A DNA stretch of 26,172 nucleotides from Candidatus Woesearchaeota archaeon (GTDB taxonomy: Archaea > Nanobdellota > Nanobdellia > Pacearchaeales > GW2011-AR1): assembly GCA_964603295.1 (NCBI GenBank), contig CAZRUG010000011.1:1-26172 (forward strand), given 5' to 3'. Positions 1 to 26,172 of the stretch are shown piece after piece. Positions within the stretch are counted from its first letter, which is position 1; every line of letters starts with the position of its first letter. The notes beneath the pieces are model-generated. The model ran no database searches, was not told the origin of the DNA, and worked only from the letters and a program-made list of their open reading frames with translations. The translations under genes were made by a program, and so were the position numbers.

Positions 1-5
1 AAAGA

Positions 6-401
6 ATGTTTTCTAAATTTAAAGAGAGTAAATTAAGAAAAGCTTATGGTGGTTGTAGTTATACTTTAGATCTTGCTAAATTTGTTGGTGGTGCAAAAAA
101 GATAAAGAGGGATTTAACTGATAAATTAGTTGATTGTATTGTAGACTTTGGAGAAATTTTTGAAAATGAAGTTAATACCCTGACAGATTACTTAGAAGAT
201 GGTTTTGGTGAGGACCAAGTTAGTTATACTGATGCTAATCTTATTGCTTCTGCAACTTATTTTTGTGAGCAAAATAATTGTACTGCCGCATTAATTTCAA
301 ATGATTTTGGTTTGTTAAAGACAAGCAAGTCTTTTAATCTTCCTGGCAAACCTGCTTTATTTTTTAGGGAAGAATTTGATTCTTTTAAGAGATTTTATTA
401 A
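6..401 (+). CDS. Hypothetical protein, possibly a PIN-like nuclease domain; may be 5'-truncated by the window edge
   Basis: 131-aa ORF. The frame stays open to position 3, so the true start may lie upstream. The segments TDANLIASA and ALISNDFGLL resemble the third and fourth acidic motifs of PIN domains. No N-terminal acidic motif is visible. Confidence 0.3.
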   Translation: MFSKFKESKLRKAYGGCSYTLDLAKFVGGAKKIKRDLTDKLVDCIVDFGEIFENEVNTLTDYLEDGFGEDQVSYTDANLIASATYFCEQNNCTAALISNDFGLLKTSKSFNLPGKPALFFREEFDSFKRFY

Positions 402-478
402 AAATTTTGAGTTTTTTACTTTACTGCTGATTTTCCTCTCTCTTTTCCGACTCCTAAACCTGCTCAGATTTTTACAAT

Positions 479-2920
479 TCACTCAGTAGAAACTTCGCTA
501 TTCTTTTTCGTAGATTTATTCGCCCACTCTGAATTAGTTGGACATTGTGGATTCCAGCAAAAAGTCCAAGGTCTTTTGCCTTTTGATAAACGCATTAACA
601 TTGGATAATTACATTCTTCGCAGTTTTTTTCTGGAAAAGGTTTTTTAATAATTCCATTTGGGGGAAGTGTGTAAGTATTTGTACAATTTGGATAAGCATC
701 ACATGCAACAAAAAATCTTCGTGTTTTTTTAGAATAATTAATAATTAAATCTCCTTGTTTACATTTTGGACAAGGCAATAATTTGTTTTCTTGTTTTTGT
801 TTTTCTCTATATTCAATATTTGCTTCAATTAATTCTTTACCAATTTCTTTTTCATTTTTTTTAAAATCTTTTGCAATTTTTGTAATTGTGCCTTGGGCTT
901 TTTCTAAAATCTCTTTTTCTTTTTCTAAAAATCCTTTTTTTGCATTTTCAATTTTTTGCATTTCTTTTTCAAAGTTTCTTGTTAATTCTTCGTCAATAAT
1001 AATTGGAGAGTGTTTTTCTAAAGTTTCAATTAATGAAATTCCTAAAGGAGTTGCTTCAACACTTTGGCCTTGAACATATCCTCTATCAAAAAGTGTTTCA
1101 ATAATTGTTGAACGAGTTGCTTTTGTTCCTAAGTTCTTTTTTTCTAATTGCGAAATTATTGAGGCTGGTGAATATCTTTTTGGCGGTTGTGTTTCTTTTT
1201 GTTCTGTTCGTAAATCAATAATGTCAACTTCACCTTCAAAATCTGGAATTTGGTTGTCTTTTAATTTAGAAGGATAAATTTCTAACCAAGCTTTTTTCTT
1301 AATTTCTTGTCCTTTTGCAGAAAATATTAATTCTGGTTTTTCAATTAAGTTTGCTTTTATTTTTTTATGATCTAATTCAGCGTCTTCACAGAATAGAGAT
1401 AAGAATCTTTTTACAATTAAATTATATATTTTGTCTTCATCACCTGAAAGAATTTGTGTGTTTCCTGTTGGATAAATTGACGGATGTGCTGGATCTGTTT
1501 TTTTACCTTGTATTGGTTTTTCTTTTTTCATTAAGTGTGATACATTGTAGGCTTTTGCTAATTTTTCTTTTATTGGTTTGTATTCAATTGAATCTGGAAG
1601 TTTTTGGGATGAAGTTCTTGGATAAGAAATTAAACCTGCTAAGTAAAGTGATTGTGATGCCTTGAGTGTATTTGCTGGTGTTATTCCATGGAACTTGTAG
1701 GCTTCTGTTTGAAGTGTTGTTAAATTAAATGGAACTGGAGGAGAAATTTTTTCAGATTTTTTTTCAGTTATAGCGTTTGCTTTTTTACCTATAATGTCTT
1801 TAAAGTTTTCTAAGAATTTTTTATCAAAAATATCTTTTATATATTTTAATTCTAATTTGTTTTTTGAATCTTTTATTGTTATAAAAACTTGCCAATATGT
1901 TTTTGGTTTAAATGCTTTGATTTCTTTTTCTTTTTTAACAATTAAGTTTAATGCTGGGCCTTGGACACGACCGATTGACATTATCTTGAATTTACCAGTT
2001 GTTTTAATTGCATTCATTAGTGCTCTTGATAAATTTATTCCATAATACCAATCTAAATAGTGCCGTGTTTCTCCTGCAATTGCTTGTCCCCAATTTATTG
2101 TTTTTAGTTTTGATTCATATGCTTGATTTAATTCTTTTGGTGTTAAGGTAGAGAATTTCATTCTATTTGCATCTGATTGTCCGCAAATATATTTGACTGC
2201 AGTCATACCGATAACTTCTCCTTCTACATCAAAGTCTGTTGCAATTGTTACTGAGCTTGCTCCTTTTGCAAGTTTTAGAATTGTATCAAAATATCTTTTT
2301 GTAAAGTCTTTTTTTCTAACTAAATAATTTGGGGTCCAAGAAATATCAAATGTTGGGACTTCTGTTCCAGTTACATTTTGGGAGAGTGTTAGTAAATGAC
2401 CAACTGCACAAGCAACTACAATTTTTTGTTTTTTGTGAGTTAATTCATAATAAGCTATTTTATTATTTTGTTTTTGTGTTGGTTTGTTTTTATCATCTAA
2501 GGCTGTTGCAATTTTATTTGCTGCTTGTGGCTTTTCAGTTATAATTAATTCATAACCTGATTTTTTTAATTTAATATTTGGGGGAGTAAATTTTGTTTTT
2601 TTAATTGATTTCTTTTTTGTTGTTTTTTTCTTAGTGGTTTTCTTTTTAGAATATTTTTTTCTTGTTATTTTTTTAACTTTTTTCTTATTTGATTGAATAA
2701 CTGTTTCAAGTTCACTTCTTGTGGGTTTATTGTATCTTTTTTCAACAGCTCCTTGGACAGATTCTATATTTGGAGAGGATTTAACTTTTCTTTCAGTCAG
2801 GTCTTTATAGTCAGGTATATCTTCCCTAACTTTTTTATCTGTAGTATCTTTTATATCTGATTCATCAACTGGAAAATATCCTTCAACTGTTTTATCTGTA
2901 TTTGATTTTCTTTTTTGCAT
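479..2920 (-). CDS. topA: DNA topoisomerase, type IA (TopA/Topo III-like), with C-terminal zinc ribbons and a Lys-rich N-terminal extension
   Basis: Toprim Glu (LIITEKPQ), acidic DxD-type motif (ATDFDVEGE) and active-site Tyr motif (GLISYPRTSSQKL). Two C-terminal Cys4 ribbons (CPKCK...CDAYPNC; CEECN...CWNPQC). About 120 aa of K/T-rich low-complexity sequence precede the Toprim domain. Confidence 0.9.
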   Translation of the reverse strand: MQKRKSNTDKTVEGYFPVDESDIKDTTDKKVREDIPDYKDLTERKVKSSPNIESVQGAVEKRYNKPTRSELETVIQSNKKKVKKITRKKYSKKKTTKKKTTKKKSIKKTKFTPPNIKLKKSGYELIITEKPQAANKIATALDDKNKPTQKQNNKIAYYELTHKKQKIVVACAVGHLLTLSQNVTGTEVPTFDISWTPNYLVRKKDFTKRYFDTILKLAKGASSVTIATDFDVEGEVIGMTAVKYICGQSDANRMKFSTLTPKELNQAYESKLKTINWGQAIAGETRHYLDWYYGINLSRALMNAIKTTGKFKIMSIGRVQGPALNLIVKKEKEIKAFKPKTYWQVFITIKDSKNKLELKYIKDIFDKKFLENFKDIIGKKANAITEKKSEKISPPVPFNLTTLQTEAYKFHGITPANTLKASQSLYLAGLISYPRTSSQKLPDSIEYKPIKEKLAKAYNVSHLMKKEKPIQGKKTDPAHPSIYPTGNTQILSGDEDKIYNLIVKRFLSLFCEDAELDHKKIKANLIEKPELIFSAKGQEIKKKAWLEIYPSKLKDNQIPDFEGEVDIIDLRTEQKETQPPKRYSPASIISQLEKKNLGTKATRSTIIETLFDRGYVQGQSVEATPLGISLIETLEKHSPIIIDEELTRNFEKEMQKIENAKKGFLEKEKEILEKAQGTITKIAKDFKKNEKEIGKELIEANIEYREKQKQENKLLPCPKCKQGDLIINYSKKTRRFFVACDAYPNCTNTYTLPPNGIIKKPFPEKNCEECNYPMLMRLSKGKRPWTFCWNPQCPTNSEWANKSTKKNSEVSTE

Positions 2921-2941
2921 TAATAAAAGAAGTAATTAAAG

Positions 2942-2949
2942 TATTTAAA
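2942..2949 (-). promoter_or_regulatory. TATA box (TTTAAATA on the minus strand) for topA
   Basis: TTTAAATA lies 21 nt upstream of the topA ATG. This spacing fits an archaeal leaderless or short-leader transcript. Confidence 0.4.
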
Positions 2950-3050
2950 TAATTTTAGAATAGGGTGTTTTTATTATTTCTAAGGAGATTTTGAAGTTTT
3001 AATACCCTTTTGCTACTCAAAATAATTTATTCTTATTAGTATATTTAATT

Positions 3051-6000
3051 TTAGTTAAACGGCACAATTCCATCATTATACCATCTTTGTGCAACAATGT
3101 TGGAGACATTACCTCTATTTCCAAGTTTTGCATTTGTCTCTGTAGATAGATCAATCAGATATTGATTGAACATATTATCTATGTTTAAATCCAATCTGTT
3201 ATTATAAGTTCTAAATTGCACAATTTCCCCTTCATCATTTAATGCAATAAGTTTTCTTCCAATAATTTCTCCATTCATTTCAGCGTACAAGACTTGTTTA
3301 TTTGAATCTACAGCATTAGCTACAGTTGAAAACGTATTTCCTTTTCCAAGCCCTAAGCAACTGCCAGAGACAACATTGCCCATCTGTAAAACTTTCAAGG
3401 GATTTTTCTCAGCATAAATAGTTACTTCTCCCATTTTGGAATTATAGGTCTGATTCTCAAGACTTTTTATTGCGTTTAGTTGAGTTTTCAAATCTCGTTT
3501 GACATCTTCCCCAATATCTGCCCTATATCTAAATTCTTTATAGAAATCAAAGATTGTTTCATCAGTTACTTCGATTCCATAATGAGTAAATAATCCAATA
3601 GCTTCATCTCTGTGATGTCTAATCTGAGTTTCTTTTTCAGCAACAATATCTTCAATCCTTTCTGAACTATATGTTCGAGTAATTCCTCCAACCCATTTAG
3701 ATGTATCAATCCCTTTTGAAGCATATCTTTGTAAGGCTTCTTGATTTTTGTCATCAGTATAGGGAATTGTTGAATTTCCTGTCACGGAATCTTTAATTAG
3801 ACCAGAAAGTAATTGTTTGTTATCATTAATTTGATGGTATGTAAGAATGCCATTGATTAAATCTTCATTAATTTCTGTTACTTGAACAGGTTCTCCCACA
3901 ATATCATCAAGTGCCTTTGAACAAGAGGTTAACATGGATGAATAAATTGCTGCAGATCTTTCATTACGCAATATTAAACCTATTTTGTCCTTCCTTTCAT
4001 CTAATCTTGTTCTCAAGATTTCATTTTCTGGATGCACTCTAGTTTCTGATTCATATCTTGATATCTGATCTTTTAATTTTGCTAAACTAAGAACTTTCTT
4101 GTCTTTAATTTTCTTTCCTTGTAATTGAACAAGGCTACAATAAGTTAAAATATCTGAATCTTCTGACAATCCTTGCTGTTCAACAGATTGAACTGCTTTT
4201 AAACCCAAATTATATTCGCTAATATTTTTACCATTATGAAAGATTCTCGAAATATTTCTATAGAATTGCTCATCTAAAATAGGTTTTACCAAACAAAGAT
4301 TACTTAATACATCATATCCTGCATTTGGTTGTTCTTGAAATAATTGATTTACGTGTCTATTCAAATCTTTGCTTTCTTCAATAACTGCTAAACCAGTTTG
4401 TAATAAATAGATTCTATTGGGTGATTTTTCTTTCTCGATAGTTTTCCTAACCAAGGGAATTAGAAGTTCGCTATCAATTGAATAAGTTCTTGATGCCAAT
4501 CCTTCTATTCCTTGTCTTCTTTGACCATCAAGCCAATTAAATCTCTCAGCTGTGTTCGTGTCATCCAATGCTCTAAAATATTCTGCGATATATTCGGTTT
4601 CGCCGACTATATTATCACTGTATACAAGACTGTCCAATAATCTTGCCTGCTCTGATTTTAAAACATCACAAACTGCCGATCCCCCAATTTGTTCATTGGT
4701 TGTATCAATAAAACGTCTAAATTCTTCAAAGTTGGAAACAACGTATCCAGTCACATCATCAATTTCAGTATCACTACTTCTGAATATTTGTTCTTTTACT
4801 TTCCTCAATCTTGTATTGAATTTTTCCCCATATTCTTGATCTTCCAATTGCGTTTGAACTACTTCTGCATCAAACCCTTTCAAATAGGCTATCAAGTTTG
4901 GTAAATCTTTTCTAACATTGTGAATATAATTTGAATCACTTTGCATAGATGTTGCTTCTTCACGAACTCTTTCTGAATCTCGACTAGTTTGAAGTAGGTC
5001 ATCAAGATTATCAAAATAATCACTAAGAGCCACCAAATCTCCTTTATAATCACTCAAATTGGTTGATCTCCATGAATTGATTTCAAGATGTTTTGTGAAT
5101 AATCTATAATGTTTTCTAAAATTTGATTTTGTGTTCCCATCTAGACCAATGTTCTTAGACAATATTTCAATTAGGGACTCTCTTTGTTTGCTTGTTTCAT
5201 TTGGGTTGCTTACAAAAGCAGCCCTTAATGAGAAATATTTTTCTCTTTCAGAACCATGTTCAAGGTAATGGCTACAAATCTTTGTTAAATTTTCTTTTAC
5301 TTTTTTGTAAACTGGATTATCTATCCATTTTTCTCCTTCTTGAAATTGAGGTTTATTGAATGTGGTCGGGTTTTCTCTAACATTCTTTATTACACTCATT
5401 AGTCCAGGGATTTCTAACTGTTTCACTTCTGATAATTGTTCGTTTGTTAAGGACGTGATATATTGTGCTCCAAGAGTGTTTCCTGAACTTGAACGAATTG
5501 ATAAGAAAGGTTGCTCCCCCGAATATCCTGGTTCTCTCCAGAAATTTAATATGTTATAGGCAACTGAGTCTGCGTCTTTAAACCAAAGAGCCTTATAACC
5601 AAGCATAACTGATTCATCGGTGTGTTCTGGTGTAACTAATAGTCTATCAAATACTTTCTGCCTAATCAAATCATTAAATGAGTCTAATACCCCAGAACCA
5701 TAAATTTCTCTAATACATGTATTATTTCTAAATACATCCCATTTTTCCATATTCAATTCATTAAGGAAATCAGCCTTTTCTGATCTCAATGAATGTTCAA
5801 TTTTCAGGGTTGTTCTTTCAAGATCTCCTATCTGACGAGTAATTGAATATGGCAAATTATCATCAGATCTGACTCTTAATATTTGCTCTTTAGCCGTTGA
5901 AAGTGATTCCAATAACTCTTTTTGTTGAATCTCAATAGGTACTTGAGTTAGGTAATCTGCAAATTCTGTAAATTCATCATTTGTAGTTTTACTACCTTCA

Positions 6001-6977
6001 ATGATACCTTTATTTACAATATTTCTTAATTCGTAAGGCAATGCATCAAGCTTTTCATTAAGAGATTTAGCTTTTTCTTTAAAATCCCTTGAATCATTAT
6101 AATTAGAATATATACTTTGATTTAACCCTTCTTTGAGAACAGATAAAGCTTCTTCTACTAGATTAGTATTTCCTAAGACATCTACAACCCCTCTTGCAAA
6201 AGGATTATCTCTTTTTTTGTTTTCTTTGAGTCTTGCATCGATTCTTGACATGAAATATTTAGAGATATAATCCTCTGTTAATGATTCAAGGATTGCGGGG
6301 TCAACTACTTTTTGTTCATAATCAGTTCTAACTAATTGGCTTGTTAATTTATCATATTGGGAAAATAATCTCCTTGCGAATTTGCTAAATAATTTACCCT
6401 GAGTTTCTTCAAAATTTATACTTTCAGAGAATCCAAATTCTCTAATTTGAACTCTATGATATTGAGTATGAGAAAGATTATAAAGCGATTTAATTCTAGA
6501 ACTCAAATTTTTAATTTGTCCTTTAAACCGAAGACCTCCAAGAAATTTTTGTCTTAAACTTGATCTCAGGGATGAAAGCTTTTCAATTTGCTTAGAAACT
6601 TCTTCGTAGCTCTCAAAACCTGATTCAGATAATATTCTTTGTTTATAATTATTATTCAATTTCTTTGCATTTTCTTCCATAACCTCAATAGATGATTTTG
6701 CTTTTTTGATCTCTTCAATAATTTGTTTTGCAGATTTAATTGTCTCCCTAGAATCTAAATCCAAAGGTTCTTCCACTAGTCTCTCTAACTCAGTCGTTCT
6801 TTTATTTATATAAGCGATATTTTGCTCAGAATCTTCACTCAATCCTTCTAATTCTAATTTAATCTGTTCAGATGTTTTTCCATCAATATCTATTGAAGTA
6901 GGAACAATTGTCTGGCTCAGGCCAAACATACCCCCAAGAGTATTTGCAATTTCCTCTAAGGTTTGCAAATTACTCAT
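3051..6977 (-). CDS. Very large (1308 aa) protein of unknown function, predicted cytoplasmic
   Basis: Uninterrupted 3.9-kb ORF with AGGAGG 7 nt upstream of the ATG. No signal peptide or TM-like hydrophobic run seen. N-terminal ~160 aa are charged and coiled-coil-like. No Walker, nuclease, protease or other catalytic signature recognised by eye. Confidence 0.85.
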   Translation of the reverse strand: MSNLQTLEEIANTLGGMFGLSQTIVPTSIDIDGKTSEQIKLELEGLSEDSEQNIAYINKRTTELERLVEEPLDLDSRETIKSAKQIIEEIKKAKSSIEVMEENAKKLNNNYKQRILSESGFESYEEVSKQIEKLSSLRSSLRQKFLGGLRFKGQIKNLSSRIKSLYNLSHTQYHRVQIREFGFSESINFEETQGKLFSKFARRLFSQYDKLTSQLVRTDYEQKVVDPAILESLTEDYISKYFMSRIDARLKENKKRDNPFARGVVDVLGNTNLVEEALSVLKEGLNQSIYSNYNDSRDFKEKAKSLNEKLDALPYELRNIVNKGIIEGSKTTNDEFTEFADYLTQVPIEIQQKELLESLSTAKEQILRVRSDDNLPYSITRQIGDLERTTLKIEHSLRSEKADFLNELNMEKWDVFRNNTCIREIYGSGVLDSFNDLIRQKVFDRLLVTPEHTDESVMLGYKALWFKDADSVAYNILNFWREPGYSGEQPFLSIRSSSGNTLGAQYITSLTNEQLSEVKQLEIPGLMSVIKNVRENPTTFNKPQFQEGEKWIDNPVYKKVKENLTKICSHYLEHGSEREKYFSLRAAFVSNPNETSKQRESLIEILSKNIGLDGNTKSNFRKHYRLFTKHLEINSWRSTNLSDYKGDLVALSDYFDNLDDLLQTSRDSERVREEATSMQSDSNYIHNVRKDLPNLIAYLKGFDAEVVQTQLEDQEYGEKFNTRLRKVKEQIFRSSDTEIDDVTGYVVSNFEEFRRFIDTTNEQIGGSAVCDVLKSEQARLLDSLVYSDNIVGETEYIAEYFRALDDTNTAERFNWLDGQRRQGIEGLASRTYSIDSELLIPLVRKTIEKEKSPNRIYLLQTGLAVIEESKDLNRHVNQLFQEQPNAGYDVLSNLCLVKPILDEQFYRNISRIFHNGKNISEYNLGLKAVQSVEQQGLSEDSDILTYCSLVQLQGKKIKDKKVLSLAKLKDQISRYESETRVHPENEILRTRLDERKDKIGLILRNERSAAIYSSMLTSCSKALDDIVGEPVQVTEINEDLINGILTYHQINDNKQLLSGLIKDSVTGNSTIPYTDDKNQEALQRYASKGIDTSKWVGGITRTYSSERIEDIVAEKETQIRHHRDEAIGLFTHYGIEVTDETIFDFYKEFRYRADIGEDVKRDLKTQLNAIKSLENQTYNSKMGEVTIYAEKNPLKVLQMGNVVSGSCLGLGKGNTFSTVANAVDSNKQVLYAEMNGEIIGRKLIALNDEGEIVQFRTYNNRLDLNIDNMFNQYLIDLSTETNAKLGNRGNVSNIVAQRWYNDGIVPFN

Positions 6978-7113
6978 TTTGAGCCTCCTTTAAGAATGAT
7001 TCAACAGCATGCTCTATTAAATGAATAGTATTTCTAAATACACTTACAGCGACTTTATCTTTAACTTTCTCGTGCAATTCCTTTTCCATTGAGATACTAA
7101 CTTTGATTTTCAT
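6970..7113 (-). CDS. Ribbon-helix-helix (CopG/Arc/MetJ-like) small DNA-binding protein, 47 aa; not in the supplied ORF track
   Basis: Hand translation: MKIKVSISMEKELHEKVKDKVAVSVFRNTIHLIEHAVESFLKEAQNE. It has the typical RHH layout: an N-terminal beta strand (KIKVSISM) followed by two helices. Its stop overlaps the 1308-aa gene start by 8 nt (ATGAGTAA). A TATA box lies 25 nt upstream of its ATG. Confidence 0.6.
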   Translation of the reverse strand: MKIKVSISMEKELHEKVKDKVAVSVFRNTIHLIEHAVESFLKEAQNE

Positions 7114-7121
7114 TCTATAAC

Positions 7122-7146
7122 GTGGCAAATTTTACCACTTTATAAA
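7122..7146 (-). promoter_or_regulatory. TATA box (TTTATAAA, 7139-7146) plus a 17-nt near-palindrome (7122-7138) between TATA and the RHH start
   Basis: Minus strand reads GGATTTATAAAGTGGTAAAATTTGCCACGTTATAGA-ATG. GTGGTAAAATTTGCCAC is a dyad with one mismatched pair. It sits where an autoregulatory RHH operator would be expected. Confidence 0.4.
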
Positions 7147-7210
7147 TCCTTCGAATATTTTACTACTTCAAAGTTAATATTAATAACATTGAACTCAGAA
7201 TTCAAAAACC

Positions 7211-7825
7211 TTAAATCTCAAAAATAACTGGGGTTCTTGAAACATTTATTACAGAGGTTTTTCCAACTTTTTCTTCAATTCCTCCTGCTTCGTGAATGTG
7301 TGCGCTGATTAAAATGTCTGGTTTGAATTCTTTTAGTGCTTTTTTAACTGCTTTGCTTCCTTGAAAACCTGAGAACTCTGCTAAACCTCTGTGATGATGC
7401 ATGTGGGTTACCATGATTTTCTTTTTTATGTTTTTTAATCCTTGATGACCTTTTTTTAGTGCTTCAAATATTTCTTTGTCTGGAGTTACATTTATTACAT
7501 CTCCCCCTCCTGCCCCAAAGATTCCTAAGTCTCCTGTTTTAAATGAATATCCATGGATGTGTTGTGTGTATGGTGCATACATTTGAGCTAAGAAATCTGA
7601 AGTTGCAATTGATTCGTGGTTGCCTGGGATTAAGAGGACTTTCTTTTTTGCTTTTGCAAAAGGACCAATTAAGTTTTTTGTTGATATTTCTGTAAGTGTT
7701 AAATCTCCTGCTAAAATAACTAAATCTACATCTTCTTTTTTTGCTTTTTGTGCAAGTTTTTTAACTAAACCTGTGTCTCCGTGAATGTCTCCGATTGCAA
7801 GTATTTTTGTTTTCTTTTTTGGCAT
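7211..7825 (-). CDS. Calcineurin-like metallophosphoesterase
   Basis: Motifs GDIHGD, GDLT, GNHE, THMHH and AHIHE appear in the canonical order. Confidence 0.85.
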   Translation of the reverse strand: MPKKKTKILAIGDIHGDTGLVKKLAQKAKKEDVDLVILAGDLTLTEISTKNLIGPFAKAKKKVLLIPGNHESIATSDFLAQMYAPYTQHIHGYSFKTGDLGIFGAGGGDVINVTPDKEIFEALKKGHQGLKNIKKKIMVTHMHHHRGLAEFSGFQGSKAVKKALKEFKPDILISAHIHEAGGIEEKVGKTSVINVSRTPVIFEI

Positions 7826-7958
7826 TTTATAATAAGTTGATTAGAATTAATAAGGGTTTTGTTATTTATTTAGTAATTTTAAAAAGGTTAATTTTTTTAC
7901 TCCTTTAAACTAATGAATTCGACGGGAAAAGGTTTAAAAGTAAAGTGTCATCTGAATA

Positions 7959-7990
7959 TATAGATTAAAACATATATGTTTTAATATATA
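7959..7990. promoter_or_regulatory. AT-rich 32-nt near-perfect palindrome in the divergent promoter region
   Basis: The core TTAAAACATATATGTTTTAA (7965-7984) is a perfect 20-nt palindrome. The flanks extend it to 32 nt with one mismatched pair. It ends 7 nt before the ATG of the wHTH gene. Confidence 0.4.
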
Positions 7991-7997
7991 GGTTGAA

Positions 7998-8273
7998 ATG
8001 GCAAAAAATAAAGATAACTTTGATATCTTTTTTAGGAGAAAGCCTTCGATGATGTTGGTATCTCTTAAAAAGAATGCGAGAATGCGTTATGGAAGTCTTC
8101 TTGCAAAAGAGGTTGATTGTACATACAGCCATGCTGTAAAAATTCTGCAAACACTTCAGGATTTGAGCCTTGTTGAGTTTGAAAAAAAAGGCAGGATAAA
8201 AGTGATTAAGTTGACAAAGAAAGGAAAAGGTGTTGCAGATGCAATTGAAAATATTCAGAATTTAATTAGATGA
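7998..8273 (+). CDS. Small winged-helix (ArsR/MarR/TrmB-like) transcriptional regulator
   Basis: 91 aa. The pattern YGSLLAKEVDCTYSHAVKILQTLQDLSLVEFEKKGRIKVIKLTKKG fits helix-turn-helix followed by a beta wing. Confidence 0.55.
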   Translation: MAKNKDNFDIFFRRKPSMMLVSLKKNARMRYGSLLAKEVDCTYSHAVKILQTLQDLSLVEFEKKGRIKVIKLTKKGKGVADAIENIQNLIR

Positions 8274-8361
8274 TTCTTAGACTTCCATTTAAAGGGGTGT
8301 GCCTAGTGGATAGTGTGTTAATCACAATAATCCTTAAAAACTAATTTTTGAATTATTAATT

Positions 8362-9951
8362 ATGCAAAGAAAATATGTGGTGATTACTGGTGGCGTGCTT
8401 TCTGGTTTAGGTAAAGGAATTGCTCTGGCAAGTATTGGAAATTTGTTGTCAAATAATTATAAAGTTGTGCCAATTAAGTGTGATGGTTACTTGAATGTTG
8501 ATCCTGGAACAATGAATCCTGTTGAGCATGGAGAGGTTTTTGTTCTTGATGATGGTGCTGAGGTTGATATGGATTTTGGGCATTATGAAAGATTTTTTGG
8601 AGTGACTTGCACAAGAGATTCAAATTTGACAATGGGAAAAGTTTTTGATGAAGTTAGAAAAAAAGAAAGGCGTGGAGATTTTTTAGGAAAAACTGTTCAG
8701 ATGATTCCTCATGTTAGAGATTATATTAAGGATTATATTATGAATGTAGGGGAGAAAACTGAAGCCGATGTTGTTGCTGTTGAAATTGGAGGGACAATAG
8801 GAGATATGGAAAATGAGTTATATCTTCATGCTGTTAGAGATTTGGCCAGAGAAGTTGGGAGAAAGAATATTGTTTTTAGTCATTTAACTTATGTTCCAAT
8901 TCCTTCTGGAGTAAATGAGCAAAAGTCTAAACCAACTCAACAAAGTATTGCTGATTTATTGCAAAGGGGTATCCAGCCAGATGTTGTTATTGCTCGTTGC
9001 TCTGAAATGCTTTCTGATTCTGTGAAAAATAAAATTGCTCAATTTGGAAATGTTAATCCAGAAGATGTTATTACAGGGGTTGATGTTAATGATGTTTATA
9101 AAATTCCATTAGTTTTTGAAGAACAGGGAATGTCCCAGTTATTAGCAAGAAAATTAGATATGCCTATTCATCCTGATTTGGGAGAATTAGAAAGATTAGT
9201 TTTATCTAAGGAGAATGCAAGCAAAGATGTTAGTATTGCGATTGCTGGAAAGTATACCCAGTTAGAAGATTCTTATGCTTCAATTATTGAGTCTCTGAAT
9301 CATTGTTCTGCACATTTGGGTGCTAAGATTAATGTTAAATGGGTTGAAACTTCTGAAGATTTTAATTTAAATGGTGTTGATGGAGTGATTGTTCCAGGTG
9401 GTTTTGGTTCTCGGGGAACAGAAGGAAAGATTGATGCAATTAAATATTGTCGAGATAATAATGTTCCTTTTTTAGGAATTTGTTATGGTTTGCAAATGGC
9501 TGTGATTGAATATGCTCGTAATATTTGTGGTGAAGCTGATGCAAATACAACTGAAGTTTGTGAAACTTGTAGTTTTCCTGTTGTGGATATTTTAGAGGAA
9601 CAAAAGAGCGTGACTGAGAAGGGGGGGACAATGAGGCTTGGTGCTTATCCTGCAAAGATTAAGCAAGGTAGTTTGGTTCATGAGCTTTATGATTCTTTAG
9701 AAGTTTCAGAAAGACATAGGCATAGGTATGAAGTTAATCCTAATTGTCATAAGATGCTCGAAGAAAATGGAATGGTTTTAAGTGGTTTGTCTCCTAATGG
9801 AAATCTTGCTGAATTTATTGAATTACCTCGAGAAACTCATCCTTATTTTGTTGCAACTCAAGCTCATCCTGAATTAAAATCAACTCTGAAAAAACCTGCA
9901 CCTTTGTTTATGGGTTTGGTTAGTGCTGCTTTGAAAAAGAAAGGGTTTTAG
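8362..9951 (+). CDS. pyrG: CTP synthase
   Basis: N-terminal synthetase domain (VVITGGVLSGLGKGI). C-terminal glutamine amidotransferase with GICYGLQ (Cys) and HRHRYEVN. Typical length of 529 aa. Confidence 0.97.
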   Translation: MQRKYVVITGGVLSGLGKGIALASIGNLLSNNYKVVPIKCDGYLNVDPGTMNPVEHGEVFVLDDGAEVDMDFGHYERFFGVTCTRDSNLTMGKVFDEVRKKERRGDFLGKTVQMIPHVRDYIKDYIMNVGEKTEADVVAVEIGGTIGDMENELYLHAVRDLAREVGRKNIVFSHLTYVPIPSGVNEQKSKPTQQSIADLLQRGIQPDVVIARCSEMLSDSVKNKIAQFGNVNPEDVITGVDVNDVYKIPLVFEEQGMSQLLARKLDMPIHPDLGELERLVLSKENASKDVSIAIAGKYTQLEDSYASIIESLNHCSAHLGAKINVKWVETSEDFNLNGVDGVIVPGGFGSRGTEGKIDAIKYCRDNNVPFLGICYGLQMAVIEYARNICGEADANTTEVCETCSFPVVDILEEQKSVTEKGGTMRLGAYPAKIKQGSLVHELYDSLEVSERHRHRYEVNPNCHKMLEENGMVLSGLSPNGNLAEFIELPRETHPYFVATQAHPELKSTLKKPAPLFMGLVSAALKKKGF

Positions 9952-9967
9952 ATAATCTTTTAAACGA

Positions 9968-9973
9968 TTTTTT
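9968..9973 (+). terminator. Oligo-T tract downstream of pyrG
   Basis: TTTTTT lies 17 nt after the pyrG stop. Archaeal termination commonly uses oligo-T. Confidence 0.25.
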
Positions 9974-9992
9974 CTAATAAATTAAATACAAA

Positions 9993-10090
9993 GGCTTCGT
10001 AGCTCAACTCCCAAGCCCAATTGGGTTATTAAGTTACGCAAGCTAATAAAATCAATTGAACATTGCTCGGCCTGGTTTTATACCAGTCTT
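9993..10090 (+). pseudogene. Degenerate tRNA-Lys 5' fragment A, interrupted
   Basis: GGCTTCGTAGCTCAA matches 14 of 15 nt of the start of the intact tRNA at 10192. After a ~57-nt insert, GCTCGGCCTGGTTTTATACCAGTCTT is a decayed match to the D-arm and anticodon-stem region. No 3' D-stem strand, T-arm or 3' acceptor strand is present. Confidence 0.6.
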
Positions 10091-10112
10091 CGCTTGATTG
10101 ATTAATTAAAAT

Positions 10113-10137
10113 GCTTCGTAGCTCAGCCTGGTTAGAG
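10113..10137 (+). pseudogene. tRNA-Lys 5' fragment B (tRNA positions 2 to ~24)
   Basis: GCTTCGTAGCTCAGCCTGGTTAGAG is identical over 25 nt to 10193-10217 and then diverges completely. An AT-rich TTAATTAAAA lies immediately upstream. Confidence 0.65.
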
Positions 10138-10191
10138 TGAAAACATCTCAAGAAATTTTCCTGCAAACCATTCTGAACTACCTAGTACTAA

Positions 10192-10286
10192 GGCTTCGTA
10201 GCTCAGCCTGGTTAGAGCACCAGACTCTTAAGTAAGAAATTACATGAGGAATCTGGGTGTCGCGGGTTCAAATCCCGTCGAGGCCA
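10192..10286 (+). tRNA. tRNA-Lys (anticodon CUU) with a ~20-nt intron at the canonical 37/38 position
   Basis: Hand-folded cloverleaf. Acceptor GGCTTCG/CGAGGCC (one G-U pair), D-stem GCTC/GAGC, anticodon stem CCAGA/TCTGG, loop CTCTTAA. Intron approx. 10231-10250. T-arm GCGGG-TTCAAAT-CCCGT, discriminator A. CCA is not encoded. Confidence 0.85.
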
Positions 10287-10287
10287 T

Positions 10288-10626
10288 ATGACAATAAAGT
10301 TCTGTCCTAAATGTAAAGGGATTTTGATTCCCAATAAAGTCTGTGATAAAAAATTACTTGTTTGTGATGGTTGTGGTTTTACTAAAGAAGTTGATATTTT
10401 AAGTTTAAAATCTAAAGAAGAAATTAAATCTGAAAAAGAAAAAGGCACTGCTGTTGGTGAAGAGAAAAATGTTTTTGCAACATATAAACATAAATGTGAA
10501 AAGTGTGGTTATGACAAGTGTGAGTTTATAGATTTAGGTCCGCAGATTTCTGATGAAGATGAATTGATTTTGTTAAAGTGTGGAAAGTGTGGGCATGTTG
10601 AAAGAGTTGGAAGAAAGGTTGCTTGA
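10288..10626 (+). CDS. Divergent TFS/RpoM-like double zinc-ribbon protein (TFS paralog)
   Basis: N-terminal ribbon FCPKCKG...CDGCG. C-terminal ribbon CEKCG...CGKCGH, with the acidic stretch QISDEDE where canonical TFS has QTRSADE. The start codon begins 2 nt after the tRNA discriminator base. Confidence 0.6.
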   Translation: MTIKFCPKCKGILIPNKVCDKKLLVCDGCGFTKEVDILSLKSKEEIKSEKEKGTAVGEEKNVFATYKHKCEKCGYDKCEFIDLGPQISDEDELILLKCGKCGHVERVGRKVA

Positions 10627-10649
10627 GAGTTTTCTATCTAGAAATATTT

Positions 10650-10958
10650 TTATCCATATTCTTTCCAAGTTTCTCCGCACTTTGTGCATTGAAAGAATTT
10701 TGTTTCTGCTTCATCTGAAGCTCGAGTTTGAATTGTCCAGAAATATGCTTTGTCGTTTTTACACTTGTTGCAGTTCTCTGTTGTGATTGGTCGAGTGTCA
10801 AATTGTTTGTCTTTCATAACTACAACATCTTTTGACTTGTCAATTTTTTCAGAAGATTTCATTCCTTCAGAATCTTTTGAAGAATAGTTACATCTTGGGC
10901 AACCAAAATTCTTTGTTTTCTTTATTAATATTGCGCCACATTTAGGACAAAATTGCAT
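10650..10958 (-). CDS. tfs: Transcription factor S (transcript cleavage factor)
   Basis: MQFCPKCG...CPRCN N-terminal ribbon. C-terminal ribbon CNKCK...QTRASDEAET...CTKCGETW carries the acidic hairpin. 102 aa. Confidence 0.85.
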   Translation of the reverse strand: MQFCPKCGAILIKKTKNFGCPRCNYSSKDSEGMKSSEKIDKSKDVVVMKDKQFDTRPITTENCNKCKNDKAYFWTIQTRASDEAETKFFQCTKCGETWKEYG

Positions 10959-11022
10959 TTTTATTATAACCTCTAAAAGTTTATTCTTTGTTGGAAAGAA
11001 TTAGGGTTTTTAAAGTTTGGGA

Positions 11023-11643
11023 TTACTCACAAAAACCTTTATTATAGTCTGGTTGCATATGTTCAAAAAAAATGAGTTTTACCCATCCTGCATAAGGTGC
11101 TATTCTTATAACTGCCTTTCCCATTAATTGGTCTTCTGTAATTGATTTTTCTTCTGAAAGTTGTCCTGAATTATTGTCCCCAATTGTTGAGAAAATATAT
11201 TCTTCTGAGGTTTTTTGAATTTTTACAATTCTGTGAATTAAAGGATTTTGCCTTCCTGCTTCAAAAATTATTACATCTCCGACTTTAAGATTTTCTGGTT
11301 TTGCTTCTATAATAAATAAAATGTCTCCTTTTGTAAATCCTTTTTTAAAATTAAAATTATTAAAATCATTTTTAGTTATATTGAATTGGGAGTATTTTGT
11401 TTCTAAAGGTTGCCACCAATCATTTATGTTTGAAAGAAAATTTCCTTGATGATGCATTGAGCAAGATTCAACAATTGCCAAAGGAAGTTCAGTTCCTGTT
11501 GTAAATTCCAGAGCAGGAAATAATATAAATTTAATTAAAATAATTATAAAAATTAATGATATAAACCATCCCCTGGGAGAATCATCTTGCCAAACATAAA
11601 ACCAAAACTTATTCAAAACTTCTTTTATTTTTTTTAAATTCAT
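11023..11643 (-). CDS. Signal peptidase I, archaeal/ER (Sec11, S26B) type
   Basis: N-terminal TM segment, Ser motif (VESCSMHH), GDILFI/GDVIIF boxes, His motif (LIHRIV) and GDNN. Confidence 0.8.
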   Translation of the reverse strand: MNLKKIKEVLNKFWFYVWQDDSPRGWFISLIFIIILIKFILFPALEFTTGTELPLAIVESCSMHHQGNFLSNINDWWQPLETKYSQFNITKNDFNNFNFKKGFTKGDILFIIEAKPENLKVGDVIIFEAGRQNPLIHRIVKIQKTSEEYIFSTIGDNNSGQLSEEKSITEDQLMGKAVIRIAPYAGWVKLIFFEHMQPDYNKGFCE

Positions 11644-11725
11644 TCTATTATTTAGTTGTTTTTGTTTTTAAAATATACTGTCAACTATTTTTTGGATACT
11701 ACAGCTGGAAATTAATTCCAAAACA

Positions 11726-11733
11726 TTTAAATA
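11726..11733 (+). promoter_or_regulatory. TATA box (TTTAAATA) upstream of the ZnR-AbrB/Cdc48 operon
   Basis: Consensus-like archaeal TATA element in the intergenic region, 14 nt upstream of the paired motif at 11748. Confidence 0.4.
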
Positions 11734-11747
11734 ATATATCTAACTCT

Positions 11748-11768
11748 GTATATACGTAAGGTATATAC
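11748..11768 (+). promoter_or_regulatory. Operator-like paired motif GTATATAC-N5-GTATATAC
   Basis: Two identical self-palindromic 8-mers, 13 nt centre to centre, just downstream of the TATA box. A related pair sits at 14509-14527. Confidence 0.5.
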
Positions 11769-11805
11769 ATATCCCAACCCTTTTTCAATCTTATATTTAA
11801 CAAAG

Positions 11806-12186
11806 ATGGCAGATATATTTGACAACAAAATTTTATGCAGTAAATGCAACAAAGAAATGCAAAAAGCAAAGATTGCAAAAAAAGGATTTTTGTTTCGGGC
11901 TGTAATTTGTTCGCAATGTAATCAAAGAATAATTCATCCTGCTGATGAGCAAGAATACTTAAGATTTAGGGATTTGCAAAATAAAGAGTTTAAAGTTAAA
12001 ATGCGTTTAGTGGGAAATAGTTATGCTGTTTCAATTCCAAGAGAGATAATTAATTTTATGCAAGAGCAGGAAAAGATTTTTAATGACATGGTGCGATTGT
12101 GTTTTGAGGATTTTGGCAAATTAAGTTTAAATTTTGAAACCCAAAAACAATTAAATAAACAAAACTCAAAGAAAAAAGATGACTAA
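11806..12186 (+). CDS. Zinc-ribbon plus SpoVT/AbrB (MazE-like swapped-hairpin) domain protein
   Basis: CSKCN...CSQCN ribbon. [22 protein letters not shown] then matches the GNSxAVxIP signature of MazE/AbrB domains. Its stop overlaps the Cdc48 start by 8 nt (ATGACTAA). Confidence 0.7.
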
Positions 12187-14488
12187 AGACTTTCAATTAA
12201 AAGTTGTAGAAGCACAGCAAGATGATGCATATAAAGGCATTGCAAGAATTGATTCTGAAATAATGAGAGAACTTGGTGTTCGAAGAGGAGATATAATTAC
12301 AATTAAAGGAAATAGATTGACTGTTGCAATTGTTGATAGGGCTTATCCGGCAGATGTTGGAGAAGGAATTATTCGAATTGATGGTATTTTAAGAAAAAAT
12401 GCAAAAGCTGGTTTAGGAGAAATGGTTGCTGTTTCAAAATCAGAGGCTAAAGAAGCGAAAAAAATTGTAATTGCTCCTGCTCAAAAAGGGTTGGTAGTAC
12501 AAGGTGATCCAGAAAGTTTGAAAAAAGGTTTATTAGGAAGACCATTGGTTAAGGGAGATGTTTTTGTTTTGGGAGGTGTACAAAGAAGAAGAGATTTATT
12601 TTCAGAAATGGGTCTTGGAGATATGTTTGGGGAAGAAATGGGAAATATTTTTGGTAATCTTGGAGGAGGAATTGCACAGATTAAATTTGCTGTTGTAAGT
12701 TCTAGTCCTGGAGGAGCAATAATGGTAACTGAAAATACAGAAGTTTCATTAAATCCAAAAGCTGTTGAAACTATTGAAGAAAATATTCCTACAATTAATT
12801 ATGAGGATATTGGTGGTTTAGAAGAAGAAATTAAGAAAATTAGAGAGATGGTTGAGATTCCAATTAAACATCCTGAAATTTTTCAAAAACTTGGTGTAGA
12901 ACCTCCTAAGGGAGTTTTGTTGCACGGACCTCCTGGAACAGGTAAAACACTTTTAGCAGAAGCTGTTGCAAATGAATCAGATGCTCATTTTATTTTATTA
13001 AATGGTCCTGAAATTATGTCAAAATTTTATGGGGAATCTGAGAAAAAGATTAGAGATATTTTTGAAGAAGCTGAAAAAAATGCACCTGCAATTATTTTTA
13101 TAGACGAGATTGATGCAATTACTCCTAAGAGAGAGGATGTTTCTGGAGAAGTTGAAAGAAGAGTTGTTTCACAGTTATTAACAATGATGGATGGTTTAAA
13201 GGCAAGAGGAAAAGTTATTGTTATTGGTGCAACAAATCGTATTGGTGGAATTGATCCTGCACTTAGAAGACCTGGTCGTTTTGATAGAGAAATTGAGGTT
13301 GGTGTTCCAAGTAAATCAGGTAGATTGCAAATTTTAAAGATTCATAGTCGAGGAATGCCTTTAGCAAAAGATGTTGATTTAGAAAAACTTGCTGGATTAA
13401 CACATGGTTTTGTTGGTGCTGATTTAGAATCATTAACTAAAGAGTCTGCAATGAATGTTTTAAGGAAAATGTTGCCTAAACTTCAATTAGATATTGAGGA
13501 ACCAATTTCTCCAGAGATTTTAGAAAAGCTTTTAGTTAATCACTCTGATTTTACAGATGCTTTAAAGATTGTGCGTCCATCTGCAATGCGAGAGGTTTTA
13601 GTTGAAACTCCAAATGTTGAATGGAAAGATGTTGGGGGGTTGGATAGTGTTAAACAAGAATTGCAAGAAGCTGTTGAATGGCCAATGAAACATCCAGAAA
13701 GTTTTAAGAGAATGGGAATTCGGCCTTCTCGAGGGCTCTTACTTTATGGTCCTCCTGGAACAGGTAAAACTCTTTTAGCTAAAGCTGTTGCAAAAGAATC
13801 TGAAGCAAATTTTATTCAAGTTAAAGGACCTTCATTGTTAAGTATGTGGGTTGGTAAATCTGAAGAAGGTGTAAGAAAGATTTTTGAAAGAGCAAGACAG
13901 GTTTCTCCATGTATTGTTTTCTTTGATGAAATTGATTCATTAGCAGGTAAGCGAGGAGGAGAAGGAGGAACTAAAGTTACTGAAAGAGTCTTAAATCAAA
14001 TGCTTGCTGAAATGGATGGATTAGAAGATTTAAATGAAGTTTTAGTTATTGCTGCAACAAATAGGCCAGATATGTTGGATACTGCGATTTTAAGGCCGGG
14101 TAGATTTGATAGAATTTTATTAGTTAATGCTCCTGAAGAAGAAGGAAGAATTAGTATTTTGAAAATTCATACAAAAGAAATGCCAATTGGCGACGGAAAA
14201 AAGTTATTTACTGAAAAAGAAAAATTAAAATTCTTAAATGAAATTGCAAAACAAACTCATGGCTATACTGGTGCTGATTTGGAGTCTTTAGTAAGGGAAG
14301 CTGCAATGTTGGCATTAAGAGAATCAATTAAAGCAAAACAAGTAACTAAAAAACATTTTGAAGAAGCATTGAAAAAGATTAAACCAAGTATTAGTGAAAA
14401 TACAATTAAGATTTATAAAAAAATTGAGGACAATTATCTTAAATCTGCTAAAGCTGCAGTGCCAACTGAGGCTGGTTATTTTGGATAG
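12179..14488 (+). CDS. cdc48: Cdc48/VAT/p97-type AAA+ ATPase, paralog 1
   Basis: VAT-N-like N-domain. Two AAA modules, each with GPPGTGKT, a DEID/DEID-like Walker B and RPGRFDR. Pore loops KFYG and MWVG. Ends in GYFG. Confidence 0.95.
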
Positions 14489-14493
14489 TAAAA

Positions 14494-14501
14494 TTTATAA
14501 A
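14494..14501 (+). promoter_or_regulatory. TATA box (TTTATAAA) upstream of the sHsp/Cdc48-2 pair
   Basis: Lies in the 49-nt gap after Cdc48-1, 7 nt upstream of the paired motif. Confidence 0.4.
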
Positions 14502-14508
14502 TAAAAGT

Positions 14509-14527
14509 GTATACATTAGGTGTATAC
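14509..14527 (+). promoter_or_regulatory. Operator-like paired motif GTATAC-N7-GTATAC
   Basis: GTGTATAC-ATTAG-GTGTATAC. The two palindromic boxes are 13 nt centre to centre, the same geometry as 11748-11768. It sits between the TATA box and the GGAG/ATG of the sHsp-like gene. Confidence 0.5.
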
Positions 14528-14537
14528 GGAGAATAAA

Positions 14538-14903
14538 ATGGGATTTTTTGATAATGATCCATTTGAAGATATAATTAAAGAATTTTTTAGTGGAAGGTCT
14601 GGAAGTAATGTTAGTTCACGAACTTTTAGAAATAATATTGAAGAATCAAGTAATTTTGTCCAAAGTGATAAAAATGTTTATTTTGTTTTAGATTTATCTG
14701 GAAAACAAAGTGTTAATGTTGAGGTTAAAGATGAATTAGTTAGAAATGAATATGGTGAACAAGTTCATACTGGAAAAAAAGCCCTTGTAATTAAAAGTTC
14801 AGAGGGAGATGTTTTACAATATGCTTTGCCAAAAAAAATTAAATCAAAGAATTTCCATTGGAATTTTAAGAATGGAATTCTTGAAGTGAAGTTTAAAAAA
14901 TGA
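14538..14903 (+). CDS. Small heat-shock protein (Hsp20/alpha-crystallin-like)
   Basis: I prefer the ATG at 14538, with GGAG 7 nt upstream, over the track's GTG at 14520. NVYFVLDLSG...VNVEVKD...YALPKKIKSKNF...NGILEVKFKK follows the alpha-crystallin domain pattern. 4-nt ATGA overlap with the next gene. Confidence 0.6.
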   Translation: MGFFDNDPFEDIIKEFFSGRSGSNVSSRTFRNNIEESSNFVQSDKNVYFVLDLSGKQSVNVEVKDELVRNEYGEQVHTGKKALVIKSSEGDVLQYALPKKIKSKNFHWNFKNGILEVKFKK

Positions 14904-17167
14904 AAGAAAAAATTTTATTAGAAGTTGTTGAAGCACATAGAAGTTATGTTGATAAAAATGTTGTAACAATTGCAAATTCAGATATGGAGGGTTTTGATTT
15001 GTCTTCTGGAGATATTGTTAAAATTGGTTCTGAAAAAGAATTGTATCTTAGAGTAATTAGGGTTGATGATATTTATTCTGGAAAAATTGGAATTAATGGT
15101 GAAACAAGATCTGTTTTAGGTGTTTCTGTAGGAGAGAAAATTTCTGTTCAGAAAGTTGATAAGGTTCCTGTTTTAAAATCAGTTACTCTTTCTATTTTGC
15201 CTCATGAAAGTTTTAGTACAGAACAATTAAAACAATATAATGCGCAATTAAAATCATATGGAAAGTTTAAGGAATTGTTAATGAATTCGCCCTTGTCTAT
15301 TGGACAAAAAATTACTGTTCCCACAAATGTTGGCAAATTAACTTATTCTGTTGTTGGTGTCATGCCTAAGAAAAATCCAGTTGGTATTGTTGATTTTAAT
15401 ACAAATATTGATGTTTCAGATGATGTTGGACAAGGTTCTGGTGTGAATGTTTATTATGAAGATATTGGTGGTTTAGAAGAAGAAATTGAAAAAATTAGAG
15501 AAATGGTTGAGTTTCCAATGAAGCACCCTGATTTATTTCAAAGACTAGGGATTAGTGCTCCAAAAGGTGTTTTGTTAACTGGTCCTCCTGGAACAGGTAA
15601 AACTCTTTTAGCCAAAGCTGTTGCAACAGAGACAGATGCAAAATTTATTTCAATTGCTGGTCCTGAAATTATGTCAAAATATCATGGTGGTTCTGAGGAG
15701 AATTTAAGAAGTAAATTTGAAGAAGCTGAAAAAAATGCACCTGCAATTGTTTTTATTGATGAAATTGATGCTATTGCTCCAAAAAGAGGAGAAAGCCATG
15801 ACCAAGCTGAAAAAAGAGTTGTAACTCAATTATTAACTTTAATGGATGGTTTAAAATCCAGGGGACAAGTTGTTGTTATGGCTGCAACTAATAGACCTGA
15901 TGATTTAGATGAAGCATTGAGAAGACCTGGTCGTTTTGATAGAGAAATTAAAATTAATCCTCCTTCTGAAAAAGGTAGAAAAGAGATTTTACAAATTCAT
16001 ACACGAAGCATGCCTTTAGAAGATAGAGATAATTTAATTAAAGATATTGCAAAAAATACAATTGGTTATACTGGTGCTGATTTAGAAGTTTTATGTAAGG
16101 AAGCTGCTTTGCGTTCTGTTAAACCTTTTTATAAATCATTAGTTAAATTTGGAGAAGAAGCTTCTGAGGAAGACATTGAAAAAAGAGAGGAAGAAAAGAA
16201 AAAATTAATTAGTAATATTAAGGTTACAAAAGAACATTTTGTTGAGGCAATGAGGCAAGTTGAGCCTTCTGCAATGAGAGAAGTTTTAATTAATAAACCA
16301 AATGTTGAATGGAAAGATGTTGGTGGTTTAGATAAAGCTAAAGAAAAACTTAGGGAATTAGTTGAATTACCTTTGTTAAGGCCTGATTTATATTCTATGG
16401 CTGGAATTAAACCTTCAAAAGGTGTTTTGTTAACTGGTCCTCCTGGAACAGGTAAAACTCTTTTAGCTAAAGCTGTTGCAACAGAATCTAATGCTAATTT
16501 TATTTCTGTTAAAGGTCCTGAATTAATTTCAAAATGGGTTGGGGAGTCAGAAAAACATGTTAGAGAAATTTTCAAAAAAGCAAGACAAGTTGCACCTACA
16601 ATTATTTTCTTTGATGAATTTGATTCAATTTCTAAATTAAGGGGATCTTCAATGAGTGATTCTACTGAAAGAATTGTTAATCAATTATTAACTGAACTTG
16701 ATGGTGTTGAAGAACTTGAAAAAGTTATGATTGTTGCAGCAACAAATAGAAAAGATTTGATTGACCCTGCTTTGTTAAGACCCGGTAGAATTGATTCAAT
16801 TGTTGAATTAGAAATTCCTGATAAAATAACAAGAGAAGAAATTTTTAAGGTTCATACAAAAAATATGCCTTTAGCAAAAGATGTTAGGTTATCTGATTAT
16901 ATTGGAAAAACAGAAGGTTGGACAGGTGCTGATATAGAGGCTGTTGCAAGAAATGCAGGAATACATGCTATTAAAAGAATTTACTTAAAGAAAAATAATC
17001 AAAATCTTGAAATTACAAAACAAGATTTTAATTCTGCATTACAAGAAGTTGCTAAATCTTCTGAAAGAGAAATTAAGGAAGATAAGCCTGTTATTAAAAA
17101 AGAAAAATGTGGAGAAAAAATTAGTAAAAAGAAAAATACTTCACAAAAGAATTCTAAAAAGAAATAG
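14900..17167 (+). CDS. Cdc48/VAT-type AAA+ ATPase, paralog 2, with a Lys-rich C-terminal tail
   Basis: N-domain plus two AAA modules (GPPGTGKT x2, DEID/DEFD, RPGRFDR/RPGRIDS). Pore loops KYHG and KWVG. The C-terminus is KISKKKNTSQKNSKKK. Confidence 0.95.
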   Translation: MKEKILLEVVEAHRSYVDKNVVTIANSDMEGFDLSSGDIVKIGSEKELYLRVIRVDDIYSGKIGINGETRSVLGVSVGEKISVQKVDKVPVLKSVTLSILPHESFSTEQLKQYNAQLKSYGKFKELLMNSPLSIGQKITVPTNVGKLTYSVVGVMPKKNPVGIVDFNTNIDVSDDVGQGSGVNVYYEDIGGLEEEIEKIREMVEFPMKHPDLFQRLGISAPKGVLLTGPPGTGKTLLAKAVATETDAKFISIAGPEIMSKYHGGSEENLRSKFEEAEKNAPAIVFIDEIDAIAPKRGESHDQAEKRVVTQLLTLMDGLKSRGQVVVMAATNRPDDLDEALRRPGRFDREIKINPPSEKGRKEILQIHTRSMPLEDRDNLIKDIAKNTIGYTGADLEVLCKEAALRSVKPFYKSLVKFGEEASEEDIEKREEEKKKLISNIKVTKEHFVEAMRQVEPSAMREVLINKPNVEWKDVGGLDKAKEKLRELVELPLLRPDLYSMAGIKPSKGVLLTGPPGTGKTLLAKAVATESNANFISVKGPELISKWVGESEKHVREIFKKARQVAPTIIFFDEFDSISKLRGSSMSDSTERIVNQLLTELDGVEELEKVMIVAATNRKDLIDPALLRPGRIDSIVELEIPDKITREEIFKVHTKNMPLAKDVRLSDYIGKTEGWTGADIEAVARNAGIHAIKRIYLKKNNQNLEITKQDFNSALQEVAKSSEREIKEDKPVIKKEKCGEKISKKKNTSQKNSKKK

Positions 17168-17201
17168 GTAGTTTTTTAAATTGTTTATTCAAAGTTTTTA
17201 T

Positions 17202-17741
17202 ATGAAAGATAGAAGAAAAATTATCTTTGGAGTAAGTAATCTCCAATTAGAGGAACTTTATTTTGATTTAAGTAATAATTTTATTCCGGGGTTTAAACCA
17301 GTTGTGCTTTCAGATAGGGAAGAAGTTAGGTCAATTTTAAACAGTAATTGTAATGGAATTGCTGCATTTTTATTAGAAGATGATTCTTTAATGAATGGTT
17401 TAGGATTAGTTAAGAAAATGAAAGTAAATAATTTTGGGATTTGTCCACCAATTACTCTTTTGAGATATAATCCAGAGGTAGTTCAACAAGAAGCACTTAA
17501 TTATGGGGTTTTTGTTGTTAGTTCAAATTCTTATGTAAGTGTTTTTAATCAAGTAAAAGAGACAATTGCACCAGAGCAACTTAAAGGAATTTGTCCTGGA
17601 TGCAATGATGCTACATATTTTTCATATAAAGGAACAATTGCTCAAGAGGAAAATAAAGAAATTATTCCATTACATCATTATAATTGTAATTCTTGTAAGA
17701 CAACCTTGATTCCTTCTTCAGTTAAAGAACTAAAAAACTAA
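17202..17741 (+). CDS. Degenerate receiver-like (CheY-fold?) domain fused to a C-terminal zinc ribbon
   Basis: I prefer the ATG at 17202 over the TTG at 17181. An alternating beta/alpha pattern resembles a receiver domain (KIIFGV, KPVVLS, IAAFLLEDD, ITLLRY, VFVVSS), but the N-terminal acidic pair and the conserved Thr and Lys are missing. The C-terminus has CPGCN...CNSCK. Confidence 0.45.
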   Translation: MKDRRKIIFGVSNLQLEELYFDLSNNFIPGFKPVVLSDREEVRSILNSNCNGIAAFLLEDDSLMNGLGLVKKMKVNNFGICPPITLLRYNPEVVQQEALNYGVFVVSSNSYVSVFNQVKETIAPEQLKGICPGCNDATYFSYKGTIAQEENKEIIPLHHYNCNSCKTTLIPSSVKELKN

Positions 17742-18625
17742 TTTTTTGTAGTTATTATTTTTTCTTTTTTTGAAATTAAAATTGTGTGTTCTGCTTGTGC
17801 AACTTTTGCTCCTGAAGATTCAACTAATTGTGGAAAGTGGTGAAGGTTTCCATTTGTTTCTAATTGTTTTAGTGCAAATAAGGCTTTTGTTCCGAATTTT
17901 TTAATAAGCCATCGAGAGCAAAAAGGCAAGCTTCCGTGTTCTTCTTCAATATATTCTAAAATTTCTCTTGCAATTGGGCTTCTAATATTTTTTTCTTCAA
18001 CAAGCATATAAATTCCAGAAGGTTTTCCATCTTTAACTTTTCCAGAAGCTGTTGGCAATGTTGCAAAAGGTTCAATTGCATAAAGTCCTGGTTCAATTTC
18101 TTGATTACTTGAATTGTCAAAATTTGGTATTGTTAATCCTGCGTGCAAATCATATTCTTCCATTGAATGTCCTGAAAGATTTACAATTGGAATAAATCCT
18201 TTTTCTTTAACTGAATCTTCAATTGCTTTCCCAATTTTACTTATTTCAATATTTTCATTTATTGTTTCAAGTGCTTTTTCTAATGCTTGTTCTGTTGCTT
18301 GAATTAGATTTTTATTTTCTTGTGAATCTTCTAAATCAATTGTTATTGCTGTATCTGAAGTCCAGCCATCAATATGAACTCCAAAATCGATTTTGAGTAA
18401 ACCATTTGCTTTTGTTTCATCATTGTATGTTGGGGTGTAATGAGCCGCAATTTCATTTATTGAAAGATTTGTTGGAAATGCAGGTGCCCCTCCTAGAGAA
18501 ATAATTTTTGATTCAATTTCTTCTGCAATTTCTAAAAGTAGTTTATCTTTTTTAACAATTTTTGGAATTTCTTTTCTAACTTGTTTTGCTATTTCTCCTG
18601 CTTTGATAATTTTTTGTTTGTTCAT
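17738..18625 (-). CDS. map: Methionine aminopeptidase, type 2 (archaeal)
   Basis: Pita-bread metal ligand pattern (DFGVHIDGW..D, GH, E, AQAEHT). The 295-aa size is typical of archaeal MetAP. Confidence 0.9.
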   Translation of the reverse strand: MNKQKIIKAGEIAKQVRKEIPKIVKKDKLLLEIAEEIESKIISLGGAPAFPTNLSINEIAAHYTPTYNDETKANGLLKIDFGVHIDGWTSDTAITIDLEDSQENKNLIQATEQALEKALETINENIEISKIGKAIEDSVKEKGFIPIVNLSGHSMEEYDLHAGLTIPNFDNSSNQEIEPGLYAIEPFATLPTASGKVKDGKPSGIYMLVEEKNIRSPIAREILEYIEEEHGSLPFCSRWLIKKFGTKALFALKQLETNGNLHHFPQLVESSGAKVAQAEHTILISKKEKIITTKN

Positions 18626-18698
18626 GATTTTATATAGAATTTTAATATATAAATTTAATTACAATAATATTTATATAATCTGGAATTGTCTATTTTTT

Positions 18699-19166
18699 AT
18701 GTCTGCTTTAAGATATTTGTCTTGGCCTAAGAAAAAGGTTCTTAATTCTGGTAAAACTTGGGTTGCTTCAACTTATGGTGCTGCAAAATATGGTCTTTTT
18801 GTCGGGTTTCCTGCTCTTTTTTTAGCAGAACAGTGTTCTTCATGGGATATAAGGTATTTTGCTGGAGAGATTTATGAAATGCTTTTGGGATTAGACGATC
18901 TTGCACAAAATCATCCCTTTATTACTTTGACTGCAATTGGAACATTTGGAGCTTTGCGTTGGAGAAGAAAAATTGAAAAATTGAAAAAAGAGGAAGAAAG
19001 ATTGGAGAATTTGGTAAGGCCATATGAAGAAGAATTAGAAACTTTAAGACCTCTTATTGCGCAAAATAGAGAACTTGTTGATTTAGTTAGAGAGTATAAA
19101 TCACTTACTCAAACACTTAAAGGTATTAATAATGATTATTCAGAACAAGTTTCAAAAGAAGATTAA
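18699..19166 (+). CDS. Hypothetical membrane protein with a C-terminal coiled coil
   Basis: I prefer the internal ATG at 18699, which has TTTATATA 21 nt upstream, because the track's start at 18603 overlaps the map gene. Two hydrophobic segments are followed by a charged heptad-like region. Confidence 0.5.
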   Translation: MSALRYLSWPKKKVLNSGKTWVASTYGAAKYGLFVGFPALFLAEQCSSWDIRYFAGEIYEMLLGLDDLAQNHPFITLTAIGTFGALRWRRKIEKLKKEEERLENLVRPYEEELETLRPLIAQNRELVDLVREYKSLTQTLKGINNDYSEQVSKED

Positions 19167-19639
19167 ATTTTTTCTTTTAATCTTCTGTTTTTTGGAACAA
19201 AGTTTGTTACTTTGTTTTCTGATGATTTGCCTGTTCCAATAAAATCATTTTTGTATTTTAAAATTATAAATCCTCTAAAGTTTGTTTCAATATTTAGTTC
19301 TTTTCCATGTAAGAATTCTTGAGCTTGTTTTTGATTTAATTCAAATATATTTTTTGTTATTTGATTTTGAAGTAAGTGTATTGCATCTATGCTCAATCTA
19401 ACTTCTTCATTTTGTAGTTTTGCAAAATAAATTCCTGCTCTTTCAACAGGAGCAATTTCTTGAAGATTTTTTATTTGAGTTTCTGAAAATTCTCCTTGAT
19501 AAAGAAAAATTCTTTCAGCACCTCTTTTCATTAAAACACCTTTAACTTCTGAGATTCCAAATTGTTTTTTTATTCTCTCAAATATATCTTGCTGTTCTTT
19601 TTTTGAAATTATTTTTAGTCTGTTTTCTTGGGGTTTCAT
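19163..19639 (-). CDS. Nip7-like / PUA-domain RNA-binding protein (likely NOP2 partner)
   Basis: 158 aa. The domain layout and the C-terminal GFIILKYKNDFIGTGKSS...NFVPKNRRL resemble Nip7/PUA modules. It lies directly downstream of a NOP2/Sun methyltransferase. Confidence 0.45.
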   Translation of the reverse strand: MKPQENRLKIISKKEQQDIFERIKKQFGISEVKGVLMKRGAERIFLYQGEFSETQIKNLQEIAPVERAGIYFAKLQNEEVRLSIDAIHLLQNQITKNIFELNQKQAQEFLHGKELNIETNFRGFIILKYKNDFIGTGKSSENKVTNFVPKNRRLKEKI

Positions 19640-19833
19640 CTTAACCTCCTAAACTTAGCAATGAAAAATCCCTTAACTCGGGACCCTTCATTGAGATTTA
19701 ATCTTTTGTAAATTTTCATCTTAACCTCCTAAACTTAGCAATGAAAAATCCCTTAACTCGGGACCCTTCATTGAGATTTAATCTTTTGTAAATTTTCATC
19801 TTAACCTCCTAAACTTAGCAATGAAAAATCCCT
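19637..19833. repeat. Perfect 80-bp tandem repeat, about 2.46 copies
   Basis: Units at 19637-19716 and 19717-19796 are identical. A third partial unit (19797-19833) is the 3' end of the NOP2/Sun gene. Period is exactly 80 nt. Confidence 0.95.
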
Positions 19834-20770
19834 CGGTATTATTATCTTGAGGATAAACTCTGCATGAGAATTTGACTTCTTCAAGATATTCTTTGTCCTG
19901 CCATTTTGTAATTCCCTGTCTTGGTTTAATTGGTAAGTTTATTTTTTGAATTTCTATTTTGTCTTTAAATTTTTCCAGCATATAATTAACAATTGCTTCA
20001 TTTTCTTCTGGTGCATGAGTGCAAGTTGAATAAATCATTTCACCATTTTCCTTTAATAATTCAAATGCTGTTTCTGCAAGTTGTTTTTGTATTTTTGGAA
20101 GTTTTTTAACTGTATTTATGTTCCACATTGAATATGTTTTTGGAGAACTTCTCAATGTTCCTTCTCCTGAACAAGGTGCATCTACAAGTATTTTGTCAAA
20201 TTTGAAATCTTGTTTTTTTAATCTATAACATAAAGCAATTCCATCTTTTTTTGTTATTATTGTGTTTGTTACTCCGCATCTTTCTAAGTTTGAGGCAAGA
20301 ATTCTTAATCTACCCATTGAAACTTCGTTGGCAATTATGTTTCCTGTGTTTTGCATTTTAGCGGCTGCCTGTGTTGTTTTACTTCCTGGTGCAGCACATA
20401 AATCTAGGACAGATTCTTCTGGTTTAATGTCAAGAGCAATAATCGGCAACATACTGGAAAGTTCTTGAATATAATAATAACCTAAAATATGTTCAAGTGC
20501 TCTTCCCAAATCACCTGGCATTAAATCTCCTTCAATAATCATAATTTCTGGATAAGTTTTCCAAGGTTGTTTTACAATCCAATTTTTTTCTTCAAGTCTT
20601 TTTTTCAAATTCTCTGGAGAAATCTTTAATGTGTTACAACGAATTGAACGGACTGGTTGCTCTTTTAAAATTTCTAAATATGAATTAAAATCTTTGTCTT
20701 CAACTAAAAGCTGTTTCATTCTTTCAATAAATTCTTGTTTTGGTTCAGGCATTTTTTGCAATGTTTTCAT
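19796..20770 (-). CDS. NOL1/NOP2/Sun family RNA (cytosine-C5) methyltransferase
   Basis: SAM motif DLCAAPGSKT. Catalytic motifs DAPCSGEGT (motif IV) and YSTCT (motif VI). Confidence 0.9.
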   Translation of the reverse strand: MKTLQKMPEPKQEFIERMKQLLVEDKDFNSYLEILKEQPVRSIRCNTLKISPENLKKRLEEKNWIVKQPWKTYPEIMIIEGDLMPGDLGRALEHILGYYYIQELSSMLPIIALDIKPEESVLDLCAAPGSKTTQAAAKMQNTGNIIANEVSMGRLRILASNLERCGVTNTIITKKDGIALCYRLKKQDFKFDKILVDAPCSGEGTLRSSPKTYSMWNINTVKKLPKIQKQLAETAFELLKENGEMIYSTCTHAPEENEAIVNYMLEKFKDKIEIQKINLPIKPRQGITKWQDKEYLEEVKFSCRVYPQDNNTEGFFIAKFRRLR

Positions 20771-20798
20771 GGGTCTGCAAGAATTAGTTGATTTATAA

Positions 20799-21374
20799 TC
20801 ATTTCTTTTTCACAAAAATCATTGGATAAATTATGTCACTGATACAACATGGAATTATTACTGAGATGAAAACTATTATTGAGGCTATTAAGAAATAAGT
20901 TAATTCAAAGTTTTGATTAAATGCAATTAAGTAAAATAAACTTGCGAAAACAGATAAGCCTACATGAATAAAATGAGGGAATTTTGTTATTTTGAAATAT
21001 GTTCCAATTCCTGCACCAAATAAAGCAGTTGATAGGATTAAGATTGGTTTATGAAATAATGGAAGATGAAATTCTGGATTAAGATTTAATATTAAACTAC
21101 TTAGATAAGGAAATACAACATCACTTAAACTTCCAATTAAAATTGCACCTGTGATTCCGATTAGTATTGAATATGTTTTGTTTGTTCTGTATTTTGAATA
21201 AATTGCTGATGTGACAATTGCAGATGCAAGAATATGTAAGGGATGTAAAATTTCAAAAGATGTTTGTGCATTTATTTGATTAAAAATTAAAACAAAAATA
21301 ATTGCAATTATTGTTGCAGTTGCTGTAAAAGGAATGTGTTCTTGTAATTCTTTAAAGACCTCTTTTGTTTTCAT
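20799..21374 (-). CDS. Polytopic integral membrane protein, function unknown
   Basis: 191 aa with about 6 hydrophobic helices. No recognisable motif. Confidence 0.65.
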   Translation of the reverse strand: MKTKEVFKELQEHIPFTATATIIAIIFVLIFNQINAQTSFEILHPLHILASAIVTSAIYSKYRTNKTYSILIGITGAILIGSLSDVVFPYLSSLILNLNPEFHLPLFHKPILILSTALFGAGIGTYFKITKFPHFIHVGLSVFASLFYLIAFNQNFELTYFLIASIIVFISVIIPCCISDIIYPMIFVKKK

Positions 21375-21504
21375 GATTGGTTAAAGGAATAATGGTTTTT
21401 ATTTGTTTTTGTGTGAATGAGGTTTTGAGGGAATTGGGATAAGGAGGTTGTTCCTGAGAGGAAATTTAGATAGATTAATATTATTTCTAAAATAACATAA
21501 ATGG

Positions 21505-21533
21505 CACGAGCTGGGATAAAAAATCCCCTCGTG
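21505..21533 (+). other. Stable hairpin followed by a T-rich run in a long non-coding gap
   Basis: CACGAG-CT-GGGAT-AAAAA-ATCCC-CTCGTG gives 11 bp with a 2-nt bulge. It is followed by AGTTTTAATTTTTCTTT. Confidence 0.3.
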
Positions 21534-21710
21534 AGTTTTAATTTTTCTTTCAGTGTGGGGGGGGTGGAAGCGACGACCAAAAAATTAGAGAGAAAAGCCT
21601 GCCTTTTTGTTTCTTTTTTTCCTAAAAAAGAAAATGAGGGGTTTTTATTTTGGTTGTTTTTCTAAAAGAAGAACATCGATATTTATAAAAGTTGAATTAT
21701 TAGAAAGATT

Positions 21711-22028
21711 ATGGTAGAAAAGGAAGTTCAATTAACTCCAGAACAGGCGAGGCAAGTTCAAAATATAGCAGGAGCAATATTTCTTTTTGTTGGAATATAT
21801 TATTTTATTAAAGGAAATTTTGATTTATTCAATTCAGCAATTTTAATTATAATTGGGTTTGGAGTAAGTAAGGATGCAAGAAGTTTAGTTATTTTTGGAT
21901 TAAAATGGACAATAGCAAAAATTCTAAAAAAGCCAACTCCAACATATGATTTTTCTCATGCAAAGATAGAACAGCATGGAAAGCATAATATCATTAACAA
22001 TGGGGGAACAATTAATATTAAAAATTAA
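21711..22028 (+). CDS. Small membrane protein (2 predicted TM), unknown function
   Basis: 105-aa ORF with two hydrophobic stretches. TATA-like TTTATAAAA lies about 22 nt upstream of the ATG. Confidence 0.5.
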   Translation: MVEKEVQLTPEQARQVQNIAGAIFLFVGIYYFIKGNFDLFNSAILIIIGFGVSKDARSLVIFGLKWTIAKILKKPTPTYDFSHAKIEQHGKHNIINNGGTINIKN

Positions 22029-22029
22029 A

Positions 22030-22548
22030 ATGGTAGGAAAACAATCTAAAACTCCGATAAGAAAAAAGAAAAATCTTTTCATAGGGGTTGGAATGCGAAT
22101 GGATTTTACAAAAGAAGATTATAAAAAATTTGAAAAAATCTTGCAAAAATATGCAAAAACTAATAAATGGAAGTTGGAAAAAGAAAAAGTAGGAAAGGAA
22201 GGATATTCTATAATGATTACTTCAAAATCAACTTCGGCAGAAGAAGTATTGAATTTTATTAAAAAGATAAAATCACTATTTGGAGAAATTCAAAAAGAAT
22301 GGGGTGGTGCTCGAGAAGTTTATCCTGACGATTATACAAATATCAAATATTACGATTTGGGAGGAGATGAAGGAAATTTATTATTGGGAATAAATCGTTT
22401 CTCTGAAATGATGATGATAAATATATTATCTAAAAATGCAGTTAAATTAAATAAAGAAGACCCTGAAATTGCACAAGAAATTTTTGGAGATTATATGGTT
22501 GATGGAAACAAATTGCTAAATGTCCTGGTCGGTTTTGAGAAATCTTAA
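22030..22548 (+). CDS. Hypothetical soluble protein
   Basis: I prefer the ATG at 22030, 2 nt after the previous stop, over the overlapping start at 21976. No motif recognised. Confidence 0.45.
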   Translation: MVGKQSKTPIRKKKNLFIGVGMRMDFTKEDYKKFEKILQKYAKTNKWKLEKEKVGKEGYSIMITSKSTSAEEVLNFIKKIKSLFGEIQKEWGGAREVYPDDYTNIKYYDLGGDEGNLLLGINRFSEMMMINILSKNAVKLNKEDPEIAQEIFGDYMVDGNKLLNVLVGFEKS

Positions 22549-22595
22549 AGTATTTTTTCAAAAATTAAAAATTTATTTCGGAGGTAATTTTTAAT

Positions 22596-22772
22596 ATGAC
22601 AATAGATATTGGAACACAAATATTTTTAGTGCTAATTTTTGCTATTATGACTGGTCTGTGTAAAAAATCAAATCTAGATTGGGGCGTTAAATTTTTTGGG
22701 GGGGGAACTGCGATTCTATTTATTGTATTTGCAACAATAGATGTATTAGATGCGGTAAATTTAATAAAATAA
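22596..22772 (+). CDS. Small (58 aa) two-TM membrane protein; not in the ORF track
   Basis: Hand translation: MTIDIGTQIFLVLIFAIMTGLCKKSNLDWGVKFFGGGTAILFIVFATIDVLDAVNLIK. GGAGGT lies 10 nt upstream of the ATG. The ORF contains a G8 tract. Confidence 0.4.
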   Translation: MTIDIGTQIFLVLIFAIMTGLCKKSNLDWGVKFFGGGTAILFIVFATIDVLDAVNLIK

Positions 22773-22882
22773 TTTAGACGAAGCCGACAAATTGTCCAAA
22801 GGACTAAGAGCCTCTCAAAGTAAATGAAAAATTTGAATGTAACGAAGTGAAATATTTTATCCTTTTTTATGTATGATTTATC

Positions 22883-25357
22883 TTAAAACCCATCTAATGT
22901 TTTTTGATTTGAGTTGTTTGTTAAATCTTTTACATTAATTTTAAATGTTTGAAGAATGTTTTCAATTGCGGGAAGAATTTGTTTTTCTAAATAATATTTT
23001 ATGTCATAATCTTCTTTTTCATCTGGTAGTTTTACTCTGTCTCTGACAAGAGGGTTTTTTTCTTTTGATTCTGCAATATAATATTCAACTAATCCTCCTG
23101 AAGAAATTGGTATTTCTTTTTCTTTCATTTTTTGTGCAGCAACTACGTGCGGTGTTGTGGCTTTGTATTCTGAAAGGGGTTTTTTTAATTGAGTTTTTAT
23201 AACAAGTTTTGATTTATCAATATCTCTTTTTTTTACTTTGCTAACAATTTCCTTTACATATTCAACTGCTTTTTTTTCATTTCCTTGTTTTAATACTAAT
23301 TCTAAGACTTTGTTTTGAACTTCCCTTGCAAGCATACACCAATCTCTTCTAACTGTTTCAAAACCTCTTATTTTTAGTTTGTCGTTTTTATCAATTAATG
23401 CATATTTCTTTTTTGCACCAAAATCTCCTGAACGTTTTGTGACCCAAATTCCTCTTTTGAAAAATCCTTCAAGTTCTAAATGCATAACTCCTGGTAATTC
23501 TGAGTTTAATTTTTCTAAGAACTCTTTGATTTCTTTTTCTGTTTTTTCTTTTTTAGTAAAACCTACACTATCTGTATCCCCGAATATGACTTGGTATCCT
23601 GCGTCTTTTATTTTTTGAATTGTTTCTTTATTGAATTGTCTTACAAAACCAAGTATTGATGCTGAAGCTTCGATTGAATAATATCTTGCTCCAAAAAATC
23701 CAATGTATCCGTGGGCTGAGGCTGATAAAACTTTGAATGCATTACTTCGTGCAAGTGTTATTGGGTTTGGGTTTTTTTTGTATTCTTGTTTGAATTTTTT
23801 TCTTAATTGAAAAATTTCTTTTAATAATTCTGGAAAAAATCCTGGTTTTTTTGTAAAATAAAAATTTTGTTTTTTTCCATTAAGTTCTACTTCAGGTGAT
23901 TTGTAAGAATCTTTTTTCTTTTTTTCTAATAAGGTTGATTTTGAAATATTGTATGTGATTATTATGCTTGTGTGCATTGAAGTGAAATCAAAGATGACAA
24001 TGTCTTTGTAAAGTCCAGGTGTTGGTTCTAAGACAAATGCTCCTTCAACTCCACCTGAATTTCTTCGTGAATTTATTTCATTATAGCCTGGTCTTTTTTC
24101 AGGAATTTCATTAAATCTTTCTAAATTGTGCAAGATGTATGATTCTGTGTATTTTGATAAACCTGCTCTTGAAATTTCAAATGTTGGTTCTTGAATTGTT
24201 TTTGTGAATTCTAATAAGTCTGGCCAGAATTTTTCAAATAAATCTATGACAAGTTTTGAATCATGTAAATTATATTCATAGAATTTTTCTAAATCATTTT
24301 GTGTTAGTTTGCTTGAGGGTTTGAATTCAAAGTCTTTTTTTTCATTTTTGAGAAATTCTTTTGATACTTCATCTAATGTTAATGTTTCAGATTTCATGTA
24401 TTGTGCATATGCTGTTCTAATAAATTTTAGCAAGTCAATGTGTGTGGTTCCAAATATTTTTGCAGTCATTGTTCCTGCCCCTCTAGAAAACCTTGGTTGA
24501 GAGCCATCAATTCCTAAAGGAATTTTTACATTATGGTGTTCTGCTCTTGCTTTTATATAAGGTAAATCAAAACCATCTGAATTATAACCAATTAAAAAGT
24601 CTGGAGAGATTTCTTTTACCTCTTGAACAAATTTTTCAATTAGCTCTGCCTCGTCTTTTACATATTCAACATATTTTGGTTGTTTGTTTTTTAGTTTTTT
24701 CCAAGTGAGGACTTTTTTTACTTTGTCTGAATAAAATGAAATCATTAATATTTGGCCTTCACCAATTCCTAGTTCATCTGTTTCAATATCATAACCTAAT
24801 GCTTTTGGTTTGAATTTTTCTTCTTTAAGTTCTTTTGAAGATTCTAAGTTAATGCATATACTTGTTTCAATTGCAGAATCAATGCCACCTAATTCTTGGG
24901 AATTGTTTAAGACTTGTCCTTGGATTTCATACCAATGTAATGGTTTTATTTTTTTTTCAATTATATAATGTGTTGTATAACCTAAGTCATATCCTCTTCT
25001 TTTTTCTATTTCTGGAAAGTCTAATCTATCTGCAATGTCATGGAGGTCTTTGTAATTTGTTGCATAAATTTTTAGTGCTTTGACTTTTTTTCCAAGGAAT
25101 TTTTTGTCTTTGACTTCAACTTTTTCAACTTTTGTTTTTCTGCCTTTTAGTTCAAGTTTTATTTTTTTTATTTCATCAACTAATTTATTAATTTCTTTAG
25201 AGTTTATTTTGTCTTTGAGAATTGCCCATAGATAAACATCGCATGAATCAATAACACAGATTTTTTTGCCTTTTTCATCTCTGCCAATTATTTTTGCATA
25301 GTTTCTGCCTTGAAAATCAAAGTAGTCATAGTCAATTGGGATGAATTGGGTTTTCAT
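22883..25357 (-). CDS. polB: Family B DNA polymerase with 3'-5' exonuclease domain
   Basis: Exo I (YDIETDE), Exo II (YNSDGFDLPY), Exo III (YEYNLHDSKLV). Motif A DFTSMHTSII, motif B KVLSASAHGY, motif C FGDTDS, and KKKYA. Confidence 0.95.
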   Translation of the reverse strand: MKTQFIPIDYDYFDFQGRNYAKIIGRDEKGKKICVIDSCDVYLWAILKDKINSKEINKLVDEIKKIKLELKGRKTKVEKVEVKDKKFLGKKVKALKIYATNYKDLHDIADRLDFPEIEKRRGYDLGYTTHYIIEKKIKPLHWYEIQGQVLNNSQELGGIDSAIETSICINLESSKELKEEKFKPKALGYDIETDELGIGEGQILMISFYSDKVKKVLTWKKLKNKQPKYVEYVKDEAELIEKFVQEVKEISPDFLIGYNSDGFDLPYIKARAEHHNVKIPLGIDGSQPRFSRGAGTMTAKIFGTTHIDLLKFIRTAYAQYMKSETLTLDEVSKEFLKNEKKDFEFKPSSKLTQNDLEKFYEYNLHDSKLVIDLFEKFWPDLLEFTKTIQEPTFEISRAGLSKYTESYILHNLERFNEIPEKRPGYNEINSRRNSGGVEGAFVLEPTPGLYKDIVIFDFTSMHTSIIITYNISKSTLLEKKKKDSYKSPEVELNGKKQNFYFTKKPGFFPELLKEIFQLRKKFKQEYKKNPNPITLARSNAFKVLSASAHGYIGFFGARYYSIEASASILGFVRQFNKETIQKIKDAGYQVIFGDTDSVGFTKKEKTEKEIKEFLEKLNSELPGVMHLELEGFFKRGIWVTKRSGDFGAKKKYALIDKNDKLKIRGFETVRRDWCMLAREVQNKVLELVLKQGNEKKAVEYVKEIVSKVKKRDIDKSKLVIKTQLKKPLSEYKATTPHVVAAQKMKEKEIPISSGGLVEYYIAESKEKNPLVRDRVKLPDEKEDYDIKYYLEKQILPAIENILQTFKINVKDLTNNSNQKTLDGF

Positions 25358-26172
25358 AGTGAATCTAAGGGGGATTTAATATTTGATAAATCTTTTGTAG
25401 AAACATGAGTATAGATTTCTGTTGTTTTTAGGTCTGAATGTCCTAGGAGTTTTTGAATGTGCCTTATATCTGTTCCTTGTTCTAATAAATGTGTGGCAAA
25501 ACTATGTCTTAGCATGTGGGGGGTAACTTTGATTCCAACTCTTTGGCCTGCCAAGGCTAAGACTTTTTGGACTGATTTTTTTGTGTATTTGTTGGTTCGG
25601 CCTTCAAAAACATATTCTGTTTTGAAAATATTATTGCTGTAATATTTTAATAAATCTAACTTTAATGAATCTGAAATAAGTGTGATTCTGTCCTTTTTTC
25701 CTTTGCTTTTTTTGACATTTAAAATTCCTCTTTCAAAATCAATATCTTTTCTTTTGAGATTTATTATTTCTTGTAATCTTAGGCCTGAAGAGTAAAGTAG
25801 TTTGATTATTAGTTTGTGTTTTAGGTTGTCTGTTAAGTCAATCATTTGTTTTATTTTTTCTTTAGAGATTACTTTTGGAAGCTGTTTTTCTTTTTTCTTT
25901 ATAGGGACATCTTCAAATGAAAATGGTTTTTGTAGTACCTCTCTGAAAAAGAAGCTTATTGAGGCATATTGTAACCTTGAAGTATTTGTTTGAACATCTT
26001 GAGTTAATAAATAAGACTTAACACTCTCTTTTGATAGATTAAGTCTACTTTTCTCAATAAATTCTAAAAATCTTTTAGTGTTGTATAAATAGGATTTTAT
26101 TGTTTGCTGAGAAAATCCTCGAAGAATGCACCTTTCTTTGAGTTGTTGGAGATAATTATCGGGGTAATCCAT
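25354..26172 (-). CDS. xerA: Tyrosine recombinase, XerA/XerC/D-like
   Basis: Catalytic pattern: SGLRLQE (Arg), HMLRHSFATHLL (HxxR), LLGHSDLKTTEIYTHV (His, Tyr). The start codon sits exactly at the window edge. Its stop overlaps the polB ATG (ATGA). Confidence 0.8.
   Translation of the reverse strand: MDYPDNYLQQLKERCILRGFSQQTIKSYLYNTKRFLEFIEKSRLNLSKESVKSYLLTQDVQTNTSRLQYASISFFFREVLQKPFSFEDVPIKKKEKQLPKVISKEKIKQMIDLTDNLKHKLIIKLLYSSGLRLQEIINLKRKDIDFERGILNVKKSKGKKDRITLISDSLKLDLLKYYSNNIFKTEYVFEGRTNKYTKKSVQKVLALAGQRVGIKVTPHMLRHSFATHLLEQGTDIRHIQKLLGHSDLKTTEIYTHVSTKDLSNIKSPLDSL

What the first reader, a model, noticed from the sequence alone, without database searches (positions are those of the whole stretch)
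3051..7146. RHH gene coupled to a 1308-aa orphan protein: candidate uncharacterised two-gene module
A 47-aa ribbon-helix-helix ORF (6970-7113, minus strand), too short for the ORF track, overlaps the start of the 1308-aa ORF by 8 nt (ATGAGTAA). The large gene's AGGAGG lies inside the RHH coding sequence, so the two are almost certainly co-transcribed and translationally coupled. The promoter has TTTATAAA 25 nt upstream of the RHH ATG, and a 17-nt dyad (GTGGTAAAATTTGCCAC) fills the gap, which is the classic layout of an autoregulated RHH operator. The large protein has no signal peptide, TM segment, P-loop or catalytic motif I can recognise. It is mostly charged and helical. Its last ~130 aa form a distinct patch (MGNVVSGSCLGLGKGNTF...NKQVLYAEMNGEIIGRKLIALNDEGEIVQFRTYNN) that looks like a compact conserved domain. 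Small RHH regulators coupled to a large effector are typical of toxin-antitoxin, abortive-infection and defence-type modules. Nothing here matches a named system, and the pair sits between unrelated housekeeping genes.
Basis: partly seen in the sequence, partly recalled or inferred. Interest (0 to 1): 0.7.

Follow-up and report, generated by a model that had tools for sequence, protein, structure and literature searches.

The report
Repressor-gated accessory giant-protein gene cassette
A small-genome (DPANN-type) archaeon carries an inserted two-gene cassette in which a tiny DNA-binding repressor probably controls its own expression and that of an overlapping 1308-residue protein of unknown function, assembled from two widespread but unannotated protein modules.

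Summary
A 47-aa ribbon-helix-helix (RHH) gene (6970-7113, minus) overlaps a 1308-aa gene (3051-6977) by ATGAGTAA. An archaeal BRE/TATA promoter lies 25 nt upstream, and a dyad fills the gap.

The pair, the overlap and the operator recur in seven lineages. In one further lineage both genes are decayed. In relatives, the flanking phosphoesterase and topoisomerase I genes are usually adjacent, and none of 80 loci has the pair. The pair is therefore a 4.3-kb accessory insertion.

The large protein is unannotated but not an orphan: 1655 cluster representatives match it. It joins two independent modules.
- An all-alpha N-terminal region. Elsewhere this is fused to other C-termini (HD, HAD, an unknown "type B").
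- A terminal ~125-aa domain with an invariant cysteine. It is found in many bacteria and DPANN archaea and has a weak GNAT-like predicted fold without the acetyl-CoA motif.

The same RHH/operator head also precedes unrelated cargo genes.

Best reading: a CopG-like autorepressor gating a modular accessory effector. A conflict or defence role is plausible but unproven. It is not a canonical GNAT/RHH toxin-antitoxin pair, and nothing matches a known defence system.

The parts
2921..7210 (-). Inserted accessory segment (about 4.3 kb) between the phosphoesterase gene (7211-7825) and the topoisomerase I gene (479-2920)
   Evidence: Of 80 metagenomic loci with a 57-78% identical phosphoesterase, about 45 show topoisomerase I directly downstream. 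The gap is 50-70 nt in nine of them. None has the RHH or the large gene. No terminal repeats were found in the window copy.
7157..7167 (-). Upstream extra half-site AGTAGTAAAAT, 28 nt from the promoter-proximal copy AGTGGTAAAAT (7129-7139)
   Evidence: These are the only two matches in the 26-kb window, even with one mismatch allowed. A similar AGTAGT/AGTGGT element sits at the same place in relatives.
7139..7153 (-). Archaeal promoter: BRE-like CGAAGGA followed by TATA box TTTATAAA (7139-7146)
   Evidence: CGAAA[CG]ATTTAAATA is conserved in L001, L003, L007, L008, L015 and L017. The 25-nt distance to the ATG implies a leaderless or near-leaderless mRNA. That step is inference from the usual archaeal TATA-to-start spacing.
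7122..7138 (-). Operator-like dyad GTGGTAA-AAT-TTGCCAC (6/7 arm match) between the TATA box and the start codon
   Evidence: Relatives have GTAGTAA-N3-TTACTAC at the same place. The window differs on both arms in a compensated way. Binding was not tested.
6970..7113 (-). 47-aa ribbon-helix-helix (CopG/Arc-type) gene
   Evidence: Purifying selection is shown.
6984..6989 (-). AGGAGG Shine-Dalgarno-like element for the large gene, inside the RHH coding sequence
   Evidence: Relatives have AAGGAGG or AAGAGG at the same place.
6970..6977 (-). ATGAGTAA start/stop overlap (translational coupling signal)
   Evidence: The same 8-nt overlap occurs in L001, L003, L007, L008, L013 and L017.
3051..6977 (-). 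1308-aa cytoplasmic modular protein
4368..6977 (-). N-terminal all-alpha region (aa 1-870), shared by both C-terminal variants
   Evidence: AlphaFold2 model with pLDDT 77.7, all helices except one hairpin. There is no specific fold match: only generic solenoids, probability <=0.25. Alignment.
5178..6470 (-). Conserved N-core (aa ~170-600). Includes the most invariant stretch, LGYKALWFKD..YNxLNFWRExGxSGExPFLS (aa 459-493)
   Evidence: It occurs on its own in 58 of 160 proteins examined, up to 1898 aa long. Some of these end in an HD or HAD domain.
3054..4367 (-). Type A C-terminal module (aa 871-1308): a helical part plus a terminal alpha/beta domain
   Evidence: Model with pLDDT 78.3. This region is replaced by an unrelated ~480-aa 'type B' module in P0009, P0010, P0012-P0016 and L013.
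3054..3428 (-). Terminal ~125-aa alpha/beta domain (aa 1184-1308) with a weak GNAT-like predicted fold
   Evidence: 73-96% identical among family members. Found in DPANN archaea and at least ten bacterial phyla. It is terminal in 99 of 102 proteins. Foldseek hits are almost all GNAT acetyltransferases, but the best E-value is 0.03.
3357..3359 (-). Codon of Cys1207 in QMGNVVSGSCLG, the cysteine that is invariant across archaeal and bacterial copies of the domain
   Evidence: The motif G[NEDQ]x3-7C[LIVM] is kept in 99 of 102 proteins.

Best explanation
The locus is an accessory two-gene cassette inserted between two housekeeping genes of a DPANN-type archaeon.

Gene 1 encodes a minimal 47-aa CopG/Arc-type RHH protein. 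I infer that it binds as a dimer, or as higher oligomers on the extra half-sites, to the dyad between the TATA box and the transcription start. There it would block TBP/TFB/RNA polymerase and repress its own leaderless bicistronic mRNA.

Gene 2 is translated from the same mRNA through an internal AGGAGG and the ATGAGTAA overlap, so its level follows that of the repressor and stays low.

Its product is a cytoplasmic modular protein. An ~870-aa all-alpha platform is fused to an exchangeable C-terminal head. In the window the head is a helical region ending in a ~125-aa alpha/beta domain with an invariant cysteine and a GNAT-like fold. I take this head to be the active, probably enzymatic, part, and the platform to be a recognition or regulatory scaffold.

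The most likely biological role is an optional, tightly gated effector of a conflict type (defence, addiction or host interaction).

What is shown: gene structure, conservation, insertion and modularity. What is inferred: repressor binding, coupling, enzymatic activity and the conflict role.
For: Conserved unit and operator:
- The RHH, the 8-nt overlap and the BRE/TATA-dyad layout recur across lineages whose large proteins are only 35-80% identical. They occur with both C-terminal types.
- The operator change is compensated on both arms.
- The RHH is under purifying selection.
- RHH family membership rests.

Accessory nature:
- Topoisomerase I follows the phosphoesterase in about 45 of 80 related loci, often within 50-70 nt. 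None of the 80 has the cassette.
- Flanking genes differ in every cassette-bearing locus.
- In L005, L006 and L021 the RHH is truncated and the large gene is split into three frames.
- In L001, L008 and L017 the cassette is bracketed by direct repeats that travel with it.

Modularity:
- Type A and type B C-termini sit on a shared N-region.
- N-core relatives carry HD or HAD C-terminal domains.
- Of 160 proteins, 12 have both modules, 58 have the N-core only and 90 have the C-domain only.
- The C-domain is the most conserved part.
- Its only consistent structural matches are GNAT-fold enzymes.

Portable switch: the same RHH/operator head precedes unrelated cargo in L014 and L015.
Against: - No biochemical function is established.
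- The GNAT-like match is weak (best E 0.03, TM 0.54 to a 141-aa target). The region around the invariant cysteine is modelled with pLDDT below 50. The Q/RxxGxG/A acetyl-CoA loop is absent from the sequence.
- PADLOC, Pfam, NCBIfam, PHROGs and PDB sequence searches give nothing for the large protein.
- There is no defence island, integrase, transposase or immunity-like neighbour next to the cassette, and no conserved neighbour across loci.
- Three family members lack the RHH (L004, L010, L012). Other C-domain proteins also lack it, so the repressor is dispensable for the protein family.
- All sequences come from metagenome assemblies. The mosaic P0010 could be an assembly chimera.
Confidence: 0.5

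Rival explanations
1. A canonical type II toxin-antitoxin pair of the GNAT/RHH class (TacAT, AtaRT, KacAT). The large protein would be an acetyltransferase toxin that blocks translation by acetylating aminoacyl-tRNA, and the RHH protein would be its antitoxin and co-repressor.
For: - The gene order is right: the RHH gene is upstream and overlaps its partner.
- The terminal domain's only consistent fold matches are GNAT enzymes.
- The class is well described (PMC6698736, PMC9177977, found).
- The pair is accessory and decays as a pair.
Against: - The RHH is 47 aa, a bare fold. It has no C-terminal toxin-binding extension and no DUF1778 match.
- The partner is 1308 aa rather than about 170 aa.
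- No Acetyltransf Pfam hit and no Q/RxxGxG/A motif.
- Type B proteins lack the GNAT-like domain yet keep the same RHH.
- The same RHH head serves unrelated cargo.
- Proteins with only the C-domain have no RHH neighbour.
Confidence: 0.07
2. An ordinary, non-conflict cellular protein, for example a helical scaffold with a small modifying or ligand-binding domain. It would have its own gene-specific RHH regulator that responds to some physiological signal. Its patchy occurrence would reflect the general gene flux of DPANN genomes.
For: - The neighbourhoods are housekeeping, without defence or mobile-element genes.
- The C-domain is widespread as a solo gene in many free-living bacteria.
- No defence model matches.
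- No relatives were found in viral contigs.
- Small archaeal RHH regulators co-transcribed with a cellular target gene are known, as in cdrS-ftsZ2 (PMC7439475).
Against: - The cassette is a clean insertion into a conserved gene junction and is absent from all 80 related loci.
- C-terminal heads are swapped on one platform, and the gene looks mosaic.
- Both genes are decayed together in one lineage.
- Cassette-bound flanking repeats occur in one clade.
- The combination of both modules is rare: 12 of 160 proteins.
Confidence: 0.3
3. A symbiosis effector. DPANN archaea live attached to host cells. The helical platform could target a host component after transfer through the cell-cell contact, and the C-terminal head could modify it.
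For: - The two-module architecture is restricted to low-GC DPANN-type sequences.
- Variable enzymatic heads on a common platform resemble effector repertoires.
- The N-terminal half diverges faster (53-75% identity) than the C-terminal half (81-97%) between the window and P0002.
Against: - No signal peptide, TM segment or recognisable secretion or trafficking domain.
- No secretion genes nearby.
- The separate modules also occur in free-living bacteria.
Confidence: 0.1

Closest known systems
CopG-RepB operon of plasmid pMV158 (45-aa RHH autorepressor co-transcribed with a larger downstream gene)
   Same: A minimal RHH of about 45 aa with no extra domain, encoded first in a bicistronic operon. 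It is predicted to bind a pseudo-symmetric element within its own core promoter and so set the level of the downstream protein (general knowledge; PMC5717011, listed).
   Different: The promoter here is archaeal BRE/TATA, and the operator lies between the TATA box and the start. The cargo is a 1308-aa unknown protein, not a replication initiator. The locus is a chromosomal insertion, not a plasmid. Sequence similarity to CopG is not significant.
GNAT/RHH type II toxin-antitoxin systems (TacAT, AtaRT, KacAT; DUF1778 antitoxins)
   Same: An RHH gene upstream of and overlapping a gene whose product has a GNAT-like domain. Likely autoregulation, and an accessory distribution (PMC6698736, PMC9177977).
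   Different: The antitoxin-type C-terminal extension is missing. The 'toxin' is eight times larger, and the GNAT-like part is only its last ~125 aa. The acetyl-CoA motif is absent. The RHH also accompanies proteins without this domain.
CdrS-FtsZ2 (archaeal small RHH co-transcribed with its target gene)
   Same: A small archaeal RHH regulator encoded immediately upstream of a co-transcribed gene (PMC7439475).
   Different: According to that paper CdrS pairs with ftsZ2 and was not detected in DPANN. Here the partner is unrelated and the pair is an insertion.
Polymorphic toxin / modular effector architectures (conserved N-terminal region, exchangeable C-terminal enzymatic domain)
   Same: One conserved N-terminal platform carries alternative C-terminal heads: type A, type B, HD and HAD. 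There are signs of recombination at the junction.
   Different: No secretion or trafficking domain, no downstream immunity gene and no cassette array of spare C-termini.

Membership tests
Ribbon-helix-helix (CopG/Arc/MetJ) transcriptional repressors | Sequence membership: a beta-alpha-alpha domain of about 45 aa matching RHH profiles | tested here: met
   Direct Pfam hits are below threshold: RHH_3 in 5/5 members (best E 0.0012) and RHH_1 in 2/5. PHROG Arc-like repressor gives E 0.0029. A profile search links it at E 1e-8 to 1e-18 to proteins carrying PF01402 or named CopG/Arc/MetJ regulators. hhalign to CopG alone is not significant.
Ribbon-helix-helix (CopG/Arc/MetJ) transcriptional repressors | An inverted or tandem repeat operator in its own promoter | tested here: met
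   A conserved dyad lies between the TATA box and the ATG, with extra half-sites and a compensated change on both arms.
Ribbon-helix-helix (CopG/Arc/MetJ) transcriptional repressors | Dimeric binding to that operator and repression | not testable with these tools
   Needs EMSA or footprinting and a reporter assay.
GNAT/RHH type II toxin-antitoxin (TacAT/AtaRT/KacAT) | Antitoxin with an N-terminal RHH plus a C-terminal toxin-neutralising region (DUF1778, about 90 aa) | tested here: not met
   The protein is 47 aa and the RHH fold uses all of it. No DUF1778 hit.
GNAT/RHH type II toxin-antitoxin (TacAT/AtaRT/KacAT) | Stand-alone GNAT toxin of about 160-180 aa with the acetyl-CoA binding motif A | tested here: not met
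   The protein is 1308 aa. No Acetyltransf family hit even at E<=10 on the isolated domain. The beta4-alpha3 loop reads NNRLDLN, with no Q/RxxGxG/A.
GNAT/RHH type II toxin-antitoxin (TacAT/AtaRT/KacAT) | Antitoxin gene upstream of, and overlapping or adjacent to, the toxin gene | tested here: met
   8-nt overlap.
GNAT/RHH type II toxin-antitoxin (TacAT/AtaRT/KacAT) | Toxicity of the large protein and its neutralisation by the RHH protein | not testable with these tools
   Needs expression experiments.
GNAT (acyl-CoA N-acyltransferase) superfamily | The GNAT alpha/beta fold | tested here: inconclusive
   Top PDB and BFVD matches are almost all GNAT enzymes: RimI 7n1l (E 0.03, probability 1.0, TM 0.54), RibT, AAC and GCN5, plus phage N-acetyltransferases. 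No hit reaches E<=0.001, and part of the domain is modelled with low confidence.
Known anti-phage defence systems (PADLOC-DB v2) | A match of any component to a defence-system model | tested here: not met
   No hit for the window proteins, for type B, or for bacterial relatives.
Polymorphic toxin systems | A conserved N-terminal region with exchangeable C-terminal domains | tested here: met
Polymorphic toxin systems | A secretion or trafficking domain and a cognate immunity gene immediately downstream | tested here: not met
   No signal peptide, TM segment or known trafficking domain. No conserved downstream or upstream gene across 44 loci.
CdrS cell-division RHH regulators | Synteny with ftsZ2 | tested here: not met
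   The partner is the 1308-aa protein. The source paper reports CdrS as undetected in DPANN.

The most novel reading that the evidence does not exclude
The N-terminal all-alpha platform with swappable enzymatic heads (the cysteine-bearing GNAT-like domain, 'type B', HD, HAD), placed under a portable RHH-operator switch, defines a previously undescribed class of mobile, repressor-gated effector or immunity cassettes in DPANN archaea. The terminal cysteine domain would then be a new enzyme family shared with many bacteria.
Probability: 0.25. Interest if true: 0.7.

Novelty: new variant of a known kind. Interest (0 to 1): 0.5.

Why it matters
- DPANN archaea have tiny genomes, so a 4.3-kb optional cassette is a large investment. 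Their defence and host-interaction genes are almost unknown.
- The cassette gives a compact, testable example of archaeal promoter-occlusion control by a minimal RHH.
- It also draws attention to two large families with no annotation. One is an all-alpha platform and the other a ~125-aa cysteine-bearing domain found in at least ten bacterial phyla. Their function could be approached through this simple regulated pair.
- If the head domains are enzymatic effectors, the family would add a new modular architecture to archaeal conflict systems.

Tried and rejected
- **Sequence searches of the large protein.** Pfam, NCBIfam, PADLOC, PHROGs and PDB sequences were searched with single sequences and with profiles of the N-region, the type A C-region and the type B C-region. 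Only noise came back: spectrin, coiled-coil designs and BcsR at E>0.05.
- **Fold search of the N-terminal model.** Only generic HEAT/ARM solenoids, TM about 0.1 and probability <=0.25. No fold was assigned.
- **Type A versus type B terminal domains.** I asked whether their last 150 aa are homologous, since both contain a cysteine. hhalign gave E 0.21, so the idea is rejected.
- **PcfJ-like relationship.** Two low-probability BFVD hits suggested it. There is no Pfam support, and the literature search returned only pCFJ plasmids. Dropped.
- **HEPN-like Rx6H at aa 445-452.** The arginine is not conserved (K or N in P0011 and P0016). Rejected.
- **Terminal repeats or target-site duplication around the window cassette.** None found. 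The repeat that flanks the cassette in L001 and L008 is absent from the window.
- **Small ORFs upstream of the RHH in L001, L007 and L008.** Their similarity is only the translated promoter DNA, so they are spurious. No tRNA or Rfam family lies there.
- **Viral origin.** No relatives in IMG/VR contigs.
- **Bacterial-type promoter and terminator scan.** Uninformative for an archaeon.
- **CdrS identity.** Rejected on synteny and taxonomy.

Full report
**Setting.** The window has about 30% G+C. It encodes topoisomerase I, a calcineurin-like phosphoesterase, CTP synthase, two CDC48-type ATPases, a family B DNA polymerase and zinc-ribbon proteins. The closest relatives of the genes studied come from Nanoarchaeota and Woesearchaeota metagenome bins. 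The source is therefore a DPANN-type archaeon.

**The observation.**
- The 1308-aa ORF lies at 3051-6977 on the minus strand.
- A 47-aa ORF starts at the ATG at 7113 and ends at 6970.
- The two overlap by ATGAGTAA at 6970-6977.
- AGGAGG lies at 6984-6989, 6 nt before the large gene's ATG.
- TTTATAAA lies at 7139-7146, preceded by a BRE-like CGAAGGA, with 25 nt between it and the ATG.
- The dyad GTGGTAAAATTTGCCAC lies at 7122-7138. Its arms match in 6 of 7 positions rather than perfectly.
- The large protein has no hydrophobic segment (maximum 19-residue Kyte-Doolittle mean 0.96) and no Walker A motif. It is 29% charged.

**The small gene is real and is an RHH.**
- Five orthologues are 77-91% identical.
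- Most codon differences are synonymous. Window versus L003 gives 27 synonymous and 9 non-synonymous changes in 47 codons.
- Direct profile hits are weak but consistent. Pfam RHH_3 matches all five members (best E 0.0012), RHH_1 matches two, and the PHROG 'Arc-like repressor' gives E 0.0029.
- A profile search found 82 relatives of 39-75 aa. Several carry PF01402 or are named CopG/Arc/MetJ regulators by their sources.
- At 47 aa the protein is only the beta-alpha-alpha fold, like CopG. It has no extension that could contact a partner protein.

**The regulatory layout is conserved.**
- The orthologous promoters align as CGAAA[CG]ATTTAAATA, then GTAGTAA-N3-TTACTAC, then 7-8 nt, then ATG.
- The window has GTGG..CCAC where the others have GTAG..CTAC, so the change is compensated on both arms.
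- A further AGT[AG]GTA element lies about 30 nt upstream of the TATA box. In the window, AGTRGTAAAAT occurs only at 7129-7139 and 7157-7167.
- L003, L008 and L017 have one more GTAGT just before the ATG.
- Because the dyad lies between the TATA box and the expected start of a leaderless mRNA, it is DNA and not transcript. A bound RHH would occlude the pre-initiation complex. This is the usual way archaeal repressors act, but it is inference here.

**The pair is a conserved unit, but the RHH is not obligatory.**
- The same 47-aa gene with the same 8-nt overlap precedes the large gene in L001, L008/L009 and L017 (type A C-terminus). It also does so in L003, L007 and L013 (type B C-terminus, down to 35% identity).
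- It is absent in L004, L010 and L012.
- In L005, L006 and L021 the RHH has lost its beta-strand (34 aa) and the large gene is broken into three frames.
- The same RHH/operator head also precedes unrelated cargo. In L015/L016 this is a 944-aa protein with GHKL-like motifs and a sub-threshold HATPase_c match. In L014 it is a 220-aa plus a 311-aa protein.
- The RHH therefore behaves as a portable switch.

**The cassette is an insertion.**
- A metagenome scan with the neighbouring phosphoesterase returned 80 loci at 57-78% identity.
- About 45 of these have enough downstream DNA, and in them topoisomerase I follows the phosphoesterase. In nine loci the gap is only 50-70 nt.
- None of the 80 contains the RHH or the large gene. 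In the window the two genes are separated by 4.29 kb.
- Flanking genes differ in every other cassette-bearing locus.
- I found no terminal repeats in the window copy.
- In the L001, L008 and L017 clade the cassette is bracketed by direct copies of a 60-110-nt repeat, although the surrounding genes differ.

**The large protein.**
- No curated library or PDB sequence search gives a significant hit.
- The first word-indexed search found 16 relatives. Their alignment shows a shared N-terminal region of about 870 aa and two unrelated C-terminal modules, type A (the window) and type B.
- An exhaustive profile search found 1655 cluster representatives at E<=1e-3.
- I reclassified 160 of them offline. 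12 have both the N-core and the C-terminal domain, all from low-G+C organisms. 58 have only the N-core and reach 1898 aa. 90 have only the C-domain, with a median length of 951 aa.
- Some N-core proteins end in an HD domain (P0125, P0131) or a HAD hydrolase domain (P0151).
- The C-domain occurs in DPANN archaea. It also occurs in Omnitrophica, Armatimonadota, Chloroflexia, Acidobacteriota, Verrucomicrobiota, Kiritimatiellae, Actinomycetes, Deltaproteobacteria, Gracilibacteria and Aminicenantales.
- It is terminal in 99 of 102 proteins and keeps one cysteine motif in 99 of 102.
- These proteins have no RHH neighbour and no other conserved neighbour.
- Every source name for these proteins is 'hypothetical'.

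**Structure.**
- The N-terminal 880 aa are predicted to be all-alpha (pLDDT 77.7). They have no specific structural match.
- In the C-terminal model (pLDDT 78.3), helices are followed by a small alpha/beta domain.
- In both PDB and BFVD the matches to that domain are almost all GNAT-fold acyltransferases. The best is E 0.03, probability 1.0, TM 0.54.
- This is a consistent lead, not a significant result. The loop around Cys1207 is modelled poorly, and the acetyl-CoA loop motif is absent.
- Residues invariant from bacteria to archaea are E1189, C1207, N1214, K1227, Y1231, R1241, D1263 and the WYxDGI tail.

**Signs of modular exchange.**
- P0010 is about 90% identical to type A P0002 over roughly the first 600 alignment columns. 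It is 100% identical to type B P0009 from column 721 onward.
- The window protein is 53-75% identical to P0002 in the N-terminal half and 81-97% identical in the C-terminal half.
- Both patterns fit recombination. An assembly chimera cannot be excluded for P0010.

**Interpretation.**
- The well-supported part is an RHH-gated, translationally coupled, accessory two-gene cassette whose cargo is a modular protein with an exchangeable head.
- A conflict-type role fits the insertion, the patchy and decaying distribution, the tight control and the head swapping.
- That role has no direct support. There is no defence-system match, no defence island, no immunity gene and no viral relatives.
- A canonical GNAT/RHH toxin-antitoxin pair fails two defining tests: the antitoxin extension and the GNAT motif and size.
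- An ordinary cellular function remains a serious rival.

**Novelty.** The regulatory part resembles the CopG-RepB type of operon and is ordinary in kind. The cargo belongs to large, unannotated families, and the two-module architecture under an RHH switch has not, to my knowledge, been described. I rate it a new variant of a known kind, of moderate interest.

Noticed in passing
L001 5390-5430, 5567-5607 and 10030-10127; L008 5467-5615 and 10046-10092; also L017, L002, L018, L019: In one clade of close relatives the cassette is bracketed by direct copies of a 60-110-nt repeat. Its core reads ..CTATATGTGCG[AT]AGCAC.. and AATGGAAATTTTATTGTATTTAACATCGGGC. The flanking genes differ, so the repeat travels with the cassette. 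It is absent from the window, and no tRNA or Rfam family matches it. It could be an att-like or MITE-like boundary.
   Followed up: partly
L014 6001-7738; L015 2682-5650 (and L016): The same RHH family, with the same BRE/TATA-dyad promoter and a start/stop overlap, precedes unrelated cargo. In L015 this is a 944-aa protein with GHKL-like DNGSG and GQFGEGLK motifs (HATPase_c E 0.0013, below cut-off). In L014 it is a homologous 220-aa protein followed by a 311-aa protein. L015 also has a MazE/ParE pair 350 nt upstream.
   Followed up: partly
L079 9600-14099; also L052, L058, L078, L094, L123, L127: The phosphoesterase-topoisomerase I junction is variable in relatives. Most loci have a gap of 50-70 nt, several have 0.5-1.5 kb, and L079 has 4.5 kb of other genes. 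The junction may be a recurrent insertion site.
   Followed up: no
P0009, P0010, P0012-P0016; L003 8566-10044; L013: The alternative 'type B' C-terminal module is about 480 aa, with conserved stretches FEIDCVAEEA, PNLSYGY, VVDGTKH and ARYPDAYQGYLNQ.
   Followed up: partly
P0010 versus P0002 and P0009 (alignment A1): P0010 is a sharp mosaic. It is about 90% identical to a type A protein over the first ~600 columns and 100% identical to a type B protein afterwards. This is either natural recombination within the gene or a metagenome assembly chimera.
   Followed up: partly
window 10192-10286 (+): A 95-nt tRNA gene (Rfam 57.7 bits) for which ARAGORN cannot name the anticodon. It is probably an intron-containing archaeal tRNA. 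It abuts the start of the zinc-ribbon gene at 10288.
   Followed up: no
window 10288-10626 (+) and 10650-10958 (-): Two convergent small genes encode proteins with several CxxC pairs (zinc-ribbon, TFS/RpoM-like by eye). They were seen only in the ORF translations.
   Followed up: no
window 12179-14488, 14520-14903 and 14900-17167 (+): Two tandem CDC48/VCP-type double-AAA ATPase paralogues are separated by a 127-aa gene that overlaps the second paralogue's start.
   Followed up: no
window 25354-26172 (-): A tyrosine-recombinase-like ORF (ends ...HSDLKTTEIYTHV) overlaps the start of the family B DNA polymerase gene by 4 nt and runs off the window end. It was not examined.
   Followed up: no

Follow-up and report, generated by a model that had tools for sequence, protein, structure and literature searches.

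The stretch of DNA analyzed here (26,172 nt, in the following called the window) carries a perfect tandem repeat at the junction of two genes that are the halves of a split RsmF-like RNA methyltransferase gene. The array looks like a recent, tolerated structural mutation and not like a conserved regulatory device. As the best explanation, to which we give a reasonable if far from overwhelming probability, the junction was duplicated recently and in this lineage only, and the duplication was tolerated as each unit restores termination-reinitiation coupling between the two genes. The features of the junction are listed in Table 1.

Table 1. Features at the methyltransferase/PUA junction (window coordinates).
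Feature	Position	Strand	Basis
Tandem array A1-B1-A2-B2-A3	19634..19833	minus	TRF, repeat finding, direct reading
Block A1	19794-19833	minus	direct reading
Block B1	19754-19793	minus	direct reading
Block A2	19714-19753	minus	direct reading
Block B2	19674-19713	minus	direct reading
Block A3	19634-19673	minus	direct reading
RsmB/F-type m5C RNA methyltransferase gene, 324 aa	19796..20770	minus	PF01189, PF17125, TIGR00446
Micro-ORF a, 27 codons, MKIYKRLNLNEGSRVKGFFIAKFRRLR	19716..19799	minus	ORF listing
Micro-ORF b, 27 codons, MKIYKRLNLNEGSRVKGFFIAKFRRLR, identical to a	19636..19719	minus	ORF listing
Stand-alone PUA-like domain gene, 158 aa, MKPQENRLKIIS...	19163..19639	minus	Pfam PF13636, RsmF model
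Hairpin 1, B1/A2 boundary	19739..19773	minus	RNA fold
Hairpin 2, B2/A3 boundary, same sequence as hairpin 1	19659..19693	minus	RNA fold
Variable patch, 11 differences (8 substitutions and a 3-nt indel) between window and L026	19575..19657	minus	alignment

Read on the minus strand, the array consists of five 40-nt blocks, corresponding to 2.5 copies with 100% identity. TRF reported a period of 80, 2.5 copies, 100% matches and 0 indels (score 400), and a separate repeat search recovered the same three in-register copies. All other TRF repeats in the window had periods of 24 or less and scores of at most 68, leaving the array as the sole repeat above 24. Block A (AGGGATTTTTCATTGCTAAGTTTAGGAGGTTAAGATGAAA) contains the 3′-terminal 37 nt of the upstream gene with the TGA, an AGGAGGT motif and the ATGA overlap, plus the ATGAAA start. 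Block B (ATTTACAAAAGATTAAATCTCAATGAAGGGTCCCGAGTTA) also comprises 40 nt. The units showed 0 differences from each other, which points to a recent origin of the array. The preliminary description of a perfect 80-bp repeat with a mosaic unit was therefore accurate as regards anatomy: A reproduces the true gene end without a difference, while B bears no relation to the true start of the downstream gene.

The upstream ORF contains the RsmB/F catalytic domain together with the RsmF N-terminal domain, with matches to Pfam PF01189 (3.2e-51) and PF17125 (1.2e-13) and a score of 285.8 bits against TIGR00446 (cutoff 210). It aligned to positions 7-310 of the 480 positions of the RsmF model, i.e. the N-terminal two thirds, and missed all NCBIfam equivalog cutoffs for RsmF, RsmB and the archaeal tRNA C49 methyltransferase. 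The ORF ends in GFFIAKFRRLR, its last 37 nt lying inside A1. For the downstream ORF, the sole Pfam match was PF13636 (Methyltranf_PUA, 9e-11) and the only NCBIfam match below E = 1e-3 was the RsmF C-terminus, with an alignment to positions 330-468 of the 480 model positions (the C-terminal third). No Nip7 family was among its Pfam matches at E ≤ 0.01, and a PDB sequence search with the protein gave no match. Thus, the downstream gene is not the Nip7 homolog it had been taken for, and by Pfam and the RsmF model the names NOP2 and Nip7 have to be replaced by those of a split RsmF-type methyltransferase. The PUA domain does not reside on the same polypeptide as the catalytic domain; it is encoded by a separate ORF in another frame, whose ATG overlaps the TGA in A3. 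Because model positions 7-310 and 330-468 were matched separately by the two ORFs, these are the two halves of a split RsmF-like gene, with the repeat at the fission point. The division follows the domain order of E. coli RsmF (YebU) and the RsmB/F family, with the N-terminal and catalytic parts in the upstream ORF and the PUA-like C-terminal region in the downstream one, but what is one protein in E. coli is two genes here. The target cytosine of the E. coli enzyme is C1407 of 16S rRNA.

Judged from homologous sequences, the split itself is old and conserved across relatives from the Pacearchaeota, Woesearchaeota and Nanoarchaeota, with one protein of ~320 aa and one of ~155 aa. In these groups, thousands of homologues with ~320 aa all end in ...NNTEGFF[IL]AKFRR[IV]K, and about 160 stand-alone PUA homologues of ~155 aa were found; the best non-self homologue was 75% identical. 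Some sources name the homologues tRNA C49 methyltransferase.

For comparison, about 25 related loci were fetched and ~16 distinct lineages were classed by their junction. The PUA gene followed the methyltransferase gene on the same strand almost everywhere among these loci. The lineages divided into (i) four with a direct ATGA overlap (L002/9, L003/11, L008 and L014); (ii) six in which 1-3 unrelated genes lie between the two and are linked by -4 overlaps without a break (L005/20, L010/13, L012, L019, L021 and L025); (iii) one with a -20 overlap; and (iv) five with uncoupled junctions (L001/6, L004/15, L017, L018 and L023). In L024, which also has interposed genes, the -4 chain was nearly unbroken. 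The closest relative, L023, has a 110-nt non-coding spacer that is partly GC-rich. Overlap was thus conserved among relatives, and on this comparison the ancestral junction was an ATGA overlap. Neither the repeat nor the hairpin unit described below nor a B-like sequence was present in any of the about 25 related loci, and a search of L001-L022 for a tandem repeat with a period of at least 20 at the junction, or for a B-like sequence, was likewise negative. Also, a 28-nt stretch comprising the 3′ end of B and the first 4 nt of A had no exact match in genome, metagenome and viral contigs. Because it is absent from the relatives and the 28-nt stretch is absent from these three public collections, the repeat is specific to this lineage. 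Relatives with a simple ATGA junction and no trace of the repeat argue against a conserved function; the preliminary description had itself named such relatives as part of what would count against a functional role.

Across the array, four minus-strand ORFs are joined consecutively by ATGA overlaps according to the ORF listing, as had been proposed for a chain of two identical 27-codon ORFs. Micro-ORF a overlaps the methyltransferase stop at its beginning and the start of micro-ORF b at its end, and the stop of micro-ORF b overlaps the start of the PUA gene, giving three successive ATGA overlaps (19796-19799, 19716-19719 and 19636-19639). All of these co-directional ORFs meet in a -4 overlap, which along with the -1 overlap marks gene pairs coupled by termination-reinitiation. 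The bridge depends on two properties of the unit, namely a period of 80 = 3 × 27 - 1 (81 - 1) and the lack of an in-frame stop in B. When random genomic 40-mers were placed as B, 32% left an unbroken bridge; for random spacers of 20-100 nt in length, it was 9%. Bridging by chance at 9-32% fits a filter of tolerance and does not prove selection or design.

Translationally coupled overlapping gene pairs, with termination-reinitiation at ATGA, have been described (Huber et al. 2019, PMC6728339; Huber et al. 2023, PMC10666635). In that system, the final 15 nt of the upstream gene are enough for coupling, and an untranslated spacer of about 20 nt nearly abolishes it (PMC10666635). An insertion of 80 or 160 nt at the junction would therefore uncouple the halves unless it is translated from overlap to overlap. 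The junction studied here shares with these pairs the co-directional genes, the 4-nt ATGA overlap and an SD-like motif in the upstream 3′ end. Its partners are parts of one enzyme, matching the enrichment for heteromeric complexes, and the overlap is kept in many relatives. It differs in that three overlaps are formed here via two identical 27-codon ORFs, and coupling is predicted from sequence. Each link of the chain had been credited with a Shine-Dalgarno sequence of its own. As a functional statement this is not supported, since an SD-like motif precedes only three of the 23 ORFs in the window and since the AGGAGG in A corresponds to conserved Phe-Arg-Arg codons of the methyltransferase C-terminus.

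At each B/A boundary, 14 nt of B (CAATGAAGGGTCCC) can pair with the first 14 nt of the next A (GGGATTTTTCATTG). The resulting hairpin, CAAUGAAGGGUCCC-GAGUUAA-GGGAUUUUUCAUUG, has 14 bp including three G.U pairs and a 7-nt loop. Its predicted energy was -18.3 kcal/mol (z = -4.6), with none of 200 shuffled sequences as stable, and the opposite strand folded at only -11.8 kcal/mol; it is predicted that the hairpin can form as DNA, too. When A was kept fixed and random genomic 40-mers were substituted for B, 1.3-1.7% folded as stably. As a plain inverted repeat, 11 of 14 positions match, which is not significant. No Rfam match was obtained for 19500-19950 on either strand at E ≤ 1. The hairpin was absent from the earlier reading of the sequence, and the split-gene context is likewise new information.

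The origin of B was less readily assigned. Local alignment to the 300-nt flanks was not significant (p = 0.55 and, for the downstream flank, p = 0.72), nor was alignment to the whole window (p = 0.38). The peptide encoded by B (MKIY-K-R-L-N-L-N-E-G) fits the family N-terminal motif LKILNxxEK in its modal register, with agreement at K, L, N, N and E; against four null sets, however, a PSSM that combined 117 N-termini of the family gave p = 0.16-0.26 for B. With these values, a derivation of B from the PUA 5′ end or from methyltransferase sequence upstream of A was rejected as unsupported, and with it the suggestion that B is a diverged copy of the 5′ end of the downstream gene, although B may still be a decayed 12-codon stub. 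An inverted copy of A was also discarded as source, the match in sequence identity not being significant (p ~ 0.3; b1 versus rc(a2), p ~ 1.0); only the fold energy counting G.U pairs was unusual. Dispersed copies of B or of the hairpin were found neither in the 26-kb window, nor in L001-L022, nor in the genome, metagenome and viral collections. A CRISPR-like or mobile element was dismissed because the 'spacers' are identical, dispersed copies are lacking and a 40-nt 'target duplication' is implausible.

Possibly, B is a scar, i.e. the remnant of interposed DNA or a short 5′ piece of a foreign PUA allele, left when a foreign methyltransferase-PUA segment was illegitimately recombined upstream of the resident methyltransferase 3′ end. 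Such an origin is in keeping with the 0-3 unrelated interposed genes or the non-coding spacer that relatives carry at this junction, and with the fit of the B peptide to the N-terminal motif. There is also a weak resemblance between positions 5-18 of B and the 14 nt that precede the PUA start in the spacer of L023, the closest relative (p = 0.054, marginal), and a variant allele described below, which comes with three linked SNPs at the 5′ end of the PUA gene, has the look of a patch imported from a diverged allele into an otherwise identical genome. However, neither the PSSM result nor the resemblance to the L023 spacer is significant, neither a duplicated methyltransferase 3′ end nor flanking duplications were found around the interposed genes of relatives, and a scar alone would explain neither the hairpin nor the second perfect unit. 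We consider this origin unlikely, although it concerns only where B came from and is compatible with the preferred explanation of a tolerated duplication.

An independent view of the junction came from the 90% cluster of the PUA protein, whose second member derives from the Logan assembly of SRR11308339. The corresponding contig, L026 (3,239 nt), aligns to window positions 19687-16452 and starts with AGGGTCCCGAGTTAAGGGATTTTTCATTGC, i.e. the 3′ end of B, the loop and the 5′ part of A, directly upstream of the PUA gene; the 3′ arm and loop of hairpin 2 are also present at its start. The first 30 nt of L026 are identical to the window. Nucleotides 31-51 read AAAATTTAGGATGAAATCAAAATG, where the window has TAAGTTTAGGAGG and TTAAGATG separated by a 3-nt gap, amounting to five substitutions and a 3-nt indel. 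Despite the additional 3 nt, this variant of the last A (a2*) still ends in ATGA, stays in the same frame and encodes GFFIAKFRMKSK*. Three more substitutions, at window positions 19618, 19577 and 19575, fall into codons 8-22 of the PUA gene. The variable patch thus takes in the latter part of A3 together with 65 nt at the beginning of the PUA gene (about 86 nt), and the remaining 3,123 nt of L026 are 100% identical to the window. A second contig of the same run, L027, is 100% identical over all of its 1,202 nt to window positions 21607-22808 and stops short of the methyltransferase gene; L028-L030 belong to other organisms. Divergence confined to ~86 nt at the right edge of the array is the pattern that a patch of recombination or conversion leaves, or else the presence of more than one allele. 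The earlier notion of a hotspot of variation gains support, as an otherwise 100%-identical genome differs only in this edge patch.

Because it is present in an independent assembly, the junction of B, hairpin and A is not an artefact of the window contig. A pure assembly artefact, one of the options considered initially, is made unlikely by L026, which places the 3′ end of B, the hairpin and an A-like copy upstream of the PUA gene. Moreover, the start of L026 precedes the first differing base by exactly 30 nt (k-1), and Logan contigs stem from a de Bruijn graph with k = 31, where no 31-mer occurs twice (PMC12424806). Hence, the 30-mer had at least two successors in the SRR11308339 reads: either B meets A in two or more contexts within one genome, or the population carries two alleles. 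As to copy-number variation, which is only putative, L026 stops within the unit, where the k = 31 graph branches, and its last copy is a variant one.

These observations also bear on the question of whether the insertion of B is real while the 2.5-copy array misstates the genome. Such a distortion could have arisen if a longer array was collapsed, if a 1.5-copy A-B-A structure was inflated or if strain paths with a2 and a2* were merged. In its favor, the units are 100% identical and 200 nt is the minimal path length for k = 122-201. In addition, SRR11308339 shows the same genome with another edge allele and a graph that branches inside the unit, so that either the unit is repeated or two or more variants are present side by side. 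The contig is metagenome-assembled, its own proteins occur on a single contig of 26,266 nt, and exact-protein look-ups of both genes returned no other. On the other hand, the a2-PUA and B-A junctions share only ~7 nt with alternative paths, so that a k-mer chimera can have created neither of them, and the Logan branch implies two continuations after B-a1, as expected for at least two copies of B or for two alleles. Inflation from 1.5 to 2.5 copies would need k < 40, which multi-k assemblers resolve, and is unlikely because an assembler with k > 40 would resolve a 1.5-copy structure. We regard a distorted array as quite unlikely. Possible array lengths are 40 + 80j nt. Because a longer array would yield 200 nt as its shortest output for k = 122-201, the 2.5 copies are, by this reasoning, best taken as a lower bound.

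Could the array have a regulatory role? In one alternative, it would be a copy-number-variable attenuator in which each unit adds a termination-reinitiation step and a hairpin and thereby tunes the ratio of methyltransferase to PUA protein, with slippage producing heterogeneity in the population. Several observations are in line with this: the ATGA relay is unbroken in both alleles, with a2* keeping the frame despite its five substitutions and 3-nt indel; the hairpin is unusual for a random spacer (p ~ 0.015) and is more stable on the mRNA strand because of its three G.U pairs; and heterogeneity is limited to the array edge between otherwise identical genomes. Most relatives keep an unbroken overlap chain from the methyltransferase to the PUA gene, and overlaps are enriched in subunits of heteromeric complexes (PMC10666635). 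Yet the repeat is not conserved at any of the related loci, bridging is expected by chance at the rates given above, and several relatives lack any coupling. Furthermore, a copy-number series was not observed, and the two halves of one enzyme should be needed at about 1:1, so that attenuating one of them has no obvious benefit. We consider an attenuator improbable. Still less probable, if only slightly, is the variant in which a slippage-prone 'relay' would let the number of units, each with a bridging micro-ORF and a hairpin specific to the mRNA strand, set the share of ribosomes going on from the methyltransferase half to the PUA half, and allelic and copy-number heterogeneity in the population would tune the stoichiometry of the split enzyme.

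In terms of known systems, the array combines familiar kinds, namely a tandem duplication at a junction coupled by termination-reinitiation. VNTR-type tandem repeats arise by slipped-strand mispairing or unequal recombination. With at least two head-to-tail copies of high identity, heterogeneity at the array edge in near-clonal genomes and hairpin potential, the array resembles them; its unit differs in being a mosaic of a gene 3′ end and orphan DNA, and such a mosaic needs a prior complex event. With REP/BIME-type elements, it shares a stable stem-loop that recurs between two cistrons of the same operon and that might, in principle, influence how stable the mRNA is or how strongly one cistron is expressed relative to the other. 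Unlike those elements, it has no dispersed copies in the window or the three public collections, the 3′ arm of its stem is upstream coding sequence, and its units are open frames instead of extragenic DNA.

According to the preferred explanation, the array would have formed by duplication in two steps. The site is the 4-nt ATGA overlap joining the RsmF halves in an AT-rich DPANN archaeon (Pacearchaeota/Woesearchaeota-like; the GC content of the window is 30%). A single complex event would have generated A-B-A, possibly a template switch that took up filler DNA or an illegitimate recombination involving an allele of foreign origin. Slippage or unequal recombination between the copies of A, possibly helped by the hairpin, may then have extended it to A-B-A-B-A or more. 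A ribosome would end at the methyltransferase TGA, reinitiate on the overlapping ATG and translate the 27-codon bridging ORF. This ends at the next ATGA, where reinitiation would occur again, and so on to the PUA gene. Bridging would restore the coupling that an untranslated spacer of 160 nt would abolish, and the halves probably stay co-translated via the rebuilt stop/start overlaps. Hence, the array would persist because it does not break expression, given its period of 81 - 1 and the lack of an in-frame stop in B, and may be nearly neutral. That a2* keeps both frame and overlap is mildly suggestive. Besides the chance rates of bridging given above, the following points weigh against this explanation: (i) coupling is not obligatory in this family, as five distinct relatives including the closest, L023, are uncoupled; (ii) B shows no significant similarity to the flanks, rc(A), the relatives or any collection; and (iii) the three consecutive G.U positions of the hairpin are unlike a simple fold-back copy.

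For annotation, this means that the copy number on the contig may be a lower bound and that the labels 'Nip7' and 'NOP2' mislead. If the preferred explanation is true, the junction would be a natural case of a structural mutation tolerated at a stop/start overlap, with coupling surviving a 160-nt insertion. This would make a small but instructive point on the evolution of operons with overlapping genes but does not touch a question of long standing. The comparison with relatives is arguably of greater interest than the repeat: in these DPANN archaea, the fission point of the RsmF-like gene is a plastic site, which takes up unrelated genes, spacers and repeats and yet usually keeps an unbroken ATGA chain.

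Across the related loci from DPANN relatives (L001-L025), the point at which the RsmF-like gene is split into methyltransferase and PUA halves is a plastic site. Between zero and three unrelated genes per locus were found at this junction, differing in the kind of protein encoded (see table), and the ATGA overlaps usually run unbroken from the methyltransferase gene through the interposed genes to the PUA gene. In some lineages, a non-coding spacer takes the place of the interposed genes. The spacer of the closest relative, L023, contains a self-complementary GC-rich stretch (GGGCGGGTCTTCGCCAAAGGCGAAC...GCGGGG) within an otherwise AT-rich genome; this stretch might form a structured RNA or act as a terminator.

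Features in the window and at the methyltransferase/PUA junctions of related loci
Feature	Location	Strand
tRNA 5' segment (GCTTCGTAGCTCA...), three copies	window, starts 9987, 10106 and 10186, within 9987-10286	+
769-aa ORF	window 12179-14488	+
755-aa ORF	window 14900-17167	+
190-aa ORF	window 21976-22548	
Non-coding spacer, 110 nt	methyltransferase/PUA junction, L023 3132-3241	
Interposed set: SAM-methyltransferase, GNAT and a third gene	methyltransferase/PUA junction, among L001-L025	
Interposed set: cupin/nucleotidyltransferase	methyltransferase/PUA junction, among L001-L025	
Interposed VTT-domain protein	methyltransferase/PUA junction, among L001-L025	
Interposed Zn-ribbon-like ORF, 97 aa	methyltransferase/PUA junction, among L001-L025	
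Interposed 69-aa ORF	methyltransferase/PUA junction, among L001-L025	

A partial duplication of a gene end combined with orphan filler, in the A-B-A style of the 80-bp repeat, is also present among the tRNA-segment copies. The copies at 10106 and 10186 are spaced exactly 80 nt apart and share 96% identity over 28 nt, the latter forming the 5' end of a tRNA that contains an intron (10192-10286; Rfam, 57.7 bits) and whose anticodon was left unnamed by ARAGORN.

Internal DNA repeats (find_repeats D1, D2, D4 and D6; 60-80% identical) are common to the 769-aa and 755-aa ORFs, which flank a 127-aa ORF and look like paralogues, each with two copies of a repeated segment. Near the corresponding gene cluster, the relative L025 encodes a CDC48-type AAA ATPase (CDC48_N, CDC48_2 and two AAA domains). 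For the 190-aa ORF, DNA with approximately 90% identity was detected in three assemblies from other organisms (L028-L030; compared region, window 22057-22578). In L028 and L029 its homologue adjoins a phage-type integrase, in a gene context unlike that of the window, and the ORF possibly represents a mobile module of small size.

Of the 23 long ORFs in the window, just three have an SD-like motif ahead of them, and 12 begin with ATGA, many of them with ATGAAA. These counts suggest that initiation in this genome is mostly SD-independent or leaderless, with frequent stop/start overlaps.
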